This document shows positions 1 to 64,000 of a stretch of DNA of 64,000 nt, one piece after another. The notes beneath the pieces were generated by a model, which saw nothing but the letters and a program-made list of their open reading frames with translations, was not told where the DNA came from and searched no databases. Position 1 is the stretch's first letter. Every line of letters starts with the position of its first letter. This DNA comes from Candidatus Entotheonellaceae bacterium (lineage in GTDB: Bacteria > Tectomicrobia > Entotheonellia > Entotheonellales > Entotheonellaceae), in contig OZ250173.1 in NCBI GenBank assembly GCA_965238075.1, positions 1,408,001-1,472,000 of the forward strand, read 5' to 3'. Made by a program: the position numbers and the translations under genes.

Positions 1-177
1 CACTTTCTTGTGCCCGGGGTTGTAGTCATTCTCTGCAGTATCAGCTTGGTGTTGTTCGTGCGCGAGACATTCCCTGCGGAGCGCGTCGCCGCCCACCTTG
101 ATCCTTTCCGGCGGGCTCTGGGCCGTGCGGCCATCTGGCTTGCAGGCATCGTGGCGGGTCCGCTGAGCGCAGCGGAA

Positions 178-209
178 TGTCGGATTACGTTTCGCTAATC
201 CGACCTACA
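178..209 (-). repeat. GTAG-family REP-like palindrome (class 1)
   Basis: Reverse complement TGTAGGTCGGATTAGCGAAACGTAATCCGACA; one mismatch to the copy at 30284-30315; lies just downstream of the 228-662 gene. Confidence 0.85.
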
Positions 210-227
210 GCTTGATGCGGAAATGCT

Positions 228-662
228 CTAGCGCGGACTTGCCTGCGAAGGACGAATGCGCGGCCAGGCGTGCAGCGCGAAGGCGACGGCGGCCACGCCC
301 TGCAGGACGCCGCCGCATACGAAGGTTACACCGGCGGCGGGCGCCCCCAAGGCAATCTCGACGGCCGGGTGCAGGGAGACCAGGAGGATGGCGGTGTTGA
401 GCACCCAGTAGCTCGACCACGCCAGCGCCGTGTTGCCGCGGCCCCGGCCCGCTCCCAGACGCGGCAGAATCCAGTAGCTCACCCCCAGCGCACACTGCGT
501 GACCCCACCCACCAGCACGAGATAGATGTGTGCCGGCAGCAGCACCCAAAAGAACGGGAAGCGCCCGGTGCCCTTCTGCACCAGAATCAACCCGCCCGCC
601 AGCATGCCCACCGCCAGACAGATGAAACCGCCGCGCAGGAAGAACCGACTCAGCCTCGGCAT
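228..662 (-). CDS. Small 4-TM membrane protein, heme-copper oxidase subunit I-like / NnrS-like repeat
   Basis: 144 aa, four hydrophobic helices, PAHIYLVLVGGVTQCALGVSYWILPR; paralogous to the adjacent gene. Confidence 0.7.
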   Translation of the reverse strand: MPRLSRFFLRGGFICLAVGMLAGGLILVQKGTGRFPFFWVLLPAHIYLVLVGGVTQCALGVSYWILPRLGAGRGRGNTALAWSSYWVLNTAILLVSLHPAVEIALGAPAAGVTFVCGGVLQGVAAVAFALHAWPRIRPSQASPR

Positions 663-665
663 GCT

Positions 666-1088
666 TCAACGCCCCCGCCCGCGAATGCGCGACCAGATCG
701 TGATCAGAAACGTCCACCCCGCCGCCGCCTGCAACACCGCCGAGCCCACCAGCAGCCATCCCAGACCGGGTTGCGGGCGGACGCCGTGCCAGGGCTCGAC
801 AATCACCCGCAGCAGCAAGCCGACGTTCAGGGCTGCGTAAGTGAGCCATGCCAGCGCCGGGTAGCGGTGCGGCTGGCCTTTGGCAAAGGGCGGGAACATC
901 CAGTGGGCGACGCCGAAAATGAGCTGCATGAGCCAGCCGACGAGCAGCATGTGCCAGTATACCGGCTGCAACACCAGCGGCACGCTGCGCTGCAGACCCA
1001 CCGCAATGAGCAGATAGCCGCCAAGGCAGGAACTGGCAACGAAGTACAGCATGGCAGTTTTGAGAAAATAACGGGTCAGCAGGGGCAT
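666..1088 (-). CDS. Small 4-TM membrane protein, heme-copper oxidase subunit I-like / NnrS-like repeat
   Basis: 140 aa, YWHMLLVGWLMQLIFGVAHWMFP and LNVGLLLRV motifs; 3-bp gap to its paralog. Confidence 0.72.
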   Translation of the reverse strand: MPLLTRYFLKTAMLYFVASSCLGGYLLIAVGLQRSVPLVLQPVYWHMLLVGWLMQLIFGVAHWMFPPFAKGQPHRYPALAWLTYAALNVGLLLRVIVEPWHGVRPQPGLGWLLVGSAVLQAAAGWTFLITIWSRIRGRGR

Positions 1089-1132
1089 GGGTGGTTCTCC
1101 CGCATGGCGGAGGATGGGGCGACGTCAAGCGG

Positions 1133-1162
1133 TTGACACCTTCTCCGGGGCGATGATACGCT
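1133..1162 (+). promoter_or_regulatory. Putative sigma70 promoter
   Basis: TTGACA-N18-TACGCT with extended -10 TG; AGGAG RBS before GTG at 1203. Confidence 0.45.
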
Positions 1163-1202
1163 CGCCGCCGTTTTCGGACCCGTATCAGGATAGGAGATAG
1201 AC

Positions 1203-2003
1203 GTGATTTCGACCCGAGACAAGGCCGCCAACCGGAAAAAGCCGTTGCGCGGCTGCGCGCGGCTGTTGTGCCTCGCGGTGCTGTTGCTGGCAGGGTGGGC
1301 GGGACCAAGCTTGCCGGCCCAGGGCTGGTCGCAGCCCGACGCGGCTGTCTTGACGGACGTGGCCGAGCAGCTTGCCCGCTATTTTCCCAAAGTGACTGGG
1401 GAAGTGGTCAAGGTAGAGGACGGCAACATCTACTTGAGCCTCGGCGCCCGCGATCACGTCCTGCCCGGATTGCAACTGACCCTGCTGCGGTCACGGGAAA
1501 CCGCGCCCGCAACCGATGCCGCGCAGGTGGTCAACCGGCTCGAAGAGGCTATCGGCTACGTCATCGTCGAGCAGGTTTTCGAGCGTTACGCGCTGGCGCA
1601 ACTGCTGGCGCTGCCCGGCGCCGAGGCGCAGCGCGGTGACAAGGTCCGCATCACCTCGGGGCCGGTGGTCTTGGGGGTTCTGCCGGTTGCCAACACGACA
1701 ACGCAACCCCTCCCGCGCGGGCGCTGGACGACGGCGCTGCAATCGGCCCTCGAGGCCAACGGGCGCTTCCGCGTGGTCACCGCCAACCGCATTCTCCTGT
1801 GGTCCCTTGAGCACGATGCCCCTCTGGAAAACGGCGTGTCGCCAGATCTCCTGCGTCAGATGGCGCAATCCCTGCGCTTCACCTACGCAGTGGTGGCGCT
1901 GGTCAAGGACGTTGGCGGCGAGCCGGTTCTCGATGTTGCCCTCCTGTCCCCCCAACTGCAGCGCCTCGTCGCTTCGGGTTCCGCCTTCCTGCCGTCGCCG
2001 TGA
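1203..2003 (+). CDS. Exported protein with FlgT C-terminal-like beta domain and a CsgG/TolB_N-like domain
   Basis: Signal peptide; GEVVKVEDGNIYLSLGARDHV...IGYVIVEQVFERYALA resembles FlgT_C; RBS AGGAG. Confidence 0.6.
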   Translation: MISTRDKAANRKKPLRGCARLLCLAVLLLAGWAGPSLPAQGWSQPDAAVLTDVAEQLARYFPKVTGEVVKVEDGNIYLSLGARDHVLPGLQLTLLRSRETAPATDAAQVVNRLEEAIGYVIVEQVFERYALAQLLALPGAEAQRGDKVRITSGPVVLGVLPVANTTTQPLPRGRWTTALQSALEANGRFRVVTANRILLWSLEHDAPLENGVSPDLLRQMAQSLRFTYAVVALVKDVGGEPVLDVALLSPQLQRLVASGSAFLPSP

Positions 2004-2016
2004 GCCGCTGTCCCGC

Positions 2017-2862
2017 TTAGTCTGACGGCACGAATCCATTGCCGTTCCACACGAACGACGCGGCGGTTAGCCGGCCATCCTGTCGGGCATGGATGACAAT
2101 TTGTGGCGCTCCTTGCGGCTGCGCGTCGATGCTGATTTTTTCAAATACGCCGCGTGAAACCACCGTCCCGGTCGCCGCCTCCGCGGTCAGCGGGTACGCC
2201 TTGCCAGCGACCACGACCACGACGACGTACCGGTTCTCCCCCTTCTCATAGACGAACAGCAGATCGTCCGGTTTTCCCGTGCCGCGCGCGTCTGCGTAGC
2301 GCAGCACCGAGGGTATGTCGTCCATTTGAAAGGCAGGCGGCGAGCCGTCCCCCGAACGTGGCGTTGCAACGGGCATCCCCAAATCGGCCGCTTTGGCCAT
2401 GTATTCGTGGCTTAGCGCCATGGGCTCAGTTGGGTCCTTGGCGGTCCGCGCCTGGCGCCAGTAAATCAATCCCTGCAGGAAAGCCGCCGCCGGGCTGTCC
2501 GGCTGCATCACCAGCGCCTGTTGCGCGCTTCTCTCGGCGCGCTGCAGCGGCGTCGCCTGCCACAGGAACGGAAAGACGCGCCGCGGCGTCTGCATCATCA
2601 GATAGCCCTGCGCCGCGCCCAGCAGCGCCCGCACCTGGGTGTCACGGCCAAACCACCGGTAGCCCGACTTGAACGCCTCGACAGCCTCGGATAGCAGGTC
2701 CTCTTTTTCCTCTCCGGCCGGTGCCAGGCGCGCCGCCGCCAGCAGGGCATGACCGCGCGCAATTTCCCGGACGGCCGTCGGAGAGCCGTCCGCTGCCACA
2801 ACCGCCGTATAGCCGAAAACGAGCAGGGCTGTTACAATGATTCGCGTCATGCGTTCCGCCAT
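2017..2862 (-). CDS. Exported hypothetical protein with TPR-like helices
   Basis: N-terminal signal-like segment; helical repeats (AQQALVMQPDSPAAAFLQGLIY). Confidence 0.6.
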   Translation of the reverse strand: MAERMTRIIVTALLVFGYTAVVAADGSPTAVREIARGHALLAAARLAPAGEEKEDLLSEAVEAFKSGYRWFGRDTQVRALLGAAQGYLMMQTPRRVFPFLWQATPLQRAERSAQQALVMQPDSPAAAFLQGLIYWRQARTAKDPTEPMALSHEYMAKAADLGMPVATPRSGDGSPPAFQMDDIPSVLRYADARGTGKPDDLLFVYEKGENRYVVVVVVAGKAYPLTAEAATGTVVSRGVFEKISIDAQPQGAPQIVIHARQDGRLTAASFVWNGNGFVPSD

Positions 2863-2928
2863 TCCCGACTCCCCACGGGCCATTCCCCGACTCCAAGCAT
2901 CTCAATCCCCGACAATAGAAAGCACGCC

Positions 2929-4107
2929 ATGTATATCGAAAGCTCAGAGCTATTGCGTCGCCTCTGTGCGCAAGCGCGAACCGAAGGACGATTGGCGATC
3001 GACCTCGAATTCATCCGCGAGAATACCTACGTCCCGCAACTGGCGCTGATCCAGATCGCCGTCCGCGACACCTGCGCCATCGTCGATCCGCTGACGGTGG
3101 ACGATTTGTCGCCCTTGATCGAGGTGCTGACGGACACCGACGTTCTCAAGGTGCTGCACGCCGCCGGCCAGGACGTCGAGGTACTGCATTGGCATACCGG
3201 CATGCTCACCCAGCCGATATTCGATACCCAGATCGCCGCCTCCATGGTTGGGCTCGGCGAGCAATTGTCATACGGCCGGCTGGTTGACGCCCTGCTTAGC
3301 GTGTCGCTGACAAAGGGCGAGAGCTATTCGGACTGGCTGCGCCGCCCGCTGTTGCCCTCGCAGACCAAGTACGCCCTGGACGACGTGCGCTACCTGCTGC
3401 CGATGCACGACCAGCTCAGCAAGCGCCTCAATGCCATGGGCCGGGCCGCATGGGCCGCCGACGAGTGCCGAAAATACACCGATCCCGCCCTGTACGAACG
3501 CGATCCGCGCACCCTCTACCGCCGCATTCGCAACGGCAAAAACCTGTCGCCCCAAGGGCTGGCCATTCTGCGCGAGCTGGCGGCATGGCGCGATGACGAA
3601 GCGCGGCAACGCAATCGCCCGCACGGGCGCGTTCTCAGCAACGAAATCCTGGTCGACCTGGCGCGCCGGGCGCCCCAGACGCGCGACGATTTGCAACGCC
3701 TGCGCGGCCTGCCGCAGCGCGAATTGGAGCGCTCGGCAGACGCCCTTCTGATGACGGTGCAACGCGGGTTCGAGGTGCCCGAGGCAGATCAGCCGCAGCC
3801 GGAAAACCGAGACCACCGCCTGACACCATCCGAGGAACTGACCGTGAAGTTCCTTGACGCCAGCCTCAAAGCCTTGTGCCAGCGTGAAAAGCTCCCCGCC
3901 TCGTTCATCGCCAACCGCAACGATCTCGAAACGCTGGTTCGGCGTTATCGCAAGGACCGACTCCCCACCGAGGGCAGCCCGGTGTTGGCAGGATGGCGTG
4001 GCGAGCTGGTGGGCCGGGAGTTGCTGGCCGTTCTCGAAGGGCGCCTCAGCCTCCACCTGCATCCCAAAACCGGCAAGGTCACCTTCACCGCCCGGCATTG
4101 CCGCTAG
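2929..4107 (+). CDS. rnd: Ribonuclease D (3'-5' exonuclease + HRDC)
   Basis: AIDLEF, KVLHAAGQD, FDTQIAA, SDWLRRPL, YALDDV, HRDC region (LRELAAWRDDEAR), GWRGELVG; start reassigned to ATG 2929. Confidence 0.95.
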   Translation: MYIESSELLRRLCAQARTEGRLAIDLEFIRENTYVPQLALIQIAVRDTCAIVDPLTVDDLSPLIEVLTDTDVLKVLHAAGQDVEVLHWHTGMLTQPIFDTQIAASMVGLGEQLSYGRLVDALLSVSLTKGESYSDWLRRPLLPSQTKYALDDVRYLLPMHDQLSKRLNAMGRAAWAADECRKYTDPALYERDPRTLYRRIRNGKNLSPQGLAILRELAAWRDDEARQRNRPHGRVLSNEILVDLARRAPQTRDDLQRLRGLPQRELERSADALLMTVQRGFEVPEADQPQPENRDHRLTPSEELTVKFLDASLKALCQREKLPASFIANRNDLETLVRRYRKDRLPTEGSPVLAGWRGELVGRELLAVLEGRLSLHLHPKTGKVTFTARHCR

Positions 4108-4152
4108 GGCGGGCGGGACAAGGCTTGCCAGCCAAGGACGATCAAACCTGCT

Positions 4153-4971
4153 TCAAATGTTTGACCGCGACTGGCAGCCGTCCACGTTGATGCAGGCGCC
4201 GGTCATCAGCGACCCCCGCTGCGAGGCGAGAAACACCACCATCGCCGCCACCTCTTCCGGGTGGCCAAAGCGCCCCAAGGGCATCTCGGTGCGCACGAAA
4301 TTGGCGATGAACTCCGGGTTGTCCTGCTGCCGCCGCTCCCACGAGCCGCCGGGAAACAGAATGGAGCCCGGCGCCACCACGTTGACCAGAATCCCGTCTT
4401 GAGCCAGTTGCTTGGCCAGCGATTTCGACCAGCTGTTCATGCCCGCCTTGACCACGTTGTAGGTCATGGGGCCGCCCGCTTCCCGCCCGTAAATGGACGA
4501 GATGTTGATGATGCGCCCGCCGCCGCGCTGACGCATGAGCGGAATCGCCTGCCGCGAGGCGCGAACGGCCGCGAACAGGTTCAGGTCCAGCGCCAGGTTC
4601 CAGTCGTCGTCGCTGGCGTCCCACGTCTGGCCGCCCCGCGAGCCGCCCACGTTGTTGATCAGAATGTCGATGCCGTCGAACGCCGCCGCGGCGCCGTCGA
4701 TGACGCGCTCGATGTCCGCCGGTTGCGTCATGTCTGCTTGCACGCCCAGCACCACTTGCTGCGCTCGTGCTGCCTTGTCTTCTACGCTCGCTGGCGCTCG
4801 CTGTGCGGCGTGCTGTGCGGCCTCCTGCTCGGTCTGCCGCAGCGCTTCCTCGCCGCGCGCCGAAAAGGCGACCTTGCAGCCCTCGCTTGCCAATTCCAGC
4901 ACGATGGCCCTGCCAATACCCTTGCTGCCGCCGGTAACGACAGCCACTTTGTCTCGTAAACCTAGCTCCAT
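4153..4971 (-). CDS. Short-chain dehydrogenase/reductase (FabG-like)
   Basis: TGGSKGIG, NNVG, YNVVK, VNVVAPG, VDG motifs. Confidence 0.93.
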   Translation of the reverse strand: MELGLRDKVAVVTGGSKGIGRAIVLELASEGCKVAFSARGEEALRQTEQEAAQHAAQRAPASVEDKAARAQQVVLGVQADMTQPADIERVIDGAAAAFDGIDILINNVGGSRGGQTWDASDDDWNLALDLNLFAAVRASRQAIPLMRQRGGGRIINISSIYGREAGGPMTYNVVKAGMNSWSKSLAKQLAQDGILVNVVAPGSILFPGGSWERRQQDNPEFIANFVRTEMPLGRFGHPEEVAAMVVFLASQRGSLMTGACINVDGCQSRSNI

Positions 4972-5003
4972 GAACAAAACCCTTTCTTCAGGATGACGTG
5001 GAA

Positions 5004-5035
5004 GGTCGGATTACGCTACGCTGATCCGACCTACA
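5004..5035 (-). repeat. GTAG-family REP-like palindrome (class 1)
   Basis: Reverse complement TGTAGGTCGGATCAGCGTAGCGTAATCCGACC, intergenic. Confidence 0.8.
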
Positions 5036-5045
5036 TGTGGAAACG

Positions 5046-6410
5046 TCAGGCACCGACGAGCACGACGTACATGTCCATGACGTTGGTGCCGGTCGGCCCG
5101 GTGAGCAACAGATCGTCGAGTGCCTGGAAGAAATGATAAGCGTCGTTGCGGTGCAGAAATGCCTCGGTCTGCAAACCGAGCGCTTCGGCGCGCGCCACGG
5201 TGCGGCCATCGACCAGGGCGCCGGCGGCGTCGGTGGGGCCGTCGGTGCCGTCGGTGCCGCCGCTGAGTACGACGGTGTTGTCCAGCCCGGCGACGTGCAG
5301 CGCGGCGGCGAGGGCGAATTCCTGACTGCGCCCGCCCTTGCCGTTGCCGCGCACGGTGACCGTCGTTTCGCCGCCGGAAATGACACAGGCGGGCGGGCGA
5401 ATGGGCTGTCCGCTTTGGCAAATTTCCTGGGCAATGGCGGCGTGCATGCGGGCGACGTGGCGCGCCTCGCCTTCAAGGGTGGATGACAGCAGCAGGGTCG
5501 TGTAGCCCCGCGCCTCGGCGGCCTCTTGAGCGGCGCGCAGGGCGAGGCGGTTATTCGCCACGACCACCGTCTGGCCCAGTTCAAAGACAGAATCGCCGGC
5601 CTTGGGCGTTTCGGGCGCGTCTCCCGCCAAGCCCCGCTGCAAATGGGCGCGAATGCTGCCCGGCAAGCGGTCGAGCAGGTCGTAGCGCGTCAGGATGTCC
5701 AAGCAGTCCCGGAACGTCGTCGGGTCGGGCACCGTCGGTCCGGAAGCGATGGCGTCGAGCCGGTCGCCCACGACGTCGGACAGCACCAGGGTGATCAGCC
5801 GTGCCGGGGCCGCCAGGCGCGCCAGTTGGCCGCCCTTGATGCCGGACAGATGCTTGCGGATCACGTTGATTTCGTCGATGCGCGCGCCGCAGTCGATGAG
5901 CAGGCCGGTCATCCGCTGTTTTTCGGCCAACGAAATGCCGCCGCTCGGCGCCGGCCACAATGCCGAGCCGCCGCCCGACAGCAGGCAGAACACGAGGTCG
6001 TCGGCGCCTGCCTGCCGCACCAGTTCCATAGCGGCGTTGGCGCCCTGCACCCCGGCGGCGTCCGGGATCGGGTGGGCCGCCTCATAGAGCCTCACCCGCT
6101 CCACGGGCGCGGTGTGTTCGTACTTCACCGTCACCGACCCGGCGCTGATGCGCTCGCCCAGAATTGCCTCCAGACCCTGCGCCATGACGGCGCTCCCCTT
6201 GCCGGTGCCGACGACGTAAATATGCGCAAAACGCCGCAGGTCATAGGCCACGCCGTCCACTTCCAACGTATCGCCACGACGCACCACGGCGCGCTGCACC
6301 GCCACCATAGGGTCCACGGCGGCCACGCCGGCAGCAAAAATGGCCCGGCTGTCGTCGCGTAACCGGGCCGGGGAGGATGGTGAGGACTGGGTGGGCGGAT
6401 CAAGTGACAT
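5046..6410 (-). CDS. Glycerate 2-kinase (GckA/TtuD, MOFRL family)
   Basis: AAHPIPD, LSGGGSAL, RKHLSGIKGGQLA, SDVVGD, IASGPT, GGETTV, GTDGTDG, GPTGTNVMD. Confidence 0.95.
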   Translation of the reverse strand: MSLDPPTQSSPSSPARLRDDSRAIFAAGVAAVDPMVAVQRAVVRRGDTLEVDGVAYDLRRFAHIYVVGTGKGSAVMAQGLEAILGERISAGSVTVKYEHTAPVERVRLYEAAHPIPDAAGVQGANAAMELVRQAGADDLVFCLLSGGGSALWPAPSGGISLAEKQRMTGLLIDCGARIDEINVIRKHLSGIKGGQLARLAAPARLITLVLSDVVGDRLDAIASGPTVPDPTTFRDCLDILTRYDLLDRLPGSIRAHLQRGLAGDAPETPKAGDSVFELGQTVVVANNRLALRAAQEAAEARGYTTLLLSSTLEGEARHVARMHAAIAQEICQSGQPIRPPACVISGGETTVTVRGNGKGGRSQEFALAAALHVAGLDNTVVLSGGTDGTDGPTDAAGALVDGRTVARAEALGLQTEAFLHRNDAYHFFQALDDLLLTGPTGTNVMDMYVVLVGA

Positions 6411-8655
6411 GCGGTTCTCCGCCTTGCGGACCAAAAAAGATGGTTTCCATGGCATCGAGGCACTGCCGGCGCCGTAATGCTTCCGCGCTCGTCATCCCCT
6501 CTACCTGCTGCCGCCCGGCGTGCAGGTAGGTCGACACGGCGTCGCCCACCAAGCCGCGGGCATCTTTGCCGTATGACGCGAGTTGGTCATCCACCCAACG
6601 CGATACCGCCTCCGGCGTGCCTTGGCCCTGCGCATAGGCGAGTGCCCGTTCTTCGAAACCCGGCACCAAGCGCTCAACGAAATCGAGCCGCTTGTCGAGC
6701 GGCACCAAGGCGGAGATGCGCAGCGCATACTCCGGCAGATCGACGCCGATGGTCGCCAGCATCTGGCGGGTGAAGTCATCGGCCAGACGTTGCGCCAGGG
6801 CGTCGGTTGCTGTCTTGCTGCGCGCCAAGGCGCCGTCTCCGGCCTCGATGCCCAGGGGCGGCGCCGGGACTTCCAGGTACAGTTTGTTTTTGGGCTCGGT
6901 GCCGGAGGGTCGGATGATGACGCGCGCGCCGTTGGCCAATTGATACGCCAACACGTTGCGGGCCGCGCGGTCGGTGTCGGAGAGCAGCGGGCCGTGCGCG
7001 CCGCTCTCGTCCCAGTGGTCGACCGCCCGTGTCACCTCCCAGCCGGCGATCTCCTTGGGCGGGCTGTGGCGCAGGGTGTCCTGGATGTGTTGAATACGGC
7101 CGGCGCCCTCGGCTCCGCTCATCACCATCGAGGCGCCGAGGTTGGCGAAGTAGCCGTAGCGCTTGTAGATGTCGTCCAGGTAATCGAGCAGTACCCGCCC
7201 CTGTTGGCGTTGCCAGGCCGCCAGCTCAGCCAGCAGCAGGGCGGCGCCGGCAGCGTCTTTGTCGCGCATTTCCGGGGTCACCAGGATGCCGTGGCTCTCC
7301 TCGACGGCGACGATGAAGTCGTCCAGCGAGGCGGCCACGGCGCCGTATCGTTGCCGTTGCTCGATTTGGTGCAGCACGTTGGCGTGGTACTTGAGGCCGA
7401 CCAGCAGATCGCCGATCAGCGTGCCGCCGAAGTGGGCGGTGATGGGCCGCAGGAGTTCGGTGGTCACCTCGGTCTTGATCACCAGCGGCCGTGCCGGCAG
7501 GCGTCCGAGGTGCTGCAACTGTTCCAGCTTGTAGTGGGTGACCAGGACGGCGATTTCGTTGCCGGTGAGGAAGCGGTAGGCGCTGTCCGGAGTGCGCGAG
7601 CAGGCGCCGATACGATCCGCATCGGGATCGCAGGCCAGCACCGCGTCGGCGTTCAATTTTTCGGCTAACGCCATGCCCATCGCCATGGCCTGCGGCACCT
7701 CCGGGTTCGGGGCGCGGAACGGCACCGCCGGAAAAGCGCCGTCCGGCGTCGCCTGCTCGTCTACCATGACAACCTCAAACCCCGCCCGCCGCAACACCTC
7801 GCCGACCGTGTTGTCGGCCGTGCCGTGGAGCGGCGTGAACACGATCTTGGCGCGCCGCGCCGCCGGTTGCAGCGATTGCGCAACGTTCAGCGCCACGTAC
7901 GCCTCGTGCACCCGCGGCGGCACCGGCGACAGCAACCCGCTGGCCTTGGCGGCGGCGAAATCAAGCGTCTTGACCCGCGTGATGCCCGCCACCTTGTTGG
8001 CCATCGCCTCGTCGTCCGGCGGCACGTCCTGCGCTCCTTGGGCGTTGTAGAACTTGCCGCCGTTGTCGTCGGGATGGTTGTGCGAGGCGGAGATATTGAG
8101 CCCGGCGCTGGCGCCGAGGACGCGGACGGTATAAGACAACTCGGGCGTGGAGATATACGTCTCGGCATCTTCCGGCAGCATGTGCACGGCGATCCCGTGC
8201 GCCGCGTACACGCCCGCCGCCGTGCGCGCAAAATCCCGCGACGTCATGCCGAGCAGCGGATTGGGGAGGTCCGGGTTATACAGCCCGCGCAAGTCCTGAA
8301 ACACTCGCACGTCGTAGGCGATGATCACCGAGAGCGGCGCCCCGGGATGGCGTTCCTGAAGGTAGGCGACGTGCCCCTGCACGGAGGACGCCAGGGTCCA
8401 TGGATTGAAGCGATTCGGACCGATGCCGACCGGCCCGCGGCGCCCCCCGGTGCCAAAGGGCAGGACGCGATAAAAGCCATCCAGCAAGAGCGACCAACAT
8501 TCCGTTTCGATCAGCCAGTGTAGTTGCGCACGATACGGCGTCAAGGCGTCCTCGGTGAGCCAAGAGGCCAGGGCACGCAGGGCGTTCTGCTTAAGCGACT
8601 CGGCCACCTGCAGGCCCGCAAAACCCCGTTCCGCTCGGCGCTGGAAGTCGTCCAT
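6400..8655 (-). CDS. Phospho-sugar mutase (PGM/PMM family) with C-terminal extension
   Basis: FGTGGRRG, catalytic SASHN, metal loop DPDADR, EESHG, RPSGTEPK. Confidence 0.93.
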   Translation of the reverse strand: MDDFQRRAERGFAGLQVAESLKQNALRALASWLTEDALTPYRAQLHWLIETECWSLLLDGFYRVLPFGTGGRRGPVGIGPNRFNPWTLASSVQGHVAYLQERHPGAPLSVIIAYDVRVFQDLRGLYNPDLPNPLLGMTSRDFARTAAGVYAAHGIAVHMLPEDAETYISTPELSYTVRVLGASAGLNISASHNHPDDNGGKFYNAQGAQDVPPDDEAMANKVAGITRVKTLDFAAAKASGLLSPVPPRVHEAYVALNVAQSLQPAARRAKIVFTPLHGTADNTVGEVLRRAGFEVVMVDEQATPDGAFPAVPFRAPNPEVPQAMAMGMALAEKLNADAVLACDPDADRIGACSRTPDSAYRFLTGNEIAVLVTHYKLEQLQHLGRLPARPLVIKTEVTTELLRPITAHFGGTLIGDLLVGLKYHANVLHQIEQRQRYGAVAASLDDFIVAVEESHGILVTPEMRDKDAAGAALLLAELAAWQRQQGRVLLDYLDDIYKRYGYFANLGASMVMSGAEGAGRIQHIQDTLRHSPPKEIAGWEVTRAVDHWDESGAHGPLLSDTDRAARNVLAYQLANGARVIIRPSGTEPKNKLYLEVPAPPLGIEAGDGALARSKTATDALAQRLADDFTRQMLATIGVDLPEYALRISALVPLDKRLDFVERLVPGFEERALAYAQGQGTPEAVSRWVDDQLASYGKDARGLVGDAVSTYLHAGRQQVEGMTSAEALRRRQCLDAMETIFFGPQGGEPHVT

Positions 8656-8717
8656 GTTGCTCGTCTCCACGTTGAACTTACATCCAGAGGGAAGAAAAAT
8701 GTCGAATCAGCCAAAGG

Positions 8718-8936
8718 TTACCCGACAATCCGGCTACGAGTCTCGGTGACAGGACTGGTGGATACGTCAAAGACCCCAAGCGCCCCGGCCATGCTTTTTT
8801 CCTTGGAGACCTTTGTGCGGCAGGCGGAGGCATCCACTCTCGTTATGACGTGCTGAATTTCTTCCCACAGCTTCTTGCGATGAACGAGCAGGTATTCCTC
8901 GCCGTTGAGATGGGAATAGCGGGCCTTGATCTGCAT
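8718..8936 (-). pseudogene. Truncated BglII/BstYI-family type II restriction endonuclease (N-terminal ~50 aa only)
   Basis: YSHLNGEEYLLVH...LWEEI...VDASACRTKVSKEK matches the N-terminus of this family; then diverges and stops; TGATG-coupled to the MTase. Confidence 0.75.
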
Positions 8937-9871
8937 CAGTGACCCCCATTGGGCTTGCTGGGATCGTAGATGGGCTTGCCCATCGGGCGCGTGCGGAGCC
9001 GGCCGGCGCGCAGTTGGTCGACGCGCTGTCGGGCGATGTCCACGTATTCCGGCACGATGTCGCAGCCGTATGCCTGCCGGTCGTGCATGAGCGCGGCGAT
9101 GACGGACGACCCGACGCCCATGTAGGGATCCAGCACCGCATCGTTCTCATGCGTCATGCAGAGCACCAGGCGCTCGACCGACTCAACGGGGAATTGGCAG
9201 GGATGCACGGTTTTTTCGGGATGATTGCTTTTGACGTTCGGGAATTCCCACACGTCGCCCGGGTTCTTGCCCTTCGGATTTCCCGACAGCTTGCCGATGT
9301 TCGGCCCCTTGAAGTGACGCTTGCCGGGATATTTGGACGGCACCCGAATGGGGTCCAGATTCCACGTGTAGCGGTCGCTTTTTGTCCACCAGTTGATCGT
9401 CTCGTAACGGCCCGACAGTCGCCGTGTGCAGTGCAGGCCGTGCCCAAAGTGCCACACGATGCGGTTGCGCAGCTTGAGACCCTGGGCGCGAAAAAGCGGG
9501 TACAGCACGGCATCAAGAGGCACGATCTCGCCGTCATCGACGTAGTTGCCGACCTGCCAGCAGATCGACCCCTGAGGATGCAATACCCGAACGCTTTCTT
9601 GGATGACGCGGGCCTGTTTGTCCAGATAGTCGGCGAGCGATAGTCTGTCCTCGTAACCCTTGCCGATGTTGTACGGGGACGAGGTGATAACCAGCTTGAC
9701 GTGCCCGTCGGCAAGGCGTTCCATGAAGGGCAGATTGTCCTCGCACGCCAGGATGGGCTCGTTGCGGACGCCGCCGTTGGGCGCGGCTGTTTGAGGCAAG
9801 GTTGGCGGCGTTTCGGGCAGCGGCGCCGGGAAGGACAGATTCCCTTGGGCATTCTCTGTTCTGTCAGGCAT
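8936..9871 (-). CDS. Site-specific DNA methyltransferase (N4/N6, beta class); motif IV reads TSSPY
   Basis: LVITSSPYN, LRNRIVWHF, GKNPGDVW, HPCQFP, VLDPYMGVGSS. Confidence 0.88.
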   Translation of the reverse strand: MPDRTENAQGNLSFPAPLPETPPTLPQTAAPNGGVRNEPILACEDNLPFMERLADGHVKLVITSSPYNIGKGYEDRLSLADYLDKQARVIQESVRVLHPQGSICWQVGNYVDDGEIVPLDAVLYPLFRAQGLKLRNRIVWHFGHGLHCTRRLSGRYETINWWTKSDRYTWNLDPIRVPSKYPGKRHFKGPNIGKLSGNPKGKNPGDVWEFPNVKSNHPEKTVHPCQFPVESVERLVLCMTHENDAVLDPYMGVGSSVIAALMHDRQAYGCDIVPEYVDIARQRVDQLRAGRLRTRPMGKPIYDPSKPNGGH

Positions 9872-9995
9872 GTGGAATGCGTTCCTCAACCGAGCGGAGA
9901 CAGGCCGCGTACCTGAGCGGCATGGAAGCACCGCAGGTACGGCATACCGTGCCATTGTTACCGTTGTGCCGTCAAACGCCGGAGGTCGCCCCCTT

Positions 9996-10814
9996 TCACC
10001 CGCCCGCATGCAGGCGCCGCCGAGCGAGGAATTGTTTGAGGGTTTGGGCGCAGGCGGCGCCATGGGAGCAGACCAGGCCATGACGGGCGTCGGCGAAGAC
10101 CTGCAGTTCGCTGTGCGGGATGTGACGATGCATCTCGAGGAAAACCTCCAACGAGATGAACGGACTGGCGTTCGGCGCCAGGATCAGGGTTGGGACGGTA
10201 ATGCGCGGCAGCATCGCGGTGAGATCGGTACCCAGCAGCAGATCGGCGAGATCGAGGGTGCTGTCGGCGGAGGTGGCGGCCTGTTCGCGGTGAAACCACT
10301 CGGCGACCGGCGCCGGCACGCCGCTGTCGTGAAACCGCAGGTCCATCATCATGCGCGACCACGCTTCCATGCCGTGCTGTTCGATATAGGCGCGCCACTC
10401 GCCGGCGCGCTGAATCGAGCCGCCGCGATGCGCCGCCGAACACACGGTGAGGCTGTCGAGCGCATCGCCGTGCGCGATGGCAAGCGCCAGGGCCACGGTG
10501 CCGCCAAGCGATTCACCAACCAGGTGAAACGCTTCAGCACCCGCCGCCCGGGCCACGGCCAACACGTCCTCGACCAGTAGGTCCATGGTCCAGGGGAAGC
10601 CTGCCCCCGGCGCCGTGGAGCGGCCGAAGCCGCGCGTGTCGAAGCGCACCAGGCGGTACTGATCCGCCAACACCGGCAACCAGGTGCTCCAGATGCCGTG
10701 GGTCGTGCTCACCCCGTGGCAAAACACGACCGTGCCGGGGTTTTCGACCCAAGGGGGCGTGAGGTCCGTCACCTCGTAGTACAGAGAGCCCGGCTCTCGT
10801 TCCAACCATGGCAT
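9996..10814 (-). CDS. Alpha/beta hydrolase (enol-lactonase-like)
   Basis: HG, DTRGFGRS, nucleophile elbow GESLGG, C-terminal His (ARHG). Confidence 0.9.
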   Translation of the reverse strand: MPWLEREPGSLYYEVTDLTPPWVENPGTVVFCHGVSTTHGIWSTWLPVLADQYRLVRFDTRGFGRSTAPGAGFPWTMDLLVEDVLAVARAAGAEAFHLVGESLGGTVALALAIAHGDALDSLTVCSAAHRGGSIQRAGEWRAYIEQHGMEAWSRMMMDLRFHDSGVPAPVAEWFHREQAATSADSTLDLADLLLGTDLTAMLPRITVPTLILAPNASPFISLEVFLEMHRHIPHSELQVFADARHGLVCSHGAACAQTLKQFLARRRLHAGG

Positions 10815-10951
10815 TGCTGCGCTCCTTATATCTTCGGCCTTACCGGTCCGGTTTGATTGTTGCGGTGGCTGTGGACGCCCTCAACCCTTGCATCATAGCG
10901 CGCCCGCCGCGCAAGGTGAAGCCCGTCCACGGCGCTTCAATTGCCGGCCGC

Positions 10952-11725
10952 ATTCACACCAATTTCCACAGCTACAGCCGGCACTATCGCCTGGGCTGGC
11001 TGCAACCCGTCGTGTTGCGCTACCTGCGCTGGTTTCACAACCGCACGCGCGGCACCCTGACGCCGAGCCTCGACCTGCGCGACCGCCTGCAGGACCTGAG
11101 CTTCCGAAACGTCAGCGTTCTCGGGCGCGGCGTCGACGCCCACCTGTTCAACCCGCAACGCCGCAGCGCCGACTTGCGCCGCAAATGGGGCGCGGCGCCG
11201 GACGACCCGATGGCCCTGTACGTCGGGCGGGTGGCGCCGGAAAAGAATATCGAATTGGCGATTACCGCCTTCCGGGCCATGCAGCGCCGGAACGCGGCCA
11301 CCAAGCTGGTCATCGTCGGCGACGGCCCGCTGCGCACCAGGCTGCAACAGAAATATCCCGACCTGAACTTCGCGGGCCTGCGCCGCGACGAGCAACTGGC
11401 CGCCTGCTACGCCTCGGCCGACGTCTTTCTCTTTCCGAGCGAAACGGAAACCTTCGGCAACGTCGTCCTGGAAGCCATGGCCAGCGGGCTGGCTGTCGTC
11501 GCCTACGATTATGCCGCCGCCCGCATGCACGTCACGTCCGGCGAAACCGGTCTGCGGGTGCCGTACGCCGACGCGGATGCCTTTGTCGCCGCGGCTGTGC
11601 GGCAGGCCCGCGCCCATGCCGCGGCGCAGAACTGGCCGGCCGTTGTGGACCGCTTCGCCGCGTTGCTGACCGATATGCCGAACCCGCCGGGGCGTCGACC
11701 CGCGGCGGCCAACGCGCCGCTATAA
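10952..11725 (+). pseudogene. 5'-truncated GT4 glycosyltransferase
   Basis: HTNFHSY, RGVD, YVGRVAPEKN, VGDGP, FPSETETFGNVVLEAMASG; the N-terminal part is absent and upstream DNA is unrelated. Confidence 0.8.
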
Positions 11726-11784
11726 CGCAGCCCGGATTTACGTGAAGAAACGCCTTGTGACCCCGTGCATGAAAGGAGGCCGAC

Positions 11785-13113
11785 ATGTGGCTTGAAACGA
11801 CACGACAACACTGGCTGGGCTGTCTCGGCCTGGATGCCGCGGCGGGCTGTCAGTTGCAGATGCAGGACGGCTGGCTCCTGTTCGTCGGGCTCGGCTTGGC
11901 GTGGCTGCTGATACGCGGCGGAAGCCGGCTTTTCAACGCCATTTACACCCTCCGCGCCGCTGCCCCTGATGCCCGCGCTGTCGCGCCACCTGTCGTTGTG
12001 GGTCAAACGCCGCGAGTACGACGAGGATGCCTTTTTCCGCGCCGACGGCGCCGCGGCGCACTGGGCGGAGCGCCGCCAGAAGGCCCTCGACCGCTTGGCC
12101 ACGTACTTTCAGACCAAATACGCCAAATCCGTCGACTGGGGCAATGACATCCGCGACAGCTTCTCGGACCTGCGCTTCACAGACGCCAACCGCGTGCCGT
12201 TTCCGTTCATGCGGGTGATACGGGAGAAATTCAACCTGTGCTCGGTGGTGACGGCCTCCAAGGGACCGAAGCTGCGTGACCTGGACGGCCATTGGAGCCC
12301 CGACGTGGGCGGCTCCTACGGGGTCAACGTGGCCGGCTTCGAGCGGGATGCGGTAGGGCCTGGAGCGGGTGAAGGACGTCGGACCGGTTCTCGGGCCGCT
12401 GCACCCGCTGGTGGCCGACAACATCGCGTTGCTCAAGTCGATTTCCGGGCTCGACGAAGTGTCGTTCCACATGAGCGGCACCGAAGCCGTCATGGCCGCG
12501 GTGCGGCTGGCGCGCTTCAACACCCGCCGCAAACTCATTGTGGCGTTCTCCGGCGCCTACCACGGCTGGTGGGACGGCGTGCAGCCGGGGCTCGGCAGCG
12601 AGCGTGCCATCAGCGACTGCCTCACCCTGAAGGACATGCACCCGGCGTCGCTCGACGTGATTCGCAAACGCTCCAAGGAAATCGCCGGCGTGCTCATCAA
12701 CCCGGTGCAATCGTTTCACCCCAACGCCCCGCCGCCCAGCGACGCGGTGCTGCTCACCAGTAACGTGCGGCAAACCCAGGACCTCGCCTCCGACTACGCC
12801 CGCTGGCTGCGGCAACTAAGCGAGGTGTGCCGGGAATGCAACGTGCCGCTGATCTTCGACGAGGTGTACAGCGGCTTCCGGCTGGCCCCCGGCGCCGCGC
12901 GTCGACCTGGTGGCGCAGCAGTGGTTCGGGCTCACGGTGCTGGTGGTCGGGTGGCACGTCGGGTACCTGATGTGGAAGCACAACACGTGGCTGGCGATGA
13001 TCTGGTTCATCAAGCTGGCCACCGATCCCTTCACCGACATCGTGGCCTACTCGCCCCGCTACATCAACGCTGCCAAAGGGCCGCTGCCGGCGCGAGCGAA
13101 CAGAAGCCGATGA
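11785..13113 (+). pseudogene. Class-III aminotransferase (GSA-aminomutase-like) with membrane C-terminus; frameshifted and internally deleted
   Basis: Consecutive pieces in different frames: LRDLDGH, SFHMSGTEAVMAAVRLAR, FSGAYHGW, LIFDEVYSGFRLAPG; then jumps to a C-terminal WFIKLATDPFTD segment. Confidence 0.8.
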
Positions 13114-13632
13114 GCGTGGCCCTGTTTCTCGCTGCCGCCCTGCTGCTCGGCTTGGAGCGCCTGTTCTACGTCTGGGTGTGGCGCCATCCCGAGACCTTCT
13201 GCGACCTGTGCCGGCGTCCGGCGCTGTGGTTTCTGGGCACCCCGGTCGACGGTGTGCAGCGGTTCTTCTACGTCTTCAAAGTCATTCAGATCGGCGTGTT
13301 TCTGGTCTGATGCGGCTATTTCGGGGACGGCGCGAGCGGCCCGGCGGCCCATGGCGGCGGGCCTCGTGCTCATCCTGGCGGGACAGGTGCTCAACTTCAG
13401 CGTGTTCTACCGGCTGGGCAAGATCGGGGTGTATTACGGCGTCCGCTTCGGCCATGAGGTGCCGTGGTGCCGCGACTTTCCGTTCTCGCTGCTCAAGCAT
13501 CCGCAATACATCGGCGCCGTCATGTCCATCTGGGGCTTCTTCCTGGTCATGCGGTTTCCACACAGAGACTGGTTCGTGCTGCCGGCGCTCGAGACCGTGT
13601 ATTACGCATTGGGGGCGTATTGCGAACAGTAA
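13110..13632 (+). pseudogene. Phospholipid methyltransferase (PEMT-like), disrupted
   Basis: GQVLNFSVFYRLGKIGVYYG, FPFSLLKHPQYIGA; N-terminal piece stops at 13310 in another frame. Confidence 0.75.
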
Positions 13633-13796
13633 GAAGTTGTTGCTGACCACGACAGGGGAACCGTCGTGTCCTGCTCCGTTCGAGCGTTGCCCTCCCGGGG
13701 GCAATCCTTTATCGTATACGCCGCACCGCCAACCGGGATTACCTACCCCCACCGGCGGTGTTTCCCCACAAAACGGCATTCGCGACGGGAGCAGGC

Positions 13797-14639
13797 ATGG
13801 TATCGGCAGTTGTACGTCAGGAAACCCAATCGGCGCGCGACTTTCTCAGGTCGTTGCGTGAGGAAATTCAGTGCCATCCCGGCGTCGGGCATTCGCTGCT
13901 GGGCCGCATGCTGACGGACCCGCGCACCCGCCACGACTTCAAAATCCTGGCCTCGCAGCACTATCCCCTGGTCGCCAATTTCACCACCTACATGGAACTC
14001 CTGCTGCTGCGGGCGCCGAGCAGCGAAGCCAAGCGGTGGCTCGCCAAGGTGTTGGTGGACGAGTACGGCGAGCGCTCGGATGGCGACGACCATGCCGCGT
14101 CCTACCGGGCCTTCATGCACGCCGCCGGTATCGCGCCGGGCAGCGAGGCGAGCTACCCGCTGCATCCCGAGGTGGTCGGCTTCATCCGCGAGCACTACCG
14201 TATCTGTACGCAGGAACCCTTTCTGGTCGGCCTCGGCGCGGTCGGGCCAGGTCATGAATGGTCCATTCCCACCATGTTCGAGCACGTCATGATCGGCCTG
14301 CGCAAGGCCGGATTCGCTGACGACGACGTGACGTACTGGTCGATGCACCTGGATCAGGACGCGGACCACGGGGCGTGGTTGGAAGAAGCGCTAGTGGCGT
14401 TTTGCGAGACGCCGGAAGCGCGGGAGCAGATTCGCCGCGGCGCCCTGCTGAGTCTCAAGGCGCGCGAACAGTTCTGGTGGGGCGTGCTCGACAAGATCAG
14501 CAGCGAACGCACCAAGGCCATGCTGCCCGGCGTCGCCCCGGCCACCGCCGGCGCCGAGGCTACCCAGCCGACGTATGCCGACCTGCGGCAGGGTCTGGAG
14601 ATTCGCGTCGACCTTGGCGCCGTGAGCGGCACGCCATGA
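13797..14639 (+). CDS. Heme-oxygenase-like diiron oxidase (HDO; CADD/PqqC-like iron-containing redox enzyme)
   Basis: Helical protein with LVDEYG...DHAASY, GHE and MHLDQDADH (E..H..E..HxxxDxxH ligand set). Confidence 0.8.
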   Translation: MVSAVVRQETQSARDFLRSLREEIQCHPGVGHSLLGRMLTDPRTRHDFKILASQHYPLVANFTTYMELLLLRAPSSEAKRWLAKVLVDEYGERSDGDDHAASYRAFMHAAGIAPGSEASYPLHPEVVGFIREHYRICTQEPFLVGLGAVGPGHEWSIPTMFEHVMIGLRKAGFADDDVTYWSMHLDQDADHGAWLEEALVAFCETPEAREQIRRGALLSLKAREQFWWGVLDKISSERTKAMLPGVAPATAGAEATQPTYADLRQGLEIRVDLGAVSGTP

Positions 14640-15595
14640 GCTGCCCGACCCCTGCCCTCCTGATGGTGGCGTTCGGCGGCCCGACACCGGGCTGCTGCGA
14701 ACGCTTCACGCCTTGCCCGGGCGAGGCGCACTGCTTTGTCTCCGGCATCCTCGGCCACAACCCGGCGCGCCGCCAGCGCGTCGCCGAAGTGGCGGCCCAT
14801 TATCAGGAATTCGGCGGCTATTCCGAATTCAATGCTTATACCCGGAAGCAAGCCGAGGCGCTGGCCGCGGAACTGGGCTCACGCGGCCTCGACGTGCCGG
14901 TCTGGTGTGGATATCACCACTGGCGGCCATACGTGCGTGAGGTTGTTGCCGATATGAAAGCGGCGGGCGTGCAGGAAATGCTGGTGCTGATCATGGCGCC
15001 GCATCAGTCGTCGGTGAGTTGGGACCTGTATCTGCGGATCGTTGGGGAGGGCATTGAGCAAGCCGGGACGGGTGCCCCGAGGGTGATCGGGGTGGTAGAG
15101 CCGTGGTGGAATGAAGCTGGGTTTACCGAGGCGATTGCCGACCGCATCAGCGAGGCGAGCCGCAACGGGGAGATCAATCTGTGCGCCCCGGACACAGCGC
15201 TCCTGCTCACCGCGCACGCCGTGCCCGAGTCATTATCGCGGACCGCCCCATACTGCAAACAAATCGAAGAGACCGCGGCTCTGGTTGCCGCACAGCTCGG
15301 CGGGCCCGATTACCGCGTTGCCTACCAATCCCAGTCCGGCGATTCGGCCGTGCCCTGGACGCAGCCGATGGTGGAGGACGTCATCGCCGCCTATGCCGAT
15401 GCCGGCAAATCGACCATCGTCGGCAGTGCCATCGGCTTTCTGTGCGACAACATCGAGGTGCTGTACGACCTCGGCGTTGAGGGCCAGCGCCGCGCCGCCG
15501 AGCACGGCCTCCGCTTCGTGCGCGCCGAGTCGGTACACAGCCACCCCGCCTTTATCCGCATGCTGGCCGACCGCGTTGCCGCCAAGCTCGCCTGA
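14636..15595 (+). CDS. hemH: Ferrochelatase (coproporphyrin/CpfC-like) with N-terminal Cys-rich insert
   Basis: LLMVAFGGP, HY..FGGYS, APHQS, TAHAVP, YQSQ..WTQP, GFLCDNIEVLYDL; ATGA overlap with the HDO gene. Confidence 0.9.
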   Translation: MSCPTPALLMVAFGGPTPGCCERFTPCPGEAHCFVSGILGHNPARRQRVAEVAAHYQEFGGYSEFNAYTRKQAEALAAELGSRGLDVPVWCGYHHWRPYVREVVADMKAAGVQEMLVLIMAPHQSSVSWDLYLRIVGEGIEQAGTGAPRVIGVVEPWWNEAGFTEAIADRISEASRNGEINLCAPDTALLLTAHAVPESLSRTAPYCKQIEETAALVAAQLGGPDYRVAYQSQSGDSAVPWTQPMVEDVIAAYADAGKSTIVGSAIGFLCDNIEVLYDLGVEGQRRAAEHGLRFVRAESVHSHPAFIRMLADRVAAKLA

Positions 15596-15630
15596 CGGCG
15601 ATTTACTCCACGACCTGCCAGACGACGCCC

Positions 15631-16248
15631 CTACTTCAAAACCCTCCAGTCGCCCCCCGCCGTCCTGCAGGCATAAACCGGCGCTATTCCAGCTTCGAGC
15701 ACCTTGCATTCTGTCAACGTGGTTTCGAGACTTCGGCTTGATCTACCGCGCGGAGGTGCCGTAACGACATTCACCTCCCGCACCGGCGTAACGGACGCCA
15801 CAGGGGCCGGAAGCTGATACGTCACGACAGTCCGCGGCTGCGCTGGCGCCTCATAATAATGGTGGTGCACATGGCGTTCGCGCCGCGGGTGCCGTGGGTG
15901 CACGTATATGGGAGGCTGGAACACCGGGTAGTCGTAATACACGTGTCGTCTGTGCCTCAGATGGCGATGTCCCCGGCGATGATGCCGATAGGGGTCGGGA
16001 TCTACGGCATGATATCCAGCTATTCCCCCGAGCAGCGACCCAACCCCGATGGCAACGCCTCGCTCGGCACCCCTGCCAATTGTCGAGCCGATCGCCCCGC
16101 CGATCACACTCCCCACGATGGCACCGACCACACGTTCGTCATCATCAGAGCCGGCCTGAGCGGACGGACTCACCGCCATGAACGCAACCGCAGCCAAAAT
16201 TCCTGCGGCAAGGGGTCGAAAAGCTTTACCTCGGATCATTACCGCCAA
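15631..16248 (-). CDS. Exported glycine-zipper 2TM protein with His/Arg-rich segment
   Basis: Signal peptide; GAIVGSVIGGAIGSTIG...GVGSLLGGIAG; HHRRGHRH and HVHHHYY runs. Confidence 0.75.
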   Translation of the reverse strand: MAVMIRGKAFRPLAAGILAAVAFMAVSPSAQAGSDDDERVVGAIVGSVIGGAIGSTIGRGAERGVAIGVGSLLGGIAGYHAVDPDPYRHHRRGHRHLRHRRHVYYDYPVFQPPIYVHPRHPRRERHVHHHYYEAPAQPRTVVTYQLPAPVASVTPVREVNVVTAPPRGRSSRSLETTLTECKVLEAGIAPVYACRTAGGDWRVLK

Positions 16249-16279
16249 CCTCCTCTATGGTGTTGCGTATATCCTTGCC

Positions 16280-17638
16280 TCACTGCTGGTTCAACCGGTT
16301 CAAGTAATCCGGTATTCCATCGCCATCCTCGTCGGCAAAGCTGCGCTGGCGGGCCGGCACACGGCTCGCCTCTTCAGGCATTGCTTGACGGCGGCGGAGC
16401 ACCATGCCCCGTGACAGGTCAACGACGTCCGAAATCAATTCGGCGATACTGTATTTGGGCTTGACGGTCACAATCCGCGCAATGCCAACGGAGGTTTCGA
16501 GCTGGTCGAGCCGTTCACCGGTATCGGGATCCAACAGCCAGTCGCCTACCGCAAAGACTTCAAACACGCTGCCCGCTTCAACCGTGTTGCCACCCCGGTT
16601 GACGACGAACTGACCTGGTCCCAGCACTTCTGTCACGCGCGGCGGATAGATGTTCTCCGTCAATTCATCGACCATGCGAACCGCAACTTCTTCCAGAAGG
16701 GCCTCTGCTGCTGCTTCGGGCCTCAGCCCCGGGGGCAGCCTACTGTCGAGGGTAATAGCGGAGGACCATTTGACCTGCCGCGTTGCCGCAGCAAGCACGG
16801 TGAATCGCACCTTTGTAGCCCCGTGGGATCGCTCGATTCGCTCACCGGAGGCTCGGATGACTCGGGTCTCGTTTTCAATTGCGACCCGGTCGATCGTGCC
16901 GTACACCAAGTAATCTGCTCCCATGACTCTGCCGAGCCGGGCCCGTTCGCCGATGCCCACGCCCCCGGATGCGAGGATTTGTTTCTCGGCCTCGTACACC
17001 TCCGGTCGTTGACGATCAAGCACGCCAAACCGCCGGCCTTGCGTCAACAGCTCTTCCACCTTTGCACGGAAACCGTGTTGAAGCTTCCTGACAAGCTTGA
17101 AGTCAACGTCTGTACCAACGCGCACGGCACGGCCATCAACCTGCAACTGTCGTCCACCGCCGACCCCGTGGAGATGAACCTCTTCCATCGGAAAGTCGAG
17201 CACGGCCAGCCGCCGCCGATCCATTGATGGCCCCGGCACCCGGTATACCGAATACCGCACACGAACCGCCGCCCGAATCTGTGAACCAGCGCGCCCTACG
17301 GAAAGGATGTCGTAGCCGTCGAAGCCGCAATTCGGATTCTTGCCGCGAACCTTGATTTGCCGATTGACCTTTTCGATCATCGTCGTACGGTCATCGTCCT
17401 CCACAAGCAGCGACCCGGTCTCCATCCTCGACTCGATGTGAACCCCGCAGATCTGGAATGTCGCCTCTTGCAACGCATTCAGAACTGCCTCCTGTTCGCT
17501 GATTCCCCACCCGTCAACATCACGGGTGACGGCGCGAACCTGCGCATTTGCAACTGATACGAAGAAGGCAGCACATATCGCTACCGTGACGACCCCTATG
17601 ACCTGACCGGCCAGGACGTGTTTTCTTGTACGTTCCAT
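16280..17638 (-). CDS. CsgG/HfaB-family protein with FlgT_C-like domain and terminal DxDxDG motif
   Basis: RRLAVLDF, RRFGVLDR, LGRVMGADYLVYGTI, VVNRGG...DPDTGERL...IGIARIVTVKPKYS; ends DEDGDGIPDY; RBS GGAGG. Confidence 0.8.
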   Translation of the reverse strand: MERTRKHVLAGQVIGVVTVAICAAFFVSVANAQVRAVTRDVDGWGISEQEAVLNALQEATFQICGVHIESRMETGSLLVEDDDRTTMIEKVNRQIKVRGKNPNCGFDGYDILSVGRAGSQIRAAVRVRYSVYRVPGPSMDRRRLAVLDFPMEEVHLHGVGGGRQLQVDGRAVRVGTDVDFKLVRKLQHGFRAKVEELLTQGRRFGVLDRQRPEVYEAEKQILASGGVGIGERARLGRVMGADYLVYGTIDRVAIENETRVIRASGERIERSHGATKVRFTVLAAATRQVKWSSAITLDSRLPPGLRPEAAAEALLEEVAVRMVDELTENIYPPRVTEVLGPGQFVVNRGGNTVEAGSVFEVFAVGDWLLDPDTGERLDQLETSVGIARIVTVKPKYSIAELISDVVDLSRGMVLRRRQAMPEEASRVPARQRSFADEDGDGIPDYLNRLNQQ

Positions 17639-17718
17639 GGCTGCCTCCACCATTTTGACGGCAATCTCGACATCTTCGGCTTCTTCTGGCGCAGCACCAT
17701 ATGGCAATGGGTTCCCTT

Positions 17719-19146
17719 CTAAAAATCCTCCGTTTGGATGTTCTCTCTGCGCAACAACCTTGGGGTCGGTTCTATGGCCTCCTCGTCGGGCGTGGTTTTC
17801 TTAGGAGATGCTCTGTTCGGATTGCGCATTACCTCTTGTGCCCGTTTCGCCGTCGCCACGCCTGTCGGAGACCAAGAGACCGCTACAACCGCAACCTTCT
17901 GTCCATTGGCTGGATGCGGTACAACCCACCGGCCAACCACTGTGAGCCCTGTTAATTCAATGGCGTCGGTGTTTGACTTCAGCTTCTCCATAAAGTCGTT
18001 CCTAATTTCCCCGCTGAAGGCTGCGTCAGCATACTCGGTGGCGGTCTCCTCGCCCTCATCTGCTCTTTCCGATCTCACGGTCTCACCCACGAACCCCCGT
18101 ATGGCACCTATGGCACGAACCTCGGCCCGACTTAATGCCATATCCTCTGCCCTTGCTCGGCGAGATGGTGAAGCCCTGCGCGGTGCGGCCTGACCAAATC
18201 CGACGAATACTTGGTCACCGTTCTCATCAATCAGCTTGTGAACACCCCAACTTGCGGAGATAGAGTCCTTACGCTTCGGCAACCAGTCAGAAACACGGAC
18301 TCTCGCTTTGCCTGTGTTCGCTGGCGCATATCCTCCAGCGACTGCTCGAGCAGCAAGTTCAAGCCGAGGGCTCCACACCAATCCAACGAGAATCTCGTAA
18401 GACTTACCATCTTGCGTTGGCCCTTCTAGCACCGCCATGGGCATGGCGCCAGACACAAAGCTTGAAGACACTGCCGTAATTTTCCTCTCGAAGGTGCTGC
18501 GGAAAGCCTCCTCTTTCTGCTCGCGACTGCCATACTTATCCGGATCATACATCGGATCAACCTGCACGAGCGCCTGGTCGAGTTGCGCTTCCGCGAGAGC
18601 TTGCATCTTTTTCGCAATCCGATCCACTTGCTTCAGGCGTTCGAGGGCTTCCCCTTGACCATCTGACCACCGTGCATTCTCAAGAGCATCATACGAAGTT
18701 CTTTTTCCGGTCTCGATTCCGAGAAACCCTACCAGCGTGACCTTGGCACGAAGGTAAGCAATCTCATATGCCATGCTACGCGACTCATGAAATCCTGGAT
18801 GATCTATCGGAAACTCTACCGTTTGTCGACCATTGGCTATGTATATATCCCGTTCGTTTGCTCCTTCTTGAAGACCTTTTTCGTCAAGGAGATCCTCCCA
18901 ATCTGCCATCAAACCAGCACTGTACATGCCAACGTGCTGGTTGGCCAAATCGTCCGGCAGTCGTTCCGTCGCTTCTTCCGCCGTCGTCGAGTCGGCAGCG
19001 GGCGCCTCCACCTCGGCTGCGACAGCCACCGCATGGCTAACCATCAGAAAAACGGCCAGCATAAGAAGCCCGGCGTGTAGAACGAAGGAACCTTTCCGGA
19101 ATCCTTTCCCAAGCATCAACACAGTCTGCTCGGATTGCTTCTTCAT
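17719..19146 (-). CDS. Exported conserved hypothetical protein (DUF6844-like)
   Basis: 475-aa ORF, signal peptide, GVHKLIDENGDQVFVGFGQ; operonic between LpoB and CsgG. Confidence 0.6.
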   Translation of the reverse strand: MKKQSEQTVLMLGKGFRKGSFVLHAGLLMLAVFLMVSHAVAVAAEVEAPAADSTTAEEATERLPDDLANQHVGMYSAGLMADWEDLLDEKGLQEGANERDIYIANGRQTVEFPIDHPGFHESRSMAYEIAYLRAKVTLVGFLGIETGKRTSYDALENARWSDGQGEALERLKQVDRIAKKMQALAEAQLDQALVQVDPMYDPDKYGSREQKEEAFRSTFERKITAVSSSFVSGAMPMAVLEGPTQDGKSYEILVGLVWSPRLELAARAVAGGYAPANTGKARVRVSDWLPKRKDSISASWGVHKLIDENGDQVFVGFGQAAPRRASPSRRARAEDMALSRAEVRAIGAIRGFVGETVRSERADEGEETATEYADAAFSGEIRNDFMEKLKSNTDAIELTGLTVVGRWVVPHPANGQKVAVVAVSWSPTGVATAKRAQEVMRNPNRASPKKTTPDEEAIEPTPRLLRRENIQTEDF

Positions 19147-19223
19147 CGTCTTATGCTCCTATCATTGAGAATTACGCGATACTCAATCGACATGACAACC
19201 TTGTGGCGCACACGTTCCTTGGT

Positions 19224-19862
19224 CTACCAAACAAAATTATCGTTCGGACCCAGTTTGGCGATAACCGCCTCGAACTCCCAGTAGGCCAGGCCGGTTTCAA
19301 TATTGGTCGCCGTCAACTGGAAGTAATAGTCGGCTTGCTGCTTGTTGCCAACCCGGTTGACGCGCTGAATGATTTTTCCAGACAGGCTGAGATCAGGCGC
19401 AACCATCGTACCCCTACCCGCAACCGTGTCCTGGTTGAACTCATCCGAATCCCTGAGCTGTCGAACCTCCATGCTCAGTGCGTCTTCCGGCCCGTCCGCG
19501 CCGACTGCCGTCGTTACCATCACGCGTCCGCTGTTCAGAAGCGCAACGCGCATCTTCTTGACCAACTGGTCTGCATCAAGATTAAGCGTCGTGTCGTTCG
19601 TAATGCGACTGATCGCCATGATCCAAGGCGCCGAGCTCCCGGGCTTGCGGGACAACGGACTGTTCAAGAATGAATCTACAGCCTTTTTGGCGGAATATTC
19701 GAAATCACGATAGTCCAGGCCGAACGTTGTCTCACCGCCTGTTTGTTGACGCGTCGTGTATGTCGGATCACTAAGATTGACGACGCTCGTTGTACCGCAT
19801 CCGGTCAAGCCGATTGACCCGACTAAAATAGCAAGAACGAGTAGTCCGTAGCCTGATTTCAT
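19224..19862 (-). CDS. lpoB: LpoB-family lipoprotein (PBP activator-like)
   Basis: Lipobox LTGC; GLDYRDFE, ITNDT, KMRVALLNSGR, PDLSLSGKI, YYFQLTATNIETGLAYWE. Confidence 0.82.
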   Translation of the reverse strand: MKSGYGLLVLAILVGSIGLTGCGTTSVVNLSDPTYTTRQQTGGETTFGLDYRDFEYSAKKAVDSFLNSPLSRKPGSSAPWIMAISRITNDTTLNLDADQLVKKMRVALLNSGRVMVTTAVGADGPEDALSMEVRQLRDSDEFNQDTVAGRGTMVAPDLSLSGKIIQRVNRVGNKQQADYYFQLTATNIETGLAYWEFEAVIAKLGPNDNFVW

Positions 19863-19925
19863 TTGGTGTCTCCTCATATACGTTCTCGTTTACGTTCTCG
19901 TTGGCCCGTCCGAGTGGGGAGATTG

Positions 19926-21845
19926 TCAATTGAGACGAGATGCCGACAGCAGTTCAAGTCGGAATTGCGCAATATCGTCTCTCGGTGCGGTTCCCGCAAG
20001 CATTGCCCGCGCGCGCGGCAGTGCATGAACCACCTGCCAATCACCGAGAATGCTATCCACCGGTTGACCCGCCGCATCCAGCCAAGTGAACCGGTAAGCC
20101 GCCGTCAACTTCCTTCTCGACTGATTGAAAAAGTCGCCTGCCACGCGCAGCAGGCCAGTAGCGTTTCGCGCTCGAGTCATTCGCAGATCGCGCAATCCGC
20201 GACGAGTCAGACGCTTGTCGACCGACACCCAGGGTACCCACCAGTCGCCAGACGAGGGCGCCACTATCACCTCTGTTGAGACCGAAGGCGGCTCTGGCAT
20301 AACTGCGGACGGCCTGTCCTCCTCGGTTACACCAACTGCATCGGACACCTTGATGATCTGAGCCTGTATTCCAGATATCCGCGGCGGTGGGTCTATGGAC
20401 GCTTGTTCCATCCCGCGGCCCATGGCGGCGACGTGGATGGCCGGCGGCGCTCCCGCAGTGACGGTTTTCACGGTGACCAGAGCGAAAGCGGTGGGTGGCA
20501 ACGTTAGATCAATGGCGGCGCCTGAACCAGTCGCGACCAAGATCCGCCCGTCAGCCGGACGCGGGAGACTCGCCACACCAATCGAATGCGGCAGGACGTG
20601 CCACATCCGTGTGTCCGCTCTCGTCGTGGCGGAAATTGCAGCGTTGGCGAAAATGCCGAGCAATGCCCCGGCCAGACCTTGATCTCCCAAGGTCTCGTTG
20701 ACAACGACTTGCGCCAGTGTTTTGACCACGGTCGACGCAATGGCCTTGCCGACGATGGCGTTGTAGCCGGCGCGAAACTCCGTAGCCGCGTAACGATTGA
20801 CATTCAGCAGGGTTTGGGTCCGATATTCCACGCCGTCGGCGCGAATCCCTAGCGTACCTAACGCGGGTCTGCCAACCACGAATTCCGGCAGCGCAATGGC
20901 AGAAAAGATTGGCCCACTCGGCGTGAAGACATTGAATTCGAACCGAAACTCTTCCAGATGCGGCCCAATACCATCCTCGTGAACGATCCAAACCCGTGCC
21001 GGAACATCGCCCAAACTACCAGCGGCCTCCCCCGCTACGATCAGGTCCTCCAGGGCGTGGCGATTCTGTCGGCCATCAAGCACAACCGCGTTGCGGAACA
21101 AGTCCGAAGCGCGATTGGATTCGCCCGTTGCCAGACGGAAGGTGCCATGCAACCAGTCCGTAAACGGGTTGCGGAGATCACGATACTCACCAAGCGCCTC
21201 GACGGCCGCCAAACGTTGCGCAACCGCGCCGTCCGGTTTCATGACGTCATCAAGTGTTCTGTCGACGTTCGCAGATTGCGCATTCTCCTCGGGATCCTCT
21301 GCCCTCAAGGCCTGGACCTTCACGGCAAGCTGTTCGACGGCGTTGGTTTGACGCTGATCCGCTCGGTTCAACTCGACCCGGGCGCGGCTCTCGTCGCCCA
21401 GATGCAGAGCGTTTATCGCCTTGTAGGTGTTGATCAGAACCCCATCATAAATGTTCCCCTGATACGACCGCACGAGATCACTGCTCACGACCGTCAACCC
21501 CGCCCCGAGCAAGTCTTCGAGACTGTTGATTCTGTTTGACTTCCACAGGAGTTGCGATTCCGCGCGGTCGAAAGCAACCTGGGACGACTCGAACGAGCCC
21601 GCTGCTCTCAAGGCCAGACCTACCTGGAGCGACGTGAGCAGGTTCTCCTCGTCATAGTCGAGCGCGTTGTCACCGCCGAGGGTGCCTGCGGCTGCCATGT
21701 AGTCGCCTTGGGCGTATGGACCAAGAAACTCCTGGCTGCCCCGTATATCGGCCATCCCGGCACACCCGCAAACAGCCAGAACCACCACAATGAGACTCCA
21801 GGCGCAGAACCGAGAGATCCAGAACTCCAGAATCGTCTTACGCAT
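19926..21845 (-). CDS. COG3014-family lipoprotein fused to a C-terminal YcfL (DUF1425)-like domain
   Basis: Lipobox VCGC; YQGNIYDGVLINTYKAIN, ARVELNRA, ADTRMWHVLP; C-terminal AYRFTWLDAAG...APRDDIAQFRLEL. Confidence 0.78.
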   Translation of the reverse strand: MRKTILEFWISRFCAWSLIVVVLAVCGCAGMADIRGSQEFLGPYAQGDYMAAAGTLGGDNALDYDEENLLTSLQVGLALRAAGSFESSQVAFDRAESQLLWKSNRINSLEDLLGAGLTVVSSDLVRSYQGNIYDGVLINTYKAINALHLGDESRARVELNRADQRQTNAVEQLAVKVQALRAEDPEENAQSANVDRTLDDVMKPDGAVAQRLAAVEALGEYRDLRNPFTDWLHGTFRLATGESNRASDLFRNAVVLDGRQNRHALEDLIVAGEAAGSLGDVPARVWIVHEDGIGPHLEEFRFEFNVFTPSGPIFSAIALPEFVVGRPALGTLGIRADGVEYRTQTLLNVNRYAATEFRAGYNAIVGKAIASTVVKTLAQVVVNETLGDQGLAGALLGIFANAAISATTRADTRMWHVLPHSIGVASLPRPADGRILVATGSGAAIDLTLPPTAFALVTVKTVTAGAPPAIHVAAMGRGMEQASIDPPPRISGIQAQIIKVSDAVGVTEEDRPSAVMPEPPSVSTEVIVAPSSGDWWVPWVSVDKRLTRRGLRDLRMTRARNATGLLRVAGDFFNQSRRKLTAAYRFTWLDAAGQPVDSILGDWQVVHALPRARAMLAGTAPRDDIAQFRLELLSASRLN

Positions 21846-22107
21846 GCCATACCTCCGGATTCTTCCGCGGTGAATTGTGCATGCCCCGCAATTTGGGGTG
21901 CTTCCAGGTGATTTCGCAGATTGTCAAAAGCTCTTTCTCATGTCAATTAATCATAATGGTCGATCAATATATGAGTGAACATCGAAGGGGAAACCGACGG
22001 CGCCTGACATGTCGGCGGCCACTGCGCGCAACTCGCTGAAAATTACCACAAATATACTTGCCGACGTCAGCCATTACATATCTTCGCCATCGCAGTCCCA
22101 CCGGTGT

Positions 22108-22884
22108 TTAATTCGACCCAACGGCTTGACGCTCAATTCCCTCCAGCGTTCCCCGCAGGTCGTTGAACCCTTGCAGAACCCACGACGTCGCCCCGCACAG
22201 GAAAAACTTCGCACCGACTTCGGCGACGTGCGCCATGTTGTTCTGGAATCCCACCGTGCCGGCCGTGCGGCCGCGGTCGATGATGTGCCGGATGGTGTCG
22301 TCCACCACCTTGGTGACCGCCGGGTGCGTGAACTCGCCGACGTGCCCAACGGCCTGCGACAGGTCGCCCGGCCCCACGAAAAACACGTCGATGTGATCCA
22401 CCTCCAGGATGGCATCAAGGTTGTCCAGCGCCTCGGCGTCCTCGATGAACACGACCACCAGCGTTTCGTCATTTGCCCTCTGGAAGTAATCCGGCACGTC
22501 GATGCCCTGGCGGCTGATGTAGATGCCGCGATGGCCGATGGGCGCGAACTTGGCGGCGTCGACCACGCGGGCGGCGTCTTCGGCGGTGGAAACGTGCGGC
22601 ACGGCGACGCCCTGAGCGCCGAGGTCGAGGGCGTGATAGATAAGCTGCTTTTGAGCACGGCCGACGCGCGCGATGGACGTGCTGCCCGACACGTCACAGG
22701 CGCGGGTCAGGTCGCCGATGTTGGTCGGCGAGGCGATCCAGTGCTCGCCCTCCAGCCAGAACGCTTGCGGCTGCAGCGGCGCCAGGCGTTCGATGGCATC
22801 CGGATGGTTCAGCCCCTCGATGGCGATGACGTGCTGGCCGGCGGCCAGCCGCCGTTTGGCGCGGTTCGGTCTGATTTGTGTCAT
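22108..22884 (-). CDS. HpcH/HpaI aldolase family
   Basis: WLEGEH, ALDLGAQGVAVPHV, KFAPIGHRG, FIED, FVGPGDLS. Confidence 0.92.
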   Translation of the reverse strand: MTQIRPNRAKRRLAAGQHVIAIEGLNHPDAIERLAPLQPQAFWLEGEHWIASPTNIGDLTRACDVSGSTSIARVGRAQKQLIYHALDLGAQGVAVPHVSTAEDAARVVDAAKFAPIGHRGIYISRQGIDVPDYFQRANDETLVVVFIEDAEALDNLDAILEVDHIDVFFVGPGDLSQAVGHVGEFTHPAVTKVVDDTIRHIIDRGRTAGTVGFQNNMAHVAEVGAKFFLCGATSWVLQGFNDLRGTLEGIERQAVGSN

Positions 22885-23639
22885 GCCCCACCTCCTGCGG
22901 CAGCTTGGTCGAGTTGCTTGAAACCGGCCTCGATCCACGTGGCAGGGCCGGACATGAAGAATCGCACTCCCAAGTCGTACAGGTGCGCGGCGCTGGCCTC
23001 GGTCACCAGGGCGCCGGCGGTTCTGCCGCGCTTCACGATGCGGGCCAGCGTTTCGTCCACCACTTTCTGCACCCGCGGGTCGCCCGCCATACCGGGTAGC
23101 CCCATGGTTTGCGCCAAGTCGCCGGGGGCCACGAAGAACACGTCGATGTGCTCCACGTCGAGAATCTCGTCCAGGTTTTCCACCGCCACCACGTCTTCGA
23201 TCAGCACGCTCAGCAGGGTCTGGTCATTCGCCAGATTGTGGTAATCCGGCACCCCGATACCCTGCCGGCTGGTATAGGAGCCGCGCTTTCCGAGCGGCCA
23301 GAACTTGCCCGCCTGCACGAACGCTTCCGCCTCGGCGCGGCTGTTGACGTGCGGCACCACGATGCCCATGGCGCCGAGATCAAGGCAGCGGTAGATGACG
23401 CCCGCCTCGTTCTGGTGCACGCGGATGATGGGCGTGGCGCCGATCAGGTCGATGGCGCGCGTCAGGTTGGCGAGGTCGGAGAAGCTCACGTCGCCGTGCT
23501 CGCCCTCCAGCCAGACGCCGTCCGGGCGCGCCGGGACCAGTCGCTCCAGGTGGTCGGCGCCGCTGTACCCCCAGGCCGCAAAGCACAGGGCGTAGCGGCC
23601 CTGGCGGAGTCGATCCTTCACCCGATTCGGGCGTATCAT
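22881..23639 (-). CDS. HpcH/HpaI aldolase family
   Basis: WLEGEHG, LDLGAMGIVVPHV, KFWPLGKRG, LIED, FVAPGDLA; ATGA-coupled to its paralog. Confidence 0.92.
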   Translation of the reverse strand: MIRPNRVKDRLRQGRYALCFAAWGYSGADHLERLVPARPDGVWLEGEHGDVSFSDLANLTRAIDLIGATPIIRVHQNEAGVIYRCLDLGAMGIVVPHVNSRAEAEAFVQAGKFWPLGKRGSYTSRQGIGVPDYHNLANDQTLLSVLIEDVVAVENLDEILDVEHIDVFFVAPGDLAQTMGLPGMAGDPRVQKVVDETLARIVKRGRTAGALVTEASAAHLYDLGVRFFMSGPATWIEAGFKQLDQAAAGGGA

Positions 23640-23877
23640 CACGGTCCTTCTCCTTCTACCATGCGTTGGCAAGATGCGCTATATTGTGCGAGTTCGTGCC
23701 GCTGGTTGTTAAGGCCGTCGCAGTTTTGGCGTTCGTTCAAGCGCTACCCGGCAACCAGGGAAGTCACCCACCCCACCCTGTAAAAAGGCGTGCCACGACA
23801 GCATACCTTCATCATAACATGACCATGTTGGCCACCGGCTGGAGGGTGTTCGGGCGGCAGGGCCACAGGAGGAAGCA

Positions 23878-26415
<2,538 letters not shown>

Positions 26416-26456
26416 GCACGCGGCGACCGCCTGACCCTCCTGCACGGGGTATTACC

Positions 26457-27125
26457 ATGTTTTGGACGGAGATTTGGCAGGACATCGACTGGCAAGCCGG
26501 CTGGGCCTTTCTCCACAAGGGCGGCAGCCTGATGTACCTGCTGCTGCTGTGCTCGGTGCTGGTGCTGTCGATAACCCTGGAACGGTGGGTGCGCATCCGG
26601 CGCGCCCGCACCAATACCGAAGCGCTGTTCGGCCCGGTCGAGGACATGATCTCCCAGGATGACATGGCCGGTGCCTACGCCCATCTGCGTTTCTTCCGCG
26701 GTCCGCTGGCCGCAGTGCTGCGGGCCGTGTTGGAATCGCGTTCCCGAGAAAAAGCCGACCTGGAAGAAGCCGCCCTGATGGAGGCGAGACGGGAATTGCG
26801 CCTGCTCAACCTGCGGCTTCCCGCCCTCAGTCTGCTCGCCGGCCTGGCACCGCTGCTCGGTCTGTTGGGCACGGTGATCGGCATGATCAAGGCCTTTCAG
26901 CAGGTGGCGCTGGCGCAGGGGGCGGTGAACCCGAGCATGCTCGCCAACGGCATCTGGGAGGCGCTGCTCACCACCGGCGCCGGCCTGAGCGTGGCCATCC
27001 CGGCGGTGATCTTCCACCACGCCCTGGACCAGCGCGTTAAGCGCTGCGCCTTTGAAATGGACTATTTCAGCGCCGCCCTCATCCGCCTGATGGGCCGCCC
27101 GGATCCGGAGTCCATTGATGCTTAA
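26457..27125 (+). CDS. exbB: MotA/TolQ/ExbB proton channel
   Basis: APLLGLLGTVIGMIKAF, GIWEALLTTGAGLSVAIPA. Confidence 0.93.
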   Translation: MFWTEIWQDIDWQAGWAFLHKGGSLMYLLLLCSVLVLSITLERWVRIRRARTNTEALFGPVEDMISQDDMAGAYAHLRFFRGPLAAVLRAVLESRSREKADLEEAALMEARRELRLLNLRLPALSLLAGLAPLLGLLGTVIGMIKAFQQVALAQGAVNPSMLANGIWEALLTTGAGLSVAIPAVIFHHALDQRVKRCAFEMDYFSAALIRLMGRPDPESIDA

Positions 27126-27552
27126 CACCAGCGAAGAGCAAGCCCAGCGCAGCGCGGTGTCCGGGCCAAGCCTCATGCCGCTGCTCGACGTGATGTTGCT
27201 GCTGCTGATCTTCTTCCTGCTGGCCTCGGTGTTCGTGCAGCCGACGCTGGAGGTTGATCTGCCGGACGCGGCGCACAGCGAATCCGACACCCCGCAGAAC
27301 GACATCCTCACCATTTCCGTCAGCAGCAACGGCGACGTGTTCATCAACAAGAGGTTCGTGCCGCTTGAGGAACTGCAGGGCCGCATCGAGGCGGCGGTCG
27401 CCGAGGACCCGGAACTGCCGGTGATGGTACGCGCCGATGAGCAGAGCGCTTTCCGGTATTTCGTCAAGGTCATGGACGCCGTCAAAGGGGCGGGCGCCAC
27501 TCAGCTCACCATCGAAACGCAGCGGGCGCAGGAGGAGGAGGCCAGCCCATGA
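27118..27552 (+). CDS. exbD: Biopolymer transporter ExbD
   Basis: PLLDVMLLLLIFFLL, VDLP, VRAD, VMDAVKGAG. Confidence 0.93.
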   Translation: MLNTSEEQAQRSAVSGPSLMPLLDVMLLLLIFFLLASVFVQPTLEVDLPDAAHSESDTPQNDILTISVSSNGDVFINKRFVPLEELQGRIEAAVAEDPELPVMVRADEQSAFRYFVKVMDAVKGAGATQLTIETQRAQEEEASP

Positions 27553-28991
27553 CCGGCGCGAGTCGGCTGCTGTTGCTGATGTTCGGGTTTTCCATCTTCC
27601 TGCACGTCCTGTTCATTACCGGCTTGCCGCATCTTCCCTGGTTCAATCGCCCCCCCGACATTTACCGCCTGACGCGCTACGTCGTGCGCTTCAACAAGCC
27701 GGTGCCGACGTCGGTTCCCATGCTGACGCAGGTTGCCGTCGCCGAACCGATACCCATCGAACCCGCGCCGGTCGAACCCCTGGCGGACCTGCAAACCCCC
27801 AAGCCGATTGAACGGGTGGAGACTCTGCCCGAACACGCCGTCGAGCCGCTGCTGGCGCCGGCCCCGGTGCAGCCCGTGGTGCCCAAGCCGCCGGAATTGC
27901 AACAACGCGCTGCCACTCAGACGCGGCGACGGGTGGAAACGCGGCCCGAGCAGATCGTGAAACCGCAAGTGGCGCCGATCCCGGTGGTGCAGCCCGTGGT
28001 GCCCAAACCGCCGGAATTGCAACAACGCGCTGCCACGCAGACGCGGCAACGGGTGGAAACGCGGCCCGAGCAGATCGTGAAACCGCAAGTGGCACCGCTC
28101 CCGGTGGTGCAGCCCGTGGTGCCCAAACCGCCGGAATTGGAACAGCGCGCCGCCACGCAGACGCGGCGACGGGCGGAAACGCGGCCCGAGCAGATCGTGA
28201 AGCCGCAGGTGGCGCCGGCTCCGGTGGTGCAGCCCGTGGTGCCCAAGCCACCGGAATTGGAACAGCGCGCTGCTACTCGGACGCGGCGACGGGTGGAAAC
28301 ACGGCCCGAGCAGATCGTAAAGCCGCAAGTGGCGCCGACGCCGGTGAAGCCCGTGATTCCCAAGCCGCAGGAGCAGCGGAAACAACGTGTCAACGCGCCG
28401 CGCGAACACGTTGTCGTGCAGGAGCACCAGCCGCGCCCGGACATTGCGCCGATCGAGCCGCCGCAGCCGGTGGTCGTCAAACCGGTCCCGCGACGCCGGG
28501 CCGCAACGATGCCACGGTCGCACGCCGCCACCCAGACGACCGGCAGGCGGACGCCGAGCCGCGTGGCGGCCACCGTGCCGCAAACCGTCTCGCCCGTGCC
28601 GATTCGTGTGGCGGCCCTGTCGCAACCGCGTCAACCCTCCCCGGCGGCGGTCCTGCAAGCCGAGCGGGAACGGCTTCAGGCCGAGCAGGAGCAGAATGCC
28701 ATTCAGTCCTACCTGAGTCTGGTTTTCCAGAGCCTGGAGAGCCACAAGCGCTATCCCAGGATCGCCGAGCGCAGTGAGCTGAGCGGCCGGGTCGTGCTGC
28801 GCTTCACCGTGCGCTGGGACGGGGAGGTGATGGACCCGCAGGTCGTCGAGGTCGTCGGGCACAACTCGTTCGGCGATGCCGCGAAGCGAGCTCTGAAGCG
28901 GGTCGGCCAATTGCCGCGGTTTCCCGACGAGATTCGGCGTCGTGAACTCCTGATGGAAGTGCCGATTACCTATCGGATTGAAGACAGGTGA
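27549..28991 (+). CDS. tonB: Energy transducer TonB with long Pro-rich repeat linker
   Basis: N-terminal TM with SxxLH (SIFLH); C-terminal YPRIAERSELSGRVVLRFTV...VPITY. Confidence 0.9.
   Translation: MTGASRLLLLMFGFSIFLHVLFITGLPHLPWFNRPPDIYRLTRYVVRFNKPVPTSVPMLTQVAVAEPIPIEPAPVEPLADLQTPKPIERVETLPEHAVEPLLAPAPVQPVVPKPPELQQRAATQTRRRVETRPEQIVKPQVAPIPVVQPVVPKPPELQQRAATQTRQRVETRPEQIVKPQVAPLPVVQPVVPKPPELEQRAATQTRRRAETRPEQIVKPQVAPAPVVQPVVPKPPELEQRAATRTRRRVETRPEQIVKPQVAPTPVKPVIPKPQEQRKQRVNAPREHVVVQEHQPRPDIAPIEPPQPVVVKPVPRRRAATMPRSHAATQTTGRRTPSRVAATVPQTVSPVPIRVAALSQPRQPSPAAVLQAERERLQAEQEQNAIQSYLSLVFQSLESHKRYPRIAERSELSGRVVLRFTVRWDGEVMDPQVVEVVGHNSFGDAAKRALKRVGQLPRFPDEIRRRELLMEVPITYRIEDR
27867..28346 (+). 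repeat. Intragenic 120-bp tandem repeat, 4 copies (40-aa unit)
   Basis: GTGCAGCCCGTGGTGCCCAA(G/A)CC(G/A)CCGGAATTG recurs at exact 120-bp spacing; unit VQPVVPKPPELQQRAATQTRRRVETRPEQIVKPQVAPxPV. Confidence 0.97.
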
Positions 28992-29002
28992 GGAGAGCAA
29001 TC

Positions 29003-29944
29003 ATGCGTGTTGTGCTGGCGATGCTCTGGCTGATCGCGCTGTGCCTGCCGGTAAGCGCGGCGGAAGTCGTGCAGCGGTTTGATACCAACGGCGACGGCCA
29101 GATCGACCAATGGGAATACTACGAATCGGACGTCCTGACACGTCTGGAGAAGGACCGCGACCACGATCAGCGCGTCGATCACTGGGTGACGTACCGGGAC
29201 GGCAAAGCGGTGCAGGCCGAGTTCGATACCAACGGCTCGGGCAAGGCGGACCAGCACGAATTCTACGACGCCGACGGCGCCCTACAGCGCGTGACCAGCG
29301 ACGAGGACGGCGACGGCACCTTCGAGCAGCAACTCTTCTACGGCGCCGACAAGCAGCTTGAACGCCTCGAAAAGGACACCAACGGCGACGGCAATCCCGA
29401 CCAGTGGCAGACGTTCCAACAGGGCAAGGTGGCGCGCATCGCCCTGGATCAGGACTTCAGCGGCAAGCCCGAGCAGTGGCAGTCGTTCGACCCCTCGGGT
29501 AGCATGTCGCTGATCGAGATCGACAGCACCGGCAACGGCAAGGTGGACCAGTGGCACCGCTACACCGACGGCAAGGTCGGGCAGGTGGACATCGACGAGG
29601 ACGCCGACGGCAAAATCGACCAGATCATCCATTACGATGGGGAGGGCCGCATCGCCCGCGTGCTGCAGAACCTCGATGCCGACGGTAAGCCGCACGCCTG
29701 GATGGAATACAAGGAGGGCGTGCTCGCCAGCAGCGCCTTCGATACCAGCAACAACGGCCAGGCCGATCAATGGCACCACTACCACGCCGATGGGCATGTG
29801 GCGCGCATCGAATACGACCAGAACGGCGACGGCCGCCCGGACCAGTGGGAGCACTTCAAACCCGGCAGCACCGAGCCGCACAAGGTCGAGAGCGACACCA
29901 CCGGCGATGGCAAGGTGGACACCGTGTGGGAAACGTCAGGTTAA
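29003..29944 (+). CDS. Exported protein of 12 tandem Dx[DN]xDG calcium-blade beta-hairpin repeats
   Basis: Signal peptide; ~24-25-aa units such as DTNGDGQIDQW, DEDGDGTFEQ, DQNGDGRPDQW, DTTGDGKVDTVW; RBS AGGAGA. Confidence 0.85.
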   Translation: MRVVLAMLWLIALCLPVSAAEVVQRFDTNGDGQIDQWEYYESDVLTRLEKDRDHDQRVDHWVTYRDGKAVQAEFDTNGSGKADQHEFYDADGALQRVTSDEDGDGTFEQQLFYGADKQLERLEKDTNGDGNPDQWQTFQQGKVARIALDQDFSGKPEQWQSFDPSGSMSLIEIDSTGNGKVDQWHRYTDGKVGQVDIDEDADGKIDQIIHYDGEGRIARVLQNLDADGKPHAWMEYKEGVLASSAFDTSNNGQADQWHHYHADGHVARIEYDQNGDGRPDQWEHFKPGSTEPHKVESDTTGDGKVDTVWETSG

Positions 29945-29958
29945 TAAAGGGAGGGATG

Positions 29959-30270
29959 ATGGCCTACATCACGCTGAATAATTTCCAGGTGGCCGAGGAT
30001 CAGGCCGAGGGTTTTGAGCAACGCTGGCGCCAGCGCCGCAGCCGCTTGCAGGGCGTGCCCGGCTTCGAGAGCTTTCGCCTGCTGCGCGGCGAGACGTCCG
30101 AGGGCGCCGTGCATTACGCCTCGCACACCACCTGGGCCTCCAAGGAAGCCTTTGAAGCCTGGATGCACTCGGACCACTTCGTGCAAGCCCACCGCGGCGA
30201 TCCCCTGCCCAAGGGCATGGTCCTCGCCCACCCCCGCCTGCAATGCTTCGACGTCGTGCTGGAAACCTGA
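29959..30270 (+). CDS. ABM-family monooxygenase (IsdG/HmoA-like, possible heme-degrading)
   Basis: N-terminal Asn (ITLNNF), FEQRW..R..L..VPGF, WASKEAFEAW..SDHFVQAH; RBS GGAGG. Confidence 0.85.
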   Translation: MAYITLNNFQVAEDQAEGFEQRWRQRRSRLQGVPGFESFRLLRGETSEGAVHYASHTTWASKEAFEAWMHSDHFVQAHRGDPLPKGMVLAHPRLQCFDVVLET

Positions 30271-30283
30271 GCCCGGCGCAGGC

Positions 30284-30375
30284 TGTAGGTCGGATTAGCG
30301 AAGCGTAATCCGACATTCCACTGTGCCCCCTCAGGCTGCTGCCGTCGGGTGACGCCTTCGGCTAACCCGGCCTAC
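30284..30375. repeat. Inverted REP pair (BIME-like): class 1 on + and class 2 on -
   Basis: 30284-30315 TGTAGGTCGGATTAGCGAAGCGTAATCCGACA; 30344-30375 reverse complement GTAGGCCGGGTTAGCCGAAGGCGTCACCCGAC; between convergent genes. Confidence 0.85.
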
Positions 30376-30421
30376 TTGAAGCCGCCAATCCACACAAGAT
30401 TCAGTCCGATACGGAAATGCT

Positions 30422-31610
30422 CTAGCCGGCCACCACCTCGCGCAGCTTCTGCCGAAAGTGGGAAATGCCCGAGCTGCGCAGGAAGTGGCACGGCTTGTCC
30501 AGCGAGCGGCACAGCTTCTTGGCCGCGCTGGCCGTGCCGTGACTGACGCAGTCGACCGGACAAAACACCACGTTCGCCTGCCGGATGATCCGCGCCAGTT
30601 TCTTGTGCCCCTGATTCGCGCTGCCCTCGTACCGCATGCACAGGCCGCCGAGTTCGCTGATGGTCTGCTCGTAATGGCCGGACGCCTTGGTAAGCCCGCC
30701 GATCAGCGCCACCCGCTTGCCGTGCAGATCGAAGACGGGCCATTCGGGCAGCGGCGGCTCGCCGGGGGCGTCTTCGTTGGCAGAGTGGTCGTTGTTCGAC
30801 GGCAGCGTGCCTTCGTATGAAGCCACCGCGGCCGCAAGGCGCGCAGGGCGTCGCTCAGCCGGGCGACTTCATACTGCAACTTTCTGACGTCACGCAGCGT
30901 GACGCCTTGAGACGCCTGCGCGGCCTGGCTGCGGCGTTGCTTCTCCAACGCCGCGCAGTGCTGCTTGACCTCGTCCAGATCGCCTTGCAAGCGCGCGTTG
31001 TCCTGGTTCATCCGGGTATTCGCGCGCTGCGGGCTCTGCACGTCCTGCCGCAGGTTATCCCGTTCCGTTTCGAGTCGTTTCAGCGTTTGCTCCAGAGCCT
31101 CGCGTTCCGCATTCGCGGCTGCCGGGTCGGCATCGGAGTGGGGTTCGCCCCGGAATTGCGCGAGCAGCAGGCAGTGGCTGCGCAGGTGCAACTCCTCGAT
31201 GAAGAACTGCTCGATCGGGCGCACTTCCGGGCGCGGGTCGCTGCACACCGCCCACATCATGCCCGGCAGCAGGTTCGAAGACTGCACTTGCTCCTCGGCG
31301 AGCACCTCCGTCACCCTGGCGCGCACGGCCAGCGGCGGTAGCTGGGCAATCTGCGACACGAGCGCCGCGTGCCTGCGATTGAGGTAGCGCTGCACCTGCC
31401 TGGAAAACGGCGAATCCCGATGGCAGTGCTCGTGCGCCAGGTGGTAAAGGGCGAGGTCGCTATGGTTGGCGTCGGGCAGGGGATAGGATACTGGTAGCGG
31501 CGGCAGAGTTTAACGATGAGGTCGGGCGTCAAAGAAGCCGCGAAATTCTGGAATAACACCTCACACGACATGGTCCACAACTTGCGCCGGTTCAGGGCAG
31601 AGCTTGGCAT
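30422..31610 (-). pseudogene. DUF2325-domain coiled-coil protein, two frameshifts
   Basis: N-terminal RRKLW; C-terminal VALIGG...ANVVFCPVDCVSH...KKLC...LRSSG; 5-bp duplication GGATAGGATA at 31481-31490 and a second break near 30830. Confidence 0.8.
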
Positions 31611-31652
31611 GAGGTCACTCCCCGAATATGGATGGTGTATCCAGTGGTAAAT

Positions 31653-31671
31653 AAAAATGACAATCATTATC
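31653..31671. promoter_or_regulatory. Fur box
   Basis: AAAAATGACAATCATTATC, 16/19 match to GATAATGATAATCATTATC; AT-rich patch ~40 bp upstream of the DUF2325 start, next to a TTGCAT-N16-TATTAT promoter on the minus strand. Confidence 0.8.
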
Positions 31672-31801
31672 AATATAATACATGCCGATTTCGGCCATGC
31701 AAACCCTCTTGAAGGTTGTATGTGGTGGATTACAGGGTGAGATGAAGCCCGTCGTTCGAGTTACTCGGCAGCAGGTTCGCCGGTCGGCAGAGATGCAGGT
31801 C

Positions 31802-32583
31802 TCAACCAAGCTTCAACTCTTCGGAGACCTTGGAAAGCAGCGCGTTGATGGTCTCCACCCCTGTCGTGTCGGGGGCGGATTCTCCCTCTGATTCGATGCG
31901 GACATTGAACCTGAGGGTGCTGCCGGCAGCGGCCTTGGCTATGGCTCTGAGCAACCCGGGGGGCTTGGGCTTGTAAGGGGTTCCTTCACCTTCGCGGATG
32001 CCTTCCCTGGTTGGGACTTGCAGGTCTGCGCGCCGGGCGCCAGCTCGCTCAGGGTGGCCGCCTCGGGCAGCAATACCTCCAGACCGGCGTCCTTGAGGGC
32101 CGTTTCGTCGATAGCGGTGCGCCAGAAGGTCTTGGTCGTCCGGTCCGGACGCACGACCCGCGCCACCCAGATGCCTTGCTGAACCCCTTGCACCACGGTA
32201 TCGAGGATTTCCCTGTGGCGCAGCATCTTGGGCAGCTTGGGGAACTGCGCAAAGGCGCCCACGAGATGCTTGACCCGCCGGGAGGGCTCTCCCTCCCGCC
32301 ACAAGTCGTAGGGGCCGCCCAGCAGCATCGCTTCCGAGCTGATAGCGGTTTCCTGGATGCGGGCTCGCTTGTCGGCCTTGATCGTGGTGAGCAAGGGCGC
32401 GTCGTCCACCACGACCTTGAAGGCGTGGACGTCATTACTCTCATTATGCCTGAGCGTAATGAGGGTACGGGCCTTGCCACCGCCGTAGTTGACCGACAGC
32501 TTCCGGTACGCCTTGTCGTTTCGGCCGGCCAAGCGCAGGGCCACGTCCTTGACCAGTTCCCGCAGATTGTAAGTGGGATACAT
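31802..32583 (-). pseudogene. DUF499-family ATPase remnant (internally deleted, frameshifted)
   Basis: YPTYNLRELVKDV..RLAG, degenerate Walker A YGGGKART, GPYDLWREGE, FAQFPKLPKML, C-terminal INALLSKVSEELKLG; far shorter than full-length family members. Confidence 0.65.
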
Positions 32584-32635
32584 GACGTCCTCTTGCAGGA
32601 AGCGGTGGATGATCGGTGGCCGCTGACCTGGATTG

Positions 32636-33373
32636 CTACTTTGTGATCTCGGCCAGCCAGGCAATGTCGTTCAGGTCGTTCCAGGCAACGCGGTCGGCGC
32701 CGATTCCGCACGCGTCGAGATTGGACAGCAGGCTGTCCTGCGTCCAGCGGGCGGACCAGAAGCCTTCCGCGGTCGCCACGAATCGGGACCCGCCGCCGCG
32801 CGGTGTGACGACGTGCTGCCCCGTGTGCTCGTAGAAATCGCCCTGCGCCGTCTCGGCCTCGGGGACGTCCTTGTACAGGGTGAGGAACATGGAACCGCCG
32901 GCCTTCAGTGCCCGGTAGAAACGGGAGATCACGTCGATAAAGCGCGGATTGCGGTCGAGATAGGCGTCGCTGTACAGGCTGAGGTCGTCGGATTTGTCCC
33001 GGATGTTGCCGGCAGTGAAGTACAGGCAGAGGATAACATCGTAGAATGCCTCCTCGACGGCGGCCTGCGCGGCGTCGCCCACGAAAATCCGCGCGTTGTC
33101 GGGGCGCGCGTTGCGCCACAACTCGCGGGCGGCCTCGGCCATGAGCGGCGATATTTCAAAACCGTGGTACAGGCGGGCGACTGGCGCCAACAGCACCGCA
33201 TGATAGCCATTGCCGCAGCCGATGTCGGCAATGTTGTACGGGCCCTGCCGAAGCTGCTGGCCGAGTATCCGGTCCTGCCGCTGCCGCGCCTCTCTTATCG
33301 GAGCGGGGCAGTATGACGACTCTATCGTTCGTTGCAGGGCTTCGTTTTCGGACTCAAGCGATATGGTAGGCAC
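32636..33373 (-). CDS. Class I SAM-dependent methyltransferase
   Basis: IADIGCGNG, GFEISP, VGDA, YDVILCLY, ALKAGG; RBS GGAGG. Confidence 0.85.
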   Translation of the reverse strand: MPTISLESENEALQRTIESSYCPAPIREARQRQDRILGQQLRQGPYNIADIGCGNGYHAVLLAPVARLYHGFEISPLMAEAARELWRNARPDNARIFVGDAAQAAVEEAFYDVILCLYFTAGNIRDKSDDLSLYSDAYLDRNPRFIDVISRFYRALKAGGSMFLTLYKDVPEAETAQGDFYEHTGQHVVTPRGGGSRFVATAEGFWSARWTQDSLLSNLDACGIGADRVAWNDLNDIAWLAEITK

Positions 33374-33543
33374 GTCATTCCTCCTGGATACAGGTTCGTG
33401 TGGATGCTCAGGCTACAGCCGTTCATGATTGATCAGCAACCATGTCATGTGGGCCTCATGATCCAATTTGGACAGCGGCTTCGAGTCGCCGGGCCAGGGC
33501 GTCAAAATCCTCGGGGCATTTCTGCCGGATGGCGTCGATCCGG

Positions 33544-33666
33544 CGTGCTGCCGTCGGCCAGTAGCGCCTGTGCACGACTTTGCCAAGACAGGGCCAGTCG
33601 GTCAATCAACGCCGTTGGGAGCGTCAGATGACCGGTGAAGCCGGTGTCGATGATGGCCTCAATGCC
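33544..33666 (-). pseudogene. Clan AA aspartic protease fragment
   Basis: Hand translation GIEAIIDTGFTGHLTLPTALIDRLALSWQSRAQALLADGST (DTG motif); no start codon; not in the ORF track. Confidence 0.75.
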
Positions 33667-33669
33667 ACC

Positions 33670-34198
33670 TCCCCGTCAACGCCGCGGCGTGTTGGCGCGA
33701 GGCTTCCATCCCGAGCAGAACCGGGTAAGTCGCCTTGCCGTGCTACGCGTCCCGCCCGACCCGTTTGCCCAGCGCGGCGCTGTCGCCTTCCACGTCCAGG
33801 CCGTCGGCGGCGATCTGGAACGCCAGTCCGATGGCCTGCCCGTAGCGTTTTAGCGCCTCCAACTGCACCGCCGAACCGCCGCCGAGCAAACCGCCGATGG
33901 TGACGGCTGCGCCGATCAGGGCAGCGGTCTTGTGGCGGTGGATATATTCGAGCACGTCGAGCGACACCTTCCGGCCTTCCGAGGCCATGTCTACAATTTG
34001 GCCCCCCACTATGCCGGAGCAGCCCGCCGCGCGCGCCAGACAGTGCGTGGCTTCCAGCAACACGGCGGGGGCAAACCGCGTCGCCAAGTCGGGTCATGAC
34101 TTCGAACGCGTAGGTCAGCAGGGCGCCGGCGGCGAGGATGGCCACTGCTTCGCCGAAAACTTTGTGGCTGCGGAGAGGACCGTGATAGTGACCATCAG
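33670..34198 (-). pseudogene. Polyprenyl (FPP/GGPP) synthase IspA fragment
   Basis: SHKVFGEAVAILA, GGQIVD, IHRHKTAAL, GLAFQIAADGLD (Asp-rich motif decayed), stop at 33743-33745, then GKATYPVLLG. Confidence 0.85.
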
Positions 34199-34199
34199 A

Positions 34200-35202
34200 C
34201 CGAGCGTTCGGCTGAGCTCGAATCCCGATGAGGCGAATACCAGGAAGCATGGTCCAGAGCGCGCGGCCTACGCTGCGAAAGGTGGCGCGCACGGCTTCAG
34301 GCGACGCCGTGCATGTTCTTGTTCAGACGCTTCATGATGTCAGACGCTTCATGATGTCCGAAAACGCCTGGACGTGGGTGACTTCGGGTTGCCCTCGGTA
34401 CCATTCGGCGAAGGCATCGACCGCGCGCAGATAATGGGGGTCGGAGACACCGCCTTCGCGCCCCGCGCTCAGCGAGTATTCCAGGGTTTCCATGCCGGTC
34501 AGGTTGTCGATGACGAAATCCGTATCGTGCCGAAACTCGTAACGCTCGCCGAAGTACTTCGGCCAATTGTCGGTGAATTCGATGCGAGGGATGCCAATGA
34601 TCAGAACGATTGTCACAAGGGCGGCGAACCAGAGTATGGGGGTGCGGCGCGCCACGGCGAAGGCGCTGAATCGGTCGAAGAAGACAGATTCTCCTTCGCG
34701 GGCGGGACGTGCCCGCAATGGCAAAACCGAAAGCAAGGCGGGTAGGAGGGCCATGGAATGGACAAAAGCGCAGAGCACGCCGAACGCCACGAGATTGCCG
34801 AGGTGAGAAACACCGGCCAGGCATTGTTGTGGAGGGATTCCGTAAGGGCGGTGTTCTTGTCCAGACCACGACGCATGCCGAAGATAAAGGCCGAAACAAT
34901 GTGGACCGAGTCCGCGATGGCCACCGTCATCACGATGATCGGCACACCGGAATTGGCGGGATTGAACACCGTGCCGACCCAGCCGGCGAATCCCACGGTG
35001 GTGTTGATGACGAACATGAGCGCCGCAACGATGGCCAGGGTGCCGAATACCGAACGTAGAAGGCCGGCGCTGGCGACAATAATGAGGAGGAGCACGACCG
35101 GCGTCAGGGTCTGCATCTCGTTCTGTGTGGTGTCGGTAAAGGCGCGGTTTATGACGGCATCGCCGGTCAGGTAGTAGGCGACGTCCGGGTGGCTCGCGCG
35201 CG
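34200..35202 (-). pseudogene. MMPL/RND-family transporter fragment
   Basis: MTVAIADSVH, PVFLTS, LLPALL, DIMKRLNKNMHG; frameshifts, deletions and a 17-bp tandem duplication at 34324-34357. Confidence 0.82.
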
Positions 35203-35370
35203 CGTCATCTCCCCTGCCATCACCAGGGATTCCTTGTTCGTCAGCGCCACATTCAACCCGGACTGAACAGCGTGCAGGGTCGGCCGCAGCTCGATAGAGC
35301 CGACAACCGCCGACATCGCCAAGCGAACACACCGGGATACACGGTGGCGCGGCACAATCCGTCCAAGAAT
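35203..35370 (-). pseudogene. DXP reductoisomerase (Dxr) internal fragment
   Basis: MSAVVGSIELRPTLHAVQSGLNVALTNKESLVMAGE resembles the Dxr segment AIVGxxGLxPT...ALANKESLV. Confidence 0.8.
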
Positions 35371-35443
35371 GGCGCCTTACACGGCGCACCCGACAATAAA
35401 CAATCAGGGAAATCTATGCGGGGTGCGAGGCTCCATCGCCGTT

Positions 35444-36319
35444 TTACAACGGTATGGGCATGACGTCCACCGCGACCTCCATGGTGTGGTTGCCGCCGCC
35501 GAGGAAGACGCCTTTGATGGGACTGACGTCGCCGTAATCGCGGCCGATGGCGACGGTGATGTGGCGGTCGGAGGGCCACATGTTGTTGGTGGGATCCACG
35601 TCGACCCAAGCGTGGCCGGGGCAGTAGACGGAGAGCCAAGCGTGCGAGGCTTCGGCGCCGATGAGCGGGTTGGGGCCGGACGACTGGGTGACGAGGTAGC
35701 CGCTGACGTAGCGGACGGCCAGGCCGAGGACGCGCAGGCAACCGATTTGCAAATGCGCGAAGTCCTGACAGACGCCGCGGCGGTGACGCATGACGTCGCC
35801 CAGCGGCGTGTTGACCGCGGTGGCTCCGGGGTCGTAAGTGAACTCGGCGTGGATGCGTTCGGTGAGGTCCCGGACCGCTTCGAGCAAGGGCCGCCGAGGG
35901 GTGAAGGACGATTCGGCGTACGCCAGCAATTCCGGGCTGGCCGCCACGTACGGGGAATCGAACACGAATTGAACCGCCTCCAGTCCCTCGGCGCTGCGGT
36001 CGTGACGCAGGCCGTCGCGCACGTCTTCCCACGCCGCCGAGACCGCCAGCGGCGGCAGCTCGAGCGGCGTTATCTCGACGATGCTGTTGGCCGTCATGGT
36101 CAGCGCCCAGTGCGGCTCTTGCAGGGTGAAGAAGGTCACCGGATTGCCGAAATAATCCCCCGACCGGCTCACCACCGGGGCTTCGGGGAACAACAGCAAT
36201 TCGTGGAATGAGCACGTCTGATGGCGGCACTGGCGCGGGCACAGGTGCAGCTTGTTGTGGCACACCGACACCGCGCTGGAGTAGGCATACGTCGTGGTAT
36301 GTCGCACGCGGTAGCGCAT
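35444..36319 (-). CDS. Transglutaminase-like protein (Bact_transglu_N + TGase core)
   Basis: YRVRHTTTY, DYFGN, GVCQDFAH, RYVSGY, ASHAW, DPTNN, GRDYGDVSP. Confidence 0.95.
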   Translation of the reverse strand: MRYRVRHTTTYAYSSAVSVCHNKLHLCPRQCRHQTCSFHELLLFPEAPVVSRSGDYFGNPVTFFTLQEPHWALTMTANSIVEITPLELPPLAVSAAWEDVRDGLRHDRSAEGLEAVQFVFDSPYVAASPELLAYAESSFTPRRPLLEAVRDLTERIHAEFTYDPGATAVNTPLGDVMRHRRGVCQDFAHLQIGCLRVLGLAVRYVSGYLVTQSSGPNPLIGAEASHAWLSVYCPGHAWVDVDPTNNMWPSDRHITVAIGRDYGDVSPIKGVFLGGGNHTMEVAVDVMPIPL

Positions 36320-36326
36320 GGCCGCC

Positions 36327-38888
36327 TCAGCCGCCCGTCAGGGCGAGATGCCGCGTCAGTTCGGCGTGGCTCAAATAGCGATGCGTGATGGTATCCGAGA
36401 GCCCTGAAAAGTCCGCCTGAAGCTCTGCCAACGCCGTTTCCAGATGCCCGCGCCGCCCGTTCCGACCGATCTGGCACAGCACCTCGACCTCTGCCAGACG
36501 CAGCCGCGTGAGCATGGCCATCACCCGCCGTTGGGCCGGGCTCAAGGACGGCATGGCGTGGTCGCGCGGCAGGCGTTCGACGTGGTCGGCAAGCCGCACC
36601 AACTGGTAGACCACGGCGCGCGGATTGGAGTCGTCGGTGAGCAGCAGGTCCAGCACGGGCACGCATTGCAGCGTCGTGAGGTAGCGCGAGCGGTAGGTGA
36701 TCGAGCTGTCGCCGATCTCCAGCAGCGCCTCCAGTATCGACCCCTCCCGGTCGTCCGCATCGACGAGCGTGCTGCGCAGCAGGCCAGTGGTGTGCGCGGC
36801 ACGCTCCAGCCGCCGCCCGAGGTCCAGAAAATGCCACTCCGGGCCGCGAATCATGTTTTCTTCCATGAGGCCGCTGAAAGCCGACAGCATCATGATGGTG
36901 TGATCGATCAACGCCAGAGCGTCGGGCAGGCGTTCGACGTGATTGGCAAGCGGACGCCGGTTGAAGTCCTCGTCCAGGCGCGTGATGATGCGCCACGATT
37001 CGAGGGTCATGTAATCCCGCACCGTGGCCGCCACGCGATGCAGGGTGCCGAGGATGGCACGCACGCTGTGGGCGGCTTGCGGATCGAACAGGATCGTGAA
37101 TAGCGCCGCCGCCCGCGAAGCCAGGTCGTCCGGCTGATTCCCTGGGATTGTCAGGTGGCCAAACCCCCAGGTCTGCGCAGCGCGGAACAGCACGGGGAAC
37201 GCCGTGCTGCTTTTCAGCCCGGATTCGTCGTTGAGGCGGATCAACAGACTGCGCAGCAGGCGCACCAGCCCTTCGGCGCGCTCGCTGTGGCGGCCGATCC
37301 AGAACAGATTGTCGGCCGCGCGGCTGGGGAAGTCGTAACCGCTGCGGCGCAGCGCAATGGGCTGACCGGCCGGCGGCAGCAGCGTCAGGGTGTCGGGCTG
37401 GCCCTCGCACAGCACCCAGGTATCCTTGCTGCCGCTGTCGCTCTGCATCGATATGACCGGTGGGCCGTCGTTCGCCGAAACCCGCGTCAGGCCGCCCGAC
37501 ATGACCTTGTACGTGTCCCGCGCGGCCACCGCGTATGTGCGCAGAACCGTCTGCCGCGGTTGCACCCCGACGCCGTTCCACGCCGGCAGACTGGACAGCG
37601 ACAGACGTTGCTGGGCCGCGTATTCGCAGGGCCGCGCGCGCACCATGTCGACCATCTCACGCCGCTCGTCGCGACTCAGCCGATCGCCCCGCACCATGTC
37701 CCGCCCAGCGCCGGAGCGCATCGGCATGACCACGAGTTCCTCCACATGGTCCAGCACGTATGCCAGACTGTCCGCGTCCCCGCACCACCACGTCGGCGCT
37801 GACGGCAAGGCCAGTTCCTCGTCCAGCAGACGGCGGCACAGGGCGGGGAGAAACGGCATCAGCGCGGCGCTTTCCAGCCAGCCGCTGCCCAGCGCGTTGA
37901 CGACACTGACGTTGCCGGCCCGCACCGCTTGCAACAGGCCCGCGGTGCCGAGCAGCGATGCCTGATTCAGCTCGAGCGGATCGCAGAACGTGTCGTCCAG
38001 CCGCCGCAAGATGACGTCCACCGGCTGCAGGCCGGCCAGTGTTTTGAGATAGACGCGCTCGTCGCGCACCGTCAGGTCGCCGCCCTCGACCAGGGTGTAG
38101 CCGAGGTAGCGGGCCAGGTAGGCGTGCTCGAAGTAGGTCTCGTTGTACGGCCCGGGGGTCAGCAGCACGATGCGCGGGTTGTCGCGGTGGCGTGTCGCCA
38201 CGTCGTGCAGCGTCTGCCGCAGGGCCGCAAAGTATGATGCCAGCCGCTGTACCTGGCAGTCCCGCAGCGCCTCGGGCAGGATGCTCGACAGCACTTGGCG
38301 ATTCTCCAGCGCGTAGCCGGACCCCGCCGGGCTTTGGGCGCGGTCGGCCAGCACCCACCAATGCCCGTCCGGGGTGCGCGCGAGGTCGGCGGCGTAGACG
38401 TGCAGATAACAGTCGTTGGGTACGGTCAGGCCGTGGCAGGGCCGCAGAAAGCCGGCATGCGCGAACACCAGTTCCGGTGGCAGCAGCCCTTCGGCGAGCA
38501 GGCGTTGCGGGCCGTACACGTCTGCCAGCATGGCGTTCAGCAGCCGCGCCCGCTGCGCCAGGGCGGCTTCCAGGCACGCCCACTCCGCTGGCCCGATGAC
38601 CCGCGGCAGCGGGTCCAGCTCCCACGGGCGCTCCATGCCCCGTGCGTCGTCATACACGTTGTACGTGACGCCGTTTTCGTGAATCATCCGGCGCGCCTGC
38701 TGCCAGCAGTGCGCCAGTTCCCCTTGGCCCATGGCCTCGAGCGTTTGAACCACCTTCCGCCAATGCGGACGCGGCTCGCCGTCCCCGGCAAACGTCTCGT
38801 CGTACGATCCGGTCGGCGCGCTATAGCCGGCAAACAGGCCGCTACGCACCGCCCCCGCTGCCTCGCGTGTCGTGACGTGATGAGTCAT
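36327..38888 (-). CDS. Circularly permuted type 2 ATP-grasp fused to alpha-E domain
   Basis: GVTYNVY, PWELDPLP, GYALENR, TPGPYNETYFEHAYLARYLG, GGLTRV, SKDTWV, SRAADNLFWIGRHSERAE, GRRLERA. Confidence 0.95.
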   Translation of the reverse strand: MTHHVTTREAAGAVRSGLFAGYSAPTGSYDETFAGDGEPRPHWRKVVQTLEAMGQGELAHCWQQARRMIHENGVTYNVYDDARGMERPWELDPLPRVIGPAEWACLEAALAQRARLLNAMLADVYGPQRLLAEGLLPPELVFAHAGFLRPCHGLTVPNDCYLHVYAADLARTPDGHWWVLADRAQSPAGSGYALENRQVLSSILPEALRDCQVQRLASYFAALRQTLHDVATRHRDNPRIVLLTPGPYNETYFEHAYLARYLGYTLVEGGDLTVRDERVYLKTLAGLQPVDVILRRLDDTFCDPLELNQASLLGTAGLLQAVRAGNVSVVNALGSGWLESAALMPFLPALCRRLLDEELALPSAPTWWCGDADSLAYVLDHVEELVVMPMRSGAGRDMVRGDRLSRDERREMVDMVRARPCEYAAQQRLSLSSLPAWNGVGVQPRQTVLRTYAVAARDTYKVMSGGLTRVSANDGPPVISMQSDSGSKDTWVLCEGQPDTLTLLPPAGQPIALRRSGYDFPSRAADNLFWIGRHSERAEGLVRLLRSLLIRLNDESGLKSSTAFPVLFRAAQTWGFGHLTIPGNQPDDLASRAAALFTILFDPQAAHSVRAILGTLHRVAATVRDYMTLESWRIITRLDEDFNRRPLANHVERLPDALALIDHTIMMLSAFSGLMEENMIRGPEWHFLDLGRRLERAAHTTGLLRSTLVDADDREGSILEALLEIGDSSITYRSRYLTTLQCVPVLDLLLTDDSNPRAVVYQLVRLADHVERLPRDHAMPSLSPAQRRVMAMLTRLRLAEVEVLCQIGRNGRRGHLETALAELQADFSGLSDTITHRYLSHAELTRHLALTGG

Positions 38889-38891
38889 GCT

Positions 38892-39860
38892 TCAACCCCC
38901 GCCGCGCCGCTGTCCGCTCACCGGACGCATGGCAAAGAAGGTGTTGGAAATCTCGTCGTCCACCTGGTTGAGCTTGAACTGAAAGCGGTCCAGAAACTCG
39001 TGCAGCCCGACGCCGATGATCTCCTGAATGGCGGCGTAATCCAATTCCGAGCGCAGGCGGCCCAGGCGCTGCTCGGCCTCGTCTCGAAAACTGCCCATGG
39101 GGGTGCCGGAAACGAGGTGCAGCGAGGTTTCCGCTTCCACCAGACAGTAGTGCATGGCACGCGGAAACTCGCGGTCCAGCAGCAGGAAATCCGCCACGCT
39201 GACCGGCGTGATGCGCCCGAACCGCTGGCGGTACATCTCCAGTGCGCTGGCCGACTTGAGCACCGCCGCCCATTGGATGTCGTCCACCGGCGAGCCCACG
39301 TCGCTCGCCTGCGGCAGCAGCATGAAGTATTTCACGTCGAGGATGCGCGAAGTCTTGTCGGCACGCTCGATCAGCCGCCCCAGGCGCCCGAAGTGCCAGC
39401 CCTCGCCGTGCGACATGGTGGCGTCGGTGATGCCGACGAACAGATAGCTGGCGTTCTTCACGTCAGTGAAAAAATCGTGCGGCGTGTCCTGCGCCTGCCG
39501 GGCCGCTCGGCGTACCATGAGGTAGAACTTGTTGACGTGCTCCCACATGTCCGAGGAGATGATTTCGCGCACCGAGCGGGCGTTGTCGCGCGCCGCTTGC
39601 AGGCAGGAGAGGATCGAGTTGGGATTGGCGGTGTCGTGGGTGAGAAAGGTGAAGACGTTCTCCTTGGTGGCCGTCCCGTAGCGCCGGGCGAAGTCGTGGC
39701 GGTCGTCGGTAATGTTGACCAGCGGCTGCCACTGCTCCGGGCTGTCCGGCGACAGGTCGAGCATCAGGTGGAGATTCACGTCGATGAAGCGGGCGACGTT
39801 TTCGGCGCGCTCGATGTAACGGTGCAGCCAGTAGATGGATTCGGCAGCGCGGCTCAGCAT
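38892..39860 (-). CDS. Alpha-E domain protein (DUF403)
   Basis: MLSRAAESIYWLHRYIERAENVAR, ARDNARSVRE, GRLIERADKTSRILDVKY. Confidence 0.95.
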   Translation of the reverse strand: MLSRAAESIYWLHRYIERAENVARFIDVNLHLMLDLSPDSPEQWQPLVNITDDRHDFARRYGTATKENVFTFLTHDTANPNSILSCLQAARDNARSVREIISSDMWEHVNKFYLMVRRAARQAQDTPHDFFTDVKNASYLFVGITDATMSHGEGWHFGRLGRLIERADKTSRILDVKYFMLLPQASDVGSPVDDIQWAAVLKSASALEMYRQRFGRITPVSVADFLLLDREFPRAMHYCLVEAETSLHLVSGTPMGSFRDEAEQRLGRLRSELDYAAIQEIIGVGLHEFLDRFQFKLNQVDDEISNTFFAMRPVSGQRRGGG

Positions 39861-39862
39861 GG

Positions 39863-41304
39863 TCAGTCCCTCGCCAGCACCCAGGTGTCCTTGCTGCCGC
39901 CGCCCTGGGACGAATTGACCACCAACGAGCCTTTTTGCAGCGCGACGCGCGTCAGGCCGCCAGGCAGCACGTAGGGACGGCCGGCGCCGTACAGAATGTA
40001 GGGCCGCAGATCGACGTGGCGGCCTTCCAGCGCGCCATCGACGATCACCGGCGCACGCGACAGCGACAGGGTGGGCTGGGCGATGTAGTTGCGCGGGTTG
40101 GCCTCGATGGCCTCGGCAAACGTCTTGCGTTCCGCGGCCGAGGCGTGCGGGCCGATCAGCATGCCGCAGCCGCCGGATTCGTTGACCGCCTTGACCACCA
40201 GCTCGTCCAAGTGCTCCAGGACGTAACGGCGCTGCTTGTCCTCCCAGCAGACGTACGTCGGCACGTTGGGCAGCACCATGTCCTCGCTCAGGTAGTAGTC
40301 GATCATCTGCGGCACGTAGGCGTACACGGCCTTGTCGTCCGCCACCCCGGTGCCGGGAGAGCGTTGGCCAGCGCCACCCGGCCGGCTTTGTACGCCTGCA
40401 TGAGGCCGGGAACGCCGAGATAGGAATCGGGCCGGAAGGTCAGCGGATCGAGAAAATCGTCGTCGATGCGCCGGTAGATGACATCCACGCGCTGGAAGCC
40501 CTTGGTCGTGCGCATCATGAGGAGGTTATCCACCACTGCCAGGTCGCGGCCCTCGACGAGTTCCACGCCCATCTTCTGCGCCAGGAAGGCGTGCTCGAAA
40601 TAGGCCGAGTTGTAAATGCCGGGCGTGAGCACCACCACCGTGGGATTGGGCACCCCCGCCGGCGCCAGGGACTGCAGCATGTCCAGCAGGCGGCTGGGAT
40701 AGTCGTCCGCCGGGCGCACCTGCGAGACCTCGAACACCTGCGGGAAGGTGCGCTTGAGCACCTGGCGGTTTTCCAGCACGTACGACACGCCGGAGGGGCA
40801 GCGCAGGTTGTCTTCGAGCACGTAAAGCTGCCCGTCGCCGTCGCGCACCAGGTCGATGCCGCTGATGTGGCACCAGATGCCCTGCGGCGGGTTGAGCCCG
40901 ACGCACGGCTGCAGAAAGTTGCGCGCCGACAGGACGAGCTCTTCCGGCACGACGCCGTCCTTGAGGATGCGCTGGGCGTGATAAATGTCGTCAATGAACA
41001 GGTTGAGCGCCTGGATGCGCTGCTTCAGGCCGTCCTCGATGGTGGCCCAGTCCGCCGCGCCGACGATGCGGGGCAGGATGTCAAACGGAAAGATGCGCTC
41101 GGTGCCGGCCTCGTCGCCGTAGACCGTGAACGTGATGCCGAGGTTGAGCAGGTCGCGCTCGGCCGCCTGCTGCCGCCGCACCAGTTCGCCTTCCGGCAGC
41201 GAGGTGACGCGCTCCAGCAGCGGCGCCGCGCCTGGACGAGCCTGCCCATCCTGACGAACCAACTCGTCGTAGAATCGTCCGGTATCGTAGGCCGCGAGCT
41301 TCAT
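39863..41304 (-). pseudogene. Circularly permuted type 2 ATP-grasp with a 2-bp frameshift
   Basis: [32 protein letters not shown]; conserved [12 protein letters not shown] broken by an extra dinucleotide at ~40358-40359; C-terminal [16 protein letters not shown] in another frame. Confidence 0.9.
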
Positions 41305-41366
41305 CCGGCGGCTCCCTGTGAACGGCTCCGTAAGGGTAGAATAAGATGGCTGCAGGACAGGAGATA

Positions 41367-41382
41367 AGCAAAAAGTGTACCA
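41367..41382 (-). promoter_or_regulatory. Sigma54 (-24/-12) promoter of the ATP-grasp operon
   Basis: Reverse complement TGGTACACTTTTTGCT has exact GG-N10-GC spacing, ~60 bp upstream of ATG 41304. Confidence 0.7.
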
Positions 41383-41700
41383 GAAACATCAGAAGCGGGC
41401 CGCACGCCGTCTGCCCGACAATCCCTGGGATTGCCCGTGGAGCCAGCGGCCGGCCCCTAGCCTGCCGACGATACCCATCTGCGAAAACACGGACAAATTT
41501 GTCAAAACACGTACGTTATTGCACAATCGGCGGGGGGCACGGTTAGGGTAAGGATTGATGTTCTGGCAACAAGACATGTGCTGAAGGTCTTGGCGACGGT
41601 ATCCCCTGCCGAAGGCATCCGGGGAAGCCGAGTGCCAACAAAGCCGGATTATCCTCAACCTGTGATATGATTCCTCAAACTTCAAGACCTTGGAGGCCCC

Positions 41701-42126
41701 ATGCAAAAGGCATGGAATTGGATCAAAGACAATGCGGGAGCCATAACGGCAACCATAATGGCAATCACCGTCATCCTCGGCGGATTCACCGGAATCATCC
41801 AATTTGGCATTATCAATCCCATGAACCAACGCTTTGACACCATTGACCAACGCTTTGACGCCGTTGACCGACGCTTCGACGCCGTTGACCAACGCTTCGA
41901 CGACCTCAGAGCGGAAATGAACAGCCGCTTCGACGCCCAAGACAAATACATGAACGCACGCTTTAACGCGGTAAACCAACGTTTCGATGCTCAGGATCAG
42001 CGCCTCCAGCGCCTGGAAAACGACGTCTCGGAACTTCGCAAGCTCAGCGAGCGCGTCTCCCGAAACGAAGGACAGATCGACCTCATCAGGCAGCAACTGC
42101 AAACCGCCGCCGCACCCTCGCCCTGA
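41701..42126 (+). CDS. Membrane-anchored coiled-coil protein with DQRFDxx heptad repeats
   Basis: N-terminal TM helix, heptad repeats; RBS GGAGG. Confidence 0.8.
   Translation: MQKAWNWIKDNAGAITATIMAITVILGGFTGIIQFGIINPMNQRFDTIDQRFDAVDRRFDAVDQRFDDLRAEMNSRFDAQDKYMNARFNAVNQRFDAQDQRLQRLENDVSELRKLSERVSRNEGQIDLIRQQLQTAAAPSP
41824..41907 (+). repeat. 21-bp tandem repeat, 4 copies
   Basis: AACCAACGCTTTGACACCATT / GACCAACGCTTTGACGCCGTT / GACCGACGCTTCGACGCCGTT / GACCAACGCTTCGACGACCTC. Confidence 0.9.
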
Positions 42127-42143
42127 ATACAACACAAGCCCAC

Positions 42144-43283
42144 GTGACGCAGACAGATCCCGACGGTTACGACATAGGGCGCAATTCACTTTTTGTGCAA
42201 AGCCGCCAATCCCCAAGACGTCAAACCGAGGCACGACCCATCCAGAAGACGCCCTTAAACCCCGTCGGACACATCGCCGCACCGCTCCTGCATGCCTTCT
42301 ACCAGCAGGTATACCAACACGCCGGGGTGCCGGACGAGGACGCCGCGGCAGTCGCCGACGCCCGCTTGCAAAGCACCCTTCGCCAGCCCGCCGGATTCGA
42401 TGCCTTCAGCGTCGCGCGGCTGCAAAACACCGTCCGCCGCTTGCAGGCCGGCGGTATCAACCCGACACCGCAGATTCGAGTCGTCCACGAACGTGGCCCG
42501 TTCGCCCTGCTGGACGCCGACAACGGCTTGGGTCCGGTGGTCGGCATGCGGGCGATGACGCGCTGTCTGGAGGCGGCAGGGGTAGGCGGATTTGCGCTGG
42601 TGGGGGTGCGAAACTCGACGACGCTCGGCACCATGGCGACGTACGCCATGCGAGCGTTGACCGAAGGCTTCCTGGGATTCGTCGGTACCAACACAGAACT
42701 GAAGATCGGCTTGCCACCCTGGGGCGGGCTGACCCCGGCGCTTGGCAACAACCCCTTCGCGGTGGCCATCCCCCATCGTCACGGCGCGCCGGTCGTGTTG
42801 GACATGTCGCTTATCGCCACCCAGCCGCAGGACAGCGCCGCGGCGGCGGAAACGCCTACCCGCGGCCCCTTGGGCAGCGATTTCCTCGCCCGCCCGATCA
42901 TCGGCGCCCACAAGGGCTACGGCCTCGCCGTGGTATTGGAAGTTCTGTGCGGCGTGCTCACCGGCGCCGGTTTCGGGCAGGCCCACGCGCCGAATCAACT
43001 CGCCGATCCGCAGACCCGTCACGACCTCGGGCATTTGTTCGTCGTGCTCGATCCGACTGTGTTCATGCCGCGCCACGAGTTCGAAGCGCGCATCGAGCAA
43101 TTGTGTGCGGAGATCAAGCAATCCGAGCCCGCGCCCGGCGTGCCGCGCATCCTGCTGCCCGGCGAGCTGGAACACGAACGGTGCGAAGCACGGTTGCGCC
43201 ACGGCATTCCCGTGCGGGCCGACGCGCAGAAGGCTCTGCTGGCGCTCTGCGGTGAGTTGGGTATCGCGTCGCCGTTGGCGTGA
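42144..43283 (+). CDS. Ldh_2-family oxidoreductase (malate/lactate/ureidoglycolate dehydrogenase-like)
   Basis: LDADNGLG, LGNNPFAVAIP, VLDMS, HKGYGLA, LLPGE. Confidence 0.9.
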   Translation: MTQTDPDGYDIGRNSLFVQSRQSPRRQTEARPIQKTPLNPVGHIAAPLLHAFYQQVYQHAGVPDEDAAAVADARLQSTLRQPAGFDAFSVARLQNTVRRLQAGGINPTPQIRVVHERGPFALLDADNGLGPVVGMRAMTRCLEAAGVGGFALVGVRNSTTLGTMATYAMRALTEGFLGFVGTNTELKIGLPPWGGLTPALGNNPFAVAIPHRHGAPVVLDMSLIATQPQDSAAAAETPTRGPLGSDFLARPIIGAHKGYGLAVVLEVLCGVLTGAGFGQAHAPNQLADPQTRHDLGHLFVVLDPTVFMPRHEFEARIEQLCAEIKQSEPAPGVPRILLPGELEHERCEARLRHGIPVRADAQKALLALCGELGIASPLA

Positions 43284-43316
43284 TGTAGGTCGGGTTAGCC
43301 GCAGACGTAACCCGAC
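43284..43316 (+). repeat. GTAG-family REP-like palindrome (class 2)
   Basis: TGTAGGTCGGGTTAGCCGCAGACGTAACCCGAC directly after the stop codon; similar to the reverse complement of 30344-30375. Confidence 0.8.
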
Positions 43317-43347
43317 GTTCCGAACAGGGATCATGATGACGGGTTCC

Positions 43348-43407
43348 GTCACCCCGGACCCCGTATCAAGTACGGGGCGGGCTTTGATCCGGGGTCCAGG
43401 TTTTTTT
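43348..43407 (+). terminator. Nested hairpin (second REP-like family) followed by a T-run; possible intrinsic terminator
   Basis: ACCCCGGA/TCCGGGGT outer stem, CCCCGTA/TACGGGG inner stem, then TTTTTTT. Confidence 0.5.
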
Positions 43408-43519
43408 GCCGGGCCAAGTGTCCGCCTGAATTGGATCTGAGGTCGCCGGAGCCCCTAAATTCTCAAATGAAGTGCAATACCTTGTTGAGATGTGCCATAG
43501 GACGCCCCGGCACACAGCA

Positions 43520-43840
43520 TCAACCTGCGGCCTCGCGGGCGGGCTTGTAGCGCTGGACGGTGATCTCGTCTGCGCGGGCGCGCATCCGGCAGGCGTCGTG
43601 CCACGCTTGCATCCGCAGCAACAATTCCATGTTCAGGGCAAAGGCTTTTTCGATGCGCAGGGCCGTCCTTGGCGTCAGCGCCGCGTTGCCGTTGAGCAAG
43701 GCCGAAAGCGTCGCCCGGCGAACCCCCAGAATCCTGGCGGTCTTCGTTACATTCAGCCCCAGCTCTTCGAGTACCTCCCTGCGGATGAAGACGCCGGGAT
43801 GCGAAGGGGTCATGTTCACCTTGATGCCGTTGGGGCTCAT
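43520..43840 (-). CDS. higA: HigA-family antitoxin
   Basis: PSHPGVFIRREVLEELGLNVTKTARILGVRRATLSALLNG...ALRIEKAF...LRMQAWHD. Confidence 0.9.
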   Translation of the reverse strand: MSPNGIKVNMTPSHPGVFIRREVLEELGLNVTKTARILGVRRATLSALLNGNAALTPRTALRIEKAFALNMELLLRMQAWHDACRMRARADEITVQRYKPAREAAG

Positions 43841-44131
43841 CAGTGATAGTCCTTCAGGTTCAGACGGCTGATCCGACCCTCGTTTTCTTCGAACGTGATC
43901 CGCCAATTGCCGGATACCGAAACACGCCATTCGTTGCGCTGCTCCCCCGAAAGTCGATGGCCGCGCCAACCCGGCGGCGCTTGGGCAACAAACTCATCAA
44001 GGTGCTCGGCCCAAGACCAGTACCGTCAGAATGTTGCGCACCCTGTCGACCCAATCTTGCGTCAAGAATTCAGGGTTATCATTTTCAATCAACTGGCGTA
44101 GCCCCCGGTGGCGGACAGACTGGATGATCAT
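43840..44131 (-). pseudogene. higB: HigB (RelE/ParE) toxin with a +1 frameshift
   Basis: Hand translation MIIQSVRHRGLRQLIEND...VRNILTVLVL, then frameshift at the CCC run ~44010-44012, then PGWRGHRLSG...VSVSGNWRITF...LNLKDYH*; TGATG-coupled to higA. Confidence 0.85.
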
Positions 44132-44189
44132 GCAACCTGCTGTACGGTTGCAGCGTTCATTCCACAAGTCTTTTTTCCGGTGATTGCTG

Positions 44190-44305
44190 TCCCGCTACGG
44201 TGACGCGGCGAGCATTGCACGGTGACCGAACCGGCAGCGATGTCGAGGGCCGTAAACAGAGTCGTCGAGCCGTGCCGTTTGTATTCGTGGCTACGACGCT
44301 GGGGA
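44190..44305 (-). mobile_element. IS630-family transposase fragment
   Basis: [34 protein letters not shown] resembles the IS630 HDYxRHGTTTLFAALD motif. Confidence 0.8.
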
Positions 44306-44307
44306 GC

Positions 44308-44640
44308 CCTCGGATCTTGACCTGCCTGGACCTGGATATCAGGTCCATCCGCTGCGAGGCGATCTGGAGGGATTTTGGAGTATTTGGGTTTCCGACAACT
44401 GGCGGATCGTTTTTCGTCTTGAAGAGGGCGATGTCTACGACGTTGACTTGGTCGACTACCACTGGTCCAGCCTACGAGAGGTAAACGCCATGCCGATGAT
44501 GAATCCACCGCATCCCGGTCGCAGTATTAAGGAAAACTGTTTGGCGCCACTGGGCTTGAACGTCACCGAAGCGGCGAAAGTGCTGGGTATGGCTCGTCAC
44601 ACGCTGTCGCGCGTCTTGAATAGGCACGCGGCGTTTCCTG
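44308..44640 (+). pseudogene. Second HigB-HigA module remnant (toxin 5'-truncated, antitoxin 3'-truncated)
   Basis: [37 protein letters not shown]...DLVDYH then TGG where a stop is expected, reading into [10 protein letters not shown]...[11 protein letters not shown]. Confidence 0.8.
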
Positions 44641-44643
44641 TCC

Positions 44644-45492
44644 TTACGCGATGCTTAATCCGCCCTGAGCCTGATTTGGGTCATCGAGCGCGCTGTTGGC
44701 GCGACAGCGGCCCTCAAGCACCGACGGCAGATCTGCCAGGCTTTCCAGAACCACCCCCGGCTTCTCGGCAGCCACGGCCTGTTCGGCCTCCGCCCGCGTC
44801 GATACCCCCGTCAGCACCAGCACCGACAGGCATCCGAAGGCGTTCGCTGCGGCGATATCCGTATCCAGCCGATCCCCGACCACGGCCATGTCGCCCGCCG
44901 ACACGCCCCAGGCCGCGGCGATCAGTGACAAGCCCGTCGGCCGCGGCTTGCCCATGACGAGCGGTGTGACGCCCGTGGAGGTGGTGAGCGCCGCGACCAG
45001 GGCGCCGCCGCCGGGGGTGGTCGTCGTGGGGCCGTCGGGAAACGTGGCGTCGAGGTTGGTGGCGATGAACGCGGCGCCGTTGCAGATGGCGTAATGGGCG
45101 TGGGAGAGCTTCTCGTAGGTGAGGGTCATGTCCAAGCCGGCCACGACGTGCGTGGCGCCTTCGTGGGTCGGCACCACCGCGATTCCGGCCTCCTCCATCT
45201 CGCGCCGCATGCCCGCGGTGCCGACCAGAAACACCCGCGCGTCCGGGGCGTGGCGCGACAGGTACAACGCCGCGATGTAAGCCGAGCCCCACACGTCGCC
45301 CGCCGCGCAGGCAAAGCCGAGCCGCGACAGGCGGGCCGCCAGTTCCTCGCGATGACGGCTGGCGTTGTTGGTGAGAAAGGCAACGCGTACCCCCCGCGTC
45401 CACAGCGCATTGAGCGTGTCCACCGCCCCCGGCAGCGGGTGGTCGCCCCGGTAGAGAACGCCGTCCATGTCCATGACCACGTGTTGGATCAT
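44644..45492 (-). CDS. HAD-IIA family phosphatase (NagD-like)
   Basis: [33 protein letters not shown]. Confidence 0.93.
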
Positions 45493-45593
45493 CGTTGGTC
45501 AGACCTCTCTTGGTCGGGGTGCCGCCGCGTTCGTTCAGGGTTGCCATGCAGCCATGTTGATGGGGGATGTCAGGCGTGTCAGGCCTCCCCTCC

Positions 45594-48500
45594 CTACAGC
45601 GCCGGCGGCGAGCCGACCGCCTCGGCGTCCGGCGTCGGCGCGAAGCGGCTCAGGTGCTGGGCGACTAACTCCTTAGTCTCCGCCAGGCGCCGCAGTTTGA
45701 TGTCTTCGTAGCCGCGAACCGCCTCGGGCGCGTTGGCGATCACCACGGCGAGGGCGTGATTGCCGGGGTCGAGCCGGGACAGGAGGGAGGTAATCGTCTC
45801 GTGGTACCAGGTGATGAGCCGTCGCTCTTCCCGGCGCAGCTTGGCGTAGCCGAATGGGTCGCACCAGCGACCGCGCAGGCTCTTGAGCCGCCGCAGCTGC
45901 CGCAGGGGGCGGTTGAACCACGGACCGAGCTTCAGCTTGCGCTTGAGACCCATGGACCGCAGCAGCGGTGGGTGCAGGTGATAGTAGGCGCGCCGCGGCG
46001 ACGCGAACATCGTGTCGAGCTGATCCTTCCACGCTTGCTTCAGGTGCAGGCGCGCCACCTCGTATTCGTCCTTGTAGGCCATGAGCTTGTAGAGGTGCCG
46101 GATGACCGCGTGGGTCAGTCCAACGCCGCCGGCGCAGGCCGCCGCTTCCCGTGCGGCCACGTCCAGAACGAAATCGACGTACGCCGTCGCGTAGGCGGCG
46201 TCCTGATAGTCGATCAACTCGCCGACCCGCAGCGCCAGCAGGCGCCGTGCTTCTTCATCCAGATGCGCGCAGCGTTCCAGCAGGCGCTCATAGGCATCGA
46301 CGTCAGTCGCCGTGCCTTCCCGTTGCAAGTAATCCTGCATGATCGCCCGCTCCGCAGCGACGTCGCGCGGCTGCTCGACCGCCAGCGCGCTCACGGCTTG
46401 CGGCTCGTAGACGTAGCGGCGGCCGTAGCGGAAGGCCTGCTGATTCTGCTGCACCGCCACGCCGTTCAGCGCGATGGCGGCCTCGATGCTTTCGGCCTTG
46501 AGGGGCAAGGCGCCGACCTGATAGGCCATGCCAAGCACGAACAGATTGGTCGCCATGTGGTCCCCGAACAGCCCCTCGGCGAGGGTGCCGGCGTCGGCGT
46601 ACAGATTGCGGCTGGCGTCGCTGTGCTGGTCAATGGTACGCCGCAGGGAGGCTTCGCTGGGAAACAGCAGCGCGTTGTTGCGAATCATCTCGCCGGTCGG
46701 GCTCGCCGTGGTGTTGACGACGGCGACCGTGCGCCCGGCGTGGGCGCGGTCGAGGTTGACCGGATCGACGCCGCCGAGGGCGTCCAGCACCAGGTACAGA
46801 TCCGCCGTGCCTAAGCCCACCTTGTTCGAGACCACGGCGTCGCCCTCGCTGAGGATGACGTTCGACAGCACCGCGCCGCCCTTCTGGGCGAGGCCGGTCT
46901 GGTCCAGATTGAGCAACGACTTGCCTTCCATCAGCGCCGCGTAGCACAACAGGGCGTTCATCGTGACCACACCGGTTCCCCCGACACCCGGAATGTAAAC
47001 CGCATAACGCTCCCCGATGACCGCCTTGTGCGCCGGTTCCGGCAGGGCATGCGCTTCGAGCACGGGCGCCTGCTTGGGCCGCAGGCCCGTACCGGGCTCG
47101 ACTTCCACGGTCACGAATGACGGGCAATCGCCGTCCAGGCAGGCGTAGTCCTTGTTGCACGATGACTGGTGGATGCGCGTCTTGGGTCCCAACTCGGTCT
47201 CCACCGGGTGCAGCGACATGCAGTTGCTGACTTCGCCGCAATTGCCGCAGCCCTCGCAGACTTCCTCATTGATCACCACGAACACGTTGGGTTCCGCCTG
47301 AATGCCGCGCTTGCGCTGGCGGCGTTTCTCGGCGGCGCACTGCTGGTCGTTGATCAGCACCGTGACCCCCGGCGTGGCCTCCAGCTCTTTGAGGGCGTCG
47401 AAGAACGACTCGCGGCCGCGCAGCGTGGCGATCCCGGCTAGGCGCGTACCGCGCCAACGCCGCGGCTGCTCGGAGACGATGATGATCTTTCGCACCCCCT
47501 CTGCCGCCATGCTGTGGGTAAGCTCCGGGATGCTCATGCTGCCCTGCGCGTCCTGGCCGCCCGTCATCGCCACAGCGCCATTGTAGAGGAGCTTGAACGT
47601 GATATTGACTCCGGCCGCCACACAGGCGCGTAGGGCTTGGCTGCCGGAGTGAAAATACGTGCCGTCGCCGATGTTTTGGAAGATGTGCTGGGTGTCGCTG
47701 AACGGCGCCGCGCCGACCCACGGCAGCCCCTCGCCGCCCATCTGCGTCAGGTAGCTGGTGTGACGCATATCCTGTTCGATCAGCCCGCCCATGCCGTGGC
47801 AGCCGATGCCGCCGCCGGTGATCTGGCCGTCGAGCATGCGGGTAGAGCGGCTGTGCGGGCAGCCGGAACAGTAATTCGGCTTGCGTGCCATGAAAGGATC
47901 GTACTGGCGCCCGCGGATCGCTTCCAGCACGGCCAGGCGCGCGTCGATGCCCGGCGCCTCGCCCAGACGTCGCAGGCGCGGCCCGACACGCTCGGCGATG
48001 AGGTCGGCGTCCAGTTCGCCGTGCATGGGCAGGAAGGGCTGGCCCGTCTCGGTCGTTTTGCCCAGCAGCCGCGGCGGCGACGTCATGCCGTACAGGCAGT
48101 CGCGGATCTGGCTTTCGAGGAAGCCTCTCTTTTCCTCGACGACGATGATTTCTTCCAGACCGCGCGCAAAGCGCCGGATGCTTTCGGTCGCCAGCGGATA
48201 GATCATGCCCAGATTCAGAACGCGAATGCCCAGCCGCTGCAACGTCTGGCCGTCCAGCCCCAGGTCGAGCAGCGCCTGTTGCAGGTCGGCCTGGCTCTTG
48301 CCGGCGCTGATCAGGCCGACGCGGGCGTCGCCCGGCTGCGTTTCGGCCCCATACAGGCGGTTGGCGGCTCCGTAGGCACGCACCGCGGCGTGGCGTTCGA
48401 CGAAGAGGTGGCGCTCGAGCTCGATGGTGCCGGGCGGCAGGAAGGTGGTGTCCTGGTACTTGCGGAAGGGTTCACCGTCGATGTGCACGTCCGGGATGAC

Positions 48501-49154
48501 GATGTCGGGCAAGTCGGGGTGAACATCCACCACGCTGCCGCCGTCGCACAGATTGGTGACCAGTTTCAAGGCCACCCAGCAGCCGCTGAAGCGCGACAGA
48601 GCGAAAGCGTGCAGGCCGTAGAGCAGAAATTCCTGGATGGTGGCGGGGTAGAAGATGGGGATGCCGGCGGCGAGCAGGGCGTGGTCGCTTTGGTGCGGCA
48701 GCGTGGAGCTTTTGCAATTATGGTCGTCGCCCGCCAGCACGAGCGCCGCGCTGTTGGGTCCGGTGCCGCCCATATTGGCGTGCTTGAACACGTCGCCGCT
48801 GCGGTCGACGCCGGGGCCTTTGCCGTACCAGATACCGTTCACCCCGTCGACCTGCGGGCCGGGGAATAGGTGCACGCTCTGGCTGCCCATCACCGCGGTG
48901 GCGGCCAATTCCTCGTTCACCGCCGGCTGGTGGACGATGCGATGCTCGTGGAGCAGTCGGCCCACCCGCGCCAGGGTCAGGTCGTACCCGGCGAGCGGCG
49001 AGCCCTCGTAGCCGGTGATGAAGGCGCCGGTTCGCAGCCCGGCTTTGACGTCGCGTCGTTGCTGATCAATGGCAAGCCGCACCAGTGCCTGAATCCCGGT
49101 CAGGTAAACACTGCCTTCAAGCACGGTGTATTTGTCGTCAAGTGTGACTGTCAT
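45594..49154 (-). CDS. Indolepyruvate ferredoxin oxidoreductase family protein (fused subunits)
   Basis: TGIQALVR, YCSGCPH, GIGCH, GDGTYFHSG, CEGCGNC...C, GVGGTGV, LAQKGG, LMAYKDEYEVARL. Confidence 0.95.
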   Translation of the reverse strand: MTVTLDDKYTVLEGSVYLTGIQALVRLAIDQQRRDVKAGLRTGAFITGYEGSPLAGYDLTLARVGRLLHEHRIVHQPAVNEELAATAVMGSQSVHLFPGPQVDGVNGIWYGKGPGVDRSGDVFKHANMGGTGPNSAALVLAGDDHNCKSSTLPHQSDHALLAAGIPIFYPATIQEFLLYGLHAFALSRFSGCWVALKLVTNLCDGGSVVDVHPDLPDIVIPDVHIDGEPFRKYQDTTFLPPGTIELERHLFVERHAAVRAYGAANRLYGAETQPGDARVGLISAGKSQADLQQALLDLGLDGQTLQRLGIRVLNLGMIYPLATESIRRFARGLEEIIVVEEKRGFLESQIRDCLYGMTSPPRLLGKTTETGQPFLPMHGELDADLIAERVGPRLRRLGEAPGIDARLAVLEAIRGRQYDPFMARKPNYCSGCPHSRSTRMLDGQITGGGIGCHGMGGLIEQDMRHTSYLTQMGGEGLPWVGAAPFSDTQHIFQNIGDGTYFHSGSQALRACVAAGVNITFKLLYNGAVAMTGGQDAQGSMSIPELTHSMAAEGVRKIIIVSEQPRRWRGTRLAGIATLRGRESFFDALKELEATPGVTVLINDQQCAAEKRRQRKRGIQAEPNVFVVINEEVCEGCGNCGEVSNCMSLHPVETELGPKTRIHQSSCNKDYACLDGDCPSFVTVEVEPGTGLRPKQAPVLEAHALPEPAHKAVIGERYAVYIPGVGGTGVVTMNALLCYAALMEGKSLLNLDQTGLAQKGGAVLSNVILSEGDAVVSNKVGLGTADLYLVLDALGGVDPVNLDRAHAGRTVAVVNTTASPTGEMIRNNALLFPSEASLRRTIDQHSDASRNLYADAGTLAEGLFGDHMATNLFVLGMAYQVGALPLKAESIEAAIALNGVAVQQNQQAFRYGRRYVYEPQAVSALAVEQPRDVAAERAIMQDYLQREGTATDVDAYERLLERCAHLDEEARRLLALRVGELIDYQDAAYATAYVDFVLDVAAREAAACAGGVGLTHAVIRHLYKLMAYKDEYEVARLHLKQAWKDQLDTMFASPRRAYYHLHPPLLRSMGLKRKLKLGPWFNRPLRQLRRLKSLRGRWCDPFGYAKLRREERRLITWYHETITSLLSRLDPGNHALAVVIANAPEAVRGYEDIKLRRLAETKELVAQHLSRFAPTPDAEAVGSPPAL

Positions 49155-49218
49155 GAGCGATTCTCCCCAGCGTCAGAGCGGGTTGGCAATAACCGTTTAA
49201 GTGCATTGTTTTCCATGG

Positions 49219-49248
49219 ATTATACTTTTGGCAGGGGCGCAGGGTCAA
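49219..49248 (-). promoter_or_regulatory. Sigma70 promoter for the IOR gene
   Basis: Reverse complement TTGACC-N18-TATAAT. Confidence 0.65.
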
Positions 49249-49335
49249 TGCGGCCTGGGGGCTTGAACGCGGTTAAAAAGTCGGTTACGTTGGCCCGGCG
49301 CAACCATTGATTTGCCCCGAACTGAGGATCCTATT

Positions 49336-49980
49336 ATGACGCGCCGCGCTGCTGTGTGCACCCGTCGTTACCGTTTCAGAACGCCGATAACCATCGCCGT
49401 TGCGGGATTCGTTCTCTTGTCGCTGTCCCTGTCGGCCGTCATGACGCAGACGGCACCCCAAGCGGCCTTGTCAGCGGGCAGGTTTCTCGTCGCCAGCAAA
49501 CAACTCCGGGACCCCAATTTCTCGGAAACCGTCGTCCTGTTGCTCAACTATGGCGCGCGAGGCGCGCGGGGTGTGGTCATCAACTGGCCGACGGAGGTGA
49601 AACTGGCCACGATGTTTCCCGAAATCAGGGGATTGCAGCGGCGCGTGGACACCGCCTATCTCGGCGGACCGGTAGAACGCACCCGCCTGTTGATGCTCCT
49701 GCGCGCCGACAAGCCGCGCTCCGGCGCCGAACACGTCGTCGATGACATCTACGTCAGCACCAACCGCCGGGTGCTCTTTGACGCGCTCGGCAGAGCGGGC
49801 TCCGCGACATCCGTACACGTTTACGCCGGCTACGCGGGATGGGCGCCGGGGCAGCTTGACCGTGAGGTGGCGCGCGGCGACTGGCACGTCCTGCCCGCCG
49901 ACGCCGAAGCCGTGTTCAGCACAACGCCGACTGAGGTGTGGCGCGAGTTGATCGACAAGGGTGCCGTGCAGTGGCTGTAA
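49336..49980 (+). CDS. YqgE/AlgH family protein with N-terminal hydrophobic extension
   Basis: [49 protein letters not shown]. Confidence 0.9.
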
Positions 49981-50089
49981 CGGCCTTGAGAAGGCGGCCC
50001 GACACCGCATAAGGTCAGTGGCCCAGTTTGAAATAACCAACCCATACGCCCCCATCCCCAGGCGAGACACTGTCTGCATAAGGAACGTC

Positions 50090-53077
<2,988 letters not shown>

Positions 53078-53085
53078 TGTGGGTT

Positions 53086-53113
53086 GTCGGGTAACGCCTG
53101 CGGCCAACCTGGG
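53086..53113 (-). repeat. Degenerate class 2 REP
   Basis: GTCGGGTAACGCCTGCGGCCAACC is similar to the reverse complement of 43284-43316; just after the glyQS stop. Confidence 0.55.
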
Positions 53114-53551
53114 GACACAACGGTCCGCCTTTCATATGAGAATGCCGAAACCCAATGCGCTGGATTGTTTGCCAGCTAACCATTCGACATAGCTGGGGGA
53201 GGATGGTAGAGATCGATAAAATCAGATCCGCCAGGTGTGAAGTCGCGGCCATTTCAGGGTGACGCCTCGATAACGCACAACGCAGGAACAGGGCGGTAAC
53301 TGCAATGGAATGTCCCACTTCATCACGTTTTCCCGTCAGGTGAAAAGTGATACCATGCCGCGAGTTGTGGGAATTCCTCAGCCGGTGGAGCGGGGAATAA
53401 ACATCAGCGGTCCGTCGTTTCTCGCTAACACTTGCGGTGCGTGCCAGTGAGATCCACCGATACTGCAGACCCGGGGCGGGGGATTGTGGCGAGGGCTCGG
53501 GTGCCGTCGTGTGTAAACCCTATAGAAGAACGCTTAGGGAGGAAGTGTGCC

Positions 53552-53770
53552 ATGAGTTCCATCTTCTCCAGGAAGTCCCTGAGGTTTCCGGCGTTAATGG
53601 GCGTCGTGTTCATTGTGCTGGCGCTCGCAGCCGTTTCCCGGTCCGACACGGAGCAGAACACGGATGCCGGCCAGGGAACGGTAATTGCCATGCGGGCGTC
53701 GGGGGCAGCAAATCCCTGTGCGGCGGCAAACCCGTGTAACCCGTGCAACCCCTGCGCGGCCGGCAACTAA
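53552..53770 (+). CDS. Small secreted Cys-rich peptide with Asn-Pro-Cys repeats
   Basis: RBS AGGGAGGA; signal-like N-terminus; C-terminus ANPCAAANPCNPCNPCAAGN (72 aa). Confidence 0.75.
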   Translation: MSSIFSRKSLRFPALMGVVFIVLALAAVSRSDTEQNTDAGQGTVIAMRASGAANPCAAANPCNPCNPCAAGN

Positions 53771-53857
53771 CCGATTCGGTAACCCATCCGGTACCCTGGC
53801 GGTCGGGCGCTCCATGCCCTGTCCCGCCAGGGCGCCCAGCGTCACGGAAAGCGGACC

Positions 53858-54832
53858 ATGCAACCAGACCCCGGAAGCCCTCATACCTGCACGAAACCAG
53901 CCTGTCGGCCTCGTGCCCACCTCGCCCTGCAACCCCTGACCGCCCTCCTGGCGGCTTGGTTGCTGTTCGCTATCCCGGCAACAGCCAGCGCCGCGTTTGC
54001 CGCCCAGCCGCCGGAGGAAACACTCGAAGCCTACCTCCGAGCCATCTACGCCCGCGACTTCGCCACGGCCTACGAGTTGATTGCGCAAGCCGACCGCAAA
54101 TTGAAAACCAAGCGCGACTACGTCAAGGAAAACGGCGCCTTCTCGGGCGCCGCGCTCGACCTCACCGCCCTGCTGGCGGCGTTCATCCGCTTCGAGTACA
54201 GCGGCATCAACATCAAGGGCCAGGACGACGCCACCGTCACCTTCAGGGCCATCGTGCCGGACACCGATGACCCGGCCCTGCGCGCCCTCCTGCTCGGCTT
54301 TGACCAACAGGGCCTCAAGGCGCTTCCCGCCGGCGAGCGCGCCGCCCGAAGCCGGCGACTGCGGCAACTCGCAACCGCCAACGAATTACCCCTCATCACC
54401 GGCGACGAGGAGACCTGGACCCTGGTCCGCGAACACGGCGAATGGCGCGTCGTACTGGGCTGGACCGCGGCCCTCGAGATTCATTTCGAGGCGCAGACGA
54501 TGGCCGGTCTGCCGTGGTCGTTCGCACCGCTGCAGCCGACCCTGCGCGTCATGCCCGGCGAAACCCTGCAGACCTACTATCGCGTCAAAAATTTGGCCGA
54601 CACACCCGTTACCGGCAAGGCCCGGCACGTCTTCGTGATCCCGGAGCACGCCGACTACCTCGACATCATCTACTGCTTCTGCTACTTGCAGCAAACCCTG
54701 GCGCCCGGTGAGGAGAAACAGTTTGCCGTGGTCTTTCGGCCCCGTTACGAAACCCCGGACACCATCACCGATCTGTACGTGCGCTACGAGTTCTTCCCGC
54801 TCGACGCATTTCCCGTTGAACCTAGCAAGTGA
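53858..54832 (+). CDS. Exported protein: NTF2-like N-domain plus CtaG/Cox11 copper-chaperone domain
   Basis: LPWSFAPLQ..LRVMPGE...YRVKN...IYCFCYLQQTLAPGEEK...YEFF follows the Cox11 pattern with the CFC motif. Confidence 0.82.
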   Translation: MQPDPGSPHTCTKPACRPRAHLALQPLTALLAAWLLFAIPATASAAFAAQPPEETLEAYLRAIYARDFATAYELIAQADRKLKTKRDYVKENGAFSGAALDLTALLAAFIRFEYSGINIKGQDDATVTFRAIVPDTDDPALRALLLGFDQQGLKALPAGERAARSRRLRQLATANELPLITGDEETWTLVREHGEWRVVLGWTAALEIHFEAQTMAGLPWSFAPLQPTLRVMPGETLQTYYRVKNLADTPVTGKARHVFVIPEHADYLDIIYCFCYLQQTLAPGEEKQFAVVFRPRYETPDTITDLYVRYEFFPLDAFPVEPSK

Positions 54833-54868
54833 CCCATCGCCTTGTCCCTGTCGCCTGAGGAGAATTCC

Positions 54869-55255
54869 ATGCTGAAACCACCCCCGCGCCTCTCTGCTCT
54901 GGCCCTTGCCTGCCTACTGCTGTGGCCGCTGGCCAGCCAAGCTCAGGACGCCGCAGCCGGCCAGGAAATCTATACGCAATACTGCGCTCTGTGCCACGGC
55001 CCGCAAGGCAAGGGCGACGGCTCCCTGTCGGCCAACCTGGACCCCAAGCCGCGCAACCACACCGACGGCGCCTACATGAACGCCCTGAGCGACGCCCACC
55101 TCCTGAAGATCATCGGCGGCGGCGGCGCGGCGGCGGGGCTGTCGCCCATCATGCCGGCCTGGGGGGCCATCCTGTCGGCGCAGCAGATCCAGGACGTGGC
55201 CGCCTTTGTGCGCACGCTCGCCGTGCCGCCCTACACGCCGCCGGCTGACGAATAG
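54869..55255 (+). CDS. Monoheme c-type cytochrome
   Basis: Signal peptide, CALCH, distal Met in IMPAWG; RBS GAGGAG. Confidence 0.93.
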   Translation: MLKPPPRLSALALACLLLWPLASQAQDAAAGQEIYTQYCALCHGPQGKGDGSLSANLDPKPRNHTDGAYMNALSDAHLLKIIGGGGAAAGLSPIMPAWGAILSAQQIQDVAAFVRTLAVPPYTPPADE

Positions 55256-55269
55256 AAGAAAGGTCGGAG

Positions 55270-56865
55270 ATGTTCGAGCCCCTCCTGCCCTTGCAGTTCC
55301 TGCGCCGCGCGGCGCGGCTCTTTCCCGACAAAACGGCTGTCATCGACGGCGAGCGCCGCTACACGTATCGCCAGTTGGAGGAGCGGGTGCACCGGCTGTC
55401 CAACGCCCTGCGCCAACGCGGTATCGGCAAGGGAGACAAGGTCGCCGTTCTGTCCCCGAACAGCCACCGCATGCTGGAAGCCTTCTTTGCCGTGCCGCAA
55501 ATCGGCGCCGTTCTGGCGCCCCTCAACTACCGCCTCACCACGCCGGATTTCGAGTACATCCTGGACCACGCCGAAACGAAAGCCCTGCTGATCGACTGGG
55601 AGTACGCCCATCAGATCGCCCCGCTGGTGGAGCGCCTGACGAGCCTGCAACACTACCTCCTGCTGCGCGGCGACGAGACGCCGAGCGCCGTCCTGCCCGC
55701 GGTGGATTACGAGGACGCCCTGGCTGACGCCGCCGCCGTCTGCCCCGAGCCGCTGCCAATCGACGAAACCGACCTCGCCACGCTGAATTACACCAGCGGC
55801 ACCACGGCGCGGCCCAAGGGCGTCATGCTGACGCACCGCGCCTGCACCATCAACGCCATCCACTTCATGATGTCCCTCTCCGTGCGCCCGACGGAGGTGT
55901 ACCTGCACACCCTGCCGATGTTCCATGCCAACGGCTGGGGCGGCATCTGGGCCGTGGCCGGACTCGGCGGCACCCAGGTCTGCCTGCGCCGGGTGGAAGC
56001 GCAACCGATCTTCGAGCTGATGCAGAGCGAAGCCGTTACGTTGGCCTGCGCGGCGCCAACCGTCCTGGTGACCCTGGCGACCTTCGACGCCAGCCGCGAT
56101 TATCGCTTGGCTGCCGGCGTGCGCATCGGCACGGGCGGCGCCGCACCCGCCGCCGCGGTGTTGCGGCGCATGGAGGACCTGGGCATCGAGGTCGTTCACC
56201 TCTACGGCCTCACCGAGACCGGCCCCTTCCTCACCTCGTGCGAGGCGCAACCCGTCTGGGACGGCCTGGACGTGCAGGCGCGCTACCGCCTGAAAGCCCG
56301 GCAAGGCATCGCGCAGCTCTTTGCCGACGTGCGCGTAATGGATGAGCAGCTATGCGAGGTGCCGATGGACGGCCAAACCATTGGCGAGATCGTGGCGCGC
56401 GGCAACAACGTCATGGAGGGCTATTACAAACAGCCCGAGGAGACCGCCAGCGTCATGCGCGGCGGCTGGTTCCACACCGGCGACCTCGCGGTGGTGCACC
56501 CGGATGGCTACATCGAGGTGGTCGACCGCCTCAAGGACGTCATCATCAGCGGCGGGGAGAACATCTCATCAGTCGAGGTGGAATCCATGCTCTACGAACA
56601 CCCGGCGGTGCTCGAAGCGGCGGTGGTGGGGGTGCCGGACAGCCGCTGGGGCGAGGTGCCCAAGGCGCTGGTGGTTCTCAGGCCGCAACGTCACGCCGAC
56701 GAGCGTGAGCTGATCACCTTCTGCCGCGACCGCATGGCCCATTTCAAGGCGCCCAAGTCGGTCGAATTCCTCGATACACTGCCCAAAACGGCCACCGGCA
56801 AGGTGCAGAAATTCGCCCTGCGCGAGGCGTATTGGCAGGCGCACGAAAGCCGCGTTCAGGGCTGA
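55270..56865 (+). CDS. Long-chain-fatty-acid/acyl-CoA ligase
   Basis: YTSGTTARPKG, YGLTE, GWFHTGD, DRLKDVIISGGENISS, PKTATGK. Confidence 0.95.
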   Translation: MFEPLLPLQFLRRAARLFPDKTAVIDGERRYTYRQLEERVHRLSNALRQRGIGKGDKVAVLSPNSHRMLEAFFAVPQIGAVLAPLNYRLTTPDFEYILDHAETKALLIDWEYAHQIAPLVERLTSLQHYLLLRGDETPSAVLPAVDYEDALADAAAVCPEPLPIDETDLATLNYTSGTTARPKGVMLTHRACTINAIHFMMSLSVRPTEVYLHTLPMFHANGWGGIWAVAGLGGTQVCLRRVEAQPIFELMQSEAVTLACAAPTVLVTLATFDASRDYRLAAGVRIGTGGAAPAAAVLRRMEDLGIEVVHLYGLTETGPFLTSCEAQPVWDGLDVQARYRLKARQGIAQLFADVRVMDEQLCEVPMDGQTIGEIVARGNNVMEGYYKQPEETASVMRGGWFHTGDLAVVHPDGYIEVVDRLKDVIISGGENISSVEVESMLYEHPAVLEAAVVGVPDSRWGEVPKALVVLRPQRHADERELITFCRDRMAHFKAPKSVEFLDTLPKTATGKVQKFALREAYWQAHESRVQG

Positions 56866-56999
56866 TATCCCGTCCCCTGTAGCCGCTCCAGATCGCGCGG
56901 CAATCCTGCAACAGAAACGCCGTGACCCGCCTTGAAACTTGCAAGTGGGTACGATACTGTAAGCTGACCTTTCACTTGCACCAACATAGGACACAAACG

Positions 57000-57545
57000 A
57001 TGGCAGATGCACGGTACGACTTTGCGTCAGTGGACGCGATCGACGCGGAATCAATCGGCGAGCCCGGCAAGCGGACGTTCCGGGTGCGGGTTCTGGAGGG
57101 TGATCAATCGGCTGCCCTGTGGGTGGAGAAACAACTCCTGGCTACCTTGGGGGAATCCTTGCCGCGCCTGCTTGATCAACTCAACACGTCGGATCAGCAC
57201 AGCGGCGAGGAGGGCGATACCATCACGCTGTTTCCCGACGATCCCACGGTGGAATTCAAAGTGGGCCGCATGGCCCTGGGATACGCAGCGAGCGAAGACT
57301 ATGTGGTCCTCGTCGCCCACGACGTCGAGGAGGGCGAGGACGATCTGCCGCCAACTTTTTCCTGCCGCTTCACCCGCCGGCAGGCGCGGATGCTGAGCGA
57401 GGCTTGCTCCGAGGCCGTCGCCGGCGGTCGCCCCACCTGCCCACTGTGCCAGCGTCCCATGGACATCGAGGGCCACATGTGTCCCCGCTCCAACGGACAC
57501 CAGAAAGTCCACCTCCGCGAGGAGGGTGAGGACGACGCCCTGTAA
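57000..57545 (+). CDS. DUF3090 family protein (C-terminal zinc ribbon)
   Basis: IGEPGKRTF, VEKQ, EFKVGRMALGY, GRPTCPLC..PMD..GHMCPRSNGH. Confidence 0.85.
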   Translation: MADARYDFASVDAIDAESIGEPGKRTFRVRVLEGDQSAALWVEKQLLATLGESLPRLLDQLNTSDQHSGEEGDTITLFPDDPTVEFKVGRMALGYAASEDYVVLVAHDVEEGEDDLPPTFSCRFTRRQARMLSEACSEAVAGGRPTCPLCQRPMDIEGHMCPRSNGHQKVHLREEGEDDAL

Positions 57546-57560
57546 GCTCCACGCTGTTCC

Positions 57561-58184
57561 CTACAGCAGGATGTGCAGATGGTTCCAGCCGGGATCGAAC
57601 ATATCCTCTTCGGACAAGCCGTCGTCTTCGTTGCCGGGCACCACGTAGGTGGCGTCAGCCTGAATCGTTCTCGGATCGATAGTCGTGAGGCCCTGTACCA
57701 GGGCGGAAAAAGTGTCCTTCAGGAAGGCGGCGTCCTCGCTCTCCACAGCCTCGGCCGGGCGGTACGGACCGTCGAGCAGAAACGCCAGCGTCACCACGAC
57801 GTAGTCCTTGCGGTTTGAGGTGCGGCGCAGGTCGTCGATCTCCTCGTCGATCTCTTCTTCCTCGGTAGCGATACTGCCCTCGATTTCGTCCCGCCACGTA
57901 TCGAACTCTTCCCTGGCAGATTCAGCCTGATCGACATACTCCCAATACCCGTAGGTCCAGAATAGCTCGGACTCCTCCAGCAGGGCCAGAAAGCGCTTGA
58001 TGAAGCGGCGTTTCTCGTCCACGTTGCTGCCGTTGCGGCGGTCGTCTTGCAGCACGTGGGCAAAGCCCGCCCGCACCGTGTCCTCGCCGAAGCACTTGAT
58101 GGCGATCTGCAGGCCGAAGAAGTAGGTATCCGACGCGCCGCCGAACCAACGGCTGATTTTCCCCATGAAGCCCTGTGTGGCCAT
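57561..58184 (-). CDS. Acidic conserved protein, DUF1517-like
   Basis: FFGLQIAI, FWTYG, AREEFDTW, DYVVVTL, EDDGLSEED; RBS GGAGG; family call tentative. Confidence 0.6.
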   Translation of the reverse strand: MATQGFMGKISRWFGGASDTYFFGLQIAIKCFGEDTVRAGFAHVLQDDRRNGSNVDEKRRFIKRFLALLEESELFWTYGYWEYVDQAESAREEFDTWRDEIEGSIATEEEEIDEEIDDLRRTSNRKDYVVVTLAFLLDGPYRPAEAVESEDAAFLKDTFSALVQGLTTIDPRTIQADATYVVPGNEDDGLSEEDMFDPGWNHLHILL

Positions 58185-58210
58185 TGGCGCCTCCGTATGA
58201 AATTACCCGG

Positions 58211-58312
58211 CCCCCTCGCCGGGGGGAGGGGATCACTGCTTTCCGGCTTCCCTCAAGATAGCGGGAATTTTCTGCTCCCTCTCCCCTTGTGGGAGAGGGT
58301 TGGGGTGAGGGG
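58211..58312. repeat. Pair of palindromes of a third REP-like family
   Basis: CCCCCTCGCCGGGGGGAGGGG and CTCCCTCTCCCCTTGTGGGAGAGGGTTGGGGTGAGGGG, intergenic. Confidence 0.6.
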
Positions 58313-58339
58313 AAATCTGCAGTGAGACACGGCCCATTT

Positions 58340-59671
58340 TTACAGGCTGAAGCCCCGCCCGCGTCCAAAGGACCCGGAGCGGCGGCCCATGCGGGAACGC
58401 GAGCCCAACCCGGTGACGCGCCCGCCGCTGCTGCGCACCGTGGTGCGGCCAAAGCCCGAGGGTTTGCGCCGCCCGACGCCGCGTTGGCCCCCCACGCCTC
58501 TGCCGCTGAACATCGTGGGGCGTGGACGCGCTTGGTAGTTGGGCCGCCGGACGCCCGCCGGACGTCTAAGATCGCCTCTGGCCACGCCGCGCCCGGCAAA
58601 GCCGCCGCCGGCGTACATCGGGTAATAAAGCATCGGACGGGGTAGCAAGAAGGAATAGAGGAGAAAGAAGCCGAGGTGTGAGCTCAGGCCGCCGCCGTAG
58701 TAGTAGTGCTTCTCCCGCACCGTCTGAGTGGTGCCGTCCGGCTCGGTGCGCTCGACCGTTTCCGTCACCGGCACCAGATCGGTGAGCGGGAATATCTCCA
58801 CGCCCATTTGGGCCGCTTGGTATTCGACAAACAGGGCGTTGAGGTCGTCGCTTTCGTTGCGCTGGCCGCGATTCGGGGTGATGTACATGACCTGCTTGAC
58901 ACCGCGCTGCTGCAACTCCGCCGCCCCGGGCGCACTGGCCAGGAAGCGGTTGTCGAACTGCGTGCTCTCGTCGACGTACGGCGCCAGCCGATCGCTGTCC
59001 AGCAGCAGCAGGCCGGGAGCGCCGTCGGGAAGCGATTCGCGTTGCTTCTGCACCACCCCGGCGAAGGTCAGCAGGGCAGCCAGGGTGTCATGGCTGCGTA
59101 CGACGCCATGCGGGTGCGGCCAGTTGTCGAAGGCCAGCATGAGGTCCACGCCGCTGGCCATGCCGGCGCCGAAGGCCACCGCTTCGGGACCCGGCAAGTC
59201 GGCGATGAAGAAGGTTTCCGAGCCGTTGGTAACTTGGTTCAACAGGTCCTGTTGCAGCGTCTGGCCGCGCCGGAAGGCTTCCTGCATGCGCGGGCTCATG
59301 ATCGGGCGTATCTGCGAGCGCAGGGATTCTTCCCGCAGGGCCTGTATGAGGGTGGGCACGAAGAAGGGCTGCCAGACGGCTTGGCGCGGTTGCCAGGCGG
59401 AGATCAGCCGAGCCGGATCGGTATAGACCTGCCAATCGCCGGAGCCGGCGGCGTCGCGCTGCATGGGCTTGCCCGAAAACACCAGGCGGCGGTCCTTGGC
59501 GCCAACGTTCCAGCCGTGTTGCTGCTGCAGGGTGAGGGTGTCGCCGTTCAGTTCTTCTTCCGAACCGCAGCCGCTCATGCTGAGCAGGGTGGCGAAGGCG
59601 ACCACGCCCTTGCCAAAGGTGCGGCGATCGACCGCCTGCCACCAGTTCGTTACGTTTACGGATTGCTTCAT
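58340..59671 (-). CDS. Tat-exported lipoprotein with C-terminal hydrophobic segment and Gly/Arg-rich tail
   Basis: DRRTFGK twin-Arg motif, lipobox MSGC; DLPGPEAV, FDNWPHPHGVV; tail RKPSGFGR...RSGSFGRGRGFSL. Confidence 0.8.
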   Translation of the reverse strand: MKQSVNVTNWWQAVDRRTFGKGVVAFATLLSMSGCGSEEELNGDTLTLQQQHGWNVGAKDRRLVFSGKPMQRDAAGSGDWQVYTDPARLISAWQPRQAVWQPFFVPTLIQALREESLRSQIRPIMSPRMQEAFRRGQTLQQDLLNQVTNGSETFFIADLPGPEAVAFGAGMASGVDLMLAFDNWPHPHGVVRSHDTLAALLTFAGVVQKQRESLPDGAPGLLLLDSDRLAPYVDESTQFDNRFLASAPGAAELQQRGVKQVMYITPNRGQRNESDDLNALFVEYQAAQMGVEIFPLTDLVPVTETVERTEPDGTTQTVREKHYYYGGGLSSHLGFFLLYSFLLPRPMLYYPMYAGGGFAGRGVARGDLRRPAGVRRPNYQARPRPTMFSGRGVGGQRGVGRRKPSGFGRTTVRSSGGRVTGLGSRSRMGRRSGSFGRGRGFSL

Positions 59672-59683
59672 TTCCCTCTCCCT

Positions 59684-60988
59684 CTAACCCTTGCCAATGA
59701 ATATCGGCGCCGTCACCGCCGTCTCATCCGTCGCCGCCGCCGACAGCCGCGCGTAAAACCCGGCACTGCGCCCGCCGATGACGTAGACCCCATAATTGCA
59801 TAAAAGGCCCGGCGATTCCGGCTCAGCGCGAAAGAAGCGCTGGCACACCCAGTTGGCCGGCAGGGCCTTGGCCACCGCCTCGCGCCACAGATCGGCGCTG
59901 ACGAACGCCCCGCAGATCGTCTCTTCGCTCTCGCAGCCGTAGGCAGATTTCAATACCCAGTCCTGCTGATTCGCCACGAGTTCTTCCGGCGCCACTTGCG
60001 TCATGCGATACGTTTCGGGAATGTAGCGCGCGATCCAACGCTGCGCCGCGGCTGAGAACCGCCGGCGCTCTTCCCACATGAAGGCCATGCTAAGCTTGTT
60101 CTGGCTCACCACCGTACCGAAAGGGTTAACAACCGTTACCTGGCCGGCGTATTCCGCCGACAGTAATAATCGCAACGGGCCGCTCAGCGGCTCGTCGTCG
60201 GGGTACGGCTCGGCATCGGACCACACGACCTGCCGCTCACCCCACCAATCCGTCTTGTAATGCCGGATCAGCAGATCGAGCGGCTCGCCGAACATGGCGA
60301 CCCCTGCCGCGCATTCGTGCAGATTGAACGGCGAGCCCAGCACCACGCGGCAACCGCGCGCCTCCAGCCACTCGCGGTAGATGGCAATCATGGAAAGGTC
60401 TTCGGTCATTTCCGTTGGGTAAAGGATGCCGATAGTGCCCGGCGCCCGCCCGCCGTGTGAGGCCACCAGCATGCGCCAGAAGGCGTCCGGGAGCGCGCGG
60501 TTGGGGTCGTGCACCGCGCCGTGGCACGGATGCAGCAGGCGGTTGAGCAGCACCGCTTCCGCCTCGCCGCTCGGCGTGTCGCTGTTCACCTCGCAGCAGC
60601 GGATGCGGCCGTCGGCGCACACGAACAGGTCGGCCCGCGCAATGCCGTGCCAACGCCCTTGGGCGGCGAACCACATGAGCTTCTGGTACGGGGTGAGGCA
60701 GAAGTAGTCGTCCAGCCAGCGGGGTTCTTCCCAGACGAGATCGACGAGTTCCTGGTACACGGCGCTCACACGTTCGGCGGCCCGGCGCAACGCCCGCGCG
60801 CGGGCCGGAGGCACCACCACGCCCTGCAGGCGGAAGCGCGGCGCCCCGTCGTACCAAGCGTCGTCCAGCACGCCGGTCTCGTAGAGCCGGGCGACGAAGT
60901 CCCCGTACTCGGGCAGCCCATCGTTGCAGCTTGCAGCGGCGGCGTTCGCAGAAGCTTCCGGCGCTGCTGTCGGCATGGTGTACGCCAT
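59684..60988 (-). CDS. Glutathionylspermidine synthase-family ATP-grasp ligase (no amidase domain)
   Basis: ARADLF, CEVNSDTPSG, RHYKTDW, QNKLSMA, WVLKSAYGCE, VCQRF, G.YAR; start reassigned to 60988. Confidence 0.88.
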   Translation of the reverse strand: MAYTMPTAAPEASANAAAASCNDGLPEYGDFVARLYETGVLDDAWYDGAPRFRLQGVVVPPARARALRRAAERVSAVYQELVDLVWEEPRWLDDYFCLTPYQKLMWFAAQGRWHGIARADLFVCADGRIRCCEVNSDTPSGEAEAVLLNRLLHPCHGAVHDPNRALPDAFWRMLVASHGGRAPGTIGILYPTEMTEDLSMIAIYREWLEARGCRVVLGSPFNLHECAAGVAMFGEPLDLLIRHYKTDWWGERQVVWSDAEPYPDDEPLSGPLRLLLSAEYAGQVTVVNPFGTVVSQNKLSMAFMWEERRRFSAAAQRWIARYIPETYRMTQVAPEELVANQQDWVLKSAYGCESEETICGAFVSADLWREAVAKALPANWVCQRFFRAEPESPGLLCNYGVYVIGGRSAGFYARLSAAATDETAVTAPIFIGKG

Positions 60989-60990
60989 TC

Positions 60991-62157
60991 CTACCTCTGT
61001 GCCCGCAAGGGCCGGTAAAACGCGCGGATATCCTCGACCAACGCCTGCGGCTCTTCCAATGCGGCAAAATGACCGCCTGCGGTCATCGGCGACCAGCGCT
61101 GCACGTTGCACACGCGCCTCACCCATTCCTCCGGCGGCCGCATGATCTCGCCCGGGAAAGACGCCACCGCGGTGGGCACCTCGATGCATTCGCCGCGGCC
61201 AAGACGCCAAGGCTCGTGACGCATCTGGTAATACAGCCAAAACGAACTGTTAATCGTCTGCGTCACCCAATAAATCATGATGTTGGTGAGCAGGGCGTCC
61301 TTGCTGACGCGGCTCTCGATGTCGCCGTGGCAATCGGTCCAGGCGTAGAATTTCTCGGTGATCCAGGCGGCCAGACCGGCGGGCGAATCGTTCAGAGCGT
61401 ATGCCAGCGTTTGCGGCCGCGTGCCCTGGATCCACTGGTAGCCCGTCTCCTCCGCCCGCCAGGCATCGGACGCCTTGAGGAACGCCTCCTCGTCAGCCGA
61501 CAGGTTGGCGCGCTCGCTGGGATGCGGCGCCACCGGCACCATGTTGACGTGTATCCCGGCAAGATGCTGCGTGTGCGCGAAGCCGAGGCGCGCCGCAATG
61601 AAGGAGCCCCAGTCACCTCCTTGGGCACCGAAACGCGGGAAGCCAAGCACCTCCGTCATCAGGCGGGCGAACAGGTCGGCCATCTCCTGCACGTTCAATC
61701 GACGCTGGTGCGGAACGTGCGAAAAACCGTACCCCGGCAGCGACGGCGCCACCACGGTGAAGGCGTCCTGTGGGTCGCCGCCGTAGCGCGCCGGGTCGGT
61801 CAGGGGGCCGATGACGTTGACGAATTCGCAGATCGAGCCGGGCCAGCCGTGGCTGACGATCAGGGGCATCGGGTCCGGCCCCACTCCCGTCTGATGGATG
61901 TAATGCAAGAGCACGTCATCCAACCCCACCCGGTACTGCGGGAAGCTGTTCAGCAGCCGTTCCTGGGTGCGCCAGTCGTAGCCGCTCCGCCAGTAGGCAA
62001 CGAGTTCCTTGGCGTAGGCGAGGCTGGTGCCGTATTGCCACTCGCTGCCGGGCACGTCGTCCGGCCAGCGGGTCAGGGCAAGGCGTTGTTGCAGGTCGTC
62101 GAGGACGGCATCGGCAACGTCAATACGGAACGGCTCGGGAGCGGCATGCGGCGCCAT
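60991..62157 (-). CDS. Epoxide hydrolase (EHN + alpha/beta hydrolase)
   Basis: PFRIDV, YDWR, HGWPGS, PSLPGYGFS, QGGDWG, DSPAGLAAWITEKF, GGHFAALEEP. Confidence 0.95.
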   Translation of the reverse strand: MAPHAAPEPFRIDVADAVLDDLQQRLALTRWPDDVPGSEWQYGTSLAYAKELVAYWRSGYDWRTQERLLNSFPQYRVGLDDVLLHYIHQTGVGPDPMPLIVSHGWPGSICEFVNVIGPLTDPARYGGDPQDAFTVVAPSLPGYGFSHVPHQRRLNVQEMADLFARLMTEVLGFPRFGAQGGDWGSFIAARLGFAHTQHLAGIHVNMVPVAPHPSERANLSADEEAFLKASDAWRAEETGYQWIQGTRPQTLAYALNDSPAGLAAWITEKFYAWTDCHGDIESRVSKDALLTNIMIYWVTQTINSSFWLYYQMRHEPWRLGRGECIEVPTAVASFPGEIMRPPEEWVRRVCNVQRWSPMTAGGHFAALEEPQALVEDIRAFYRPLRAQR

Positions 62158-62211
62158 GATCCCTCCTCAGGGTAGCGACGAACGGGTGGGGGGCGGGAAA
62201 CATCGGAACTG

Positions 62212-62484
62212 CTAGTCGTCTTCGAGGACCAGGGCGTCCTCGAAAGCGTCGGCGGTGATCAGCTTGCGGTCGAGCAGCAATTTATCCAGGCGGGCGACGG
62301 CGTTTCGGAAGTCCAGATAGCCATCGACGGCCAGCGAGATGCCTTTGCGGGTGGGACGATACTCGCCCTCGTCGTCCGTGTAGTAGACGCGCACGTCGAT
62401 GAGCTGGCGACCGCGAAACTCGGTTAAGGATACGCGCACAACCTCGGTGGCGTTCTTCTCAAATTGGGTGATCAGTTCGTCCAT
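62212..62484 (-). CDS. PC4/p15 (YdbC-like) ssDNA-binding protein
   Basis: FEKNATEVVRVSLTEFRGRQLIDVRVYY...PTRKGISL. Confidence 0.9.
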   Translation of the reverse strand: MDELITQFEKNATEVVRVSLTEFRGRQLIDVRVYYTDDEGEYRPTRKGISLAVDGYLDFRNAVARLDKLLLDRKLITADAFEDALVLEDD

Positions 62485-62545
62485 TCCGTGTCCCCCCTTT
62501 GTGCCCTCTCGTGCTAGCTGCAGCGCAATCTTGCGATTGTCGGGT

Positions 62546-62575
62546 ATTCTAGGCCGCTGCCGTCGCACCCGTCAA
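62546..62575 (-). promoter_or_regulatory. Sigma70 promoter for the PC4 gene
   Basis: Reverse complement TTGACG-N18-TAGAAT. Confidence 0.55.
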
Positions 62576-62591
62576 CCGCTGACGAGACCGC

Positions 62592-63782
62592 TCAGCAACA
62601 CGCCGCCAGGGCCTGATCGGCGTCGGCAATCAGGTCGTCGGTATCCTCGATGCCGGCGGCGTATCTTACCAGGCTATCGCCGATGCCCAACTTCCGGCGC
62701 TCGTCGGGCGCCAGTTCGTAGTATGACATCAGAGCGGGCTGCTCGACGAGGCTCTCGACGCCGCCGAGGCTCGGCGCGATGTACGGCAGGCGCAGGGCGT
62801 CGATGAAGGCGCTGGTCTGTTCGAGGCTGCCGTCGATCTCGAAACTGACGACGCCGCCGAAGCCGCGCATCTGGCGCTTGGCGACGGCGTGGCAGGGATG
62901 GCTTGGAAGGCCGGGATAGTACACCCGCCGCACCCGTGGATGCCGCTCCAGAAAGGTCGCCAGGGCCATGCCGTTGGCGTTGTGCTGCTGCATGCGCAGG
63001 GCGAAGGTTTTGAGGCCGCGGATCAGCAGGTAGGCGGCGTGCGGATCGCTGATGCCGCCCAGGACGCCTTGCGCCTCCCGCAGCGCGGCGATAATGGGCG
63101 CCTTGCCAACGATGACACCGGCGAGCAGGTCGTTGTGGCCGCCGAGGTATTTGGTAGCGCTGTGCATGACCAGGTCGATGCCGAAGCTCAGGGGATTCTG
63201 GTTGAACGGCGTGGCAAAGGTGCTGTCGACCAGGGTGCGCAGGCGATGCCGCTGCGCGATGGCTGCCAGTTCTTCCAGGTCGAGCACGTGGAGGTAGGGA
63301 TTGGTCGGCGCCTCGGAAAGAACCAGGCGCGTCGTGGGTTGTATCGCCGCTTCGATGGCCTGTGGCTGCGCCGCCGGCACCACCGACACGTCGATACCCA
63401 GCCGCTGCAGCACGCTGTCGCAGAACTGCCGCGTACGGCGGTAGCAATCGGCGGTGGTGATCAGGTGCTGCCCAGGGCGCAGCATGGTGAGCAGCGTGGA
63501 GGTGATGGCGCACATGCCGGAGGCCCACAGCAGGGCGTCGTCGGCGTGTTCGAGGGCGGCTATCTTGCGCTCCGCGGCCTGGATGGTGGGATTGCCGTAG
63601 CGCCCGTACTCGCCCTTGTGGAGGCGGCCTTCCTTGAAGTCGATCAACTCCTGCGTATCACGGAACACGTACGTCGAGGTCTGGTAAATCGGCACTGTTA
63701 GCGCGTCGGCCGTGCGCTGCTGCCGTTCACCGCCGTGAACCGCACGACTGCCGACGCCTTGCGGCGTTCGCTCGCGTGCCAT
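62592..63782 (-). CDS. metB: Cystathionine gamma-synthase-like PLP enzyme
   Basis: [53 protein letters not shown]. Confidence 0.88.
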
Positions 63783-64000
63783 GGCAAGCCCTCCAAAACT
63801 CTAGCGGCGTTGTCGTTCAAGCCGGACTTGCGGAGGCGATATGCGGGGTGGTTCAGAGTGCCATCAAGATCGGGGGGTTGAAAGTCTTCCGGGAGAGCCC
63901 AAGCTTTTTAGCAATTTTTTTAGAGTGGTTGCAATATGCCGCAAATCAATCCACTGTCCGAAGCGAATAGTAAAGTTACACCGTAACAGAGGGCCAGCAA

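Follow-up and report, generated by a model that had tools for sequence, protein, structure and literature searches.

The window analyzed here, a stretch of 64,000 nucleotides from a Candidatus Entotheonellaceae bacterium (contig OZ250173.1, positions 1,408,001 to 1,472,000), encodes a protein of the HDO superfamily (heme-oxygenase-like diiron oxidases/oxygenases), called HDO in the following, and directly downstream a ferrochelatase of the coproporphyrin type (FeCH). The features of the locus, in positions of the window, are:

13797-14639, plus strand: HDO gene encoding 280 amino acids, with a TGA stop at 14637-14639 and an alternative GTG start at 13758
14636-15595, plus strand: gene for the HDO-paired copy of the coproporphyrin-type ferrochelatase (FeCH), encoding 319 amino acids, with an ATG start at 14636
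14636-14639, plus strand: ATGA stop/start overlap of the HDO and FeCH ORFs, read straight from the sequence
13995-14369, plus strand: stretch encoding the putative metal ligands E67, E89, H99, E154, H184, D188, and H191 of HDO (invariant columns; correspondence to CADD taken from an HMMER alignment)
14693-14734, plus strand: insertion of FeCH with four Cys residues (C20, C21, C27, and C33), N-terminal, between the first strand and the first helix
13686-13705, plus strand: terminator-like hairpin in the interval between the upstream gene and the HDO gene, a weak feature, as two sites are found versus 1.3 expected from shuffled sequences

As the stop codon of the HDO gene and the start codon of the FeCH gene overlap, the two genes are probably translationally coupled, and in the five closest related loci (L011-L015) the same junction is found with 0-9 nt between the HDO and FeCH matches. 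Genes encoding a glycosyltransferase, a class-III aminotransferase, and a membrane methyltransferase-like ORF are situated 5' of the HDO gene in the window, and the terminator-like hairpin suggests that the HDO-FeCH pair constitutes a transcription unit of its own.

Properties of HDO and its paired ferrochelatase

HDO matches the PF14518 model (Haem_oxygenas_2) with 96 bits (cut-off 28.9), and its closest homologs, which are 96-97% identical, begin with the same Met residue. The AF2 model of HDO (pLDDT 81.3, pTM 0.82) adopts the seven-helix heme-oxygenase-like fold of the HDO superfamily. Foldseek returns CADD, BesC, HrmI, UndA, and FlcD as top matches to this model, each with a probability of 1.00, and identity to the first four amounts to 17-21%. 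Residues E89, H99, E154, H184, D188, and H191 align with those positions of CADD which we take to be its metal ligands, and HDO therefore appears to possess the three-His, three-carboxylate dimetal ligand set of the superfamily. None of these six residues, nor E67, varies among 22 aligned homologs, and the ligand set is invariant in both HDO clades described below (61 and 16 rows). HDO represents a distinct and highly conserved family, for which binding of two metals and activation of O2 are predicted.

FeCH matches the PF00762 model (Ferrochelatase) with 220 bits (cut-off 27), and its best relatives of solved structure are coproporphyrin ferrochelatases, i.e., 116.7 bits are obtained for CpfC from Listeria versus at most 80 bits for human FECH. 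The invariant residues H194 and E274 align with H182 and E263 of Listeria CpfC and are the catalytic His and Glu of the ferrochelatase fold. Residues Y56, S63, and Y132, which are invariant as well, align with Y46, S53, and Y124 of the Listeria enzyme, the equivalent of T14 being located outside the aligned stretch. According to PMC9794026, T14, Y46, S53, and Y124 of Listeria CpfC form hydrogen bonds with propionates 2 and 4, and the residues binding these propionates are thus kept in FeCH for the equivalents of Y46, S53, and Y124. The proximal Y12 of Listeria appears to be replaced by an invariant F13, an assignment made by its position in the GxP strand motif, as this segment lies outside the HMMER alignment.

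In contrast to CpfC from Listeria and Bacillus, its best PDB relatives, FeCH possesses the four-Cys insertion after the first strand and a surface predicted to bind HDO. All four Cys residues are invariant in 18 of 18 aligned sequences, and of 43 aligned full-length HDO-linked ferrochelatases all but one, an ORF call without the N-terminus, possess the insertion. Since the second hemH of the genome, a paralog in the gene order hemE-hemH-hemY, carries the motif too, the four Cys residues were rejected as a mark of HDO-linked ferrochelatases. The genomic company of FeCH is that of the coproporphyrin route: hemY and a gene for ChdC are present in the genome of the window, hemE precedes the second hemH, and HemF and HemN were not found in this genome. 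The initial annotation of this DNA had described an HDO with a full ligand set and a CpfC-like ferrochelatase joined by an ATGA overlap, a description which is borne out by the alignment with the CADD ligand positions and the invariance of these residues, by the PF00762 match and the relatedness to CpfC, and by the ends of both ORFs.

Conserved linkage and predicted complex

Gene neighborhoods were surveyed as had been proposed with the initial annotation, and the linkage proved to be conserved over two phyla: of 80 independent related loci from Tectimicrobiota and Planctomycetota, 44 encode FeCH directly downstream of HDO in the same orientation. In 31 of these 44 loci, the HDO and FeCH matches are at most 150 nt apart, the largest gap comprising 3568 nt, and across the loci with adjacent genes in the two phyla, HDO proteins are 54-97% identical to the one of the window. 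In the HDO tree, 44 of the 61 rows in one clade (support 100/98) adjoin FeCH, which, shadow ORFs aside, is the only neighbor family common to more than 28 loci. FeCH is absent from the flank in 13 loci of this FeCH clade for which at least 4.5 kb of downstream sequence are available. Nine Planctomycetota with adjacent genes were sampled, and none of the nine genomes encodes a ferrochelatase other than the linked FeCH. The pairing of HDO and FeCH is more than chance.

Other heme genes may accompany the pair, i.e., in the order HDO-hemH-hemE-hemY in one locus (L023), whereas in another (L017) HDO-hemH is flanked by a tetrapyrrole methylase, cobS, and cobD, and hemE-hemY begins 4.7 kb downstream. 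As hemE or hemY is encountered in the flank of only 4 of 80 loci, heme genes were rejected as a general feature of the flanks. A His-rich membrane protein is encoded just upstream of HDO on the same strand in 12 Planctomycetota loci, its gene ending 47-64 nt before HDO in two of them (L036 and L030), and a NikR-type regulator is encoded upstream of HDO in 13 loci. Members of a sister clade, 54-60% identical to the HDO of the window and with the same ligands, do not have a ferrochelatase as partner but B12-binding radical SAM proteins, to which they are coupled or, as in Myxococcota, fused. HemF is present in three of seven searched genomes of this clade. A fusion of HDO with FeCH was also considered and rejected, as none occurs among the five homologs of at least 491 amino acids, which is weak evidence; two of these five are fusions with B12-radical-SAM proteins.

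Prediction of a complex between HDO and FeCH gives a median ipSAE of 0.88 in three runs, compared to 0.01 for the best of three controls, and passes the mark for a complex. In a calibration, this mark was reached by 58 of 80 complexes of solved structure and by 2 of 110 pairs of mismatched proteins, counts which hold only roughly as own alignments were used. The runs agree in at least 96% of contacts, and partner pLDDT is at least 83. The predicted interface of FeCH consists of residues 37-48, 124-142, 197-206, and 234-239, flanking the catalytic H194, and also covers segments aligned to the binding residues for propionates 6 and 7 in Listeria CpfC, at the opening of the cleft. The modeled complex places HDO on top of this opening. 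The consensus of HDO is common to the FeCH-linked and the radical SAM-linked clades at 39% of 41 interface positions versus 70% of 200 other positions. Likewise, the hemE-hemH-hemY paralog keeps 7 of 13 invariant interface residues versus 53 of 60 invariant residues outside the interface (p = 0.009). On both proteins, residues of the modeled interface are clade-specific.

Heme-pathway genes in genomes encoding HDO

Among 151 sampled Planctomycetota genomes, 11 qualify as strong-HDO genomes, i.e., they score at least 440 bits with the HDO profile. FeCH is present in 11 of these 11 versus 91 of 151 genomes overall, HemF and HemN are present in none of the 11, and ChdC in two. Among 34 FeCH-positive genomes that lack HemN and HemF, ChdC is found in 2 of 11 HDO-positive versus 15 of 23 HDO-negative ones (Fisher p = 0.026, ignoring kinship, the HDO-positive genomes being close relatives). 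Similarly, ChdC, HemN, and HemF are all missing from 9 of 11 strong-HDO genomes versus 8 of 80 HDO-negative, FeCH-positive genomes (p = 1.4e-6, with kinship again ignored).

AhbD-like radical SAM genes (E<=1e-50 to TIGR04053) occur in 15 of 17 FeCH-positive Planctomycetota without ChdC, HemN, and HemF, regardless of whether HDO is present or absent, and in none of 58 genomes with HemN or HemF. Such a gene of the TIGR04053 family is found above the cut-off in 9 of 11 strong-HDO genomes. It lies 1.1-2.4 kb from FeCH in three HDO-less Planctomycetota (G062, G073, and G129), and in the loci examined it was not found beside the HDO-FeCH pair. A full siroheme (Ahb) route, which would free the chelatase for another use, was rejected, as the siroheme decarboxylase domain PF17805 was found in zero of five HDO-positive Planctomycetota, each of which possesses only one AhbD-like gene.

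The initial annotation had argued that the coproporphyrin route requires a decarboxylating step which HDO might provide. This argument is weakened, because there is no gap that HDO would have to fill: besides HDO, the genome of the window carries ChdC, another hemH adjoining hemY, and a radical SAM gene resembling AhbD/NirJ2. ChdC accompanies HDO in 14 of 43 FeCH-clade genomes. A strong gap-filling argument was dropped as proof because 15 of the 17 genomes with the apparent gap possess AhbD-like genes. Of the anticorrelations expected between HDO and the known decarboxylases, the one with chdC is seen, and hemF and hemN are absent from the strong-HDO genomes; for ahbD the opposite was found. 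HemY is encoded in 43 of 43 FeCH-clade genomes tested and HemY/CgoX in 47 of 50 HDO genomes.

Possible roles of HDO

In the current view, ChdC or AhbD catalyzes the final step of the coproporphyrin route. The HDO UndA converts R-CH2CH2-COOH to R-CH=CH2 and CO2, which formally is a propionate-to-vinyl conversion. Like HDO, UndA (PDB 4WWJ and 6P5Q) displays a helical fold of the heme oxygenase type (Foldseek TM 0.64) and a diiron site with carboxylate and His ligands. In contrast, identity between both is only about 17%, UndA is a stand-alone enzyme employing a free fatty acid as substrate, and HDO possesses a conserved C-terminal tail and an N-terminal loop that are predicted to be its ferrochelatase-binding parts.

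In the reading that we favor, with a probability of roughly 0.4, HDO is an O2-dependent coproheme decarboxylase bound to the chelatase. The two-gene operon would encode a heterodimeric terminal module of coproporphyrin-dependent heme synthesis, in which FeCH would insert Fe(II) into coproporphyrin III and HDO, placed over the mouth of the porphyrin cleft, would take over the product coproheme. With its diiron(II) center and O2, HDO would then convert propionates 2 and 4 into vinyl groups by oxidative decarboxylation and thereby form heme b, by UndA-type chemistry and with the same net step as ChdC. HDO would relate to the AhbD-like radical SAM enzyme encoded in these genomes as HemF relates to HemN, with HDO being the one that uses oxygen. 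What was observed comprises the pair of genes, the set of ligands, the conservation of their linkage, the context of heme operons, and the pattern of co-occurrence; complex and interface are model predictions, and substrate and reaction are inferred by us. A review (PMC10548856) lists three enzyme classes for propionate cleavage. If coproheme is handed over directly in this way, which is similarly tentative, a diiron HDO docked on CpfC would be a fourth, evolutionarily independent propionate-to-vinyl class after HemF, the radical SAM enzymes HemN/AhbD, and ChdC.

The step proposed for HDO is carried out by ChdC (HemQ) directly after CpfC, and a ferrochelatase-ChdC fusion is reported for Cutibacterium acnes (PMC8529089). 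ChdC, which is partly anticorrelated with HDO and co-occurs with it in the genome of the window, differs from HDO by its unrelated alpha+beta-barrel fold and by employing H2O2 and the iron that the substrate itself contains instead of a diiron site. AhbD is an oxygen-independent coproheme decarboxylase (PMC10548856) and, in contrast to HDO, an oxygen-sensitive radical SAM enzyme. AhbD and the radical SAM/SPASM proteins of the TIGR04053 family, a family designation that did not occur in the literature searched, are the main rival for the terminal step. An AhbD-like gene is present in most HDO genomes. Against a decarboxylase speak the ChdC, second hemH, and AhbD/NirJ2-like genes that leave no gap in the genome of the window, the 14 genomes in which ChdC and HDO coexist, the sister clade with its same ligands and B12-binding radical SAM partners, the close kinship of the HDO-positive genomes on which the co-occurrence statistics are based, and, weakly, the lack of an HDO-FeCH fusion among the five long homologs. 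Also, we know of no HDO that acts on a tetrapyrrole.

In agreement with the initial annotation, no HDO in tetrapyrrole synthesis was found in the literature searched, nor was HDO literature mentioning ferrochelatase or coproheme decarboxylase; an HDO mini-review of March 2026 does not mention porphyrin, tetrapyrrole, or ferrochelatase, and a heme review of August 2026 does not mention diiron or oxygenase-like enzymes. Tied genetically to FeCH in two phyla and predicted to bind it, HDO may catalyze an undescribed, O2-using last step of heme synthesis. Planctomycetota and Tectimicrobiota would then possess an O2-dependent, ChdC-independent terminal heme step, and HDO would be the first of its superfamily to act on a tetrapyrrole and the first to be an obligate partner of another enzyme. 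An HDO bound to a chelatase would add either a new class of terminal enzyme or a new kind of chelatase partner, and either way HDO chemistry would extend from amino acids and fatty acids to tetrapyrroles.

In a rather unlikely alternative, HDO would handle metal on behalf of the chelatase: Fe(II) would be delivered or gated by the labile diiron(II) site of HDO or by a site in one of its conserved loops, and coproheme would then be decarboxylated by AhbD-like enzymes or ChdC. The predicted tight complex would fit equally well, the ChdC or AhbD-like genes in most HDO genomes imply that no catalytic step is missing, and the His-rich membrane protein and NikR-type regulator encoded upstream suggest a metal supply. 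The cofactors of HDOs are known to be labile, which would suit such a role. However, the catalytic-type set of three His and four carboxylate residues is invariant in both clades, including the one without a chelatase, and what HDO covers in the predicted complex is the entrance for the porphyrin, not an evident channel reserved for metal. To our knowledge, no HDO acts as a metal chaperone, and the anticorrelation with ChdC would not be expected for one.

Also unlikely is that HDO modifies substrate or product of the chelatase otherwise, be it by O2-dependent oxidation of coproporphyrinogen, by hydroxylation or desaturation leading to a modified heme or porphyrin, or by protection or repair of the four-Cys site. 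Linkage and predicted complex are equally in line with this, HDOs catalyze many reaction types according to the literature, and Fe-S clusters are or may be present in both types of partner, the four-Cys chelatase and the radical SAM proteins linked to the sister clade. Yet with HemY/CgoX in nearly all HDO genomes a second porphyrinogen oxidase is not needed, neighboring genes indicate no modified heme, and the four-Cys motif is shared by the paralog with the diverged interface.

A function unrelated to tetrapyrroles, such as the oxidation of amino acids or lipids known from other HDOs, with the adjacency reflecting hitch-hiking in an operon and the predicted complex being a false positive, seems quite improbable. 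The nature of the upstream genes in the window, the 13 FeCH-clade loci without FeCH in the flank, the rarity of hemE and hemY near HDO, and the two mismatched pairs that passed the calibration would be compatible with it. Against it argue the close adjacency across two phyla at HDO identities down to 54%, the singular position of FeCH as recurrent neighbor, its presence in every strong-HDO genome, and the clade-specific conservation of the interface on both proteins.

By sequence and fold, CADD (CT610) and BesC are the nearest solved HDOs (profile search E of about 1e-11, 46-47 bits; Foldseek TM 0.64-0.67 by query length and 0.82 by target length), and the six ligand positions are the same. 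They differ from HDO in that identity amounts to only 18-20% and that HDO remains far below the cut-offs of the family models, with 37.8 bits on the CADD model TIGR04305 (cut-off 200) and 38.4 bits on the BesC model (cut-off 500). Tyr27, the sacrificial substrate residue of CADD according to PMC9522330, corresponds to the invariant L35 of HDO in the alignment. In favor of a self-sacrificing p-aminobenzoate synthase of the CADD type or a PqqC, one may cite CADD as the best match in fold (TM 0.64 by query length), the borderline PF03070 score of 22.2 bits (cut-off 22), and the name PqqC given to several homologs by JGI. Either identity is highly improbable for HDO: the TIGR04305 score, the low identity, and the Leu in place of Tyr27 speak against the CADD type, the lack of a PqqC NCBIfam match at E<=0.1 speaks against PqqC, and neither folate nor pqq genes were seen among the recurrent neighbors. 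Clustering of HDO with CADD or PqqC would have been fatal to the proposal according to the initial annotation; HDO is an ortholog of neither. The HDO family is large, comprising 930 cluster representatives (E<=0.001), and its database names are generic or, wrongly, PqqC or TenA.

Linkage of the HDO gene to a ferrochelatase gene

The genes for the heme-oxygenase-like diiron oxidase (HDO) and the ferrochelatase overlap by a stop/start ATGA common to both ORFs, as stated in the initial annotation, and the features of this region are as follows.

13686–13705: terminator-like hairpin between the upstream gene and the HDO gene (weak evidence)
13797–14639, + strand: HDO gene, 280 aa, PF14518 (Haem_oxygenas_2), 96 bits
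14636–14639: ATGA stop/start overlap of the two genes, read from the sequence
14636–15595, + strand: ferrochelatase gene, 319 aa, PF00762 (Ferrochelatase), 220 bits; hemH according to NCBIfam

Because of the weakly supported hairpin upstream and the convergent orientation of the gene 3' of the ferrochelatase, the pair looks like a two-gene operon, and its closest relatives are found in Candidatus Entotheonella/Tectimicrobiota MAGs. Upstream of the HDO (11969–13632, + strand), a HemL-like class-III aminotransferase occupies at least two frames (ORFs 11969–12763 and 12369–13310) and runs into a membrane methyltransferase-like ORF (13252–13632, + strand); its apparent frameshifts are of the same kind as that in the second hemH of this genome. 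Between 16000 and 22000, GC content is 0.54–0.59 versus about 0.65 elsewhere, in a stretch where four large minus-strand ORFs (16280–21845) with signal-peptide/lipoprotein-like N-termini are clustered.

Scanning one genome per species yielded 80 loci encoding HDO relatives that are 54–97% identical to the window HDO. In 44 of them the HDO gene is followed on the same strand by a ferrochelatase gene, which confirms conserved linkage, and the gap between the two matches is at most 150 nt in 31 of these 44 loci, at most 700 nt in 40, and 3568 nt at maximum; for 12 of the 36 loci without ferrochelatase, the available downstream sequence is shorter than 4.5 kb. When all ORFs of the loci were clustered, ferrochelatase alone among the real neighbour families exceeded 28 loci. 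Only 4 of the 80 loci carry hemE or hemY in the flank; one has the order HDO-hemH-hemE-hemY (L023), and in another HDO-hemH is situated among cobalamin genes, with hemE-hemY beginning 4.7 kb downstream of hemH (L017). On the same strand 5' of HDO-hemH, a NikR-type regulator (NikR_C, 94.8 bits) is encoded in 13 Planctomycetota loci and a His-rich membrane protein without family match in 12 (L030, L036, L034, L043, and eight to nine more), the latter ending 47–64 nt ahead of the HDO in L036 and L030. A maximum-likelihood tree of 78 HDO rows, built after removal of three below 250 aa, contains a clade of 61 rows from Planctomycetota and Tectimicrobiota (support 100/98), 44 of which adjoin a ferrochelatase (FeCH clade), and, as its sister, a group of 16 rows largely from Myxococcota (support 98/95).

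A separate HDO family and its coproporphyrin ferrochelatase

Homology searches with the window HDO identify 930 cluster representatives. The best 120 of these are 57–98% identical, nearly all of about 270–280 aa, and their annotations are limited to “iron-containing redox enzyme family protein”, PqqC, TenA, or hypothetical. The full ligand set claimed earlier is borne out by alignment of 22 sequences, in which seven candidate ligand residues (E67, E89, H99, E154, H184, D188, and H191) are invariant, six of them aligning with the ligand positions of CADD. The AF2 model (pLDDT 81.3) matches the folds of CADD, BesC, HrmI, UndA, and FlcD at 17–21% identity. Scores against the NCBIfam models are 38.4 bits for BesC (cut-off 500) and 37.8 bits for CADD (cut-off 200), and the position of Tyr27, described as the sacrificial residue of CADD (PMC9522330), is an invariant Leu. 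The invariant ligand residues, the low identity to the fold matches, and the replacement of Tyr27 identify the protein as a genuine HDO that belongs to a family of its own; it is not an orthologue of CADD or of PqqC, either of which in the initial annotation would have spoken against a heme-pathway role. One homologue (P0127, 509 aa, on a 5.4-kb contig; 53% identical across 46% of the query) is annotated as joining an HDO to multihaem cytochrome domains (PF14522, PF22113), for which a true fusion or an error of gene calling may account.

The best solved relatives of the ferrochelatase are coproporphyrin ferrochelatases (116.7 bits for Listeria CpfC versus at most 80 for human FECH), and the CpfC-like label thus holds. 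Catalytic H194 and E274 are invariant, as are Y56, S63, and Y132, which align to Y46, S53, and Y124 of Listeria CpfC, reported to hydrogen-bond propionates 4 and 2, absent from protoporphyrin (PMC9794026). The proximal Tyr12 of Listeria CpfC appears to be Phe13 here. A four-Cys insertion (CC...C...C; C20, C21, C27, C33; 14693–14734) follows the first strand and is found in 42 of 43 aligned HDO-linked ferrochelatases, the 43rd ORF call being without its N-terminus; the second hemH of the same genome (L002 1136–1591) has it as well. These cysteines may form a site for a metal or an Fe-S cluster. Their position differs from that of the ferrochelatase [2Fe-2S] motifs described in PMC8529089, which are located in a C-terminal tail or an internal insertion.

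Heme biosynthesis in HDO-bearing genomes

The window's genome, a single 3.35-Mb contig, encodes ChdC, an AhbD/NirJ2-like radical SAM protein, and a second ferrochelatase within a hemE-hemH-hemY cluster; HemF and HemN were searched for in this 93% complete genome and neither was found. Its heme route is therefore complete without the HDO, which is not needed here to stand in for a missing decarboxylase; this weakens the argument behind the initial proposal. Compared with the intact genes of three related genomes, the second hemH (L002 1136–2100; G000:C1:1775366–1776330) lacks one base in a T run and is thereby broken into two frames, reflecting either an error of the (long-read) assembly or a pseudogene; in the latter case, only the HDO-linked copy would be a working chelatase in this genome.

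Fifty HDO-bearing genomes were taken from the 80 loci (30, mostly short contigs, were left out), 43 of the FeCH clade (G001–G043) and seven of the sister clade (G044–G050), and 151 Planctomycetota genomes served as co-occurrence sample, with a strong HDO defined by a score of 440 bits or more against the HDO profile.

Heme genes in 50 HDO-bearing genomes and in 151 Planctomycetota genomes
HDO: 15/151 (11 strong)
ChdC: 15/50 (14/43 in the FeCH clade); 26/151 (17 strong)
HemF: 3/50, all sister clade; 29/151
HemN: 2/50 above cut-off; 43/151
HemY: 47/50
Ferrochelatase: 49/50; 91/151

Since ferrochelatase is single-copy in G005–G043, except for a 25-bit fragment in G008, the HDO-linked ferrochelatase is the housekeeping enzyme in Planctomycetota. 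An AhbD-like radical SAM/SPASM protein (at least 200 bits to the AhbD model) is encoded in 21 of the 29 ChdC-less FeCH-clade genomes; the one from G012 reaches 443 bits with TIGR04053 (cut-off 395) and 330 bits with the AhbD model (cut-off 500). Siroheme decarboxylase was found in none of five HDO genomes, so the full Ahb route is not run there.

Among the 151 genomes, AhbD-like genes (E ≤ 1e-50) occur in 15 of 17 ferrochelatase-bearing genomes without ChdC, HemN, and HemF, in none of 58 with HemN or HemF, and in 5 of 17 with strong ChdC; a decarboxylase gap in HDO genomes lacking the three enzymes is rejected on this basis. Three HDO-less Planctomycetota (G062:C90, G073:C4, G129:C171) possess an AhbD-like gene with 257–301 bits to TIGR04053, and the ferrochelatase gene located 1.1–2.4 kb from it suggests a coproporphyrin route ending in an AhbD-type enzyme. 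In planctomycetes, the part of AhbD, which a review treats as an oxygen-independent coproheme decarboxylase (PMC10548856), may be played by the TIGR04053 family. All 11 strong-HDO genomes possess ferrochelatase. Within 34 coproporphyrin-type genomes, ChdC is present in 2 of 11 with HDO versus 15 of 23 without (p = 0.026, kinship ignored), a moderate anticorrelation. The anticorrelation expected at the outset is seen for ChdC, and HemN and HemF are each found in 0 of the 11 strong-HDO genomes; for AhbD the opposite holds, as 9 of the 11 carry an AhbD-like gene above the TIGR04053 cut-off.

Predicted complex and possible roles of the HDO

A dedicated partnership of the HDO with the coproporphyrin ferrochelatase in heme synthesis is well supported. 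Folded together, each with its own alignment, the two proteins gave ipSAE values of 0.89, 0.88, and 0.88 in three runs versus 0.00, 0.00, and 0.01 in three controls, with at least 96% of contacts agreeing and partner pLDDT of at least 83; in the tool's calibration, 58 of 80 solved complexes attain the mark, compared with 2 of 110 mismatched pairs, figures that are rough here as custom alignments were used. Since no solved complex of an HDO with a ferrochelatase is known to us, the prediction probably does not reproduce an existing structure. The predicted ferrochelatase interface consists of residues 37–48 and 124–142, aligned to the Listeria CpfC segments that contribute R29 and Y124 to the opening of the cleft, 197–206, which come after catalytic H194, and 234–239. 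On the HDO it comprises the strongly conserved 25–42 loop, residues 123–125, and the final long helix together with the C-terminal tail (217–253). The FeCH clade and the radical SAM-linked sister clade share the same consensus at 39% of 41 interface positions versus 70% of 200 others; at G31, S33, D41, E224, and W228, at least 98% of the sequences of one clade agree, and the other clade differs. Similarly, the hemE-hemH-hemY paralogue, 44–45% identical to the HDO-linked ferrochelatase, keeps 53 of 60 invariant residues outside the interface but only 7 of the 13 within it (p = 0.009). Both independent checks fit a real and specific interface.

We tentatively favour, with a probability of about 0.4, a role in which the HDO would dock at the predicted porphyrin exit of the ferrochelatase and decarboxylate coproheme oxidatively. 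This reading is preferred because UndA is a direct precedent for such chemistry within the HDO superfamily, because the catalytic-type ligand set is invariant, because the modelled docking site would coincide with the porphyrin exit, and because the HDO tends to replace ChdC while the oxygen-sensitive AhbD-like enzyme is kept, a combination that resembles the HemF/HemN pairing. A further reason is the parallel offered by the ferrochelatase-ChdC fusion reported for Cutibacterium acnes (PMC8529089). Iron delivery to the chelatase or its gating, the former already considered at the outset, seems less likely. It would account equally well for the predicted complex and for HDO co-occurrence with ChdC and AhbD, and is also consistent with the genes for a NikR-type regulator and a His-rich membrane protein that precede the pair in 12–13 Planctomycetota loci. 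In agreement with the initial statement that no HDO is described in tetrapyrrole synthesis, our literature search found no paper linking an HDO to ferrochelatase or coproheme, and two 2026 reviews, searched by term, are likewise silent.

Confidence is limited by the sister clade, as no model explains why B12-binding radical SAM proteins (HpnR/BchE type) are the coupled partners of 15 of its 16 HDOs; two fusion proteins of this kind also exist (P0123, P0126). In these Myxococcota and allies (for example L071 6460–8813, L089 6133–11363, and L090), the HDO is translationally coupled to the radical SAM gene, often with one on each side, and these partners score below the cut-offs of the HpnR and BchE models. 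A third kind of partner is an ABC1/UbiB-type atypical kinase, encoded with stop/start overlap after a divergent, long-branch HDO in a Halobacteriovoraceae MAG (L078 7995–10327).
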